A stretch of 37,496 bases of DNA from IMG/VR virus record IMGVR_UViG_3300045988_016114, positions 1 through 37,496 of that record; one strand, given 5' to 3'. A model generated the notes under the pieces. That model was not told the DNA's origin and did no database searches. It worked only from the letters and a program-made list of their open reading frames with translations. Made by a program: the position numbers and the translations under genes. Positions 1 through 37,496 of this stretch are shown here, piece by piece. Each line of letters starts with the position of its first letter. Within the stretch, counting starts at the first letter, position 1. Source of the stretch: a virus.

Positions 1-55
1 CGGACACCCTAGCATTGCCGTACACCCTAGCATTGCCGTACACCCAAGCATCGCC
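1..55. repeat. Terminal direct repeat, identical to 37442..37496 (circular-assembly overlap)
   Basis: Base-for-base identity of cggacaccctagcattgccgtacaccctagcattgccgtacacccaagcatcgcc at both window ends. Confidence 0.95.
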
Positions 56-199
56 ATCATTGCTAAGGTTCTCTTCTTTCTCCACATATCCACCAAGTTC
101 TCCCTCTTTCACGTCCCCAAAAGAGAGTAGCGCCTTGATTCTAAATAGCTTCTTTCCTGCAAAGATTTTCGATTCTGCTGTTAATTCAAATTTTTTCAT
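1..199 (-). CDS. N-terminal part of a hexapeptide-repeat (predicted beta-solenoid) phage protein; continues at the window end
   Basis: ATG at 199 with GGAGG at 209-213. Reads MKKFELTAESKIFAGKKLFRIKALLSFGDVKEGELGGYVEKEENLSND, then GDAWVYGNARV repeats. Runs off base 1 and is in frame with 37496..37161 once the 55-bp overlap is removed (159 aa in total). Confidence 0.8.
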   Translation of the reverse strand, partial: MKKFELTAESKIFAGKKLFRIKALLSFGDVKEGELGGYVEKEENLSNDGDAWVYGNARVYGNARVS

Positions 200-255
200 C
201 TTGATTTTCCTCCTATTATCGCTTACTATTTAATTGGATTATTTAATAAGGGCGC

Positions 256-438
256 TTATCGGTTTACATACCGTGCGCTCTTTTTTACTGGGTGAGAGAT
301 GTTGATCAGCTTCAAATCCTCCAACCCTTTCTTCTTTTCCTGCTGATGTGGAAATGGAATAATATCTCCCATCGGCTCACTCTTCTTTTCGTATTGCTCG
401 ATTTTTCCGTGCTTATTAAAAAATCCTAGAATGCTCAT
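256..438 (-). CDS. Hypothetical early protein (60 aa)
   Basis: ORF with strong RBS AAAGGAGGTGG before ATG 438. 4-nt overlap with the upstream gene. No domain recognised. Confidence 0.6.
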   Translation of the reverse strand: MSILGFFNKHGKIEQYEKKSEPMGDIIPFPHQQEKKKGLEDLKLINISHPVKKSARYVNR

Positions 439-641
439 GCTTGTCCACCTCCTTTCTCAATTCCTAAAAGCTTATCAAGCTTATGTTGCCAGATAAAATA
501 CTCCCAGGTACTTCTTACTCCTTTTTTTGGCGGATATGCCTCGCCTAAATCCCAGATTCCCCGCTGCATCTTAATCCTTACGCAGTGCGCGGAACATCCG
601 ATCTGTTTCCCTGCTTCTTCTGGGCTTAACCTTTTTGCCAT
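435..641 (-). CDS. Small HTH DNA-binding protein (excisionase/MerR-like)
   Basis: 68 aa. MAKRLSPEEAGKQIGCSAHCVRIKMQRG resembles excisionase-family HTH proteins. RBS AAAGGAGGAG. Confidence 0.6.
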   Translation of the reverse strand: MAKRLSPEEAGKQIGCSAHCVRIKMQRGIWDLGEAYPPKKGVRSTWEYFIWQHKLDKLLGIEKGGGQA

Positions 642-734
642 GTTGCTCCTCCTTTCTTACAAATACGGTACACGGATACATCCTGCTGCTCTCAAGGCAG
701 TTATTGTGTTTTCTGCAATCTTTACAAGTCATAT

Positions 735-1484
735 CTACGCCGCCTTACTCAGAAACTTATTAATAAAGTACTGCTGCCCTTTTCCAGTCACTTTCGGAGT
801 GCGTGAAATCTTATTACAGCCATTTCCATCAATATGTACTGACTCTTTGATCTCAAACAGCCCCATGTCCATACTCTTCTGTGTTGGTAAGTTCCAATCA
901 CTGCCCTTCCTTTTAATCAGGTAGCCATTTTCACGCATCCATCCAAATAACCTCTGCGCTCCGATGTCTACGCCATTCTGGCGTAAGATTTTGGCTAAAT
1001 CTCCGACAAGGATAGATGTATTCGCTGTTGTGATAGCTTGTCCTAAGATTGCGTGTGGCTTCATCTCCTCGATCTGCGCTGTCTGCTCTTTGATGGTCTT
1101 CTGGGCTTCTAATACTGCCAGAGCAAGGAGTTCTTTGCCTTGCGGCTGTTTCATGTCGTAACCACCAGTCTTTCTAATAGATGGAAGAACTTCACTTGTC
1201 ACCCAGTGCTTAAATCTTTTTGCGGATTCTAGCTTACTGCCGAAGATGAGGGCGTATAAGCCGGATTCTGAAATGATCGGTGTTTTCTGCATCCTTCCGA
1301 TGGAGTCCTGAATCGGGATTTCATCTTTATCCTCCGAATCAACATGGTCCTGAATAGCTTTCGTTGCCCTTTCATATCCAAGTGATGTTGCCACATCTTT
1401 CCCCACAAACCACGGTTCATTGTCAATAGTTACTGTTCGGATGTTACCGAACTCTTCGTTGTTAAAAATCTGTAATTCGTTCAT
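735..1484 (-). CDS. ant: Phage antirepressor (Bro-N plus KilAC/ANT domains)
   Basis: N-terminal Bro-N motif FGNIRTVTIDNEPWFVGKDVATSLGY. C-terminal KilAC-type segment LVGDLAKILRQNGVDIGAQRLFGWMRENGYL. Confidence 0.9.
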   Translation of the reverse strand: MNELQIFNNEEFGNIRTVTIDNEPWFVGKDVATSLGYERATKAIQDHVDSEDKDEIPIQDSIGRMQKTPIISESGLYALIFGSKLESAKRFKHWVTSEVLPSIRKTGGYDMKQPQGKELLALAVLEAQKTIKEQTAQIEEMKPHAILGQAITTANTSILVGDLAKILRQNGVDIGAQRLFGWMRENGYLIKRKGSDWNLPTQKSMDMGLFEIKESVHIDGNGCNKISRTPKVTGKGQQYFINKFLSKAA

Positions 1485-1494
1485 TTTTTACCTC

Positions 1495-1662
1495 CTAATC
1501 TTCTTTCTTAACAGATTCGCCCTTACTCTGCTCTGCTTCTTCTACCGTTTTCTTGGATGCCATCGCTTCAGCAAATCCCAAGAAGTATCCTTTATCCATG
1601 TCGGACATTTCCGGCAGCGCATGTGCTACTTTGCGGATAATCTCTTTTTCTTTCTCACTCAT
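1495..1662 (-). CDS. Hypothetical small protein (55 aa, below the ORF-track cutoff)
   Basis: MSEKEKEIIRKVAHALPEMSDMDKGYFLGFAEAMASKKTVEEAEQSKGESVKKED. RBS GAGAGGTG 6 nt before ATG 1662. Stop abuts the ant RBS. Confidence 0.5.
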   Translation of the reverse strand: MSEKEKEIIRKVAHALPEMSDMDKGYFLGFAEAMASKKTVEEAEQSKGESVKKED

Positions 1663-1760
1663 GCTGTCACCTCTCTTTCACTTCTCGCTGTCCTCTGCAT
1701 CTTCCGGGCTTGGAACCGGCTTCGGCTGCATTACAGTGCCGAGATAACCCGGCTATTGAG

Positions 1761-2069
1761 TTAAATATGTAATAATGCGACTTGTTTCAAATTATTTTCT
1801 TTTATATAAGCAAGAACATCTTCTTCCGTCCCCGCTACCACTGTCGCTGTACATCCTTTTGTAACTTTGTCTAAATGGTAGAAATCTTCGTTATTTCTTA
1901 AAAAGAAGTTCGATTTTCCTTTCATGTAATGCGTTGCGTATTCGCCTTTTTTATTGTTCTGATTACCATATCTAAAACTGTCATTTCTATTTCCTCGCTT
2001 TCGTTTGTGTTGTTTTGAGCTTGTAAACTCATAATACAGCCATTTTAAGAGTTTGTCAACCCTTTCCAA
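1761..2069 (-). CDS. Hypothetical first early-operon ORF (start uncertain)
   Basis: 102-aa ORF, but its first codon is TTG with no RBS, and a consensus promoter lies inside its 5' end. Alternative: ATG 1925 (54 aa), coupled by an ATGA overlap to a 20-aa leader ORF at 1922..1984 that has RBS GAGG. Confidence 0.4.
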   Translation of the reverse strand: MERVDKLLKWLYYEFTSSKQHKRKRGNRNDSFRYGNQNNKKGEYATHYMKGKSNFFLRNNEDFYHLDKVTKGCTATVVAGTEEDVLAYIKENNLKQVALLHI

Positions 2070-2103
2070 GAAAATTTATTTTGCTTTTTGAGTTGATAAA
2101 CTC
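2017..2103. promoter_or_regulatory. Three related 14-bp pseudo-palindromic operator candidates in the genetic switch
   Basis: GAGCTTGTAAACTC (2017-2030), GAGTTTGTCAACCC (2049-2062), GAGTTGATAAACTC (2090-2103), pairwise 9-11/14 identical. They overlap the start region and -35 of the leftward promoter and the -35 of the rightward promoter. Confidence 0.55.
2031..2059 (-). promoter_or_regulatory. Early (lytic-direction) sigma-A type promoter
   Basis: Read on the minus strand: TTGACA (2059-2054), 17-nt spacer, TATTAT (2036-2031). Confidence 0.65.
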
Positions 2104-2121
2104 ACAATCATGTGATATAAT
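2093..2121 (+). promoter_or_regulatory. Repressor-gene promoter with extended -10
   Basis: TTGATA (2093-2098), 17-nt spacer, TGaTATAAT (2113-2121). Followed by AGGAGG and the repressor ORF. Confidence 0.7.
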
Positions 2122-2150
2122 ACATATTGTCAGGAGGTGATAATTTGGAA

Positions 2151-2525
2151 ATGTATGAGAGGATAAAGCTCCTCCGAACCGAACAATTACATATGACACA
2201 AACCGAATTTGGAGAAGCTCTCGGAGTAAAACGGGATGTTATAAATAATATTGAAAATAATCGTTTGAAGAATCCGGAAAAGCAAGAACCGATTTATAGG
2301 TTGATGTGTGAAAAATTCAACGTAAGCGACGAATGGCTCCGAACTGGAGAAGGCGAGATGTTTGTTCCGTTAACAAAGAATCAGGTAATTACAGAATTTG
2401 CAGCTGATCTAGTAATGGAAGATAATACATTTAAGAAGCGTCTTTTTGAGGCACTAGCCAAACTTAATGAAAGCGAGTGGGAGGTTCTGGAAAAGCTGGC
2501 TAACAGCTTAATAAAAAAGGACTAG
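2151..2525 (+). CDS. cI-like XRE-family repressor without a peptidase domain
   Basis: HTH LHMTQTEFGEALGVKRDVINNIENNR, then NVSDEWLRTGEGEMF and a helical C-terminal domain. No S24 Ser/Lys motif seen. Start is ATG 2151 or TTG 2145, after GGAGG at 2133-2137. Confidence 0.8.
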   Translation: MYERIKLLRTEQLHMTQTEFGEALGVKRDVINNIENNRLKNPEKQEPIYRLMCEKFNVSDEWLRTGEGEMFVPLTKNQVITEFAADLVMEDNTFKKRLFEALAKLNESEWEVLEKLANSLIKKD

Positions 2526-2539
2526 GGGTCATCCCCTAG
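2522..2539. terminator. Bidirectional intrinsic terminator hairpin
   Basis: CTAGGGG-tcat-CCCCTAG, 7-bp GC-rich stem. T-run follows on the minus strand (TCCTTTTTTATT) and a weaker one on the plus strand (cccagaatcttttt). Confidence 0.7.
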
Positions 2540-2634
2540 CCCAGAATCTTTTTGCAGAATCGGAAAACAAGTTCTAACATTTCTGCGTTATTGGACTTAT
2601 TGACCAATTCAATGATTAATCGCTTATAATCCAT
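2536..2634 (-). CDS. 32-aa micro-ORF downstream of the SOS-box promoter
   Basis: GGAGGG (2647-2642) 7 nt before ATG 2634. MDYKRLIIELVNKSNNAEMLELVFRFCKKILG. Stop lies inside the terminator hairpin. Confidence 0.4.
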   Translation of the reverse strand: MDYKRLIIELVNKSNNAEMLELVFRFCKKILG

Positions 2635-2684
2635 TATGTATCCCTCCGCGCTTTTCGAACAAACTTTCGAAATTCCTTATTGAA

Positions 2685-2713
2685 ATATTACTACACTTCC
2701 AAACATATTTCAA
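2685..2713 (-). promoter_or_regulatory. Promoter for the micro-ORF, embedded in an 11-bp inverted repeat
   Basis: Minus strand: TTGAAA (2713-2708), 17 nt, TAATAT (2690-2685). The inverted repeat TATTGAAATAT / ATATTTCAATA spans both hexamers. Confidence 0.6.
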
Positions 2714-2722
2714 TAGATTTTC

Positions 2723-2736
2723 CGAACATTTGTTCT
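2723..2736. promoter_or_regulatory. LexA (Cheo-box type) operator candidate
   Basis: CGAACATTTGTTCT contains a perfect GAAC-N4-GTTC core. A one-mismatch second copy, CGAACAAACTTTCG, lies at 2656-2669. Confidence 0.5.
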
Positions 2737-2832
2737 GTTTTTTAAAGGAAAATTTTTCCTTTCTATATAAGTAAACAAAGCAACGTGGGAAAACTTATGC
2801 GAAACATGAAAATCGTCCCAGATCTGGGACAC

Positions 2833-3030
2833 TTATTTGTATGGAGAATCGATAAGGTCAAAAATTCGCACCTTTAAGCCTTTGGCAAGAATTTCCAGTG
2901 TATCCGCCGATGGTGATACTGTACCATTTGCAATGCGGCTGATCGTAGACTTGGATATGCCAGTCATAATCGAAACTTGCCGAGTAGATAGGTTTTTGTT
3001 TGCCATGATCTTATCGAGTAATATCTTCAT
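2833..3030 (-). CDS. Small XRE-family HTH regulator (65 aa, Cro-sized)
   Basis: LSTRQVSIMTGISKSTISRIANG is a canonical XRE helix-turn-helix. TATAAT at 3042-3037 sits only 6 nt from the ATG and there is no SD, so the mRNA may be leaderless. Confidence 0.8.
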   Translation of the reverse strand: MKILLDKIMANKNLSTRQVSIMTGISKSTISRIANGTVSPSADTLEILAKGLKVRIFDLIDSPYK

Positions 3031-3167
3031 ATTGCAATTATAAAATACAAAACATTACAGGTATACTGGTAAAAAATGGAAAAGATATAGATGCTTCGGC
3101 GTTTATATAAATGTGGCGTTACAAAAGAAAGAATGCAGGGGAAAGAGAGGTCTAATCAAAGGGAAGA

Positions 3168-4190
3168 ATGGGATTTCGTTTCAGAAAAAGTTTTAAAATT
3201 GCTCCCGGTGTAAAATTTAATCTTAATAAGAAAAGCCATAGCTTTACGTTTGGTGGCAAAGGAATGCATTACACTGTTAATTCCGATGGAAAGCGCACCA
3301 AAAGCTTCGGGATTCCAGGGAGCGGACTGTATTACACAGAAACCAAAAACGGAAAAACTAAAGAAAAGAAGGGGGAAACAATGAGAAAAACAACAAAACA
3401 AAGCGGAGGAGGATGTCTCGGGCTTATCGTCTTACTGATAATGCTATCTGTTGCACTCGCTGCATACTCTCTTTTTTGGATACCTGCTATACCAGTTTTG
3501 ATATACTTCCTTGTGTCCAAAAAATTCCGCGCGTATAGAGTCAGGAATACTGCAATATGCTCAGCTGTGATCATAACATCTCTGATAGTATTTATATGGC
3601 TGAGATCTCCGTCTGAATTGAACTCTATATCCGTAGAATGGGGAAAAGAAGAATTTAATATAGGAGATGTTACAGAGGTAAAAATCACTCCAAGCCCATC
3701 AGATGCAGAAATTGAAACTCTTGAACTATCTGAAAATAACATCGCAACCCTTAAATTTGAGGATGGAAAAGCAATCGTTACATTTGAAAATTCCGGAGAT
3801 GCAGTGCTATTTTTCACAGCAAACAACGATGTCAAAAGTATCTCGAAAACTATTACCGTTATAAACCCAGAAGAAGAAGCGAGATTAAAAGCTAAGGAAG
3901 AAGAACAGATACGTTTGGAACAAGAGGCACAAGCTGCCGAACAAGCAAGAATCGAACAGGAACAAGCTGCTGCCGAGCAGGAAAGAATCGCACAAGAGCA
4001 GGCTGCTGCACAAGCAGCACAAGAACAGGCTACACAACAAAGCCAAGAAGATCCTATTGTATATGTAACAAATACCGGCGCTAAATACCATAGATCCGGA
4101 TGCAGAACTTTAAAATCACAAATAGAAAAACATTTGTCCGAGGTTCGCGGTTACTACGAACCTTGCGGAATTTGCAACCCTCCGCAATAA
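3168..4190 (+). CDS. DUF4236-type membrane protein with coiled coil and C-terminal Cys motif (moron candidate)
   Basis: N-terminus MGFRFRKSFKIAPGVKFNLNKKSHSFTFG is DUF4236-like. Two or three hydrophobic spans. Q/E/A-rich coiled coil EQEAQAAEQARIEQEQAAAEQERIAQEQ. C-terminus GAKYHRSGCRTLK...YEPCGICNP. Confidence 0.75.
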   Translation: MGFRFRKSFKIAPGVKFNLNKKSHSFTFGGKGMHYTVNSDGKRTKSFGIPGSGLYYTETKNGKTKEKKGETMRKTTKQSGGGCLGLIVLLIMLSVALAAYSLFWIPAIPVLIYFLVSKKFRAYRVRNTAICSAVIITSLIVFIWLRSPSELNSISVEWGKEEFNIGDVTEVKITPSPSDAEIETLELSENNIATLKFEDGKAIVTFENSGDAVLFFTANNDVKSISKTITVINPEEEARLKAKEEEQIRLEQEAQAAEQARIEQEQAAAEQERIAQEQAAAQAAQEQATQQSQEDPIVYVTNTGAKYHRSGCRTLKSQIEKHLSEVRGYYEPCGICNPPQ

Positions 4191-4356
4191 ATAACGAAAA
4201 ACCGCCCAGTGTTACCAGCACTGAACGGCTTAATATACACCCGAAGATGTACGACATGTTTGCAAATATATTGTATCATCTTCGAAACAGTTTAACAATC
4301 AGAACATGCATTCTTTTTGTTAGCTGTTATTTTTATACCATAAAGGAGATGAATCT

Positions 4357-5508
4357 ATGCCAAAGAGAAAGAAACACCCCAAATTACCAAATGGATATGG
4401 CTCCATTAAATATCTCGGAAAAAACCGCCGGAATCCTTATGCCGTGCATCCACCAGTTACCGACTACACAGATGAGGGAGTCCCGATCACACCAAAAGCC
4501 CTATGCTATGTAGATGACTGGATGAAAGGATTTATCGTCTTAACATCATATAAAGCTGGCACATACACGAAAGGAGACGAAAGGGATATAATCTTACCTA
4601 TCGATCAGAAAAGCCTTGAAATCATCGCACAGCGCTTGCTGTCTGACTATAACAAAGCACAGGGGATTGCAGAAGAAGAAAACGCGCCAGAAAAGACTTT
4701 TGCAGAAGTGTATAAGGAGTTTTGGAAGTATAAATTTGAAAATGAAAAAGGAAAGAAATTATCTGAATCAAGCAAACGTTCGATTCAGGCAGCCTTTAAA
4801 AATGCCAAAACTCTGCACGACCGCCCATTTAGGGAACTGAGACACGATGATCTGCAATCCGTTGTAGATAACTGCCCTCTAAAACACTCCTCTTTGGAGC
4901 TGATCGTGCATCTATTCCGGCAAATGTATGCTTATGCGGACATCTATGAATTATGTGATAAAGACTACTCTACGCATATTAAAATCAACAAGGAGGATGA
5001 CGATGAATCCGGTGTGCCATTTACTAATAACGACCTTAAAATCTTATGGAATAACAAAGACGATGAAATTGTAGAATTTATCTTGATTATGTGTTATTCC
5101 GGATTCCGGATCCGTGCGTATAAAAACTTAGAGATCAACCTAAAAGAGACATATTTTAAGGGTGGCATAAAAACGAAAGCCAGCAAAGACCGCATTGTCC
5201 CAATCCACTCCGCCATATTTCCTCTTGTCAAACGCAGGCTAAAAGCAAACGGCATATTCCCGAATGCGTACAGCAGCTTTTTAAAAGATATGTCAAATAA
5301 ATTATCGGAATTAGGAATTGAAAAGCACACCCCTCACGACTGTCGACACACATTTTCGGCTCTTTGCGAGAAATACGGTGTAAATGAAAATGACCGTAAG
5401 AGAATGATGGGACATAGCTTTGGGAATGATATTACAAACGCAAAGTATGGTCACCGCACCATTGAAGATCTAAGAAAAGAAATCGAAAAGATAAAAGTTT
5501 GTTACTAA
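4357..5508 (+). CDS. int: Tyrosine integrase (phage integrase family)
   Basis: C-terminal catalytic motifs HDCRHTF (H-x-x-R), MMGHS and YGHRT (Tyr). RBS AAAGGAG. Confidence 0.92.
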   Translation: MPKRKKHPKLPNGYGSIKYLGKNRRNPYAVHPPVTDYTDEGVPITPKALCYVDDWMKGFIVLTSYKAGTYTKGDERDIILPIDQKSLEIIAQRLLSDYNKAQGIAEEENAPEKTFAEVYKEFWKYKFENEKGKKLSESSKRSIQAAFKNAKTLHDRPFRELRHDDLQSVVDNCPLKHSSLELIVHLFRQMYAYADIYELCDKDYSTHIKINKEDDDESGVPFTNNDLKILWNNKDDEIVEFILIMCYSGFRIRAYKNLEINLKETYFKGGIKTKASKDRIVPIHSAIFPLVKRRLKANGIFPNAYSSFLKDMSNKLSELGIEKHTPHDCRHTFSALCEKYGVNENDRKRMMGHSFGNDITNAKYGHRTIEDLRKEIEKIKVCY

Positions 5509-5720
5509 TGTGTTACTAACGGAATCGAATTATCTATGTTTTAAGCAGTCCGATATGCACTAACTAAACACTTAAAAAACGGCTTAAAATCAACGTTTTT
5601 CGTTATTTTCGTTGCAATTAAGCCATTCTTCACAATCATGCCAACTTTAAGAAATGTTTAATTTCATATCACGATTTTAGTGGGTTTTCAAGCATTTTTG
5701 TTACTAATGTGTTACTAACG
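5498..5720. repeat. attP-like region bounded by a 24-bp direct repeat (integrase arm-site candidates)
   Basis: TTTGTTACTAATGTGTTACTAACG at 5498-5521 and 5697-5720, each holding two GTTACTAA units. Between them: tandem TTTTCGTT (5597-5604, 5606-5613) and inverted repeat GGCTTAA/TTAAGCC (5581-5587, 5618-5624). Confidence 0.6.
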
Positions 5721-5813
5721 CGTTTAAATTAAGATGATACAATATATCCTTTTCCACTCTCTCTTTGCTTTTTCTAGAGGGTGGAATTTTTATAATTATT
5801 TTCTTTTTTTCTA

Positions 5814-5842
5814 TTGACTTTACGCCAATATTGGCGTATGAT
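5814..5842 (+). promoter_or_regulatory. Cassette promoter with a palindromic operator in the spacer
   Basis: TTGACT (5814-5819), 17 nt, TATGAT (5837-5842). The spacer contains the perfect 14-bp palindrome CGCCAATATTGGCG (5823-5836). Confidence 0.7.
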
Positions 5843-5876
5843 AAGGCCATAAGATAAAGCATAGGAGATACGAAAG

Positions 5877-6341
5877 ATGAAAAAATACAACTTATCAAAC
5901 ATTATGAAAAGAGCATGGAGAATGGTTAAGAAATTAGGATTCGGAATCTCCGAAGCTTTGAAAAAGGCATGGAAGGAAGCGAAAGCAATGAAAGAAGAAA
6001 TCATCAGGATGACTGTTGTGAGAAATGAAATCTTTATAGTAAACACAACAACTGGAGAAATCAGCGGAAAAACTTACAATGCAAAAGAGTGGCTTAAGAA
6101 GAGTTTTGATGCAAAATGGAACAAAGAAACAAGAACTTGGTTTGCGAAACCGGAAGAAATCAAAGAAGAATTGGCAAAATATCCGGGATACTATGAATCA
6201 TACATCGTTAAAGAAAGCGAAGAAGCTGCAGCGATTGAAAACGATGAAATCATCAAAAAAGAACTTGTAAACAGAAATGATGGTTTTTACTCAAAAAACA
6301 CTCACAAATCAGGAAAAATCACATACTCATTTGTGGGCTAA
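5877..6341 (+). CDS. Hypothetical protein, first gene of the plus-strand cassette
   Basis: 154 aa, RBS AGGAG. Amphipathic N-terminus (KRAWRMVKKLGFGISEALKKAWKEAK), then KTYNAKEWLKKSFDAKWNKETRTWF, a Y..K..LK....W....K.W mini-motif. No function recognised. Confidence 0.7.
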   Translation: MKKYNLSNIMKRAWRMVKKLGFGISEALKKAWKEAKAMKEEIIRMTVVRNEIFIVNTTTGEISGKTYNAKEWLKKSFDAKWNKETRTWFAKPEEIKEELAKYPGYYESYIVKESEEAAAIENDEIIKKELVNRNDGFYSKNTHKSGKITYSFVG

Positions 6342-6388
6342 TAACAAAATGCTGACCTACCGGCTATACGGGGAGAAGGAGAAGATCT

Positions 6389-6832
6389 ATGGCAGAACTT
6401 AAAGAACTCAGAAAATTTATGAACCTCACACAGAAAGAGCTTGCTGAAAAAACCGGAATGAACATCCGCCAAATACAGAAGCTCGAAAAGGGCGAAATTG
6501 ACGTTAATAACATTACTGCAAAGAATGCGCAGGCTTTATCTAGTGCTCTTGGGTGCAGCGTCGAGGAAATGTTGACATTAGACCTAAATATCTTTACCGA
6601 GGATGCAAAACAATCCTTGAAAGATGGAGAATTAGATTTGCGCAATCTATTAAGAATGGACAAGTACCAGAAAATAAAAAAACTCAGTAAGATTGGAAGC
6701 TTTGAAAACACCTTTTACGAAAATTACAAATGGATCCCGGAATCTTTGTTTGATAAGTTGACACCGGATGAACTTGCAAATCTCGTAGATAGCTTTTATG
6801 ATTGTTATAGTGCAGGGAAAAATGCAAGATAA
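6389..6832 (+). CDS. Two-domain protein: N-terminal XRE HTH plus unknown C-terminal domain
   Basis: LTQKELAEKTGMNIRQIQKLEKGE is an XRE HTH. About 80 further residues have no recognised domain. RBS GGAGAAGGAG. Confidence 0.8.
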   Translation: MAELKELRKFMNLTQKELAEKTGMNIRQIQKLEKGEIDVNNITAKNAQALSSALGCSVEEMLTLDLNIFTEDAKQSLKDGELDLRNLLRMDKYQKIKKLSKIGSFENTFYENYKWIPESLFDKLTPDELANLVDSFYDCYSAGKNAR

Positions 6833-6847
6833 AAGGAGTTGTTTAAG

Positions 6848-7495
6848 TTGATTGATATGATTGGTAAAAAATTTGGCAAATTAACGGTTATCAAAAAAAC
6901 AAGCGCGACTAAGAATGGGTCTATAGTATGGGAGTGCGAATGTGCTTGTGGAAAAACACGTCTCGCAACATCTAGAGAATTAAATAGCGGTAGCGTAAAA
7001 AGTTGCGGTTGTCTTAGAAAAAAAAGGTATGATTTAGTAGGTCAAAAATTTGGTAAACTAACCGTCATAAAATCAGAAACGCTAGGATCTCATAGGACAT
7101 TTCTCTGCAAATGCGACTGCGGAAATGAAATTTCTGTGCGCGGAGACAGTCTCAGGCGCGGAAAAACAGTGAGTTGTGGTTGTGCAAAAAGTAGCGAATC
7201 AAAAATAAAATCTCTTAAAGCCGGAAGAAAATTGCAAGAACATACTTCTTCTGTTTTTTACCAAGGAACATTATCCAGAAACAATACTACGGGGTTTAAT
7301 GGCATATCTTTTATAAAAGGGAAGTATCGAGCCTCTATAGGTTATAAAAACAAAACATATTATCTGATATCCGATAGTGATATAGAGATTGCGAAATCCG
7401 TAAGAAAAGAGGCTGATGAAGCTGTAAAAAATGGGACATTTGAAGAATGGTTGCAACAATTTAGAAATAATAATAAAACAAAATCACGGAGGTAA
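6848..7495 (+). CDS. Protein with tandem zinc-ribbon repeats and an AP2-like DNA-binding C-terminus
   Basis: Two copies of FGKLTVIK...W/L-C-x-C-x-CG...SCGC. C-terminus GFNGISFIKGKYRASIGYKNKTYYL looks AP2/integrase-DNA-binding-like. The track start (TTG 6839) abuts the RBS, so TTG 6848 or ATG 6857 is more likely. Confidence 0.7.
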   Translation: MIDMIGKKFGKLTVIKKTSATKNGSIVWECECACGKTRLATSRELNSGSVKSCGCLRKKRYDLVGQKFGKLTVIKSETLGSHRTFLCKCDCGNEISVRGDSLRRGKTVSCGCAKSSESKIKSLKAGRKLQEHTSSVFYQGTLSRNNTTGFNGISFIKGKYRASIGYKNKTYYLISDSDIEIAKSVRKEADEAVKNGTFEEWLQQFRNNNKTKSRR

Positions 7496-7499
7496 TAAA

Positions 7500-7754
7500 A
7501 TGCAAAGAAATATTGTTGATTTATTTGAGGACGCGCTGTCTTCTGAAGACTACCGATTTAAAATTTCTTTTTTAGTTGGCGGTTTAGTATCTTACGAATC
7601 GAATGATACGGCTGAAAAGCAAGCTCAATCTACTAAATATCTCGAAGAGATTCTCGATTACATCACGTCTCTCAATGAGAATGATTCTGAAAAAAGCGAA
7701 TTTATCCATCATATCAAAGGGACAATTGAGCGCTATTTGAACTGGGAAGAATAA
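7500..7754 (+). CDS. Hypothetical acidic protein (84 aa), last gene of the cassette
   Basis: ATG 7500 is preceded by GGAGG (7489-7493). The track start at 7431 overlaps the upstream gene and has no RBS. Confidence 0.6.
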   Translation: MQRNIVDLFEDALSSEDYRFKISFLVGGLVSYESNDTAEKQAQSTKYLEEILDYITSLNENDSEKSEFIHHIKGTIERYLNWEE

Positions 7755-7792
7755 CAGTTGCAAAAATCTAAAATTTAAAAAATACAAGATAA

Positions 7793-7817
7793 AAGGATAA
7801 GCATTAAGCTTATCCTT
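7793..7817. terminator. Hairpin terminator at the convergent junction of the cassette and the lysis genes
   Basis: AAGGATAAGC-attaa-GCTTATCCTT, 10-bp stem. T-rich on the minus-strand side. A second 9-bp hairpin, CAATACAGA/TCTGTATTG, lies at 7884-7907. Confidence 0.6.
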
Positions 7818-7937
7818 ATCTAGTAGCAATTAAAGCTACTGTTAATATTTCAATCCGTGAAACTGTGATTTGCTCAGTTTCCGCAATACAGAGCTTCATC
7901 TGTATTGGACACCTTTACCATAGCATATATTCGTGGA

Positions 7938-8843
7938 TTACACAAGTCTAAGCTCAATCGCTTCAATTTTCTTATTCATTCCAATCGTGCCAATCATTCC
8001 GGACGTCCAACGAGTCCAACCAATGTCCTGAATGTGTACTCTGGTCTGCAGTTTCTTTCCTTTCAAGCCCTCGGCGATCAGCTCGATTGCTTCCATCTGC
8101 AAACCTTTCCCGGTTGTACCGATGACTGTATCATGCTTAATATAGCCAAAATCCTTAAGCCCAATATTTTGGATATGAGCACGAGCCTTGATCTTAAAGT
8201 TCAGTTTCCGCATGTCAATCTTGATTGCTTCCAGCGCTCGATTTTGTCCCACAGTTCCGGCAGTACCTCCGTTTACCGCATCCATCCAGCCTTTACCAGA
8301 TACATGCCCTTGATACCACAGCGGAGTTTTTGGCTTCGGTGGCTCTGATGGCTTCGCTGTCTGTTGTTTGATATGAGCCTTGATTCGCTCGATAAAATAT
8401 GCTTTCGTTGACTTCATGCCTCCGTGAATCTCTACTGATCTATGAGGGCAACTTGTTGCGTACACTTCTTGGTGTAATCTGATTGTGTTCTCGTTCGGCG
8501 TAATTCCATACTGGATACATTTGCTTGCAACCAGCTGAAAAGCTTTCTCTTCGTTATGTTTAAATACGTCTAAATCCCCCATGCTCTGACATACTTCTAC
8601 GCTTAAATAGTTTAAATTTCCATCTAAGTTTCCGCAATGCCATGCGCAATTTGAATCATCTTCCGACTGCAAAATATCATCCTGCGCCACATAATAATGC
8701 GCGAAACCATTTTCCAAAGGATGTGTTTGCAGCCAATTCCGATAAAATGCCGCATTCGCATTTTGACTTCCGGCATCGTTGTGGATAAAAATTCCGATTG
8801 GATTTCTTCCTCTATTTCCTGCTACTCCATTACAAATACTCAT
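7938..8843 (-). CDS. Endolysin: N-acetylmuramoyl-L-alanine amidase with three C-terminal ChW repeats
   Basis: Amidase_2-like N-terminus (IFIHNDAGS...AWHCGN...SVEVC...SCPH). Three repeats of Y/R-x-H-V/I-x-x-x-G-W...GT.G....EAI. ATG 8843 after GGAGG. Confidence 0.9.
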   Translation of the reverse strand: MSICNGVAGNRGRNPIGIFIHNDAGSQNANAAFYRNWLQTHPLENGFAHYYVAQDDILQSEDDSNCAWHCGNLDGNLNYLSVEVCQSMGDLDVFKHNEEKAFQLVASKCIQYGITPNENTIRLHQEVYATSCPHRSVEIHGGMKSTKAYFIERIKAHIKQQTAKPSEPPKPKTPLWYQGHVSGKGWMDAVNGGTAGTVGQNRALEAIKIDMRKLNFKIKARAHIQNIGLKDFGYIKHDTVIGTTGKGLQMEAIELIAEGLKGKKLQTRVHIQDIGWTRWTSGMIGTIGMNKKIEAIELRLV

Positions 8844-8904
8844 ATCTCTTCCTCCTTCGAACACAACAAAAGAGAGTCCGAAGACTCCCTTTACTTTTTG
8901 TTAT

Positions 8905-9198
8905 TTATTCATTTTTTCCAAGCTGTTTAATTGTCTGATTGATGTATGTACTCAGACCTGCCACCAAAATGCCTTGCACAATCGCTGTAAATACTGCCAT
9001 CGCAATCTCCTGCCCGGTGCTGATCGGACATGTAGCCAATACCCACACGGCACACAACACAATCCCTGCGCCGCCTAAAATAAGTGGGATGTACTTATCC
9101 TTTACCGCCTGCGCGCTTTTTAATCCCATTCCGATAAAATACAACACTACTGCTACCACCAGCAGCTCCGGCTTTACATAATTCGTAATTTGTTCCAT
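8905..9198 (-). CDS. Holin (Hol44 / holin superfamily V-like, 3 predicted TM helices)
   Basis: 97 aa with three hydrophobic helices. KDKYIPLILGGAGIVL motif. Lies immediately upstream of the endolysin. RBS AGGAGG. Confidence 0.8.
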   Translation of the reverse strand: MEQITNYVKPELLVVAVVLYFIGMGLKSAQAVKDKYIPLILGGAGIVLCAVWVLATCPISTGQEIAMAVFTAIVQGILVAGLSTYINQTIKQLGKNE

Positions 9199-9210
9199 CC
9201 TTTCTACCTC

Positions 9211-9504
9211 CTAACCTCTAATTGGCAATTCTTTTACTTCTTCGAGTAGCTGTGTAGCCACTCCGTTTCCGCCGAGATCGTGATATGAATCATACATCTC
9301 AATAAAATTTTCAAGCCCATGTTTTGTTACATAGCCTCTTGCAATCCACTTCTCGTGGTACTCAATCATCTGAACTCTGAGCAAAAGCATCGTTCCTTTG
9401 CTATTTGCATCTCGGTCTTTCTTTTGATTTTTAAGCAGCCATACAACGTACCCTAGAATTATCGGAAGTACAATAGTATATGTCTGCATGATAAAAGTTT
9501 CCAT
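9211..9504 (-). CDS. Small membrane-anchored protein of the lysis cassette
   Basis: 97 aa with an N-terminal TM helix (TYTIVLPIILGYVVWLL). RBS AGGAG. Adjacent to the holin. Confidence 0.6.
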   Translation of the reverse strand: METFIMQTYTIVLPIILGYVVWLLKNQKKDRDANSKGTMLLLRVQMIEYHEKWIARGYVTKHGLENFIEMYDSYHDLGGNGVATQLLEEVKELPIRG

Positions 9505-9578
9505 AAAATTCTCCTATTTATAATATTGCATAAAAATAAGACCATTACGGTCTTGCTCTAATCTCCATTATTCTCCTC

Positions 9579-12500
9579 CTATGCTGTCCTAACCCACATA
9601 TAGCAAGTGATATACGGTTGCAAGTTGTCATGTGCCTCTCCCCGCCCAGTGTATGTACTTGTAAATCCATCAGATCCGTCTTTCGTAGGATTCTTCGTCC
9701 TCATAAGTCCAAATCCGGTATCCGACTGAGATGCGACACCATACCACTCTGGCTTTGGGACATTGTGGTTATGTGGTGGCAGCTGATTTCCAGTAAGTGT
9801 TACGCTTTTAGATCCACCAATTTTTTCCGCTGCATTAAATTCCGCTTGAGAGGGATCTACTCCAACTGGGACACGGCCCTGCCCCCACTCCATCCATGCG
9901 GTTCGCGGGAAGAGTTCTGAGGGGTTAGTTGGATTGACTGACATGTAAATTGACCCCACTGGATAAATAAGATTAAAAAAAGACTGAGGGGGATCAAAAC
10001 CATCTGCATCCAAACTCGTCCTTTTCCTTTCTCCGGTCCGATAATCTTCTATGTAGCAATAGATTCCATTTCCTGCCAGAAGCTGTGTTAGCCTATGCTC
10101 TTGTGGGGAAGAAGTCCATCCGTCACCTTGCTTAAAGTACAAATCATCTGTTGCTACAATAGCACCCTTACTTATCTTAAGATTTACTTTGTGCTTTGCT
10201 TCCACAACGGTATTGTCATCAATATGGTGTGGGGATATAAACTCATCTATACTCGTAAAATTTGCCCCGATAAAATCAAATCCCTGAAAAGTATCAGCCT
10301 CTATATTGGAGGCTGTAAATTTAAACAATTCCCATGTCGACCCATTCCAGCGGTATATTGCGCCTTGCACCCTTCCTTCGGACGTTCCGGTATTTTTCCA
10401 GAGCATCCCTACATGAGGATTATCGGGTGGTGTATCACTTTCCATTACCCCTGATGAGCCTCCATCCTCTCCGTGTACTCCAATGATAATAGGAGTGGTA
10501 TTTGTTGATGATTGATCTGTGTACAGCGTACTCTCGTAACTCCAAAGATATCGTTTCTGTGGAGTAAGATGCTGCATGGTAGTTGTCCATCCGTAACTGT
10601 TTGTTGTAATGCCGCTGTTTCTTTCGGATGCAAGATAATACTTTGTAATACGACTAATACCTACACCGTTATTACCGTCCGCGCCATCATGACCATCTTC
10701 GCCCTTTATCTTGGACCATTTATACATATTCGGACTTTCACTGTCTCTTTCTGTATAATCCACATATTGCCCCATATAAGCCCTGCCAGTGCTTATGGTA
10801 GTTGAAAAATCCGTGTATCCATCCAAGCTATTTGCATAAGCGATATGCAGATAAGAGGTCCTTCCGTCTGCTCCATTTTCTCCTGGGATCCCATTTTGCC
10901 CTGGATCACCCTGGAACTGTACCCAGTTATACATGTTTGGATCCGTACTGTCCTGCTCTGTAAAATCAACGTAAGTACCGATGTATTTACTCGGAGTCTC
11001 GGTCATATCCCAATAAGATGGATTCGGAATTGCGCTATACTTGACGTGGAAATAAGTAGTTTTTCCATCTTGTCCGTTGGATCCCGGTATACCATCATCT
11101 CCGCGATATTTTGACCACTGATAGTCTCGTGGATCATTACTTTCTGCTTGTGACTCCTTATTAAATGCTAAACCAATGTAATACTTTTCGTTTGGATCGT
11201 CCGCCATTCCACTTCCATATAAATCATCGGCATATTTTACCCATGTATAGTAGGTTTTGCCATCTTCTCCGGGCTTACCAGGGATTCCCTCTCCAGTAAT
11301 TCTCGACCACTGATAATCTGCCGGATTGTATGACTCTGCTATTTGCTCTTTGTTATAAGCAATTCCCATATACTGCTTGCCGTCTGGATTATCTGAGATT
11401 CCGTCACCGTACTCATTGTCTGCGTATTTGATCCATGTATAATACGTTTTCCCCGGCTCTCCCGGCTTTCCAGGTTTGCCAGGCTTGCCATCTGATACAT
11501 TTGTCACTGTAACCTCATAATACCCGCGTTTTACATTGTTTTCAAACGCTTCGAACGAGTAAATCGCCTTAGTCTCCACGGCTTCCGAGTTTACCGTCAC
11601 ACTCCTGCCGGTATAAAGTTCTTGGCCGTCTTTCTTCCATTGGATTTTCAGTCTGTCAGCAATGTCTACTCCGTTGTCGTAAGCATGAGCCGTCAAAGTA
11701 GTGCTGCCAACACCGTTTTTAAATACAACACCGTTGTCGGTTGAAACTGAACAGGTATAAACCTTATTTTTTGCAATCAAATCCTTCATTTCTTGTAGTA
11801 AATTATCAGAGATTTCTGATGTCAACTCCTTATAGTTACTAAACACTGTTTTTGCTGTCTTCGGATTTGTTAGACTTCTTAATTGCTCCGACACTCTCGC
11901 CTGTAGGTAAAGTATTGGCGTCCACTCCTGGTCCTGTATCCTTACAGTGTCCCCGATTGCAGTATCAAAATATCCGTCAACCTCATAGGTCACTATAGGT
12001 TCAGAAGCCACCTTCAGATCGGATAAAGCCATGCTATAGAGCTTGTCTCTGCTATCTGTATAATACTCTTTCCGCATTAGGATGTAAGCATCTGCCTTGT
12101 TAACAATATTGGATGGAAACCGGTCTCTTGCCTGCGGTGCTCGGATTATCGTACCATCCGTAAAGTACTCAATATTACCATTCTCATCGTACTCTTTTTT
12201 ATTTAGTCCGTTGATTGTCAAGCCATCTTTTCCGGTGGGTTGGATACAAGTATAAAGACTCTCTGCATCCGTAGTCTTCCGAATCCCGGTGATTCCTTTT
12301 CCGTACCGTAGGGCAATATCGTTTCGATATTCTCCGATTCCGCTATTAGTGCTGGAGTGCTCTCGGTGAACATTTAGAATAATTTCTTTTAATGAATAGT
12401 CTCTATTTAAAACTGTTTTGAACTCTATTTCTGCTGAAAAAACATTGGCAAGAGAGAACAATCTTTTTAACACGGATGTCGTACCGGTCCATTCATTTGT

Positions 12501-12920
12501 GATGCGTTTGTCCGATACCTCATTAACCCCAAGCTTCAGCGTCTTCTCTGCATCAAATACAGAAAGATATTCTGCAAAACTCATCGCTTTTTCGGCTTTG
12601 TATTTACCTGCGTCCTCATTAATCAATTCAAAGGATAGTGACCATGCTGTTGCTGTAATTGTCTCTTCTGTCTGGTCGGTATTTATAATATTTAAGTAAT
12701 ACGATTTGCCTTTATAAATAAATGCTACCTTATTCCCTATTGTAACATGTTCTGAGTCTCCATGCTTTGCATTTACCGTAAAACTATAAGTATTGGCTGC
12801 GCCTTGCAAATACTCGTGAAGTTCATCGTTCCAGTAATGCATGGACTTTTTATGTTTGTTATCCATAAATGCTACTGGCATGTTATTCGTGTTTAAAATC
12901 GCAATTCTGACATGTTCCAT
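9579..12920 (-). CDS. Tail fibre / host-specificity protein (Tal-like N-terminus, collagen-like repeat modules, tail-collar-like C-terminus)
   Basis: 1113 aa directly after Dit. GKPGKPGKPGEPG and three further G-x-y runs each head a module of about 60 aa (KTYYTWIKYADNEYG...DYQWS). C-terminus GGSKSVTLTGNQLPPHNHN resembles the tail-collar motif. Confidence 0.85.
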   Translation of the reverse strand: MEHVRIAILNTNNMPVAFMDNKHKKSMHYWNDELHEYLQGAANTYSFTVNAKHGDSEHVTIGNKVAFIYKGKSYYLNIINTDQTEETITATAWSLSFELINEDAGKYKAEKAMSFAEYLSVFDAEKTLKLGVNEVSDKRITNEWTGTTSVLKRLFSLANVFSAEIEFKTVLNRDYSLKEIILNVHREHSSTNSGIGEYRNDIALRYGKGITGIRKTTDAESLYTCIQPTGKDGLTINGLNKKEYDENGNIEYFTDGTIIRAPQARDRFPSNIVNKADAYILMRKEYYTDSRDKLYSMALSDLKVASEPIVTYEVDGYFDTAIGDTVRIQDQEWTPILYLQARVSEQLRSLTNPKTAKTVFSNYKELTSEISDNLLQEMKDLIAKNKVYTCSVSTDNGVVFKNGVGSTTLTAHAYDNGVDIADRLKIQWKKDGQELYTGRSVTVNSEAVETKAIYSFEAFENNVKRGYYEVTVTNVSDGKPGKPGKPGEPGKTYYTWIKYADNEYGDGISDNPDGKQYMGIAYNKEQIAESYNPADYQWSRITGEGIPGKPGEDGKTYYTWVKYADDLYGSGMADDPNEKYYIGLAFNKESQAESNDPRDYQWSKYRGDDGIPGSNGQDGKTTYFHVKYSAIPNPSYWDMTETPSKYIGTYVDFTEQDSTDPNMYNWVQFQGDPGQNGIPGENGADGRTSYLHIAYANSLDGYTDFSTTISTGRAYMGQYVDYTERDSESPNMYKWSKIKGEDGHDGADGNNGVGISRITKYYLASERNSGITTNSYGWTTTMQHLTPQKRYLWSYESTLYTDQSSTNTTPIIIGVHGEDGGSSGVMESDTPPDNPHVGMLWKNTGTSEGRVQGAIYRWNGSTWELFKFTASNIEADTFQGFDFIGANFTSIDEFISPHHIDDNTVVEAKHKVNLKISKGAIVATDDLYFKQGDGWTSSPQEHRLTQLLAGNGIYCYIEDYRTGERKRTSLDADGFDPPQSFFNLIYPVGSIYMSVNPTNPSELFPRTAWMEWGQGRVPVGVDPSQAEFNAAEKIGGSKSVTLTGNQLPPHNHNVPKPEWYGVASQSDTGFGLMRTKNPTKDGSDGFTSTYTGRGEAHDNLQPYITCYMWVRTA

Positions 12921-14395
12921 TATAAATATACCTCCCGTATTTTTGCTCTGATCCGTGGCGGTGGAGATGAAAAAGAAGAATAACAGAACTGAACCTCTGT
13001 TGTTCCTGGTGGAACTTTAAAATAATCCGTGCCGGTAATTTCATCTCCTCTTGCCGACATCCCATTCACAAGAACCTTTGCACTCTCTCCATCGATCGTA
13101 ACCACGTCCCCAGCTTTATACCTATTTGGAATATCCCTATATTTTTCTACATTATTTTTAGTAAACGAAAAGTGTTTAATATAATTCCTTGTAACATATT
13201 GATTAGCAAGGTTACGATTCCCCCATTGTCCAATCCATATCTGCACCTTCTTACACTCCATATTTTTGATTTCAGGCAAGGTGTAAGTGAAATATTGTCC
13301 ATACCAGAAAATTCTCAGACGATCTCCTTCTTTAAGGAAATCATTGTGTCCTCCACCCATTTTGAGATTATATGGATTTCCTTCACCGTTTGTCGGAGAA
13401 AAATCAATACTTTTGAGTAGCTTATTTTTAGGACCGAACCAGTCCACGTGAGCCATGTTTCCAACTAAGTCACTTTTATTGATTGACATCGCACAAATAA
13501 CTTGATTATCGCCTGTCAGGAATGCGATTGTCTGTGCCCCTGTCTGCCCCATTAATCCAGTTTCAAACCAGTGCTGAGTATAGCAGTAGAAGTTCTTTGA
13601 TCCAGTCGCTCCTTCACTATCCGCCGGAATTGTAATGGTCTTCATCCCACCATTCCACCAATTCGCAGATCCCGACTGCCCTCCAGCAAGAAGAAGACAA
13701 TTATTTCCAGCTACGTCACGCACTTCGAGAGTTCCACTTGTTGTATTCGATGGATTCTGAGCAGATGTTCCGTGATCTGTTGCGAATTTCCCGAATCCCT
13801 TTGCAAGCACCTCTGATGCTTTATACGTTTCTCCGTCAGCTTCTTCCTCTTTTCCAAGCTGAATAATGCCATACTGGCTAATCAGTCCGATGAATCCGTT
13901 TTCGTGATCGTGTGTAATCTCATAGTCCACATCCGCCCATTCTGTGCCATTGTTTTGGATAGTAATTGTCTGGTAACCGTCTTGCTGAACGCCATCGAAA
14001 TTAAACTCTGCCACAGAGTAAGCTACACCATCCGGAACAATCCATGTGATTGTGCCTTTTCCGAAGATTGAGACCTGCGTTATATCAAGATTACCATTCG
14101 GTATTGCGTAAAAATAACGATTCGGGTAATTACCAAACACAAGCCTTTTTGGCTCTGAAACGTTTAGTATCTTCTGAATTTTATTGTAGCTTTCTGCAAT
14201 GTCTCCGATTAATTCGAACGGCATCTCTATAACTCTTGACTTGTAAGTACTATATCCGAACTCTTCGCCTTTACATGATTCGGCACTCTCTAAAAGTTCC
14301 GTTTCTCTATCTACCCCATTAAACGGAGAAAACCCGGATAGTACATTTAAGTACTTTCCGAGTTCCTGGTCATTGAATTTTACAGATAGACTCAA
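12920..14395 (-). CDS. Distal tail protein (Dit), enlarged form
   Basis: Positioned between the tape measure and the tail fibre. Siphovirus tail-family N-terminus. 491 aa is much longer than a minimal Dit. TTG start overlaps the TMP stop, after AGGAGG. Confidence 0.75.
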   Translation of the reverse strand: MSLSVKFNDQELGKYLNVLSGFSPFNGVDRETELLESAESCKGEEFGYSTYKSRVIEMPFELIGDIAESYNKIQKILNVSEPKRLVFGNYPNRYFYAIPNGNLDITQVSIFGKGTITWIVPDGVAYSVAEFNFDGVQQDGYQTITIQNNGTEWADVDYEITHDHENGFIGLISQYGIIQLGKEEEADGETYKASEVLAKGFGKFATDHGTSAQNPSNTTSGTLEVRDVAGNNCLLLAGGQSGSANWWNGGMKTITIPADSEGATGSKNFYCYTQHWFETGLMGQTGAQTIAFLTGDNQVICAMSINKSDLVGNMAHVDWFGPKNKLLKSIDFSPTNGEGNPYNLKMGGGHNDFLKEGDRLRIFWYGQYFTYTLPEIKNMECKKVQIWIGQWGNRNLANQYVTRNYIKHFSFTKNNVEKYRDIPNRYKAGDVVTIDGESAKVLVNGMSARGDEITGTDYFKVPPGTTEVQFCYSSFSSPPPRIRAKIREVYL

Positions 14396-16248
14396 GTTCT
14401 ATCTCCTCCTAACATTTTTCTGAATTCTTGATTCTTTTTCATCTGTCTTTGCATTGGCGTAGCAAGCACTCTGGACGTCTCTATAGAATCAATCTTATTA
14501 ACGATCTCGACTGGTCTGTTTGCAAGTCTGGATAGACGTTCTACCGCATAAATCAGATCGCTAGTATCTGTCGTTCTGATTGCGGATTTTGAAGCCACAT
14601 ATCCACTCGCTGTCGAACTAGCTGATGATGTGATCCCGAGAGCTGTTCCTTGTATACGCGATACCATCTTACTCGCCTGTTTTTCCATGTCTTTGTACGG
14701 GATATTGTCCTCAAACCCAACGCCAATACCGAGAGCCATGTTTTTCCCGACTTGATCTCTAAATACGCGTGATGGAGAATGAATCCCGAGCTTATTCTTA
14801 ACCCAGTTCAAAGCATCTGTTGCAGCACTTACCGCAGCATCTACGAGTTGCCCCGCCGCAGAAGCTACACCAGAAGCAATTCCTTTAATGATATTAACTC
14901 CGACACTAAGCCAGTCCACACTTAAAAACGCATCTTTGATTGCGGATATAATCTGCGGTATTTTTCCCACGAGGTTTGGTATAGCCCGGATTAAACCAGA
15001 AGCTAATTCGCCAATAATTTTAATACCCGTGGATAGAATCTGCGGAAGATTACTTGCGACACTCGATACGAACCGAGTAATCGCCTGCGCCGCTGCTGAT
15101 ACAATGGAAGGAAGATTGTTTATAATGCCATCTACGAGACGTAAAATCATCTGTACGCCAGATTGTAATACCGACGGGAGTGATGATAAAAGACCGCTCA
15201 CGAAATTCGTGATCACCATTGCTCCCTGCGTAATTAGTTGTGGAAGATTTTCTAAAATTCCAAGTGCAATTTGCGTTATAAATTCAAATCCCTTAATACG
15301 CAGTGCAGGTATTCCGGTCGCAATCCCGAGTAAAAATTGGTTTAAAAGCTCAAAACCAGTCGAGATAAGAGACGGGGCATTTTCCATTATGCCAGTAAAT
15401 AAACCGCTTACGATATTTCCAGCAGCCTGTATCATACCGGAAACTCCGTTTTCTTCAAATCCCTTCGTAAGCTGTTCAATTGCGCTGATTGCTGCAGGTA
15501 ATAATGATTCTGTAAGTCCGTCAGATATTGGTTTCACAACCTCGCCTAACAACTGCTGTGCATTGTCTTTCAGAGTCGAGATAAGCCCGCTAAATGTCTG
15601 ACTCTGTTTTTCCATGCTCTGGAAATACTTGCCTCCCTCAGATGTCGCTCTCTGCATAGACGCTGTAATTTCATCTACAGAGATTGTTCCCTTGCTGATT
15701 CTGTCATACAAGGATGACATTGACTCCCCTGTGCTTTCAGAAATCTCCTGCAGCGGGTTAAACCCTGCTTCAATCATCTGTTTCACATCTTCTAGGGAGA
15801 CCTTGCCAGCCGAGGACATCTGTCCATAAGCGGTGGCAATTCTAGACATTTTCTCCGCAGATCCTTGCGAGATGTCGCCAAGCATCATCATCTTATCCAT
15901 AGCTTCATCTGCGCTAAAACCGTAATTCATCAGTAATTGCGTGGTATCTGCTAAATCCGGAAGTTCAAACGGTGTTGATGCTCCGACTTTTTTTAATCTG
16001 TCAATTACTTCCGCTGCCTTTTCTGCGGAACCAGTCATTACCTCGAACGATGTCTGATATGACTCTATAGATGCGTTGTATTTAACACCTGCAACAACGC
16101 CAGCCCCGAGCGCAGCTGTAACAGCCCCAACTGCAGCAACTGCGACGCCTGCGCCTTTCTTGGCTATTCCCCCAAGTTTAGAAACTCCGGAATTAAAACC
16201 GGATTCATTTATTTCTGTATCAAATTTCAATGAGCCATCATAACCCAT
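14392..16248 (-). CDS. Tail tape measure protein
   Basis: TP901-type TMP core (GASTPFELPDLADTTQLLMNYGF...ISQGSAEKMSRIATAYGQM...VSLEDVKQMIEAGFNP), followed by a hydrophobic Gly/Ala/Ile-rich repeat region. Confidence 0.92.
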   Translation of the reverse strand: MGYDGSLKFDTEINESGFNSGVSKLGGIAKKGAGVAVAAVGAVTAALGAGVVAGVKYNASIESYQTSFEVMTGSAEKAAEVIDRLKKVGASTPFELPDLADTTQLLMNYGFSADEAMDKMMMLGDISQGSAEKMSRIATAYGQMSSAGKVSLEDVKQMIEAGFNPLQEISESTGESMSSLYDRISKGTISVDEITASMQRATSEGGKYFQSMEKQSQTFSGLISTLKDNAQQLLGEVVKPISDGLTESLLPAAISAIEQLTKGFEENGVSGMIQAAGNIVSGLFTGIMENAPSLISTGFELLNQFLLGIATGIPALRIKGFEFITQIALGILENLPQLITQGAMVITNFVSGLLSSLPSVLQSGVQMILRLVDGIINNLPSIVSAAAQAITRFVSSVASNLPQILSTGIKIIGELASGLIRAIPNLVGKIPQIISAIKDAFLSVDWLSVGVNIIKGIASGVASAAGQLVDAAVSAATDALNWVKNKLGIHSPSRVFRDQVGKNMALGIGVGFEDNIPYKDMEKQASKMVSRIQGTALGITSSASSTASGYVASKSAIRTTDTSDLIYAVERLSRLANRPVEIVNKIDSIETSRVLATPMQRQMKKNQEFRKMLGGDRT

Positions 16249-16298
16249 ACTATCCCTCCTTTATGGATAGCACAGGCTCATAGGCTCAATTAAGTGCT

Positions 16299-16445
16299 TT
16301 ATTTTTTAATTTCTATTTCTTTTTTGCAAGTCCGACACTTGACGTAGACACCATGGCTTCGAGCTGTATTATCTGCAATAGCAAGTTTACAACCACAAGC
16401 AGGGCATCTAATCCATTCCCGGACTAAAATTGGCTCTTTTTTCAT
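16299..16445 (-). CDS. 48-aa zinc-ribbon protein (Cys-rich KTR-like)
   Basis: MKKEPILVREWIRCPACGCKLAIADNTARSHGVYVKCRTCKKEIEIKK has CPxCG...CxxC. RBS AGGTG 6 nt before ATG 16445. Fills the gap between the chaperone and the TMP. Below the track cutoff. Confidence 0.5.
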   Translation of the reverse strand: MKKEPILVREWIRCPACGCKLAIADNTARSHGVYVKCRTCKKEIEIKK

Positions 16446-16454
16446 GTTTAACAC

Positions 16455-17009
16455 CTACACAAAAGCATCGCCGATGTCATAATCGGTCAATTCTTCCTGC
16501 TTTAATTCAATAACTTTCTGTATTTTTCGAACTCGTTTCCGCTCTTCCGGGTCCCTTATTTCGCTTAGATTAATTCCTCTATACATAATTCTTTTTTTAA
16601 TTTCATTTTCCTCTGATAACCCGTCAAAAAGCATCCGGAATTTCCACCAGTGCATATATTTTATATCAATTAAGTCGATCCCGTAGTCGCGCAAAAATGC
16701 TGATAATATATAGGGATAATCGATGGAAAAGGAAAAAAGATTCTTCTGCCTCACTGTTCCGGTTTGACTGGCTTCTCTGTCTGAAAAATCAGCACTCATA
16801 AAGTCGCATAATGCGTCAATTGCAGGCTGCGATATTTCGACATCGTCGAGAAAATACTCACTCAAAATCAACAGCTTATCCACGGACTTGATATCTTTAT
16901 CTTTTAACATATCCAAAAGAGAAATATAGTCCCGAAAATCGGTTCTGATTCTTACAAGCCTTCCGCTTACCATTACCGATGTCGGGAGGGCTTCATAGAA
17001 GAGGTTCAT
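16455..17009 (-). CDS. Gp15-family tail assembly chaperone-like protein
   Basis: FSFSIDYPYILSAFLRDYGIDLIDIKYMHWWKFRMLFDGLSEE matches my recollection of the bacteriophage Gp15 family. Lies upstream of the TMP. Confidence 0.75.
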   Translation of the reverse strand: MNLFYEALPTSVMVSGRLVRIRTDFRDYISLLDMLKDKDIKSVDKLLILSEYFLDDVEISQPAIDALCDFMSADFSDREASQTGTVRQKNLFSFSIDYPYILSAFLRDYGIDLIDIKYMHWWKFRMLFDGLSEENEIKKRIMYRGINLSEIRDPEERKRVRKIQKVIELKQEELTDYDIGDAFV

Positions 17010-17368
17010 CGGTTCTTCTTCGCCCCTCTCCTTGCCTTCCTGTTTGGTGCATACTTGTTAACCATGCTGTTATATCTGGACTGCTCGCTGTTCCGGAAAT
17101 CAAACAAAGAATTGGCTGCTTTAACTCTCATGTCCATGCTGTTCTTGCCGAGAAACATTTTCCCACTCGTTCCGTTTCCGAATAATCGATCATAAAAATC
17201 ATCAAAAACCTTACATTGTGCTCTCGTGATCTCGGATACTTTTCCAACTTTCGGTACTTTTTCGGATTCCTCAACCATTTTTTCGTAGCAGCCCTCGAAT
17301 TTCTCCATAAAATCTGCGTCCGTAAAATCAATTTCCGTTTCAAAATTGTTAAATTTCCACTGGCTCAT
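17006..17368 (-). CDS. Tail assembly chaperone-like protein (by position)
   Basis: 120 aa between the major tail and the Gp15-like gene. ATGA overlap with the downstream gene. Basic C-terminal tail. Confidence 0.55.
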   Translation of the reverse strand: MSQWKFNNFETEIDFTDADFMEKFEGCYEKMVEESEKVPKVGKVSEITRAQCKVFDDFYDRLFGNGTSGKMFLGKNSMDMRVKAANSLFDFRNSEQSRYNSMVNKYAPNRKARRGAKKNR

Positions 17369-17423
17369 CGGCTCACTCTCCTATTCTTTCTTGCGTTTTT
17401 TGACTGCCTTAATTTGGCGGTAG

Positions 17424-17948
17424 CTACTCCCCCATGTAGTCACCTTTGGCGTAAGTCACTGTTTTAGATGTAATATCTACCTCTGTAACATATCCTTCTT
17501 CAACATCGGATACAGCCTTCAGCGATCCGCTGTAAACTAACGCGTCTGTTCCGTCTCCGTCCGAATCCGGGATAACTGCATAAGTTCTCTTTGTGGCAAA
17601 ACACTTATCGCCTTTCGTATTTTTCTTATAAAAATCCACTGTGACAACTTCCACATGAGCATCATCTGCAACTTTCTCTCCATCATGGATTGCCGCAATG
17701 CGCTCATGGACTGGATTTCCTGCGTACATATCGAAGGAGTATTCCGTAGCTGGTGCGTATCCAACTACATCCGATCTTTCCGTACTTTCATCCACGTACT
17801 GCCTAGAGTACTCTTTCGGATTCTTCCCGTTCGTCATCGATGTGAAATTAGTCATTCTTTCGAATTTTGGCGAACTGTTTGTTGTATCCGTGTTTAAAAA
17901 CGCTACTCGCAGGTGTCTGCCTACTAATTTTGGTGCTGTTACTGCCAT
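17424..17948 (-). CDS. Major tail protein
   Basis: ATG 17948 lies 7 nt after AGGAGG. 174 aa. Positioned between the neck genes and the chaperones. Confidence 0.7.
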   Translation of the reverse strand: MAVTAPKLVGRHLRVAFLNTDTTNSSPKFERMTNFTSMTNGKNPKEYSRQYVDESTERSDVVGYAPATEYSFDMYAGNPVHERIAAIHDGEKVADDAHVEVVTVDFYKKNTKGDKCFATKRTYAVIPDSDGDGTDALVYSGSLKAVSDVEEGYVTEVDITSKTVTYAKGDYMGE

Positions 17949-17950
17949 GC

Positions 17951-18370
17951 TTATACCTCCTGTGTATAAATTAAGCGGCACTCAATACGATATTTAGCTT
18001 TTTCCTCGTTAATATCGTACAAGTAACCGCTGTTTAAAGTTTCTACCGTTATCGGACTCTTCTTTTCTCCAAGCTCCGGCAGGTTATTAATAAAACTCTG
18101 TTTCTCCAACCACTCCTCAAAGCTTTGGAAGAATCCGCTATTTTCAATGTTAATTCTTGCATCTTGATCGTATTCGTCTTGGCTTGTAAAGGCGAATTGA
18201 AACTGCTTCTTCGCCCCTCCATCCATATATCTCTGAATAATCGGATCGCACGGAAGAGGGTCAACAGAATACCCCATATCCGTTCCGATATAGTCCACAT
18301 TTACACGCCCATCACTTAAAAAAGGGCATGTGAGGATATACGATCTTACGCTGTCAATGAGATTTGACAT
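17951..18370 (-). CDS. Tail completion / tail terminator-like neck protein
   Basis: 139 aa, last of four small genes between the capsid and major tail genes. Call is by synteny. Confidence 0.5.
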   Translation of the reverse strand: MSNLIDSVRSYILTCPFLSDGRVNVDYIGTDMGYSVDPLPCDPIIQRYMDGGAKKQFQFAFTSQDEYDQDARINIENSGFFQSFEEWLEKQSFINNLPELGEKKSPITVETLNSGYLYDINEEKAKYRIECRLIYTQEV

Positions 18371-18755
18371 ACTTCGCCGCTCCTTTCAGAATGAAATCCT
18401 TGTGGCGATTCTTCATGCGTTCGAACCATCGTGATTTTTCCTTATGCTCATAATATTGTCTACGTGCATAAGGGGCAATCTGGTTGATCTCGCCGCTACC
18501 AATCACAGTTCCGAGAGTTGCTGACTTAACAAGCACACCTGTACGTCTTGGAGTCTCCGGGTTCATGCGCCGGATACACTCTGAATCAACAAATTCCTGC
18601 GCATTCGCAAAACCAGATTCCATGTTGGGCTTAAAGCCCGGATTCCAGTCAAGTCTTGCAATCGTTCTACCTTTTAAATTCCCTTTGGAAATCGTGTATG
18701 TTGATATCGTGCCTCTTGGTGTTTCGATTTGGAATTTTTTCTTTCCTTTTGCCAT
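18354..18755 (-). CDS. Neck protein (HK97 gp10-like / minor capsid protein type)
   Basis: 133 aa. Synteny, plus the C-terminal APYARRQYYEH motif typical of this neck position. Confidence 0.5.
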   Translation of the reverse strand: MAKGKKKFQIETPRGTISTYTISKGNLKGRTIARLDWNPGFKPNMESGFANAQEFVDSECIRRMNPETPRRTGVLVKSATLGTVIGSGEINQIAPYARRQYYEHKEKSRWFERMKNRHKDFILKGAAKYVKSH

Positions 18756-19090
18756 TACACGCCCACCACCTTAATATGCGGATTGCTGCCAAAAGTATTG
18801 CAGTTTGCAGATGTAATTCTAGTCTTGTCCAGTCCGTCCAAGTCCCTAATCGTCTGCATGTCAACCTTGCAATCGCCTTTTACAAGGTAATCGTCTTTCT
18901 TAATTTCCACGTTCGTATCCGGGATTCTGACCGTGTAAGTGTCTGCTTGCTTTAATCCATCTGTCGTGATCTGCGACTTTTCGTTTTTGTACCACCATAC
19001 CTCTGGGATATACGTTCGCTCCCACTCATCCAGTCTGGTTTCAGAGTTGTATTTTCTGCTGTACAGTGTTGCATCTGTGTTGGTTATCAT
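18755..19090 (-). CDS. Head-closure / head-tail adaptor protein
   Basis: 111 aa. Synteny (second neck gene). Overlapping start and stop with its neighbours. Confidence 0.5.
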   Translation of the reverse strand: MITNTDATLYSRKYNSETRLDEWERTYIPEVWWYKNEKSQITTDGLKQADTYTVRIPDTNVEIKKDDYLVKGDCKVDMQTIRDLDGLDKTRITSANCNTFGSNPHIKVVGV

Positions 19091-19467
19091 GGTTCTACCC
19101 CCATATACAAGAGACCAGTCGGCATAAGATAGAGTTCCAATGTGTTAAATATTTTTCTGCCAAGCAGTTCATCTGCTGTTCCCCCGTTTCCTCCGCTTTC
19201 GTAGCTGACAGAGTATCCATCTGTGTTTTCGGATGTAACCACGCGCCCAGAATGCTTGCTTCTGACCTTTTCGTCATTTGCAATCAAATCGCAGACAGAG
19301 CAGGTGGCAAGCTTTACTTCTTCCATTTCCATATTGTCATCAGCGCGCCCGAAGGTAATCCTTCGGACATAAGCTGATGCTGGAATAACAGATTTATCAA
19401 ATTCTTCATCTGTTAAATTTCCCCTATATTCAGAGACGTAAAATGTATAATCCGCATACAAGTTCAT
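19087..19467 (-). CDS. Head-tail connector protein (gp6-like)
   Basis: 126 aa immediately after the major capsid gene. The YADYTFYVSEY...IPASAYVRRIT start is typical of gp6-like connectors. Confidence 0.6.
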   Translation of the reverse strand: MNLYADYTFYVSEYRGNLTDEEFDKSVIPASAYVRRITFGRADDNMEMEEVKLATCSVCDLIANDEKVRSKHSGRVVTSENTDGYSVSYESGGNGGTADELLGRKIFNTLELYLMPTGLLYMGVEP

Positions 19468-19488
19468 TTACATCAACTCCTATTTCTA

Positions 19489-20343
19489 CTACGCTGCAGT
19501 ATGTACATAGATAGCCACTTTCTTGTTATCTTTCGCCTCTGCGATACCTACGGTACGATATCCGAACTTCCAAGCATCTGCATCCTGATTCACTTCCGGA
19601 GTAATGATCTTAGATACAGTGTGTTTCTGATTCTGGATCACTGCATTTTTATCCACAATCAGGAAATCAATCTTTTTCCCTCCTGCCGTTGCGAATCCGC
19701 CGGCACCGGAAGCGGTCAGCGTGACCTTATCAAAAAATCTTCCCTCAGGAACCTCAATCACACCAGCCCATCCATCTAATACTCTTTTGGATGCTGTAGT
19801 GTCAAGATCATCAATATCCCCTTTAAGCTGCGCAGAAATGTACAAATAACAGGTTTCCGGTTTCGCTTCTGCATTTTTAATGGCTGTTTTTCCCTTACGG
19901 ATGGCGGCTATTCCTGCCTTTGCATCTGCAATCGCCGCTGCCACTTTATTAGCGGATGGTGCGTATCCTGCATAAGATGCCAATCTCCAAGCATCCAGTT
20001 CCGGTACCACCTGTGTCCTCAAAAACTCCCCGGAAAGACGCCCAAAAGCAACGCCTGCAGATTCGATATTATCCATCGCATCCACCGTAAACATACGACC
20101 ACGATCATACGTGCACTTCTTGGTTTCGTACTCCAGTGTTACATCGCCAGCAACATAGCCTGTCTGCTTATTGTAGTCTGCAAGTCCCTGCATGGACATT
20201 TTCGGGATCAGAATCTCATTCGCGTTTGCTCCCTCTCTCACAAGCTCATTCGGACCATCTAAAACCGCTGTCAAAGACGCCAGTTTGTAAACTTCGTCCA
20301 ACATCGTAGAGTATGCTTTTCTTAATGCAATTGTGTTCGCCAT
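19489..20343 (-). CDS. Major capsid protein
   Basis: 284 aa following the scaffold gene. N-terminus MANTIALRKAYSTMLDEVYKLASLT and overall composition are typical of this capsid family. Confidence 0.85.
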   Translation of the reverse strand: MANTIALRKAYSTMLDEVYKLASLTAVLDGPNELVREGANANEILIPKMSMQGLADYNKQTGYVAGDVTLEYETKKCTYDRGRMFTVDAMDNIESAGVAFGRLSGEFLRTQVVPELDAWRLASYAGYAPSANKVAAAIADAKAGIAAIRKGKTAIKNAEAKPETCYLYISAQLKGDIDDLDTTASKRVLDGWAGVIEVPEGRFFDKVTLTASGAGGFATAGGKKIDFLIVDKNAVIQNQKHTVSKIITPEVNQDADAWKFGYRTVGIAEAKDNKKVAIYVHTAA

Positions 20344-20368
20344 ATCTTATTACCTCATTCTTTCAAAA

Positions 20369-20917
20369 TTATTTTTCTGCCGGAAGCCCCATAGCCGCTC
20401 TGATTGCCGAGAAATTATCTCCACCTGTGCCAGAGCCGCCAGTTGCTCCCACTGGGTTCTTAAAAGGCTCATCAGAGCCAAATAAATAAGCATCAGACTC
20501 CTTTACGGTTTCCAATGCTTTCTTAATGTCCTCAGACTGGTTTTTTGATTCTTTCAAAGCGTTCATATCAAGCATAGCCATAACTGCTTTTTCATTGCGT
20601 CCCCCGGCTGTCTTGATAGCTTCTTTGATCGTGTCGGAAAAGATACGGTCCGCTTCTTTGGCAGCATACTCATCATCTTTGTCCTTTAACTGCTGATTCA
20701 GTTTGTCGATTTCGCCCTGCATAGCTGCCGGGTCAACATCTTTAAACTTTTCCAAAGATTCCGTTGCAGTCTCAAGCTGACTCTTGTAATTGTCACGCTC
20801 ACCCTCTACTTTGGTAGTCTTTGCCTTTTCAGCTGCAATATCTTTTCCATTCTCTGCCATGATTTTATCAATAGCATCCTGTTCCAATCCGAGTCCTTTT
20901 AAAAAATCTGTTTTCAT
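20369..20917 (-). CDS. Scaffolding protein (GP20-like)
   Basis: Start MKTDFLKGLGLEQDAIDKIMAENGKDI. Highly charged coiled-coil body. Lies directly upstream of the capsid gene. Confidence 0.85.
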   Translation of the reverse strand: MKTDFLKGLGLEQDAIDKIMAENGKDIAAEKAKTTKVEGERDNYKSQLETATESLEKFKDVDPAAMQGEIDKLNQQLKDKDDEYAAKEADRIFSDTIKEAIKTAGGRNEKAVMAMLDMNALKESKNQSEDIKKALETVKESDAYLFGSDEPFKNPVGATGGSGTGGDNFSAIRAAMGLPAEK

Positions 20918-21046
20918 GCTTCATTCTCCTTTCGTGTTAGGTAGTTTTAGGCGTGTTACCATCCGCCACGAATTGACTGTTTAAGGTCTAATCAACTGAC
21001 CAAAAGGCATAAAAATAACACATATCTCTATGTGCCAATGTCTTAC

Positions 21047-21157
21047 TTATTCAATTTTCCCGCACTTTACACAACGCCGCACATAACCTTTTGTAGCCTT
21101 GTCATAATGCTTGCGGTACTTGTGCTTACAAAATCTCTGTTTCAGCCATTTAAGCAT
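21047..21157 (-). CDS. 36-aa Cys/His micro-ORF
   Basis: MLKWLKQRFCKHKYRKHYDKATKGYVRRCVKCGKIE. RBS GGAGGG 5-6 nt before ATG 21157. Confidence 0.35.
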   Translation of the reverse strand: MLKWLKQRFCKHKYRKHYDKATKGYVRRCVKCGKIE

Positions 21158-21167
21158 ATCTTCCCTC

Positions 21168-21263
21168 CTAAAGTAACGCCTGCACCTGCTCTTTTAAGCT
21201 CTCCGGTACTTCATCAATTCTCAAGTGCCCGCCTTTAATCCTATTAGCTAAAAACTGTGCCAT
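21168..21263 (-). CDS. 31-aa micro-ORF
   Basis: MAQFLANRIKGGHLRIDEVPESLKEQVQALL. GGGGGTG 6 nt before ATG 21263. From memory only, resembles short proteins found next to fibre genes in clostridial prophages. Confidence 0.4.
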   Translation of the reverse strand: MAQFLANRIKGGHLRIDEVPESLKEQVQALL

Positions 21264-21266
21264 AAT

Positions 21267-21554
21267 TTACACCCCCATTTTCATAGTCGCAAGAATTAAT
21301 TCCTGCACTGCCTGGTCTGTGACTTCTTGTGCCGTCTGTGTTGCTTTTAAGTCCTTTTGTAACTTTCCATAGGCGCTCATACCGTCATCCACTGCTTCGT
21401 ATTCTTTGATTACATTTTCTTCTGTCTCTGTGTATCCGACAAAGACAAGGTTACTAAATCCCTCTGGTTTCTCTTCCTTAAGTGGCTTGTAGCCCTCTTT
21501 CTTGATGGAGCTGATTCTTACAGTTCCGTTTTCCATGATTTTTGCGTAGTTCAT
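21267..21554 (-). CDS. Hypothetical protein (95 aa)
   Basis: ATG 21554 lies 8 nt after AGGAG (MNYAKIMENGTVRISS...). The track start at 21593 has no RBS. Confidence 0.6.
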   Translation of the reverse strand: MNYAKIMENGTVRISSIKKEGYKPLKEEKPEGFSNLVFVGYTETEENVIKEYEAVDDGMSAYGKLQKDLKATQTAQEVTDQAVQELILATMKMGV

Positions 21555-21556
21555 AT

Positions 21557-22780
21557 TTATTTCTCCTTTCGATAGGTTAATTTGATTCCACATGGTACTT
21601 CTCCGCTGTCTACCGTGATATTCGTTGTGCCATTGTAGCTGTGCAGATTCCTAAGTTGTGTCTGTTCGGATTCCGAGAGTGGGACGAATTCGGTGGTTTT
21701 ACGTTCGAATATAATCGTTTTCTCGAATGGCAAATTCTTAAGCCAATGGTTGGCTTGCTCAAGTGTTTCAACCCCTGTGTTTTCGTAGAAATAGATATAA
21801 ATATCGCCACTTCCTACTATACCAATAGAATAGTCGTTTCTTACATTATCCGTTGTCAGAAAATTACACATAACTTTATCTGTCTGTGGAAATTTGCCAT
21901 TTAAAGAAGTTTTAAATCGTCTTCGAATTCTTCCACTTATATTCTCGTCCGATGCTTTCGATACGAATGTAAATTCTTTCGCTATTTTTCCACTGTACAG
22001 CCAACCCATACTCCCACCCTGCTCGACTAACTTATCCCATTTGGTAATTGGGCGGTCTGAGGTGAGGGTGAGGGTTTGTTCGGTGTAAGGTTGGTATATG
22101 TTTAATGCTACATTTTCACTTTCTTCTGCAATCATTAATTTTTTAAATGCACCACCGATTTTTAGTTTAACATCTGTATACAACAGAATCTCGCACTTAA
22201 CAGTATCGACAGGGACTATGGCACTCTTTGTATAATTACAAACATATCCTATCATTTTAGGGAGATCAAATATATATGATACTGTTCCATTACTCTTTGT
22301 ACATTTGATTCTAACTCCACAATCTGAATTTGTTATGCTATCAATTTCAAATGTATAAGAAATGTTGTATTTCCCCCCAGCCTTTAAATTAATATCTCCG
22401 ATTGGTGTTCCCCGCTTGGCTTCTGTGTGAAATTCAGATTCAGATATTTTATTTATCGATCCAACATAATTATTAATATCAAAAATATTTCTCCCAGTCA
22501 CTTTCACATCAATTTCATACTTTTGAGTTCCCTCATTCCACTTTCCTGCGCTTTTAATTTCCTGCGGATTGTCCGGCGATGGATTCTCGCCTTGCATACT
22601 ATTACCAATCAATTCCACCCTCTCCAACGGCGCTTTTAAGCTGTTTGGAAGCATTAAACTCCCTACCCCTTCCACTTCTACCTTGTCATAATTCGGTGGC
22701 TGTGGAGGGGATACAGCGCCACCTAGAGGGCATACCATATCAACACCGATGATTCCGGTGCCGTCTACCATTTTAAGCAT
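21557..22780 (-). CDS. Fibre / receptor-binding-like structural protein located inside the head module
   Basis: 407 aa. Contains LIGNSMQGENPSPDNPQEI, a motif I associate from memory with phage fibre-type proteins. Beta-rich composition. RBS AGGAG. Confidence 0.6.
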   Translation of the reverse strand: MLKMVDGTGIIGVDMVCPLGGAVSPPQPPNYDKVEVEGVGSLMLPNSLKAPLERVELIGNSMQGENPSPDNPQEIKSAGKWNEGTQKYEIDVKVTGRNIFDINNYVGSINKISESEFHTEAKRGTPIGDINLKAGGKYNISYTFEIDSITNSDCGVRIKCTKSNGTVSYIFDLPKMIGYVCNYTKSAIVPVDTVKCEILLYTDVKLKIGGAFKKLMIAEESENVALNIYQPYTEQTLTLTSDRPITKWDKLVEQGGSMGWLYSGKIAKEFTFVSKASDENISGRIRRRFKTSLNGKFPQTDKVMCNFLTTDNVRNDYSIGIVGSGDIYIYFYENTGVETLEQANHWLKNLPFEKTIIFERKTTEFVPLSESEQTQLRNLHSYNGTTNITVDSGEVPCGIKLTYRKEK

Positions 22781-23046
22781 TGCACTTCTACTCCTTTTTC
22801 GCTTGTTGCTGTGGGAATGATTTGGACGAGGTTACTCTTTCCGCCACCATAAGAACCATACTGCAATCGTTGTGCAGTCTGCGCCGGAATCAGTACGCTC
22901 TGCTCTTTTGTTGCATCTCTTTCCAACGAAGCATATATCTCTCCGTCTGTAAGGTTTTTAATCAGAAATTCAGATGCTGCCACCTCAAATTCAAAAATCA
23001 GTGTTGCCGATGCTGTCGGCTGTCTCATTACTTTTACTTTGCTCAT
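22765..23046 (-). CDS. Hypothetical protein (93 aa)
   Basis: ATG 23046 lies 8 nt after AGGAGG. The track start (GTG 23055) abuts the RBS. Confidence 0.55.
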   Translation of the reverse strand: MSKVKVMRQPTASATLIFEFEVAASEFLIKNLTDGEIYASLERDATKEQSVLIPAQTAQRLQYGSYGGGKSNLVQIIPTATSEKGVEVQCLKW

Positions 23047-23051
23047 TTTTC

Positions 23052-24236
23052 TCACCTCCTAAATCGTTTCGGTACGGGTGCTACTCTTCCGTGCATATCG
23101 TAATAGATGCGCTCTCGTTCTTGCTGTAGCCCTATTCGTTTACAAAATCTGGTGTATTCTCCCAGTTGCCCTTGATACTTTGCTTTTGCAAGCATCACAT
23201 CATCTGGGTCAGCTCCACCCTGTTTTAATAGCACAGCCTTTTCCCTCTGCGCCCTCATAGCAGTTTCCATTTTACGCTGTTGCTGTTTAGCTTCGTACAA
23301 GGTGTATTCCTTGCCTTTAAAGGTCTTCGGTATGCTTTCCTTGCGGTTCTGCTCTGCAAGCCACTCATCTGTCCAGTTACGCTCTGAGATACCTTTCACA
23401 AAGGGGTAATACATATGATAACAATTCGCCCCAAGCAATCCAGTGACACTTCCCAGTCCGCATACTGTTGTGAGCTCCTCTTTGCTGTACACTCTGCCCT
23501 GCCATGCTGCATGAGTCGGTCTGGCTCCAGCATGCCATTCCACTTCGAAATAATCTGTTCCGAGCTTTTTGGCATTCATTTCAGATATTTTACCGCTTAA
23601 TTGTGATACTCCAGTCATCACAGCCCTGCGAGCTGCTACGTCAATCCGGTTCGCCCTGCCAGATGCATAATCAATCTGTCGCAGTCCGCTGTTTGTTAGC
23701 TGCGTGACTACTCTACGCAAAACACTGTTGTAATCAAATGCACCTGTTACAATATCTAAGCAGGCGGCATCTAAATACTTCTGATAGACTTCGGCTAATG
23801 GAGTTAACACTGGCTTACCAGTTCCATAATCCAAATAAAATCCAAGTGATTTAGTAATGTTCTGCAAGTCATTTTCGCTTTGCTGTATTAGAGCTTCTGT
23901 GATCTGCTGTAGCTCTTCATTCTCTTCGTAAGGGATAAATTCTGCATTGATCTGCTCGTATATATCTTTGTTGCGGACGTATTCCCATTCGATTACCTTG
24001 TCATATAGTTCAAACATCTCCGGATAAGACTTATTCAGTGCCTCTTTCAGCATATTTTCGATGTCTTCGGGAGAATATCCTAAAATACTAAGCCTATTAA
24101 TCTGCCAGTCTGCTGTACTTGTGATTTTACCAGTTTCCCTTATCCTGCGAACGATGTCTTCCATGATCCGCATTTCCAGATCAGAGAAATGCTTCTCAAT
24201 CTGCCCGGATAGTTGCTTCTTGTAATCTTCTCTCAA
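23052..24236 (-). CDS. Minor capsid protein 2 / head morphogenesis protein (SPP1 gp7 / Mu F-like)
   Basis: Directly downstream of the portal gene. RANRIDVAARRAVMTGVSQLSG...YFEVEWHAGARPTHAAWQGRVY is characteristic of this family. Confidence 0.85.
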   Translation of the reverse strand: MREDYKKQLSGQIEKHFSDLEMRIMEDIVRRIRETGKITSTADWQINRLSILGYSPEDIENMLKEALNKSYPEMFELYDKVIEWEYVRNKDIYEQINAEFIPYEENEELQQITEALIQQSENDLQNITKSLGFYLDYGTGKPVLTPLAEVYQKYLDAACLDIVTGAFDYNSVLRRVVTQLTNSGLRQIDYASGRANRIDVAARRAVMTGVSQLSGKISEMNAKKLGTDYFEVEWHAGARPTHAAWQGRVYSKEELTTVCGLGSVTGLLGANCYHMYYPFVKGISERNWTDEWLAEQNRKESIPKTFKGKEYTLYEAKQQQRKMETAMRAQREKAVLLKQGGADPDDVMLAKAKYQGQLGEYTRFCKRIGLQQERERIYYDMHGRVAPVPKRFRR

Positions 24237-24245
24237 TCAGCTCAC

Positions 24246-25598
24246 CTACTCCATGACTTGATTCTGCTCTGGCAGCATCTTCTTTGCCGTGGCTTCATCC
24301 TCGTTGTACCATTTCATGCGGTATTCCAGATGCGACATCACTCCCATGCTCACGTCCTGTCTGTCCTGCTGACGCTCTGCTTCCTCATCAGTCAGAATAG
24401 AATCGTTGAATTTGCAAGAGAACTCATAGCCTGAGTTGAGCATGCTATTGTAAAACGCAAGTCCGGCAACGAAATCCTCTAAGCAATCGTATAAGTTATT
24501 CTGGATCGCCGTTACTCGGTTGTATTTCCGATTCTTCGATGCTTTAATTTCTGTGGCTGTCTTTGCCACTTCCTGCGCATCTGACAAATCGCCATAAGCT
24601 AGACCGACAGAGAATTCAATTTCTCGCTTATATTCCTCTAATCCTCGTTTAAACGATTCATCTCGCATTTCTGGGGAGTACTCTTTTAAAAGCTCTTGAT
24701 CTTTTCCGGCTTCCAAATTTAAGCCTCTGTATAGGCGTTTGTTGAGCTTTGCCATTCCAAATCTTCCGGTTGTTTTATCTTGTTTCAATGCCCTGTTATC
24801 TACATGGATAGCACGCTCACCGGATTCAAACTCCCAGTCAAGCCTTGCGCCCTGAATATCTGTCTTTTTAATCAGTTCCACTGCCGAATCATATAGGGAT
24901 ACACCGCAAGCGGAGCCATCTACTTTGTTTTTAATCGGATTCCGATAGTATCCAAAGTCCATCCGATTCATGCCGGGATAGGTAATCGGCCCCGGTTCGA
25001 TGTTCTCCCACTCTTCCACAGCTTCTAAGCTGCATGGCAGACCAATATCTTTTTCTGTCTGCGAGTGGAAACATTTGTTTTCTATGGTCAGATTTCCGTC
25101 AATGAAATAGTGCCGTTCAAGCCTTGTGAAATAATCAGCGTCCCCAACCTTTTTTACGGTCAAAAATGCAATATCATTCGGCTTTCCATCATCCCCAAAG
25201 CTGATTGGGATAATCTTGTCGGCTGAGACAAATTCTGCAGCCGATTCTCCCAGTGGTTTCAAAACAAATGACCCAAGCGCAAGCCCTTCCTGCAGGTTTT
25301 CATTCAGACTCGTGATATTCTTCTGATAGATCTTGTCCAGACGTTCATTTGTCACACTGGTTTCCATTTCCACCAGTGCGCAGTCTGCAAACTCTCGGCA
25401 AATTCCGTCTTCAATTCCAAGGGAAACAATGCTGTCAGAAATCCAATCCGCATCCCCATTTAACATTTGTTTCCATCTGTTGATTGCATCTATCATGTCG
25501 TTGGATAGTGCGATATCCTTGCCGATGATCTGTTTTAATGTCGTATATCCAAACATTCTCATGATTCCTTTCCATAATCTCTTAATTCCATCAAACAT
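24246..25598 (-). CDS. Portal protein (SPP1 gp6-like)
   Basis: About 450 aa downstream of TerL with typical portal composition. ATG 25598 follows GAGGTGG. The track start at 25613 is TTG. Confidence 0.88.
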   Translation of the reverse strand: MFDGIKRLWKGIMRMFGYTTLKQIIGKDIALSNDMIDAINRWKQMLNGDADWISDSIVSLGIEDGICREFADCALVEMETSVTNERLDKIYQKNITSLNENLQEGLALGSFVLKPLGESAAEFVSADKIIPISFGDDGKPNDIAFLTVKKVGDADYFTRLERHYFIDGNLTIENKCFHSQTEKDIGLPCSLEAVEEWENIEPGPITYPGMNRMDFGYYRNPIKNKVDGSACGVSLYDSAVELIKKTDIQGARLDWEFESGERAIHVDNRALKQDKTTGRFGMAKLNKRLYRGLNLEAGKDQELLKEYSPEMRDESFKRGLEEYKREIEFSVGLAYGDLSDAQEVAKTATEIKASKNRKYNRVTAIQNNLYDCLEDFVAGLAFYNSMLNSGYEFSCKFNDSILTDEEAERQQDRQDVSMGVMSHLEYRMKWYNEDEATAKKMLPEQNQVME

Positions 25599-26922
25599 TT
25601 TCCACCTCTTCAATCAGGTATTTCATGTCGCGTTCGATCGTGTACTCAAACGCATCCAAGCTGTCAATATCAGTGCTGCCATCGTCCAGACGTTCGTCTT
25701 TCCCTACTACCTCTTTATTCCAAACGGCATCCGAAAAGGCAGTTTGCAGAGATTCGCAGTCTTTTGTAATAAAAAACCGCCTAGCCCCCATGAGCTTGAC
25801 GGTACATCTAATTCTGTCATTTATCGGTCTTTTCTTTGCGGGTCGGACGCTAATCCACGGAAATTCTTTTTCTACGGCGTTTCGGATGGAATTACCGAGG
25901 ACTGTTTCTGCGTTGTCCCAGTATACGGATTCTACGTTGCAGTATTGTACATAGTCTCCGCTTCTCACGCATATAGAGTAATCATCTATTACTTCTCGGA
26001 TAAATTCGCAAAACAGCTCATTCAGTCTGTTGCTGTCGATGTCTTCTTTTTCATCTTTTGCCATGATTCTGCGGGATTTTAAAGCGATTACGTTTCTGTA
26101 ATCATCTGTATATCCTCTTGCCACAAAAGAATGGCCGGACTGATTTCCACCAAAGTCCAAGCCAATCTCGATAGATGTGATATCTTCCTTTCGAAACTGC
26201 TTATGTGCTGGATCCGGCGTAAACTCATCTACAATTTCACACCGGAACGCTTCTGGATTATCTGCAAACCGCTTGTAGATAGAGCCGTCAGCTCTTTTCC
26301 AAAGTCCAAGGATAAGGCGATCATAATAGATTGTGCCTTCGTATTCCTTGCAAAGCTGCTTTACATACTCCTCCGGCAAAAACGGGTTGTCAAAGATTGT
26401 GTATTTCTGCAAGTAGATGTCTAGCTCCGGATTATCAATGAACTCTTTGAGCCAATGCGTTGGATGTTCCGGGTTGCAAGCTCCGTCGAAGCACGAATAC
26501 GGCTTATCTAAACGCGATTTAAGCATCTGGAATACTTCTTTGTTCCACTTCGCTATCTCATCTCCATAACAATATTTAATAGATGAGCCTTGAATTTTAG
26601 CAACCTGACTGACTTTCTCTGCGCCAAGGCAATAAACCTCTTCTCCGAATAAATAAGCTGTATTGCGGCTGTTTATAGTCCCCACACGCTTATCGGTATA
26701 TATTTCTCTAAGCGGTTGCAATACATTTCGCTCAATCGTGTCCCTCGATACTCCCAATATAACCGTAAGTCCCGGCTTTCTTAGTCTCTCGATTATTCTA
26801 ACCGGAATTACCGCCGACGTATCTACAAACGATTTTCCCGAACGAACGGCACCTGACTTTATATTCCATCGGTGTGTGGACTGTTTCGTATACTCAACTT
26901 GCTTCTCGCTTAATTTAATCAT
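25591..26922 (-). CDS. terL: Terminase large subunit (PBSX-type)
   Basis: Walker A GAVRSGKS. 443 aa. Overlaps the TerS stop. Confidence 0.92.
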   Translation of the reverse strand: MIKLSEKQVEYTKQSTHRWNIKSGAVRSGKSFVDTSAVIPVRIIERLRKPGLTVILGVSRDTIERNVLQPLREIYTDKRVGTINSRNTAYLFGEEVYCLGAEKVSQVAKIQGSSIKYCYGDEIAKWNKEVFQMLKSRLDKPYSCFDGACNPEHPTHWLKEFIDNPELDIYLQKYTIFDNPFLPEEYVKQLCKEYEGTIYYDRLILGLWKRADGSIYKRFADNPEAFRCEIVDEFTPDPAHKQFRKEDITSIEIGLDFGGNQSGHSFVARGYTDDYRNVIALKSRRIMAKDEKEDIDSNRLNELFCEFIREVIDDYSICVRSGDYVQYCNVESVYWDNAETVLGNSIRNAVEKEFPWISVRPAKKRPINDRIRCTVKLMGARRFFITKDCESLQTAFSDAVWNKEVVGKDERLDDGSTDIDSLDAFEYTIERDMKYLIEEVENV

Positions 26923-27304
26923 GGTTCTTCATCCCTTCAATGAATTTCAGAACCATGTCATTATCTTCGACGTAGTTTTTAGTCGCATACTCGTTTTCCA
27001 TTCGATTGTCAGTATCTATTGCTTTGATCCTATCAGAACATTGGTTGTCTGCATCTCTTGCCATATCTGCAAGCAGCTTTCTTTTTTCCCAGCGCGTTAA
27101 AAGTGCATCGTCCTTTTGCTCTGCTAGAATTTCGTTATACCTTTCCACAACCTTACCAAACAACTCCGATGCCTTACTATCAACTGTTGTATCTTTCCAG
27201 CTCTTTGATTTCGGAAACGCATCTCGGTAAGCCAAACGCTGGCTCATTCCGGATACTAGGTTCTGTACATATTTTTCGTGCCTTGGATTTTTTAATGTTC
27301 CCAT
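26915..27304 (-). CDS. terS: Terminase small subunit
   Basis: NPRHEKYVQNLVSGMSQRLAYRDAF is a TerS-type HTH. Overlaps the TerL start. ATG 27304 follows AAAGGTGGTGA. Confidence 0.8.
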   Translation of the reverse strand: MGTLKNPRHEKYVQNLVSGMSQRLAYRDAFPKSKSWKDTTVDSKASELFGKVVERYNEILAEQKDDALLTRWEKRKLLADMARDADNQCSDRIKAIDTDNRMENEYATKNYVEDNDMVLKFIEGMKNHD

Positions 27305-27345
27305 CTGGCTCACCACCTTTCTTACTTCCTCTGCCTCCCATAGTT

Positions 27346-27699
27346 TTAATGCCCTCTCATTCCTTTTCTTGGTCTAGGAGCAGCTTTAACCCAAGAAATA
27401 TCAAGATCCTTTTCTACTTCCTTCCTTTGCTTCTTATGTTCTTCTTCTAATTTCTTGCGTTCCTTCGCTCCAATCACGCTAGTCTTTGCTCCATTCGATT
27501 CGATTCTATCTTTAAATTCTTTCGGAGTCATATTGTTCGGTATTTCTTGTGGCATTCCGCCCATTCCATTTGTGTAATAGTTTACTCCGCCTTTTGTGTT
27601 AAAAAAATATGTGGTTTTCTCTCCATTAAAGTCCACGGTTAGACCGGCAACTCCGCCGCCAGTTCCAATTCCTCCGCTTTTACTACCTCTACCACCCAT
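27346..27699 (-). CDS. Hypothetical Gly-rich protein (117 aa)
   Basis: Strong RBS AAGGAGG 9 nt before ATG 27699. N-terminus MGGRGSKSGGIGTGGG. Basic C-terminus. Confidence 0.65.
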   Translation of the reverse strand: MGGRGSKSGGIGTGGGVAGLTVDFNGEKTTYFFNTKGGVNYYTNGMGGMPQEIPNNMTPKEFKDRIESNGAKTSVIGAKERKKLEEEHKKQRKEVEKDLDISWVKAAPRPRKGMRGH

Positions 27700-28327
27700 T
27701 ACACTTAGCCTCCTTAAATTTATCCGTAAACGCTTTTACTCTAACGATATTTCCCTTGCATTCGTCAGGGATTCCGCCATAAAAAATAATGGTTTCTGGA
27801 TGCAATCTGTTTATCATTTCTTTGTAACCGGCAACAAACAATTTCTTGCTATCTTTATCTTTCATGCATCCAACACTTGAAACTGCCACCGTGCCGCCCT
27901 CTGGTTCTCCGTCAAAGCACCAGTCAAACGATTCTTTATCGCTCCACGCAATTGTAGGTATTACCTTAATCCCTAGCATCTGCATATATGCGCCAATCCA
28001 GTGTTTGCGATAATGATTATATATCTGCACCGCTTTCGGATAATCCAAATATAGACTAAAGTCAGGTGTTAGCACATAATCAAATTCTTGTAGCATGGGA
28101 ATATATGCATCGATATTCGTCCACAATCTCTGGAATTGATAATCATCAATAAAAAAATGGCAAACTTTACCATTTCTATTTTTCGCCGTTCTTGCGTAAT
28201 TAAACGATATAAACTCATGCTCTCCTTCATAACTTTCCGGATCAAGGCGTGGTATATCGTATTTCCCGCATCCATTAAATACATACTTTTCCAAGTTTTC
28301 ACAGTTTCTCGAATTTGCATATCTCAT
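27689..28327 (-). CDS. DUF4417-like protein
   Basis: TPDFSLYLDYPKAVQIYNHYRKHWIGAYMQMLGIKVIPTIAWSDKESFDWCFDGEPEGGTVAVSSVG matches my recollection of DUF4417. RBS GGAGAG. Confidence 0.6.
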   Translation of the reverse strand: MRYANSRNCENLEKYVFNGCGKYDIPRLDPESYEGEHEFISFNYARTAKNRNGKVCHFFIDDYQFQRLWTNIDAYIPMLQEFDYVLTPDFSLYLDYPKAVQIYNHYRKHWIGAYMQMLGIKVIPTIAWSDKESFDWCFDGEPEGGTVAVSSVGCMKDKDSKKLFVAGYKEMINRLHPETIIFYGGIPDECKGNIVRVKAFTDKFKEAKCNGW

Positions 28328-28342
28328 TTTTACTCTCCAAAC

Positions 28343-28367
28343 AAAAAAATCCAGCCGACAGCCGGAT
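28343..28367 (-). terminator. Intrinsic terminator between the tRNA region and the first packaging-module gene
   Basis: Minus-strand RNA AUCCGGC-UGUCG-GCUGGAU followed by UUUUUUU. The stem has a G.U pair on the minus strand but an A.C mismatch on the plus strand. Confidence 0.65.
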
Positions 28368-28452
28368 ATGTTAAACTTTTAGGACTACTGCATAACATAA
28401 TAGCAAAACCAAACAACGTAACCAAAAGAAAGGAGGTTGCAGTAGTCCACAA

Positions 28453-28525
28453 CAGGCGCAATCGGAATTGAACCGATGACATATGGTTTTGGAGACCATC
28501 GCTCTGCCAACTGAGCTATACACCC
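28453..28525 (-). tRNA. trnW: tRNA-Trp (anticodon CCA)
   Basis: Hand-folded cloverleaf: GGGTGTA TA GCTC AGTTGGCA GAGC G ATGGT CTCCAAA ACCAT ATGTC ATCGG TTCAATT CCGAT TGCGCCT G. All arms pair. The acceptor stem has three G.U pairs. CCA is not encoded. Confidence 0.8.
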
Positions 28526-28746
28526 ATAGGATGCCTTTTATTGACATCCTTTCCCCTATCCGCACTCGAGGACTAAAACACTAAATATAGATCATGTCTA
28601 CTTGTTTACTTGGCAGATCTGCGGATATCTGCCTTTTGTGATATCACATCGTAGCACTTCCACGGCATTCCGGATTTTTAATATTTACCGTGATATGCTA
28701 CTAAGCCATGTGCAGGAGTTGAACCTGCTTATCCATTCATGGCATG

Positions 28747-28772
28747 CAAAACGCCCTGCAAAAGCGGGGCGC
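28747..28772 (-). terminator. Intrinsic terminator after the late-regulator gene
   Basis: Minus strand: CGCCCCGC-TTTT-GCAGGGCG (one mismatch) followed by TTTTG. Confidence 0.6.
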
Positions 28773-28845
28773 CTTAGTGAGAAACAGTGTTATAATCATT
28801 TTCCCTTTTCGGGTATGATACCATATTACCATTTTAAAACCGTCG

Positions 28846-29325
28846 TTACCGTCGTTTTTCAATTTTTTCTAAAAATCTGTTATGTTTACAGCGGCAACTA
28901 TCATCCGTATAGACTTTCTTTCGCTTCGGAAAGGCGCGATTCATCCGATGTGCAACTTGGATCCAGTTTAAATCATCAATGTAGTAAAATCTCAGAATCA
29001 TTCTGATTTCGCTTTTCTCAACTTGTTGTATGTATTCCTCCACTTGTGTTTGCTTTTCGAGCAGATCAGTTTCCAATAACTCTAGCTGTGTAATCTTTCT
29101 TTCATAAGCAGCCTGCTTCCGGATAATTGCCATTGTAGGCTTACCGTGTATCTTCACTGTCCGAAGTGGCTTTTTCCCTTTCTTTCCGCAAGTCACAGAA
29201 TCTGTAACAACTGTCTTATTTAGCCTATCCAGTGCTTTCTTGTCCTCTTGTATCCGTCTTCTAAGGTCTTTAATCTCTTCTTTCATATCTGCGTACTCGA
29301 TTAATATCTGCTTGTCCACCGGCAT
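28846..29325 (-). CDS. Putative late-gene transcriptional activator (sigma-70 region 4-like HTH)
   Basis: C-terminus SEIRMILRFYYIDDLNWIQVAHRMN looks like a sigma region 4 HTH. Coiled-coil N-terminus. Last gene before the packaging module. ATG 29325 overlaps the upstream stop (TGATG). Confidence 0.55.
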   Translation of the reverse strand: MPVDKQILIEYADMKEEIKDLRRRIQEDKKALDRLNKTVVTDSVTCGKKGKKPLRTVKIHGKPTMAIIRKQAAYERKITQLELLETDLLEKQTQVEEYIQQVEKSEIRMILRFYYIDDLNWIQVAHRMNRAFPKRKKVYTDDSCRCKHNRFLEKIEKRR

Positions 29326-29519
29326 CAATCCCCTTTCTCCTTAATCTTCCCACTCAAATCAACTCCCCATTTTCTCAGACATTGTTTTACGCTATACTCT
29401 TGATATGCCGGACGTTTAAATGCTTTTACGGCATTATCCGGAGCTTTATGACTTTCCATTTCATCATAGTGCTGCTCCTGGTCCATCTTCATCTGCCTTC
29501 GGTTTCTTCTATGCTCCAT
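29325..29519 (-). CDS. Hypothetical protein (64 aa)
   Basis: ATG 29519 (MEHRRNRRQMKMD...) follows GGGAGTG. The track start at 29564 has no RBS. Confidence 0.5.
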   Translation of the reverse strand: MEHRRNRRQMKMDQEQHYDEMESHKAPDNAVKAFKRPAYQEYSVKQCLRKWGVDLSGKIKEKGD

Positions 29520-29523
29520 CTCT

Positions 29524-29634
29524 TCACTCCCTTTCGTCTCTAGCGGACCATGCAAGTATGCCAAAGAACAACGTCACCAAAAGAATCATCCCTACTCCAA
29601 TAAGATGCATTACTGCAAATATTACTTCTATCAT
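29524..29634 (-). CDS. 36-aa single-pass membrane peptide
   Basis: MIEVIFAVMHLIGVGMILLVTLFFGILAWSARDERE. RBS GGAGAG 6 nt before ATG 29634. Confidence 0.4.
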   Translation of the reverse strand: MIEVIFAVMHLIGVGMILLVTLFFGILAWSARDERE

Positions 29635-29762
29635 TTTATTCTCTCCATTCTTTCCCATGATACTTTATAATATGCTGTTTTGGTTTTTCTTACTCCTTTA
29701 CCATGTGCTCCTTAAATGTTATAATTGGCTTATCAATTCTTTTTATCTAAGGAGGCATTTCT

Positions 29763-29945
29763 ATGTGTGATTATCAAAAATACGAGTCTTACGAAACATT
29801 TCTGTTATATCAAGAATTTCTTTCCATCCCAGACAATCCATTTTCTTTCCAGCTGCCCGAAGGAATGATGATGACCAGTGATATGATACATACATTCCTT
29901 CAGGCTGCTTACAATGCTAAAGGCCTGTCTATTTTGGATTCTTGA
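29763..29945 (+). CDS. Orphan plus-strand hypothetical protein (60 aa)
   Basis: Strong RBS AAGGAGG 8 nt before the ATG. Extended -10 TGtTATAAT at 29717-29725. Opposite orientation to all its neighbours. Confidence 0.55.
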   Translation: MCDYQKYESYETFLLYQEFLSIPDNPFSFQLPEGMMMTSDMIHTFLQAAYNAKGLSILDS

Positions 29946-30043
29946 TATATGGTTCTGTCTTTAATCTCCATGCTGTCACAACATCGTATATCAACTCTTA
30001 ACTCAATTACTCAACTCTTGTTTGAATCTTGTCTAAACCTTGT

Positions 30044-30316
30044 CTAACTTTCCGTCCAGTCAAGCCTCTGTCCACACCATTTGCAATAATCTTCATAAAT
30101 GTCGAGAGGCTCTATTTCACTGCCGCAATTTTTGCATTCATAAAACTCTCTGTATATTCCGCCAACAACCTCTTTTGGTTTTATTGCTAACTGCTTTTCC
30201 AATGCTTCGATTGCTAAATCGCAATGTTTGGAAGCACCGCGGAATCCTCTTTCTCGCATCTGGATGGATAATTCTTTGAAATCTTCTATCGCTTCTCTAA
30301 CTTTCTTCTCGTCCAT
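30044..30316 (-). CDS. Hypothetical protein with C-terminal CxxC...CxxC zinc ribbon
   Basis: 90 aa. YECKNCGSEIEPLDIYEDYCKWCGQ. RBS GAGGT. Confidence 0.6.
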   Translation of the reverse strand: MDEKKVREAIEDFKELSIQMRERGFRGASKHCDLAIEALEKQLAIKPKEVVGGIYREFYECKNCGSEIEPLDIYEDYCKWCGQRLDWTES

Positions 30317-30327
30317 TTTCTACCTCA

Positions 30328-31212
30328 CTATTCATCTGCAATAAAATCTTTAATATGCATTTGTCCCGGAACATTTTCATCTCCAATCCACCAAGCAAAC
30401 ACATCTTCACCTGTCTTCCATGTATTCTCTTTCCCTCTTCTTTCACGCTCTTTCAACATCCTCTCGAACGCATGTATGTATAGCTTTTTATATTCCGGGA
30501 AATCCTCAAACTCTCTTTTCCTCTTCTTTCCTGCCATCGGACAGCCTATGCACCCAACACGATCATATCCGCATTGGTATAGTTCGCATGTTTCTATTTT
30601 CTCGGAATTTATATATTCCCAGACATCTCTGTGCGTCCAATCGATAATAGGATTCACGACCATCTTATTCTGTTGCATACATAGCTCATTCATTCGTCTT
30701 CGCTTATCGTTGTCATTCATCAACATTATTATCGTGAATTTTTCCTTGTCTTTCTTTTTGTTTGCTATTTTCTCAAACTCTTCTCTTTGCATTCTAGCTG
30801 TGCTTTCATCCCATCTTACTCCAGTTGCAATATACCGATTGGCACATCCGGTTTCTTTCAAAACAGAGCAGCAATATCTCACTAACCTTGTTGGTGGCAT
30901 CAACTTTTCTGGAATCAGCTTCCACATACTTGTTGGTTCGCCCTTATATGTAGGCATTTCAATTTCGCACTTGATCCATTCTGATTCTAATCCGCGAAAC
31001 ACCTTCTGTATATGTCTTACAGTCTGTGGTGCATCCGCAGTTGTATGGCTGTTATGTACTTCAAATGGGATCCCGGAACGCCTAAACAACTCCAGCAGCA
31101 CATCGCTGTCCTTTCCGCCACTATATGCGCATACCAATGGTTTTTTGTAATGATGCAAGCTCATTTCGGATGCCATTCTAATTCTTTCGATTGCCATTTT
31201 TTCTTTGTCCAT
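30328..31212 (-). CDS. PAPS reductase-family PP-loop enzyme (phage type, C-terminal Cys cluster)
   Basis: PP-loop YSGGKDS. ATGVRWDES segment. C-terminal CELYQCGYDRVGCIGCP four-Cys motif. Confidence 0.85.
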   Translation of the reverse strand: MDKEKMAIERIRMASEMSLHHYKKPLVCAYSGGKDSDVLLELFRRSGIPFEVHNSHTTADAPQTVRHIQKVFRGLESEWIKCEIEMPTYKGEPTSMWKLIPEKLMPPTRLVRYCCSVLKETGCANRYIATGVRWDESTARMQREEFEKIANKKKDKEKFTIIMLMNDNDKRRRMNELCMQQNKMVVNPIIDWTHRDVWEYINSEKIETCELYQCGYDRVGCIGCPMAGKKRKREFEDFPEYKKLYIHAFERMLKERERRGKENTWKTGEDVFAWWIGDENVPGQMHIKDFIADE

Positions 31213-31368
31213 TTACTCCTTCTCCTCATACTCCGGGCACTCCACACAATACTCGTACTTATCCACGTCTGCGCACTGCATATTGCAAATATCATTTTCC
31301 GGACATTCTATGCAGCAGCATTCATAATCGCATATACTTGTGTTTGGTGCTTTACATTTGCCTATCAT
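31213..31368 (-). CDS. 51-aa protein with 10 cysteines
   Basis: MIGKCKAPNTSICDYECCCIECPENDICNMQCADVDKYEYCVECPEYEEKE. RBS GAGGTG 8 nt before ATG 31368. Its stop abuts the PAPS-reductase ATG. Below the track cutoff. Confidence 0.5.
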   Translation of the reverse strand: MIGKCKAPNTSICDYECCCIECPENDICNMQCADVDKYEYCVECPEYEEKE

Positions 31369-31380
31369 GTCTGTTTCACC

Positions 31381-31935
31381 TCATTCCTTCTCCGCTACAA
31401 ACTGCCCACATCTTACTTTCCCGCCTTTGCAAGTGCCGCCATTTAAACTATGCCACATACAATCATAGCAACTTAGTTCCTTTTTCATAAAAACGAGCCA
31501 GTGTGTCTTTGCTCTTTTATTTCCTAATATCGGCTTTTCGTTAAACAGTTTTAATATTTCAGACAACTTAATCTGTTCTTCATTCCACTTAAAAATCAAT
31601 GTCCCTTCCGGCTTCAGCACTCTCATGCATTCCGAAAAACCTTGTTTCAAATCCTCTCTCCAGTTCTCACTTAATTTTCCATATTTCTTGGCCAACCATG
31701 CTTTTTCTCCGACTTTCAATAAATGCGGCGGATCAAAAACAACCATGCTAAATGATTTATCGCTAAATGGTATCTTTCTAAAATCAGCAATTATGTCCGG
31801 CTTGACTTCTAATTTCCTGCCATCACAAAGAGTTTCTTCTATTTGCCGACAATCCATAAACAATACATCTGGATTATCTTTGTTAAAGTAAAACATCTTG
31901 CTCCCACAGCAGACATCTAAAATCGGCTTATACAT
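31381..31935 (-). CDS. SAM-dependent DNA methyltransferase (DPPH motif; N6-adenine or N4-cytosine class)
   Basis: Motif I ILDVCCGSKMF and motif IV VVFDPPHL. ATG 31935 lies 7 nt after AGGTGG. The track start at 32004 is GTG inside its own RBS-like sequence. Confidence 0.8.
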   Translation of the reverse strand: MYKPILDVCCGSKMFYFNKDNPDVLFMDCRQIEETLCDGRKLEVKPDIIADFRKIPFSDKSFSMVVFDPPHLLKVGEKAWLAKKYGKLSENWREDLKQGFSECMRVLKPEGTLIFKWNEEQIKLSEILKLFNEKPILGNKRAKTHWLVFMKKELSCYDCMWHSLNGGTCKGGKVRCGQFVAEKE

Positions 31936-32019
31936 TCTTCTTCCACCTTTCTTCCTCATTCTATCCATTCTCTTCTCCATCTCCTCCTGGAAGGAACTAC
32001 ACACCTCTTGCTCATCACT

Positions 32020-32916
32020 CTATTTTTTAAGCTCTTTAAAGATATGTGCTATAACATCAACCGTCCAACCGTTGCCAATCGCTTCAAATCTCCTAGTTTT
32101 AGGAATTCCTTCTGTGTAATTGTCGGGCAACGTTTGAAGCCTTTCAGCTTCGACAGGACTTAATATCTTATAAGTGCTATAATCTGTTTTATCTAGCAGG
32201 ATATTACACTTTGTTTCGGTTCTGCATCTTGGTATAGTCGGTGATTTCCCATCAAGATAATAGAGCCTATACGCTTGTGAAAAATGCCCTTTATTTAATA
32301 GGTCGTATTTCACATAATTTTTCGTTGCGATTGCAGTTTGTAAAATCCTCTCGTCCGTCCTTATAAGTGCTTCATCATATATAAAAATATCTTTCAACAG
32401 AATTCCCTTATCTTGCGGCTGTATGACGTTAGGAATATTTGTCCAGTACAATCTTTTTCTGCGTTGCGCCGATACCAATTCGCTGTTTATCATTATTGGC
32501 TCCACTCCTAATTCGATGGTTATGTTTTCAATAATATTTTTCGGAATTCTATAATTGTTTTCGTATAAAAAATATTTTGGTTTTGCTTCATGTAAGGCTC
32601 TTACATAATGCTTAAACAATTCCCAACCTTCGCCCTGATTGATAAATAATTCCTTTGGGTTTTTTGCCTTGTGATTTTTGCTACAGCTCCAATTCGTGCA
32701 AGGGCTACCACCTATCAGTAAGTCAAACCCTTCATATTTTGTAAAATCTTCTGTTGTTACATTCCCACAATGATCTATTTGCGGATAATTTTTCTTACTT
32801 ACTTTTATCGCATTTTGTTCGATTTCATAAGCCACATATCTTTCAACAAGAATTCCTACTCTTTCAAGTGCGACCATTCCGCATGATATTCCATCAAATA
32901 AACTTAGTACTTTCAT
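32020..32916 (-). CDS. dcm: DNA (cytosine-5) methyltransferase
   Basis: Motif I LSLFDGISCG, motif IV GGSPCTNWS, ENNY, QRRKR, motif X GNGWTV. Confidence 0.92.
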   Translation of the reverse strand: MKVLSLFDGISCGMVALERVGILVERYVAYEIEQNAIKVSKKNYPQIDHCGNVTTEDFTKYEGFDLLIGGSPCTNWSCSKNHKAKNPKELFINQGEGWELFKHYVRALHEAKPKYFLYENNYRIPKNIIENITIELGVEPIMINSELVSAQRRKRLYWTNIPNVIQPQDKGILLKDIFIYDEALIRTDERILQTAIATKNYVKYDLLNKGHFSQAYRLYYLDGKSPTIPRCRTETKCNILLDKTDYSTYKILSPVEAERLQTLPDNYTEGIPKTRRFEAIGNGWTVDVIAHIFKELKK

Positions 32917-33037
32917 TTTATTTCTGAAAGGAAACCCGGATTTTATGTGCGCACAACCTATTTTCCTTTCATTTTATTTTTTATCTTTTCCAAACACATT
33001 ACACGGCTCTTCTGGCCATGTATGTTCTTCCGAAGAT

Positions 33038-33202
33038 TTATTTCTTTTCCCTAACAAAATACACCCTCCCGTACCTCGCACACTTATACCTTCTGCCTGC
33101 ATTAGTGACTCTCTTAAATCTCTCACAGCCACATCTGCACCGCTGTCGATTGCCGTCCTCATCCCTAAGGACAACAGTACGGTTTGTTGTCATAAATATC
33201 AT
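33038..33202 (-). CDS. 54-aa Cys/Arg-rich putative zinc-binding protein
   Basis: MIFMTTNRTVVLRDEDGNRQRCRCGCERFKRVTNAGRRYKCARYGRVYFVREKK. AAGGTGAGAGG upstream. Competes with the TTG-start 66-aa track ORF in another frame. Confidence 0.4.
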   Translation of the reverse strand: MIFMTTNRTVVLRDEDGNRQRCRCGCERFKRVTNAGRRYKCARYGRVYFVREKK

Positions 33203-33296
33203 TTTCCTCTCACCTTCTTCTTTCTTTTCTTCTTCGTCCCTTTATAGATAAATGCTGCCATACTTCCATTTTTCCTCATCTAGTCTGCCCCTTCTT

Positions 33297-34154
33297 TTAT
33301 GTCAAAATTGACTTTCCTGCACTTCTACCCTTTGCCTCTTCCGCCAATTTTTCAAGCATTTCTTTGTTGTGCCGCTTTGCGATCAAATCCCTGACGCTTT
33401 CTTCCGGGAATTCTATAAGATAACTCACTTCTTTAATCCTGCTCGTGATTCTGTCCTCGTAATTTAACTCCTCGGTTGGCACATTACTTGTATAGATCGT
33501 TACTTTCTTGTGTATGTACCGCTCGTTTATGATGTTATAAAACTTTTCCTGCACCCATGGAGATATTCGCTCAACTCCAAAATCATCGATGATCAGCACA
33601 TCTGCCAAGCACAACTGATCTATCAATCGGCTCTCTGCATACTCGCTATCTTTCTTCCAAGTGCTTCTGATCTCGTCCAGAATCCGTGTAGACACTGCAA
33701 ATTTCACTTGCTTTTTATGTTTTTTCACAAGCTCATTTGCAATGCTTGCAGCCATCCTTGTTTTCCCACTGCCTTTTGTCCGAGAGACAATATACAATCC
33801 CATGCCAGCCTCTAACATATCGTCAAAGTTATCTATGTATCGCTTTACGATGTTGCAAGCGGTAAGAAACTTTTGCTTGCCATCTGCGGTTGCGTATACG
33901 CTTGTTTTAAGCGTTTTCAACTCCTTGTTAAATGTATCGGGGATGTTAGCAAAACTTAATCTACGGCTCATTAAATCGCTCTCACGGCAATCACACTCTT
34001 TTGCAAATAGCATTCCGTCTTGCTCGTAAGGAATCCATCCGGTACCTCCGCACTTAGGGCATACATCAGAATCCTTCAAAGCTGTCCCCGATTCCTGCTC
34101 TGATTGCCATTTCCGTGAGGCTTTCATCTCTTCCAACTTGTCCTCCAGCGTCAT
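33297..34154 (-). CDS. DnaC/IstB-like helicase loader ATPase
   Basis: Walker A TKGSGKT, Walker B LIIDDFG. N-terminal zinc finger CPKCGGTGW...CDC. ATG 34154 follows GGAGGG. Overlaps the organiser gene by 89 nt. Confidence 0.85.
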   Translation of the reverse strand: MTLEDKLEEMKASRKWQSEQESGTALKDSDVCPKCGGTGWIPYEQDGMLFAKECDCRESDLMSRRLSFANIPDTFNKELKTLKTSVYATADGKQKFLTACNIVKRYIDNFDDMLEAGMGLYIVSRTKGSGKTRMAASIANELVKKHKKQVKFAVSTRILDEIRSTWKKDSEYAESRLIDQLCLADVLIIDDFGVERISPWVQEKFYNIINERYIHKKVTIYTSNVPTEELNYEDRITSRIKEVSYLIEFPEESVRDLIAKRHNKEMLEKLAEEAKGRSAGKSILT

Positions 34155-34890
34155 CTCTTCCCTCCGTTCTGCGATTGTCTTTATTTGCGTAGTTGCCGTC
34201 CAGTATTTTAGCCATGTTTGCATCACACATGATCCAATCAAACGTAGCCGACCAATTACGTCCATTTGTCCCCTTTAAAAAATCACTTCCCTCGGCGAGT
34301 TCAAATGCTCTTTGGATGTCATCAACGGAGTATTTCCTCAACCGTGCTTTAATTGCTTTTTTTCTTTTCTCAGAAAGTACCGTCATCCGAGGGAATGACA
34401 CGCAAGTGGCATTATACATATCAGCTATTTGCTGATAATTTACTCTATCTCTATTCTCTTCATCTAACTCTATCTCTTTCTCTATCTCTGTGTTACAGTT
34501 TGTTACATCGGTGTTACATTGTAACGCTTTTCGTTCTCTCGACTTGCGAACTCTACGCGCTGAATCAGTTTCCGAACCGATCAGGTTTTGTGTTTCGGTC
34601 ATCACATATTCAGATTCTGAGCAATTTTCCATAAGCCCTTGCGACAGTAGATATTGCACTGTGACTCTTACATTTTCCGGATCTTCGTCAATCGTTAATG
34701 CAATTTCTTCAGGGAAATCATCTTCTATCCCTTCGTAGAATAATCGACCATCATTTTTTAGGCTTAACAACTGCATTTTTAGATAAATTATGGTGTACGT
34801 ATCGCCACCAGCAATTCTCCGCAGCTTTTTTATTTTAGGCTGGGTAAAAAAATCATTTTTCAGCTTTAACCAAAAGTATTTTTTTGCCAT
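34066..34890 (-). CDS. Phage replisome organiser (N-terminal organiser domain plus DnaD-like C-terminus)
   Basis: Start MAKKYFWLKLKNDFFTQPKIKKLRRIAGGDTYTIIYLKMQL. C-terminus KRKKAIKARL...FLKG...NWSATFDWIM. Confidence 0.8.
   Translation of the reverse strand: MAKKYFWLKLKNDFFTQPKIKKLRRIAGGDTYTIIYLKMQLLSLKNDGRLFYEGIEDDFPEEIALTIDEDPENVRVTVQYLLSQGLMENCSESEYVMTETQNLIGSETDSARRVRKSRERKALQCNTDVTNCNTEIEKEIELDEENRDRVNYQQIADMYNATCVSFPRMTVLSEKRKKAIKARLRKYSVDDIQRAFELAEGSDFLKGTNGRNWSATFDWIMCDANMAKILDGNYANKDNRRTEGRDDAGGQVGRDESLTEMAIRAGIGDSFEGF
34443..34525. repeat. Iteron cluster inside the organiser gene (origin candidate)
   Basis: CTCTATCTCT x3 (34443, 34468, 34480). TGTTACA x3 at 10-11 bp spacing (34491, 34501, 34512). 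Palindrome GTTACAtTGTAAC (34513-34525). Confidence 0.6.
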
Positions 34891-35300
34891 TATTCATCCT
34901 CCGCAATATAAACCATCACACAAGGCTTTTCAGAATATGCTTTCTCAATCTCAAGGCTTGTGACCTGCTTGTCATCGGTATATGCTGCACCATTTAAAGC
35001 ATCAAGAATGATCTTGGCGATATTATCTGCATCCGGCTTTGTATTTGGCTTAATCTCGCCTTTTAATGCTTTAGCCTTATTCTTCTTAGACCAACTGCTT
35101 GGAATGGGATATTTGGCTAAGATACGCACTCTGACGGGGGTGTCATAATAAATTTCCCCTCCCTCTTTCTTGTAAATAGCAGCAACTCTCTTTTCATAGT
35201 CCTTCGTTTCTTGCGCCGTATATGTAAAAACCTTATTTCCGACTCTGCGAAATCTCGGTCTTGCTTTTCCAACCGGTTTGCCCGGGATTGTAATTACCAT
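34890..35300 (-). CDS. rusA: RusA-family Holliday junction resolvase
   Basis: MVITIPGKPVGKARPRF...KPDADNIAKIILDALNGAAYTDDKQV are RusA motifs. ATG 35300 lies 6 nt after AGGAG. Confidence 0.88.
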   Translation of the reverse strand: MVITIPGKPVGKARPRFRRVGNKVFTYTAQETKDYEKRVAAIYKKEGGEIYYDTPVRVRILAKYPIPSSWSKKNKAKALKGEIKPNTKPDADNIAKIILDALNGAAYTDDKQVTSLEIEKAYSEKPCVMVYIAEDE

Positions 35301-35400
35301 GCTTTCTCCTTTCTCTCCTGCCGGACAGACGTAATCGACAGGAGATGAAACAAATTTACGGTTACATGTGATATATTCCTTACTCCTAAGAGACATAAGG

Positions 35401-35715
35401 CTATAAATAATTCTTGTGAAATTCCTGCCGGAACTCCTCTCTTGTGCCGTAATGCTCCTCATAGTAGCGTTGGCACTGCTGTTTTAAATAAATATCAAGT
35501 TTTCCGTTTGGATTCTGATGCACACTGAACCTTCCGTTTTGATGCAGATCCCGGCGAAGCGGTGCGATAAAGCGATATTCCTCGCTCAGCATCCTCTCAT
35601 TATGTGTATGGTGGAAGATATGGTGTCGCTCCACATCACAACTTCCGGTAAACATGCAATGATTCATGTCATCAGTAAAAATGCTTTCCAGTCTTTTGGT
35701 CAATATTGACACCAT
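35401..35715 (-). CDS. Hypothetical His-rich protein (possible degenerate HNH/NinG-like)
   Basis: CMFTGSCDVERHHIFHHTHNERMLSEEY...LHQNGRFSVHQN. Start uncertain (ATG 35715 or 35667). Confidence 0.45.
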   Translation of the reverse strand: MVSILTKRLESIFTDDMNHCMFTGSCDVERHHIFHHTHNERMLSEEYRFIAPLRRDLHQNGRFSVHQNPNGKLDIYLKQQCQRYYEEHYGTREEFRQEFHKNYL

Positions 35716-36271
35716 ACCTCTCTTTCAAAATTCGCTTTTCATCCGGCGATACAATCTCACAATCCGGCATGCCTGCTTCCTTGCAACGGTCAATCAGTCC
35801 ATCAATCAGACGTGCCATCTCCTCGGTGTTATATGTACTGGACCCGCGCATTAAAAGGTAGGTCTGATACATAACACCATCCTTTCCTTCCCTTACTTCT
35901 GTGGTGGGTTTTAGATGGTATTCCATTGCATCCCTCACCTTGCGATCGGTTTCGTCCGTATCCGGAAGCGGTGTCCTGACTGCTTGTCCATCTATGATGA
36001 CAGGATAGCCGTATTCACATAACAGTTCGTTGTGCAGTTCTGGATTCGACTTCTTTGTGATTCTTCCCAACTTTGCGACTAGAGTCCAATAATATCCATT
36101 TGCATCAAGACTCCTCTTCTTGCGATATGGATTGATTTCAAGGCTTAATTTGTCGTAGCCTTTCAATTCCTCATAGGCTTGCGAAAAGTCCTCGTTTGAA
36201 GCAAATACAAGCATTGGGCGCAGTGTATCGTAATCAATAATCGGCTTTTTTAATATTCCGGTGAGTTTCAT
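35672..36271 (-). CDS. NinB/Orf-like recombination mediator
   Basis: KKRSLDANGYYWTLVAKLG parallels the lambda NinB RSLDQNRKLWA motif. Lies between the annealing-protein and RusA genes. Confidence 0.5.
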   Translation of the reverse strand: MKLTGILKKPIIDYDTLRPMLVFASNEDFSQAYEELKGYDKLSLEINPYRKKRSLDANGYYWTLVAKLGRITKKSNPELHNELLCEYGYPVIIDGQAVRTPLPDTDETDRKVRDAMEYHLKPTTEVREGKDGVMYQTYLLMRGSSTYNTEEMARLIDGLIDRCKEAGMPDCEIVSPDEKRILKERYGVNIDQKTGKHFY

Positions 36272-36810
36272 TATTCCTCACCCATCTTACGCATAAGCGC
36301 CATGAATTGTCTTACGGTCAAATCTTGCAGAGCAGTGACTTTATAATAACGGCACACGTTTTCTACGGTCTGGCCGTGTTTCGGAATACAGGATTCCAAT
36401 GTCTTTACTTGCGCTGCTGTGATCTGAGTTGACTCGCTTTGTTGCTTTATGGCATTCAACACTTCCTCTGCACTCGCAACGCTTGTATCAATTCCAATTC
36501 CACACATTCCAAGTGCTCTTCCAACCGCCGAAGTCTCGCAGTTTTCTATGTAAGATGTCTTGTTTATAAAGCTTGAATCCTCTTTTTCATAGGCATGTCC
36601 AACGCCTAGAATAGAGCCGAATTCGTCCCTTACTTCTGCCGACATCACACACATGCCTTCTTGCAAAGACTCTATCTTAGTAGTAATAGATCCGTTCGGA
36701 AACAACATGCGGAAAACCTTGATTCTTTGGTTCACTTCTGCATACTGCTTGCCTTTTACGTCAATCGTGCTAATTTCTTTATTTGCGATCTGCAATGCTT
36801 CAAATGTCAT
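36271..36810 (-). CDS. Putative Rad52/Sak-like single-strand annealing protein
   Basis: YIENCETSAVGRALGMCGIGID resembles the Rad52-family x-S-D/A-x-K/G-R-A-L-x-x-x-G-I-G signature. ATG 36810 follows GGAGAGGTG. Confidence 0.45.
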   Translation of the reverse strand: MTFEALQIANKEISTIDVKGKQYAEVNQRIKVFRMLFPNGSITTKIESLQEGMCVMSAEVRDEFGSILGVGHAYEKEDSSFINKTSYIENCETSAVGRALGMCGIGIDTSVASAEEVLNAIKQQSESTQITAAQVKTLESCIPKHGQTVENVCRYYKVTALQDLTVRQFMALMRKMGEE

Positions 36811-36823
36811 AACTTCACCTCTC

Positions 36824-37000
36824 CTATGCAAATTCTCTGTAATTTTCCTTCAAACACGTTTCGCAGACACATCCGTCTACCGTGTAAATAGCATCGCCCT
36901 CCCAAAAGGGCTGACCACAGATGGTGCAATACCCTTTTGCTTCCGGTTCATCCGGCGGTGTAGTCTTTCTGTCGTCGTAATTAGGGATAGGCTCAATCAT
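36824..37000 (-). CDS. 58-aa zinc-ribbon-like protein
   Basis: YCTICGQPFWEGDAIYTVDGCVCETC. ATG 37000. The track start at 37012 is TTG. Confidence 0.5.
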   Translation of the reverse strand: MIEPIPNYDDRKTTPPDEPEAKGYCTICGQPFWEGDAIYTVDGCVCETCLKENYREFA

Positions 37001-37160
37001 GCAACTCACCAACCCTTTCGATTCCTAATATTGCCAAAACTGTTCTATCAGTCGACGATATATACTCATCATTAATAGTTTCATAAAATCTCGCCACCGC
37101 TCGAATCAGCTCTACTGCCATCTCTGCCGGTATATCATCATTAAATTCCCATTTTTTCAT
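36993..37160 (-). CDS. Hypothetical 55-aa protein (below the track cutoff)
   Basis: MKKWEFNDDIPAEMAVELIRAVARFYETINDEY... Strong RBS GAAGGAGG. ATG 37160 abuts the upstream stop. 8-nt overlap with the next gene. Confidence 0.5.
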   Translation of the reverse strand: MKKWEFNDDIPAEMAVELIRAVARFYETINDEYISSTDRTVLAILGIERVGELHD

Positions 37161-37496
37161 CTATGCTTCCTCCTTCGAAAATCTAAATTCCATAAGCTCT
37201 GCAACCATCAAATACTCTTTCGCAGTCTTAGTTTCCCCATGCGTTTCCTTTACCTTTGCTCTAAACTCCTCCAAAGTGCCATAAAAGCAACCACATCTCA
37301 CGCCAATATCTCCTGCTTTTGTCCTAAAAAATGTAGTTGTACGATATTCGGAGCCAAATCCATGCACTGTGGCGTAGTCAGCATTGCCGTACACCCTAGC
37401 ATCGCCGAACACCCAAGCATCGCCGTACACCCAAGCATCGCCGGACACCCTAGCATTGCCGTACACCCTAGCATTGCCGTACACCCAAGCATCGCC
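37161..37496 (-). CDS. C-terminal part of the hexapeptide-repeat protein (continues from 199..1)
   Basis: GDAWVYGNARVYGNARVSGDAWVYGDAWVFGDARVYGNA, then a globular C-terminus HGFGSEYRTTTFFRTKAGDIGVRCGCFYGTLEEFRAKVKETHG. The frame is open to the window end. Confidence 0.8.
   Translation of the reverse strand, partial: GDAWVYGNARVYGNARVSGDAWVYGDAWVFGDARVYGNADYATVHGFGSEYRTTTFFRTKAGDIGVRCGCFYGTLEEFRAKVKETHGETKTAKEYLMVAELMEFRFSKEEA
37381..37496. repeat. 18-nt tandem coding repeat (6.4 units)
   Basis: Units gcaTtgccgtacaccCTa / gcaTCgccgKacaccCAa encode V-Y/S/F-G-N/D-A-R/W. The contig break falls inside this array. Confidence 0.9.

What the first reader, a model, noticed from the sequence alone, without database searches (positions are those of the whole stretch)
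2536..2736. LexA-type SOS boxes bracket a promoter that drives a 32-aa micro-ORF convergently into the repressor gene
Seen in sequence:
- A minus-strand promoter, TTGAAA-17-TAATAT (2713-2685), sits inside an 11-bp inverted repeat.
- A perfect GAAC-N4-GTTC site (CGAACATTTGTTCT, 2723-2736) lies about 10 nt upstream of the -35.
- A one-mismatch copy (CGAACAAACTTTCG, 2656-2669) lies in the transcribed leader.
- Next come GGAGGG, ATG 2634 and 32 codons (MDYKRLIIELVNKSNNAEMLELVFRFCKKILG).
- The stop falls inside the hairpin shared with the 3' end of the cI-like gene.

Established knowledge: GAAC-N4-GTTC is the LexA operator core in Firmicutes. Temperate phages whose repressors lack a RecA-cleavable S24 domain commonly couple induction to SOS through LexA-controlled small antirepressors, such as coliphage 186 Tum, Gifsy phages and N15.

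Inference: the 125-aa repressor here shows no peptidase domain. This unit could therefore be the SOS sensor, acting either through the peptide as an antirepressor or through convergent, antisense transcription against the repressor mRNA.
Basis: partly seen in the sequence, partly recalled or inferred. Interest (0 to 1): 0.7.

Follow-up and report, generated by a model that had tools for sequence, protein, structure and literature searches.

The report
SOS-controlled mini anti-repressor of gut phages
A gut-bacterial virus carries a tiny 32-amino-acid gene, switched on by DNA damage, that most likely disables the virus's own dormancy repressor; the same design is common in viruses of human-gut Lachnospiraceae and matches a mechanism shown only recently in Bacillus viruses.

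Summary
The only perfect GAAC-N4-GTTC in the window (2724-2735) and a one-mismatch copy (2656-2669) flank a minus-strand promoter (TTGAAA-17-TAATAT). An RBS, a 32-codon ORF and an intrinsic terminator follow. Two such boxes within 100 bp arose by chance in 1 of 1000 simulations.

Comparison with more than 110 related loci shows a conserved cassette. It is always convergent with the 3' end of a short XRE repressor that has no peptidase domain. It occurs in prophages of about 24 Lachnospiraceae/Clostridia species.

- Box 1 has the same core as experimentally validated Clostridioides difficile LexA operators.
- The micro-ORF is under purifying selection (pN/pS 0.15, against about 1.2 in the other frames).
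- It belongs to one fast-evolving helix-turn-helix peptide family with no Pfam, PHROG or PDB match.
- Peptide type tracks the repressor's C-terminal helical domain.
- 43 of 44 alleles end in a terminator, so transcription should stop at the end of the repressor gene.

Best explanation: a LexA-repressed small anti-repressor that binds the repressor's C-terminal oligomerisation domain. This is analogous to AimX-AimC of Bacillus arbitrium phages (2025 preprint) but has no arbitrium genes and no detectable homology. The anti-repressor step is inferred, not shown. I call it a new variant of a known kind.

The parts
2723..2736 (.). LexA box 1 (CGAACATTTGTTCT; on the minus strand AGAACAAATGTTCG). It is centred about -51 from the inferred transcription start and ends 9 nt upstream of the -35.
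   Evidence: It holds the only perfect GAAC-N4-GTTC in the window. A perfect box sits at the same position in 65 of 70 loci that were recovered through a neighbouring protein only. The core GAACAAATGTT(C/T) equals the SPR-validated C. difficile recA and lexA operators.
2685..2713 (-). Sigma-A-type promoter of the micro-ORF: -35 TTGAAA (2713-2708), 17-nt spacer, -10 TAATAT (2690-2685). The start near 2678 is inferred.
   Evidence: The -35 and -10 blocks are conserved in 64 distinct cassettes while the spacer is not.
2678..2715 (.). 11-bp perfect inverted repeat (2678-2688 and 2705-2715) bracketing the -10. Its function is unknown.
   Evidence: By my reading of the alignment, other cassette variants carry different inverted repeats at the same place.
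2656..2669 (.). LexA box 2 (CGAACAAACTTTCG, one mismatch) in the transcribed leader. It is centred about +15, with a 67-bp centre-to-centre distance from box 1.
   Evidence: A second box with at most one mismatch lies 60-72 bp downstream of box 1 in 61 of 70 unbiased loci. Its sequence varies but keeps GAAC-N4-GTT(C/T).
2669..2678 (-). Nearly invariant leader motif AAGGAATTTC, immediately 5' of box 2. Its role is unexplained.
   Evidence: high information content across 64 cassettes.
2642..2647 (-). Ribosome-binding site GGAGGG, 7 nt before the ATG.
   Evidence: A GGAGG block is conserved in all cassettes.
2536..2634 (-). Micro-ORF of 32 aa (MDYKRLIIELVNKSNNAEMLELVFRFCKKILG), the putative small anti-repressor.
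   Evidence: Pooled pN/pS is 0.15, against 1.2 in the other frames. AlphaFold2 gives helix 3-14, a turn, then helix 17-31, at pLDDT 82.7. It belongs to one alignable family of 30-42-aa peptides. The exact peptide is on 44 public contigs, always as 'hypothetical protein'.
2509..2542 (-). Intrinsic terminator of the micro-ORF transcript: a 10-bp stem (2542-2519) then TTTTTTATTA (2518-2509). It overlaps both stop codons and the last codons of the repressor gene.
   Evidence: An equivalent terminator follows 43 of 44 distinct peptide alleles. Its U-tract is the antisense of the repressor's C-terminal lysine codons.
2145..2525 (+). Immunity repressor: XRE helix-turn-helix domain, conserved EWLRTGEGEMF linker and a three-helix C-terminal domain. 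It has no peptidase domain and is the proposed target of the peptide.
   Evidence: Pfam finds only HTH_3 and HTH_19. The AlphaFold2 model has pLDDT 83.7, with helices 2-66, a linker at 67-76, and helices 77-90, 94-104 and 108-123. Homologues are named from M. gnavus and Faecalimonas.
2017..2121 (.). Immunity switch region. It holds three GAGTT-N4-AACTC operators (2017-2030, 2049-2062, 2090-2103). They overlap the divergent promoters: plus-strand TTGATA-17-TATAAT at 2093-2121 for the repressor, and minus-strand TTGACA-17-TATTAT at 2059-2031 for the early lytic genes.
   Evidence: No such operator lies at the micro-ORF promoter.

Best explanation
This is a LexA-repressed transcription unit that encodes a 32-aa anti-repressor.

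In a lysogen, host LexA binds two Cheo-type boxes. One lies just upstream of the -35 and one in the early transcribed region. Together they keep the promoter shut. The 126-aa XRE repressor, which RecA cannot make cleave itself, holds the early lytic promoter off through three GAGTT-N4-AACTC operators.

DNA damage leads to LexA self-cleavage. The short mRNA is then made and ends at its own terminator. The helix-turn-helix peptide is translated and binds the repressor's C-terminal helical (oligomerisation) domain. That gives hetero-complexes unable to bind the operators cooperatively, so the lytic operon is derepressed.

Shown by sequence and comparison: the boxes, promoter, RBS, ORF and terminator; their conservation; purifying selection on the peptide; and peptide/C-terminal-domain co-variation.

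Inferred: LexA binding, peptide-repressor binding, and the effect on induction.
For: 1. The unit is complete and compact. Two boxes this close arise by chance in 1 of 1000 simulations.

2. Box conservation. In 70 loci recovered only through the neighbouring 65-aa HTH protein, 65 have a perfect box 1 and 61 also have box 2 at a fixed distance. Across 64 distinct cassettes the boxes, -35, -10 and RBS are conserved, while the spacer and flanks are not.

3. LexA identity. Box 1 core GAACAAATGTTC matches the SPR-validated C. difficile operators of recA (GAGAACAAATGTTTGT), lexA and uvrB. Box 2 variants fit the Clostridial GAAC-N4-GTT(T/C) pattern.

4. The boxes persist where the upstream HTH gene is absent, so they are not that protein's operators. 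They also persist beside repressors of quite different sequence, which points to a host factor.

5. The micro-ORF is a real gene. Pooled pN/pS is 0.15, against 1.21 and 1.26 in the other frames. All types align as one helix-turn-helix family.

6. The cassette always abuts, convergently, the 3' end of a short XRE repressor. Peptide clusters map almost one-to-one to C-terminal-domain clusters (11 against 10). The same peptide/C-terminal-domain type occurs with different DNA-binding N-domains.

7. These are the only LexA-type boxes in the phage. No ImmA-type protease or S24 domain was found.

8. RG-TP1 has the same layout. Its record gives 'antibiotic induction' as the source, and its paper used mitomycin C.

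9. Experimental precedent exists for the same architecture. phi106 AimX is a 29-aa ORF just downstream of a LexA site, convergent with aimC. It binds the AimC oligomerisation domain and blocks DNA binding.
Against: - There is no experiment on this phage or its hosts.
- No LexA matrix was derived from Lachnospiraceae SOS genes. The identification rests on C. difficile and B. subtilis motifs.
- Peptide/C-terminal-domain linkage could reflect physical adjacency alone. The two lie 10 nt apart with no conserved sequence between them where recombination could occur.
- The peptide shows no significant similarity to the repressor C-terminus (hhalign P 0.009-0.017). It shows no cognate-specific similarity either (permutation p 0.81). 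A SinI-like mimicry origin is therefore unsupported.
- Neither the peptide nor the C-terminal domain is detectably homologous to AimX or AimC.
- Box 2 is degenerate, or shortened by 1-2 nt, in some variants.
Confidence: 0.65

Rival explanations
1. The unit acts as RNA. SOS-induced convergent transcription, or a cis-antisense RNA, interferes with repressor mRNA synthesis or stability, and the ORF is incidental.
For: The transcript converges on the repressor gene, and the two share a hairpin. Antisense action was the earlier proposal for aimX.
Against: - A strong intrinsic terminator (10-bp stem, T6) ends the transcript inside the last codons of the repressor gene, and 43 of 44 alleles have one. 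Overlap would be only about 20-30 nt.
- The ORF is under clear purifying selection at the protein level.
- In phi106, recoded and stop-codon alleles excluded an RNA effect.
Confidence: 0.07
2. The peptide is SOS-induced but targets something other than the phage repressor. Candidates are LexA or RecA (as with GIL01 gp7 or Listeria AriS), cell division, or a membrane (a type I toxin such as TisB).
For: LexA-controlled small proteins with such roles exist (my own knowledge for TisB, DinQ and YneA). No physical evidence links the peptide to the repressor here.
Against: - Peptide sequence type changes in step with the repressor's C-terminal domain, not with conserved host proteins.
- The gene is always placed against the repressor gene, whatever lies upstream.
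- The peptides are 20-45% charged, and none of the 30 tested has a hydrophobic stretch of transmembrane strength (largest 19-aa Kyte-Doolittle mean 1.02).
Confidence: 0.15
3. The GAAC-N4-GTTC palindromes are operators of a phage regulator rather than of host LexA. Candidates are the upstream 65-aa HTH protein or the repressor itself.
For: The 65-aa HTH gene sits directly upstream in about three quarters of loci. RG-TP1's own switch region is rich in TTCGAA motifs.
Against: - About 12 of 49 cassettes have no HTH-65 homologue upstream yet keep the boxes.
- The window repressor's operators are GAGTT-N4-AACTC, and none lies near the micro-ORF promoter.
- The boxes are the same beside repressors of very different sequence.
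- The box sequence equals validated LexA operators.
Confidence: 0.05
4. It is a chance arrangement of AT-rich motifs and a spurious ORF.
For: A single perfect box is expected about 0.5 times per window. Promoter-like hits are common in AT-rich DNA.
Against: Two boxes this close arise by chance in 1 of 1000 simulations. The whole cassette is conserved in more than 110 loci. pN/pS is 0.15.
Confidence: 0.01

Closest known systems
AimX-AimC module of 'extended' arbitrium systems in Bacillus phages (phi106, BMBtp14, Wbeta, Waukesha92). Source: Kabel et al., bioRxiv 10.1101/2025.11.23.689978; PDB 9iaq and 9sf2.
   Same: - A tiny ORF (29-80 aa; 29 aa in phi106) lies just downstream of a LexA site. 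It is convergent with, and overlaps, the 3' end of a short (80-140 aa) XRE repressor that has no autocleavage domain.
- A cro-like divergent partner is present.
- The peptide and the repressor are highly divergent and co-vary.
- The repressor is built as an HTH domain, a linker and a helical C-terminal oligomerisation domain.

   Different: - There is no AimR receptor or AimP peptide here. Upstream genes are a 65-aa HTH, lipoproteins or channels, so LexA appears to be the only input.
- Two LexA boxes flank the promoter.
- The hosts are Clostridia (Lachnospiraceae), not Bacilli.
- No sequence homology to AimX or to the AimC C-terminal domain was detected. Foldseek similarity to 9iaq and 9sf2 is weak, at E about 0.15-0.2.
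- The authors found very few aimC/aimL homologues outside arbitrium systems in Bacillus.
SinI-SinR of Bacillus subtilis
   Same: A small helical antagonist binds the C-terminal helical multimerisation domain of an XRE/434-like repressor. SinR/SinI (1b0n) is the second-ranked Foldseek hit of the repressor model, and the match covers its full length.
   Different: - SinI is a homologue of the SinR C-terminal helices. Here peptide-to-C-terminus similarity is not significant, and there is no match to Pfam SinI.
- SinI/SinR is chromosomal and developmental, and (from my own knowledge) not under LexA control.
LexA-controlled anti-repressors of phages with non-cleavable repressors: coliphage 186 Tum, Gifsy GfoA/GfhA, N15 AntC, and Sar of SPbeta/phi3T
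   Same: The logic is the same. Host LexA represses a phage anti-repressor gene, and the anti-repressor inactivates a repressor without proteolysis and with cognate specificity.
   Different: - From my own knowledge, those proteins are larger (Tum is 146 aa) and are encoded elsewhere in their genomes.
- Sar targets an integrase-fold repressor (SroF) by DNA mimicry.
- Here the peptide is 32 aa, sits tail-to-tail with its presumed target gene, and is predicted to act on an oligomerisation domain.
TF-smORF modules of Vibrio linear plasmid-like phages (Silpe et al., Nature 2023)
   Same: A small phage protein inactivates the cI repressor without proteolysis and with cognate specificity. A transcription-factor gene lies next to the small ORF.
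   Different: - Those modules are SOS-independent. They are activated by a divergently transcribed transcription factor or by quorum sensing, and their cI repressors are also RecA-cleavable.
- Here control is by LexA boxes, and the neighbouring 65-aa HTH gene is dispensable.

Membership tests
LexA (SOS) regulon promoter of Firmicutes (Cheo box) | An operator matching CGAAC-N4-GTTCG, or the Clostridial GAAC-N4-GTT(C/T), that overlaps or flanks a promoter | tested here: met
   Box 1 matches 13 of 14 positions with a perfect core. Box 2 has one mismatch. They flank the -35/-10. The core is identical to validated C. difficile recA and lexA operators.
LexA (SOS) regulon promoter of Firmicutes (Cheo box) | Conservation of the operator across orthologous promoters (phylogenetic footprint) | tested here: met
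   65 of 70 unbiased loci have box 1, and 61 of 70 have both. The boxes are conserved while the spacer and flanks diverge.
LexA (SOS) regulon promoter of Firmicutes (Cheo box) | LexA binding and DNA-damage-inducible transcription | not testable with these tools
   This needs EMSA or SPR with Lachnospiraceae LexA, and RNA-seq or 5'-RACE with and without mitomycin C. The only indirect support is that RG-TP1 is recorded as obtained by antibiotic induction.
AimX-AimC small anti-repressor/repressor module (extended arbitrium) | A small ORF convergent with, or overlapping, the 3' end of a short XRE repressor without an autocleavage domain, plus a divergent cro-like early operon | tested here: met
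   compared.
AimX-AimC small anti-repressor/repressor module (extended arbitrium) | AimR receptor and AimP signal genes upstream of the small ORF | tested here: not met
   The only AimR model match is a faint one to the 65-aa HTH's N-terminus (16 bits against a cut-off of 70). Upstream genes are a 65-aa HTH and a DUF4236 protein. Other loci have lipoproteins or channels there.
AimX-AimC small anti-repressor/repressor module (extended arbitrium) | Sequence or fold homology to AimC and AimX | tested here: not met
   The peptide profile has no PDB hit, although the phi106 repressor-AimX complex 9sf2 is in the library. The repressor profile hits 9sf2_A at only E = 0.15, though over nearly its full length. 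The C-terminal-only profile does not hit it. Foldseek gives E 0.15-0.2.
AimX-AimC small anti-repressor/repressor module (extended arbitrium) | The peptide binds the repressor's C-terminal oligomerisation domain and abolishes operator binding | not testable with these tools
The only support is co-variation of peptide type with C-terminal-domain type.
SinI/SinR | The antagonist is homologous to the repressor's C-terminal helices (Sin domain) | tested here: not met
   hhalign does place the peptide on the last two C-terminal helices, but only at P 0.009-0.017 and probability below 5%. There is no cognate-specific similarity (p 0.81) and no Pfam SinI hit.
Type I toxin (SOS-induced small membrane peptide such as TisB or DinQ) | A hydrophobic transmembrane helix | tested here: not met
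   The largest 19-aa Kyte-Doolittle mean is 1.02 or less, and 20-45% of residues are charged, in all 30 family members tested.

The most novel reading that the evidence does not exclude
A large, unannotated family of 30-42-aa LexA-controlled peptides is the general DNA-damage induction switch of temperate phages of human-gut Lachnospiraceae. Hosts include M. gnavus, Faecalimonas, Fusicatenibacter and Schaedlerella.

The peptide and the repressor's C-terminal domain form an exchangeable 'induction-specificity' cassette. It recombines independently of the DNA-binding domain at the conserved EWLRTGxGEMF joint. If so, co-resident heteroimmune prophages that share a C-terminal-domain type could be induced in trans by each other's peptide.
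Probability: 0.45. Interest if true: 0.7.

Novelty: new variant of a known kind. Interest (0 to 1): 0.6.

Why it matters
Most gut Firmicutes prophages have short repressors with no RecA-cleavable domain. How they sense DNA damage is largely unknown. Yet antibiotic- and inflammation-driven prophage induction shapes the gut microbiome, and RG-TP1 of M. gnavus is reported as more prevalent in IBD cohorts.

If this cassette is the switch, several things follow.
- A very common class of 'hypothetical' micro-ORFs gets a function. Individual peptide types occur on between 2 and at least 1000 public contigs.
- The just-described AimX-type mechanism extends beyond Bacillus and beyond arbitrium signalling.
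- There is a simple sequence signature for predicting SOS-inducible prophages in Clostridia: two Cheo boxes, a micro-ORF and a convergent XRE gene.
- The repressor appears modular, with DNA specificity and induction specificity exchanged separately.

Tried and rejected
- **SinI-like origin or mimicry.** The peptide profile aligns to the last two repressor helices, but not significantly. Cognate pairs are no more similar than non-cognate pairs.
- **HTH-65 as the box-binding regulator or an obligatory partner.** Rejected, because cassettes exist without it.
- **Known RNA family.** Rfam finds nothing in 2500-2800.
- **Known protein family for the peptide.** Pfam gives nothing above its cut-offs. 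PHROGs gives one weak match to an unannotated family for one peptide type and none for the window's own. The PDB search returns only designed helical bundles.
- **ImmA-type protease or S24 domain elsewhere in the phage.** None found.
- **Homology of the repressor C-terminal domain to AimC, from a C-terminal-only profile.** No hit.
Full report
**Context.** The window reads as a complete, circularly permuted temperate siphophage genome of about 37.5 kb.
- Structural, lysis and early genes are on the minus strand.
- A plus-strand lysogeny block holds an XRE repressor (2145-2525), a DUF4236 membrane protein (3168-4190) and a tyrosine integrase (4357-5508).
- Its structural genes are about 82% identical to Ruminococcus phage RG-TP1 of Mediterraneibacter gnavus.
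- Repressor homologues are named from M. gnavus and Faecalimonas.
- The repressor gene faces a divergent early operon across a classical switch region. The promoters are TTGATA-17-TATAAT (plus strand, 2093-2121) and TTGACA-17-TATTAT (minus strand, 2059-2031). Three GAGTT-N4-AACTC palindromes overlap them (2017-2030, 2049-2062, 2090-2103).

**Checking the observation.**
- A single perfect GAAC-N4-GTTC is unremarkable: 0.53 are expected per window.
- The two matches to CGAAC-N4-GTTCG with at most one mismatch are the only ones in the window.
- They lie 67 bp apart around a promoter. Two hits within 100 bp arose in 1 of 1000 Markov simulations.
- One correction matters for mechanism. The shared hairpin (2519-2542) followed by TTTTTTATTA on the minus strand is an intrinsic terminator for the micro-ORF transcript.
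- The repressor is 126 aa from TTG 2145, or 124 aa from ATG 2151, not 125 aa.

**Comparative evidence for the cassette.** RG-TP1 has the same layout with a quite different repressor.
- It carries an annotated 33-aa gp44 (MDYKNKIIELINGISNTAKLEYLYYVIRSFLKG). This is 44% identical to the window peptide, although the DNA there no longer aligns.
- I recovered 70 IMG/VR loci through the neighbouring 65-aa HTH protein, a search blind to the boxes. Of these, 65 have a perfect box 1 at the same offset, and 61 also have a second box 60-72 bp further on.
- A DNA-pattern scan added 49 viral cassettes, and about 23 more in GTDB species genomes. All of the latter are Lachnospiraceae or other Clostridia: Mediterraneibacter, Faecalimonas, Muricomes, Fusicatenibacter, Schaedlerella and Lachnoclostridium.
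- In an alignment of 64 distinct cassettes, conservation peaks at box 1 (AGAACAAATGTTCG), the -35, the -10, AAGGAATTTC plus box 2, and the RBS.
- The promoter spacer and the upstream flank are free to vary.
- Part of that set was selected with box 1 in the pattern. The unbiased figures are therefore the 65 of 70 and 61 of 70.

**Why LexA.**
- Box 1 has the same core, including the AAAT spacer, as the SPR-validated C. difficile recA and lexA operators (GAACAAATGTTT). It also resembles the uvrB operator.
- The box 2 variants (GAACATGTGTTT, GAACGTGCGTTC, GAACAACTGTTC and others) fit the Clostridial GAAC-N4-GTT(T/C) pattern.
- The boxes stay the same next to repressors of very different sequence. 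They remain in roughly a quarter of cassettes that have no 65-aa HTH gene upstream.
- The window repressor's own operators are different and are absent from this promoter.
- A host factor is therefore the simplest binder.
- I did not derive a matrix from Lachnospiraceae SOS genes. That remains a gap.

**The micro-ORF is a gene.**
- Within peptide types, pooled pN/pS is 0.15. The same DNA read in the other two frames gives 1.21 and 1.26.
- Thirty representative peptides of 31-42 aa align end to end. The shared pattern is (D/E)(Y/I)K-x-(I/L)I-x-(E/M)(L/M)(I/V), then an acidic or Asn-rich turn, then L-x3-(I/V)Y-x-(F/I)(I/V)(K/R)-x-(F/L)L.
- AlphaFold2 predicts two helices, 3-14 and 17-31, at pLDDT 82.7.
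- None has a transmembrane-strength hydrophobic stretch.
- None matches Pfam above its cut-offs. One type weakly matches an unannotated PHROG, and the window's own peptide matches nothing. The PDB search gives only designed helical proteins.
- The peptides are abundant in public data. The window's exact sequence is on 44 contigs, and one other type is on at least 1000. All are 'hypothetical protein', including RUMGNA_02179 of M. gnavus ATCC 29149.

**Link to the repressor.**
- In every true cassette the micro-ORF is tail-to-tail with a short XRE repressor, whatever lies upstream: HTH-65, lipoprotein, ion channel or DUF4236.
- The repressor model has a five-helix HTH domain (2-66), the conserved EWLRTGEGEMF linker, and three C-terminal helices at lower confidence.
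- The C-terminal domains of the types compared align as one family.
- Peptide clusters correspond almost one-to-one with C-terminal-domain clusters, 11 against 10.
- The same peptide/C-terminal-domain type occurs with different N-terminal DNA-binding domains. Examples are WIN, L027 and L028, and also L003, L004 and L018.
- Homology between cassettes breaks at the micro-ORF start codon and at the linker. The peptide and the C-terminal domain therefore travel as one unit.
- This is what a cognate anti-repressor/target pair predicts. However, the two are only about 10 nt apart, so physical linkage alone could produce the same pattern.

**Terminator.**
- 43 of 44 distinct alleles end in a hairpin plus U-tract on the micro-ORF strand.
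- The hairpin is built from the two convergent stop regions. The U-tract is the antisense of the repressor's C-terminal lysine codons.
- The transcript should therefore stop within the last codons of the repressor gene. This weakens the convergent-transcription and antisense reading.

**Comparison with known systems.** The closest is the AimX-AimC module of 'extended' arbitrium systems in Bacillus phages (bioRxiv 10.1101/2025.11.23.689978).
- In phi106 a 29-aa ORF lies just downstream of a LexA site and overlaps the 3' end of aimC.
- AimX forms a heterodimer with the AimC C-terminal oligomerisation domain and abolishes operator binding.
- Recoded and stop-codon alleles excluded an antisense RNA effect.
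- AimX and AimC co-diverge.
- The present cassette has the same architecture and, I infer, the same mechanism.

It is not a member of that family by the tests I could run.
- There is no AimR or AimP.
- There is no detectable sequence homology of the peptide or the C-terminal domain. 9sf2_A hits the full repressor profile only at E = 0.15, though colinearly over residues 6-113. The C-terminal-only profile finds nothing.
- Foldseek matches to SinR/SinI (1b0n), DdrO, 9iaq and 9sf2 are weak, at E 0.03-0.2, and are driven by the HTH domain.
- Those authors found very few aimC/aimL homologues outside arbitrium in Bacillus.

Other relatives in logic are Sar of SPbeta/phi3T, Tum, the Gifsy anti-repressors and the Vibrio TF-smORF modules.

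**Verdict.**
- The feature is a LexA-controlled micro-gene for a probable anti-repressor.
- It is a LexA-only, arbitrium-free, sequence-unrelated variant of a mechanism described in late 2025.
- It is widespread in human-gut Lachnospiraceae phages.
- My confidence is about 0.85 that it is a LexA-regulated unit.
- It is about 0.9 that the peptide is a functional protein.
- It is about 0.65 that the peptide inactivates the adjacent repressor through its C-terminal domain.

Noticed in passing
window 1761-2069 (minus strand): The first early-lytic gene beside the switch region looks frameshifted. MTVLDMVIRTIKKANTQRIT* (start near 1983) continues in another frame as ...KKGEYATHYMKGKSNFFLRNNEDFYHLDKVTKG.... 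Locus L112 has an intact 76-aa homologue (MKMTVVDMVIGTMRKGEYATHYKKGNSNFF...). This could be a real pseudogene or a sequencing or assembly indel.
   Followed up: partly
window 2833-3030 (minus strand) and 3168-4190 (plus strand): A 65-aa XRE HTH gene has its own terminator-like hairpin (2814-2831). With a divergent DUF4236 membrane protein it forms a conserved accessory module upstream of the cassette. It is present in about three quarters of loci and replaced by unrelated genes in the rest. Its role is unknown.
   Followed up: partly
window 2669-2678 (minus strand: AAGGAATTTC): The 9-10 nt immediately 5' of box 2, at about +1 to +9 of the transcript, are almost invariant across 64 cassettes. 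This is more than a LexA half-site requires. It could be an initial-transcribed-region signal, a second factor's site or a recombination joint.
   Followed up: no
window 2678-2688 and 2705-2715: A perfect 11-bp inverted repeat brackets the -10. By my reading of the alignment, other cassette variants carry different inverted repeats at the same position (TTGATTTC/GAAATCAA, CCCTGA/TCAGGG, CCTTTGT/ACAAAGG). That looks compensatory. It also creates a mirror plus-strand promoter-like site (2680-2709).
   Followed up: partly
repressor genes of window and loci (linker EWLRTGxGEMF; window about 2328-2360): The repressor genes are mosaics. Different HTH N-domains are joined to the same C-terminal domain, and the reverse, at a conserved linker motif. 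This suggests that DNA specificity and induction specificity are exchanged separately.
   Followed up: partly
window 5877-7754 (plus strand): A moron-like block lies between the integrase and the lysin. It holds a 154-aa protein, a third XRE HTH (6389-6832), a Cys-rich 218-aa protein with internal repeats (6839-7495) and a 107-aa ORF. No defence-system or ImmA protease match was found.
   Followed up: partly
window 20938-21001 (minus strand) and 28453-28525 (minus strand): Rfam finds a GP20-b cis-regulatory RNA motif upstream of the structural genes, and a phage-encoded tRNA. The adjacent stretch (window about 28501-28735) matches R. gnavus phage phiRgPS_6 where that record annotates tRNA-Ile.
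   Followed up: no
window 1-55 and 37161-37484: Tandem repeats of about 19 nt sit at the window start. The ORF at the window's other end (37161-37484) has a YdcK beta-solenoid repeat match. The two ends may belong to one repeat-rich gene cut by the circular permutation.
   Followed up: no

What the first reader, a model, noticed from the sequence alone, without database searches (positions are those of the whole stretch)
5814..7817. Self-contained four-gene plus-strand cassette between attP and the lysis genes: candidate anti-defence or immunity operon with acr-aca-like layout
Seen in sequence:
- This is the only multi-gene plus-strand unit outside the integrase region.
- It has its own near-consensus promoter, TTGACT-17-TATGAT. 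The spacer is a perfect 14-bp palindrome, CGCCAATATTGGCG (5823-5836).
- Four tightly packed ORFs follow, each with a GGAG-type RBS. They are a 154-aa unknown; a 147-aa protein with an N-terminal XRE HTH and an unassignable C-domain of about 80 aa; a protein with two FGKLTVI...C-x-C-x-CG...SCGC zinc-ribbon repeats and an AP2-like end; and an 84-aa acidic protein.
- The unit ends at a 10-bp-stem hairpin, convergent with the endolysin gene.

Established knowledge: the slot between the lysin gene and the attachment site is the classical moron position of temperate siphoviruses. Listeria prophage acrIIA loci sit in that slot and are autorepressed through a promoter palindrome by AcrIIA1, a two-domain protein of about 150 aa with an N-terminal HTH.

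Inference: the HTH protein autoregulates the cassette through the palindrome. The three genes with no assignable function could be a new anti-defence, superinfection-exclusion or host-reprogramming system.
Basis: partly seen in the sequence, partly recalled or inferred. Interest (0 to 1): 0.75.

Follow-up and report, generated by a model that had tools for sequence, protein, structure and literature searches.

The report
Self-repressed accessory operon at prophage end
At one end of a gut-bacterium prophage sits a small operon that very probably switches itself off through its own DNA-binding protein, and whose swappable passenger genes are good but untested candidates for inhibitors of bacterial anti-phage immunity.

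Summary
A near-consensus promoter (TTGACT-17-TATGAT, 5814-5842) carries a perfect 14-bp palindrome in its spacer. Four packed plus-strand genes follow, 165 nt inside the attL junction of a Faecalimonas umbilicata (Lachnospiraceae) prophage and convergent with the endolysin gene.

Related loci show a conserved core with swappable cargo, not a fixed four-gene unit. The core is the promoter, the palindrome and the HTH protein P2. Across about 13 operator variants the palindrome arms change together with the HTH recognition helix, which argues for P2 autorepression.

Gene 1 keeps a 36-aa N-terminal module but carries at least eight different bodies. P3 and P4 come and go. P3 is a nuclease-free Zn-ribbon/AP2-like DNA-binding protein of the kind attached to HNH homing endonucleases.

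P2's C-terminal domain is an undescribed module of about 55 aa, often a stand-alone protein. In Neisseria-type prophages that stand-alone form lies in an operon of the same design holding AcrIIC2 and Aca3 homologues. Another P2-anchored cassette carries a Crn4b ring-nuclease homologue.

The acr-aca-like reading is therefore supported by architecture and association, but no anti-defence activity is shown for this window's genes. Homology to AcrIIA1 is not supported.

The parts
5498..5521 (+). Copy 1 of a 24-bp direct repeat, TTTGTTACTAATGTGTTACTAACG. Probable arm-type integrase site on the int side of attP.
   Evidence: One search finds the repeat family. One search places the core between the two copies. 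The role as an integrase site is inferred.
5640..5650 (.). attP crossover region. Identity with integrated prophage copies begins at about 5647.
   Evidence: One search aligns the window with L051 and L052, where the prophage abuts host genes.
5697..5720 (+). Copy 2 of the 24-bp direct repeat, on the cassette side of attP.
5814..5842 (+). Sigma-70-type promoter, TTGACT-17-TATGAT.
   Evidence: scores it 10 of 12. The promoter and 5'UTR are conserved in more than 30 related loci.
5823..5836 (.). Operator: the perfect palindrome CGCCAATATTGGCG inside the promoter spacer. It is the predicted binding site of a P2 dimer.
   Evidence: Sequence; unique in the window. The arms co-vary with the HTH recognition helix in relatives. 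Binding itself is inferred.
5877..6341 (+). P1, 154 aa, pI 9.5. It has a conserved 36-aa N-terminal helical module, a DUF5710-like segment at about residues 64-100, and a C-terminal beta region.
   Evidence: Function unknown.
6389..6832 (+). P2, 147 aa. Residues 4-60 form an XRE-type HTH and residues 66-147 a conserved helical C-domain. Predicted autorepressor of the operon.
6848..7495 (+). P3, 215 aa, pI 9.9. It has two Zn-ribbon repeats and an AP2-like C-terminus, with no nuclease domain. It is a discrete insertion directly after the P2 stop codon.
   Evidence: It is fused to P2-like proteins in P0240 and P0266.
7500..7754 (+). P4, 84 aa, acidic (pI 4.5). It matches no family and has a narrow distribution, always at the 3' end of the cassette.
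7793..7817 (.). Hairpin with a 10-bp stem between the convergent cassette and the lysin gene. The T-run is on the minus-strand side.
7821..7841 (+). Weaker terminator-like hairpin on the plus strand (7 pairs, then TTAATATTTC).

Best explanation
This is an Aca-type, self-repressed accessory operon. It sits at the attL-proximal end of a temperate siphovirus of Faecalimonas umbilicata (Lachnospiraceae).

Proposed mechanism:
1. A strong constitutive promoter drives the operon.
2. P2, made from the operon, binds as a dimer to the 14-bp palindrome that fills the -35/-10 spacer.
3. Bound P2 excludes RNA polymerase. Expression is therefore a burst on entry followed by a low steady level in the lysogen.

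The other genes are exchangeable cargo:
- P1: a conserved N-module with a variable body.
- P3: a nuclease-free Zn-ribbon/AP2-like DNA-binding protein.
- P4: a small acidic protein.

Their most likely role is to counter host or competitor defences. This follows the pattern of acr-aca loci and of AcrIIA1-type proteins that fuse an HTH to an effector domain.

What is shown and what is inferred:
- Shown: the anatomy, the position, the conservation, the operator/HTH covariation, the cargo turnover, and the presence of known anti-defence homologues in relatives' cassettes.
- Inferred: P2 binding and repression, the timing of expression, and any anti-defence activity of P1, P3, P4 or the P2 C-domain.
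For: 1. Architecture. The palindrome lies exactly in the spacer of the best promoter and is unique in the genome.

2. Covariation of recognition helix and operator:
- NIRQIQK[L/I]EKGE with CGCCAATATTGGCG
- N[L/I]RQIQKYEYGE with CGCCTTATAAGACG or CGCCTTGCAAGGCG
- NIRQIQKYESGE with CGCCTATATAGGCG or CGCCTTTTTAGGCG
- HVRHIQRLETGA with CGACATATATGTCG
- SDRYYRKYEDAE with GGACTATAAAGTCC
Some loci add a second, similar repeat upstream of the -35 hexamer (L062 and L064). This is the IR1/IR2 layout reported for ten Aca families (PMC9410906).

3. Cargo turnover around a constant regulator:
- P1-P2-P3-P4
- P1-P2-P4
- B-type gene 1, a 62-aa gene, then P2, with or without P3-P4
- an acidic 129-aa gene, P2, then seven further genes
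A P2 identical to the window's sits in a different phage backbone (L048).

4. Known anti-defence genes in relatives' cassettes:
- L069 reads 80 aa, stand-alone C-domain, 65 aa, 73 aa, AcrIIC2 homologue (E 8e-52), Aca3 homologue (E 4e-14). It lies between integrase and lysis genes and follows a promoter with a palindrome in its spacer.
- L055 is anchored by a P2 homologue of 61% identity. It carries a Crn4b ring-nuclease homologue (E 1.2e-7, NLTPH motif kept) and an Rv2179c-like exoribonuclease. Phage Crn4b copies are proposed anti-CRISPRs (PMC12830947).

5. Position. AcrIIA22 loci of gut clostridial prophages are likewise hypervariable and always lie at the prophage end by the host junction (PMC8545432).

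6. Several cargo proteins are small and acidic: P4 (pI 4.5), and 62-, 89- and 129-aa proteins (pI 4.1-4.5) in relatives.
Against: - No protein of this window matches a known Acr, anti-defence or defence family. Pfam, PHROGs, NCBIfam and PADLOC gave nothing. PDB sequence searches gave nothing. Foldseek gave nothing.
- P1 and P3 are strongly basic and look like DNA-binding proteins, unlike most Acrs.
- Fusions tie the P2 C-domain to P3-like and P1-body-like domains: P0240 and P0266, P0329, and P0339. This fits a multi-part DNA-binding or regulatory machine at least as well as independent inhibitors.
- The C-domain is more conserved than the HTH and always accompanies an HTH. It could therefore be a regulatory partner rather than an effector.
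- P2 is not a member of a named Aca family. Its best match is Aca3 at E 0.13.
- Guilt by association is indirect, and the Neisseria link rests on the C-domain alone.
- Expression timing and repression are untested.
Confidence: 0.5

Rival explanations
1. The cassette is a regulatory or sensor module, not a set of inhibitors. P1, P2 and P3 form a multi-part DNA-binding machine. The P2 C-domain is a docking or oligomerisation hub. P1's variable body, or P3, is tethered to it. The complex would control phage or host genes, for example a second immunity region, superinfection immunity or host reprogramming. Acr genes in relatives would then be hitch-hikers on a well-regulated expression platform.
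For: - Fusion proteins join these domains. P0240 and P0266 read 3x HTH, C-domain, then 2x Zn-ribbon and AP2, which equals P2 plus P3. P0329 reads C-domain plus the EKQ body of B-type gene 1. P0339 reads C-domain plus a DUF5710-like segment, as in P1.
- The C-domain is fused or adjacent to at least four different HTH types (L024, L026 and L066-70).
- P1 (pI 9.5) and P3 (pI 9.9) are basic.
- P3's repeats are DNA-binding modules of homing-endonuclease families.
- SinR and Stl, which are HTH proteins with a partner-binding domain, are the best full-length fold neighbours of P2, though weakly (TM 0.37-0.52).
Against: - The operator is unique in the phage genome, so no second P2 target is visible.
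- The cargo is highly variable, and small acidic proteins plus AcrIIC2 and Crn4b homologues occur in sister cassettes.
- The stand-alone C-domain occurs next to HTH proteins that lack it (L026 type), so it cannot be merely their dimerisation domain.
- The N-module and the C-domain are not homologous (hhalign probability 1.9%).
Confidence: 0.27
2. The cassette is a prophage-encoded defence, exclusion or addiction module. Examples are a toxin-antitoxin or abortive-infection system with an XRE antitoxin or repressor, or a superinfection-exclusion system. It would protect the lysogen rather than the phage.
For: - It occupies the moron slot at the prophage end.
- It is an autoregulated XRE-HTH operon, as in HigBA-type TA systems. 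Weak HTH-only matches to HigA, HipB, MqsA and C-proteins appear.
- PMC9410906 itself notes the resemblance between Aca and antitoxin proteins.
Against: - No toxin, Abi or defence family was found in any of the four proteins or in eight relatives.
- Gene number ranges from 1 to 9 with free cargo turnover, unlike a fixed TA pair.
- Sister cassettes carry counter-defence genes, AcrIIC2 and Crn4b homologues.
Confidence: 0.13
3. Apart from the P2 regulator, the genes are selfish or decaying passengers with no function for the phage. P3 would be a homing-endonuclease remnant that has lost its nuclease, and P1 and P4 would be orphans.
For: - P3 is a clean single-gene insertion right after the P2 stop codon and is absent from near-identical loci (L004 and L005).
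- Its family is very large in phage genomes (at least 599 matches) and includes members with HNH or DUF2726 nuclease domains.
Against: - P3-type proteins of 207-236 aa without a nuclease are the commonest form.
- P3 and P4 stay intact and linked at 71% and 65% identity in other phages.
- The P1 N-module is kept through synonymous changes.
- All the ORFs are intact and have ribosome-binding sites.
Confidence: 0.07

Closest known systems
acr-aca operons (Aca1-Aca10-type autorepressed anti-CRISPR loci; PMC9410906)
   Same: - A near-consensus constitutive promoter with an inverted repeat inside the core promoter, and sometimes a second repeat upstream.
- An HTH_3-type protein encoded in the same operon.
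- Variable small genes around a conserved regulator.
- Prophage location.
- Sister cassettes of this family contain AcrIIC2 plus Aca3 homologues and a Crn4b homologue.
   Different: - P2 is not a member of a named Aca family; its best match is Aca3 at E 0.13.
- The regulator sits in the middle of the operon, not at its 3' end.
- It carries an extra, highly conserved C-domain.
- None of this window's cargo resembles a known Acr.
- Two of the three cargo proteins are basic and look like DNA-binding proteins.
AcrIIA1 of Listeria prophages (bifunctional HTH repressor plus Cas9 inhibitor)
   Same: - A two-domain protein of about 150 aa with an N-terminal XRE HTH and an all-helical C-terminal domain.
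- It is encoded in the locus it is predicted to repress through a promoter palindrome.
- The HTH and the second domain also occur as separate genes in relatives.
   Different: - No sequence similarity: AcrIIA1 is absent from PDB hits at E up to 1 with either the sequence or the profile.
- It is not among the top 50 fold matches.
- The C-domain family is unrelated and has no known target.
Neisseria acrIIC2-aca3 prophage locus
   Same: - Position: integrase, then the cassette, then the convergent lysis genes.
- A palindrome in the promoter spacer (ACCTC-N7-GAGGT).
- It contains a stand-alone 63-aa homologue of the P2 C-domain, and an 80-aa protein with the W-x-G-K-R-x-Y motif seen in several gene-1 bodies.
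   Different: - A different phylum and a different HTH (Aca3).
- The C-domain is not fused to the HTH.
- The window has no AcrIIC2 homologue.
AcrIIA22 hypervariable islands of gut clostridial prophages (PMC8545432)
   Same: - Found in gut Clostridia.
- Always at the prophage end by the host junction.
- Neighbouring genes turn over rapidly among otherwise related prophages.
   Different: - No AcrIIA22 homologue was found among the cargo proteins searched against PDB.
- The paper found no consistently conserved gene other than acrIIA22 at those islands and names no regulator there.
HNH/AP2 homing endonucleases (phrog_374, phrog_99) - for P3 only
   Same: - Repeated FGKLTVI...CxCxCG...SCGC Zn-ribbon modules and an AP2-like C-terminal domain (E 2e-40).
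- Clean single-gene presence/absence polymorphism.
   Different: - No HNH or other nuclease domain in the 215 aa.
- In some relatives the same domains are fused to a multi-HTH, C-domain protein.

Membership tests
acr-aca operon (Aca-regulated anti-defence locus) | An HTH protein is encoded within the operon. | tested here: met
   P2 matches HTH_3 at E 9.6e-13 over residues 4-60.
acr-aca operon (Aca-regulated anti-defence locus) | An inverted repeat (IR1) lies inside a near-consensus core promoter (PMC9410906). | tested here: met
   CGCCAATATTGGCG at 5823-5836 lies in the spacer of TTGACT-17-TATGAT. The same placement is seen in more than 30 relatives, and IR2 is present in L062 and L064.
acr-aca operon (Aca-regulated anti-defence locus) | The HTH protein binds the repeat and represses the operon. 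| not testable with these tools
   Support is indirect only. The operator arms co-vary with the recognition helix in five helix classes, with about 13 operator variants.
acr-aca operon (Aca-regulated anti-defence locus) | At least one operon gene inhibits CRISPR-Cas or another defence. | not testable with these tools
   P1, P3 and P4 have no homology to known inhibitors. Sister cassettes carry AcrIIC2 (E 8e-52) and Crn4b (E 1.2e-7) homologues.
acr-aca operon (Aca-regulated anti-defence locus) | The regulator belongs to a named Aca family. | tested here: not met
   In the PDB profile search the only Aca hit is Aca3 (9VT3) at E 0.13, over the HTH only. Only Aca proteins with solved structures could be tested.
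AcrIIA1 | Sequence or fold similarity to AcrIIA1 (N-terminal HTH and C-terminal Cas9-binding domain). | tested here: not met
   AcrIIA1 is not among PDB hits at E up to 1 with the sequence or the 30-sequence profile. It is not among the top 50 Foldseek PDB hits for a model of pLDDT 82.
AcrIIA1 | A two-domain protein of about 150 aa with an N-terminal HTH, encoded in the locus it regulates. | tested here: met
   P2 is 147 aa, with the HTH at residues 4-60 and a helical C-domain at 66-147. This is an analogy of layout only.
Type II toxin-antitoxin with XRE antitoxin | A recognisable toxin partner and a fixed two-gene unit. | tested here: not met
   No toxin family was found in Pfam, NCBIfam or PADLOC. 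The cassette ranges from 1 to 9 genes with free turnover.
HNH homing endonuclease (P3) | An HNH (or other) nuclease domain. | tested here: not met
   Pfam gives no HNH hit at E up to 1. The 215 aa are accounted for by two Zn-ribbon repeats and an AP2-like end. A relative, L099, does have HNH, and L109 and L125 have DUF2726.
HNH homing endonuclease (P3) | The DNA-binding repeat modules of the family. | tested here: met
   phrog_374 matches at E 2.4e-40 in three stretches, and phrog_99 and phrog_4578 match residues 145-196.
AP2 domain (P3 C-terminus) | A Pfam PF00847 match above the gathering score. | tested here: inconclusive
   There is no hit for P3 at E up to 1. Relatives score 20-26 bits against a cut-off of 33.3.
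DUF5710 (P1 residues about 64-100) | A Pfam PF18974 match above the gathering score. | tested here: inconclusive
   P1 scores 18.4 bits against a cut-off of 26.5, E 0.0018. Two DUF5710 phage proteins are among the BFVD fold hits, with probabilities 0.84 and 0.99.
P22 immI-type antirepressor module | An Ant, KilAC or Bro-type antirepressor under its own repressor. | tested here: not met
   P1 has no ANT or Bro-N domain. The phage's Bro-N/KilAC antirepressor is elsewhere, at 735-1484 on the minus strand.

The most novel reading that the evidence does not exclude
The roughly 55-aa C-domain of P2 (KxSKIGxFxxTF...IPxxLxxKLTxxELAxLVDxFYxxYxxG) and the gene-1 family form a previously unrecognised anti-defence or defence-sensing system that crosses phyla. 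The gene-1 family has a fixed 36-aa N-module and at least eight interchangeable bodies. The system would run from Lachnospiraceae siphoviruses to Neisseria siphoviruses and filamentous phages. In this reading the C-domain is either a broad-target inhibitor or the hub on which the polymorphic bodies dock, and P2 is the founding member of a new Aca-like regulator family usable as a guilt-by-association anchor in gut phages.
Probability: 0.25. Interest if true: 0.8.

Novelty: new variant of a known kind. Interest (0 to 1): 0.6.

Why it matters
Few anti-defence genes are known for phages of gut Lachnospiraceae, and discovery there lacks anchors. The evidence here suggests three things.

- P2 and its spacer palindrome mark a portable, self-limiting expression platform that phages load with changing cargo.
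- The P2 C-domain links that platform to a cassette in Neisseria-type prophages that holds AcrIIC2 and Aca3 homologues.
- At least one sister cassette holds a Crn4b ring-nuclease homologue.

If the reading is right, searching for P2 or its C-domain would give a ready list of new inhibitor candidates. These include P4, the 62-, 89-, 108- and 129-aa acidic proteins, and the N-module family. It would also give a new Aca-like repressor with predictable operator specificity.

If the rival reading is right, the locus is a new modular DNA-binding regulatory system of temperate phages. That would also be unknown.

Tried and rejected
- AcrIIA1 homology. PDB sequence and profile searches and Foldseek gave only generic XRE-HTH neighbours. 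Rejected.
- Known families for P1 and P4. Pfam, PHROGs, NCBIfam and PADLOC gave nothing above threshold.
- Fold of P1. The AlphaFold model (pLDDT 76) has no PDB match at E below 0.29. BFVD gave only weak local DUF5710 hits.
- SRA-domain hint for P1 (Pfam E 0.007). The fold search did not support it.
- The C-domain profile matched the variable-lymphocyte-receptor and repebody LRR cap. No matched stretch passed on its own, and the model is all-helical, so I treat it as a motif coincidence (IPxxxFDKLTxL).
- Homology between the P1 N-module and the C-domain. hhalign probability 1.9%. Rejected.
- A second P2 operator elsewhere in the phage. None at up to 2 mismatches.
- RNA element in 5400-8000. 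Only one Rfam match, far below threshold.
- DNA-level relatives among cultured phages. None. A tblastn search found only HTH-level hits in Streptococcus satellites and one 27%-identity 'repressor'.
- All cargo proteins of 13 loci, concatenated and searched against PDB. Only the Crn4b and Rv2179c hits in L055 came up, and no AcrIIA22 or other Acr.
- The genome-collection scan with the alignment failed. The single-sequence scan gave two genomes.
- The palindrome as a statistical oddity in itself. Rejected: 2 observed against about 2.7 expected.


Full report
**What is in the sequence**

- The promoter is TTGACT (5814-5819), a 17-nt spacer, and TATGAT (5837-5842). It is the best promoter-like site in 5400-8000.
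- The last 14 nt of the spacer are the perfect palindrome CGCCAATATTGGCG (5823-5836).
- Four plus-strand ORFs follow, each with an AGGAG/GGAGG site 7-9 nt upstream: P1 5877-6341 (154 aa), P2 6389-6832 (147 aa), P3 and P4 7500-7754 (84 aa).
- The RBS spacing and the public gene calls put the P3 start at TTG 6848, giving 215 aa.
- A hairpin with a 10-bp stem lies at 7793-7817. Its T-run is on the minus-strand side, so it best fits the convergent lysin transcript. A weaker plus-strand hairpin follows at 7821-7841.

A perfect 14-bp palindrome is not unusual by count: the window has 2, and simulations give about 2.7. It occurs only once in the genome even when 2 mismatches are allowed.

**Genomic context**

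The window is a complete, circularly permuted temperate phage.
- Bro-N/KilAC antirepressor, 735-1484 (minus strand).
- CI-like HTH, 2127-2525 (plus strand).
- DUF4236 protein, 3168-4190.
- Tyrosine integrase, 4357-5508.
- Amidase_2/ChW endolysin, 7938-8864 (minus strand).
- Holin, 8905-9198 (minus strand).
- Structural and replication genes on the minus strand beyond that.

Exact-protein look-ups found the same phage in two forms. One is a circular contig of 37.5 kb (L049, L050). The other is integrated, with the cassette abutting host genes (L051, L052, L047, L048). The host is Faecalimonas umbilicata, a member of the Lachnospiraceae.

Alignment with the integrated copies puts the junction at about 5647, which is 165 nt upstream of the -35 hexamer. 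A 24-bp direct repeat (5498-5521 and 5697-5720) flanks this core. The two copies are probably arm-type integrase sites; that is an inference. The cassette therefore occupies the moron slot at one prophage end and reads inward towards the lysis genes.

**The cassette is a conserved core with exchangeable cargo**

IMG/VR holds 40 loci with a P2 relative. Nearly all lie within about 0.5-3 kb of a predicted prophage end and next to a lysin gene. The integrases (tyrosine or serine) and the lysins differ among them.

The constant parts are the promoter, the 5'UTR, the spacer palindrome and P2. The layouts seen are:
- P1-P2-P3-P4 (the window, L002, L047, L049-L053).
- P1-P2-P4 (L004, L005). Here P3 is missing as a clean insertion/deletion directly after the P2 stop codon.
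- B-type gene 1, a 62-aa acidic gene, then P2-P3-P4. This occurs in a different phage backbone with a P2 100% identical to the window's (L048).
- B-type gene 1, with or without the 62-aa gene, then P2 (L006-L022).
- B-type gene 1, a stand-alone C-domain, then a stand-alone HTH (L025-L040).
- A 108-aa acidic gene, a Zn-ribbon-HTH gene, then P3-P4. This uses the same promoter and 5'UTR (L080-L084).
- A 129-aa acidic gene, P2, then seven further genes (L055).
- An 89-aa acidic gene, then P2 (L061).
- P2 alone (L065).
- The same unit co-directional with the lysis genes (L062).

**P2 as autorepressor: covariation evidence**

The palindrome keeps its exact position, 3 nt after the -35 hexamer and abutting the -10 hexamer. 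Its sequence changes, and the changes track the HTH recognition helix.

| Recognition helix | Operator |
|---|---|
| NIRQIQK[L/I]EKGE | CGCCAATATTGGCG |
| N[L/I]RQIQKYEYGE | CGCCTTATAAGACG, CGCCTTGCAAGGCG |
| NIRQIQKYESGE | CGCCTATATAGGCG, CGCCTTTTTAGGCG |
| HVRHIQRLETGA | CGACATATATGTCG |
| SDRYYRKYEDAE | GGACTATAAAGTCC |

- L024 has a different small HTH and a different palindrome, ACGCAaTGCGT.
- L062 and L064 add a second, similar repeat just upstream of the -35 hexamer.
- The multi-HTH fusion locus L071 has ATACTTG-N2-CAAGTAT in its spacer.
- The palindrome lies upstream of the transcription start, so it cannot act as an RNA hairpin.

A repeat inside a consensus core promoter (IR1), sometimes with a second repeat (IR2), is the layout reported and reporter-tested for ten Aca families (PMC9410906). 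I conclude that P2 very probably represses its own operon by occluding RNA polymerase. Binding itself is inferred.

**What the proteins are**

*P2.*
- It has an XRE HTH (E 1e-12) followed by an all-helical C-domain. The model has pLDDT 82.
- Fold and sequence searches return only generic XRE neighbours: C-proteins, P22 C2, SinR, Stl and HigA.
- AcrIIA1 does not appear. The one Aca hit is Aca3 at E 0.13.

*The C-domain.*
- It is more conserved than the HTH.
- An exhaustive profile search finds 147 representative clusters. Its core of about 55 aa is most often a stand-alone protein of 58-70 aa with no Pfam family.
- Elsewhere it is fused, at either end, to at least four kinds of HTH.

*Informative fusions.*
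- P0240 and P0266 read 3x HTH, C-domain, then 2x Zn-ribbon and AP2. That equals P2 plus P3.
- P0329 reads C-domain plus the EKQ-motif body of B-type gene 1.
- P0339 reads C-domain plus a DUF5710-like segment like that of P1.

*P1.*
- It has a 36-aa N-terminal helical module, MKKYNLSxIMKRAWxxVKKxGxxISEALKKAWKEAK. The module is kept through synonymous changes.
- The module is joined to at least eight unrelated bodies across homologues.
- It resembles the N-terminus of Phage_Gp111 and phrog_8305 only weakly.
- The body of P1 has a sub-threshold DUF5710 match and no fold neighbour in PDB.

*P3.*
- It matches phrog_374, labelled 'HNH endonuclease', at E 2e-40, through its Zn-ribbon repeats.
- It has no nuclease domain.
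- The family is very large in phages (at least 599 matches). Members pair the repeats with AP2 (sub-threshold), HNH or DUF2726.

*P4.*
- It is acidic (pI 4.5), matches no family and has a narrow distribution.
- It stays linked to P3 at 65-71% identity in other phages.

**Links to known anti-defence loci**

Two independent links were found.

1. *Neisseria-type prophages.*
   - The stand-alone C-domain protein P0354 lies in a plus-strand cluster between integrase and the convergent lysis genes.
   - The cluster follows a promoter with ACCTC-N7-GAGGT in its spacer.
   - In L069 the cluster reads 80 aa, C-domain, 65 aa, 73 aa, a 119-aa protein and a 70-aa protein.
   - The 119-aa protein matches AcrIIC2 (PDB 6JD7, E 8e-52). 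The 70-aa protein matches Aca3 (PDB 9VT3, E 4e-14).
   - L068 and L070 lack the AcrIIC2 homologue but keep the rest.
   - A Neisseria filamentous prophage also carries the C-domain and an Aca3-like HTH (L066).

2. *L055.*
   - Its cassette is anchored by a full-length P2 homologue of 61% identity.
   - It holds a 112-aa protein matching the ring nuclease Crn4b (PDB 9R7B, E 1.2e-7, NLTPH motif kept) and an Rv2179c-like exoribonuclease.
   - Phage Crn4b copies are proposed anti-CRISPR or anti-CBASS enzymes (PMC12830947).

In addition, AcrIIA22 loci of gut clostridial prophages are hypervariable and always lie at the prophage end by the host junction (PMC8545432).

**Interpretation and its limits**

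The best-supported reading is an Aca-type, self-limiting expression platform loaded with exchangeable cargo whose likeliest role is counter-defence.
- The regulatory half is well supported. I rate it at about 0.8.
- The anti-defence half rests on architecture and association only. I rate it at about 0.45. None of P1, P3, P4 or the C-domain resembles a known inhibitor.

The main rival is that P1, P2 and P3 form a modular DNA-binding or regulatory machine. The fusions above support it, and so do the basic pI values of P1 and P3. The constant pairing of the C-domain with an HTH also fits. A TA or exclusion module is less likely: no toxin family was found, gene number is variable, and sister cassettes carry counter-defence genes.

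**Comparison with known systems, and novelty**

The locus works like an acr-aca operon, and P2's layout is like that of AcrIIA1. It is not a member of either. No named Aca family and no AcrIIA1 similarity was found, and its own cargo has no demonstrated or homologous inhibitor.

The following appear undescribed. They have no Pfam, NCBIfam or PADLOC model, and the PHROGs matches are weak or annotated 'unknown function'.
- The P2 regulator family with operator covariation.
- The cross-phylum C-domain family.
- The N-module family with polymorphic bodies.

I file the locus as a new variant of a known kind.

Noticed in passing
window 5498-5521 and 5697-5720; junction at about 5647: A 24-bp direct repeat, TTTGTTACTAATGTGTTACTAACG, flanks the point where identity with integrated prophage copies begins. 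The copies are probably arm-type integrase sites on either side of the attP core. The first copy overlaps the 3' end of the integrase gene.
   Followed up: partly
window 5843-5876, and the same region in L006-L064 and L084: The 5'UTR motif CATAAGATAAAG(C/A)AAAGGAG, just downstream of the -10 hexamer, is conserved even in loci where the operator, the HTH and the first gene all differ. Nothing here explains why it is so constant.
   Followed up: no
window 2815-2830: This is the only other perfect palindrome of at least 14 bp in the window: GTCCCAGATCTGGGAC, 16 bp. It lies between the CI-like gene and the DUF4236 gene. In the near-identical contig L050 a 65-aa HTH gene is called on the minus strand next to it.
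   Followed up: no
window 29769-29924 (+): This stretch is a homologue (65% identity over 52 aa) of a small ORF, MEYQIYESYDTFLLYQEF.... In 27 of the loci fetched by then, tblastn finds that ORF; where inspected (L011, L013, L026, L084) it sits divergently just upstream of the cassette promoter. In this phage it is in the early region instead.
   Followed up: partly
L055 4124-4462 and 4595-5161: A P2-anchored cassette from a human-gut contig encodes a Crn4b ring-nuclease homologue (E 1.2e-7 to PDB 9R7B) and an Rv2179c-like 3'-5' exoribonuclease. Together they are a possible pair for degrading cyclic oligoadenylates.
   Followed up: partly
L069 6078-6437 and 6430-6642; L068 4620-4660: Neisseria-type prophage cassettes with AcrIIC2 and Aca3 homologues also carry conserved genes of 80, 63 and 65-67 aa with no described function. 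Their promoter has ACCTC-N7-GAGGT in its spacer.
   Followed up: partly
L066 5001-5192 (Neisseria lactamica filamentous prophage, downstream of zot): The stand-alone C-domain protein and an Aca3-like HTH also occur in a filamentous (Zot/TspB) prophage, next to an IS110-family transposase.
   Followed up: no
P0240 and P0266 (L071 1355-2962): These are single polypeptides of 535-567 aa that join three XRE HTH domains, the C-domain, two P3-type Zn-ribbons and an AP2 domain. In L071 the gene follows a promoter with a palindrome in its spacer and a 59-aa acidic gene.
   Followed up: partly
window 3168-4190 (+): A 340-aa DUF4236 protein is encoded between the CI-like repressor and the integrase, on the lysogeny strand. 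Its function is unknown.
   Followed up: no
P2 residues 109-143 (window about 6713-6817): The segment IPESLFDKLTPDELANLVDSFYDCY gives profile hits (E down to 4.5e-6) to the LRR C-terminal cap of lamprey variable lymphocyte receptors and repebodies. I judge this a motif coincidence because the model is helical and no single stretch passes on its own.
   Followed up: partly
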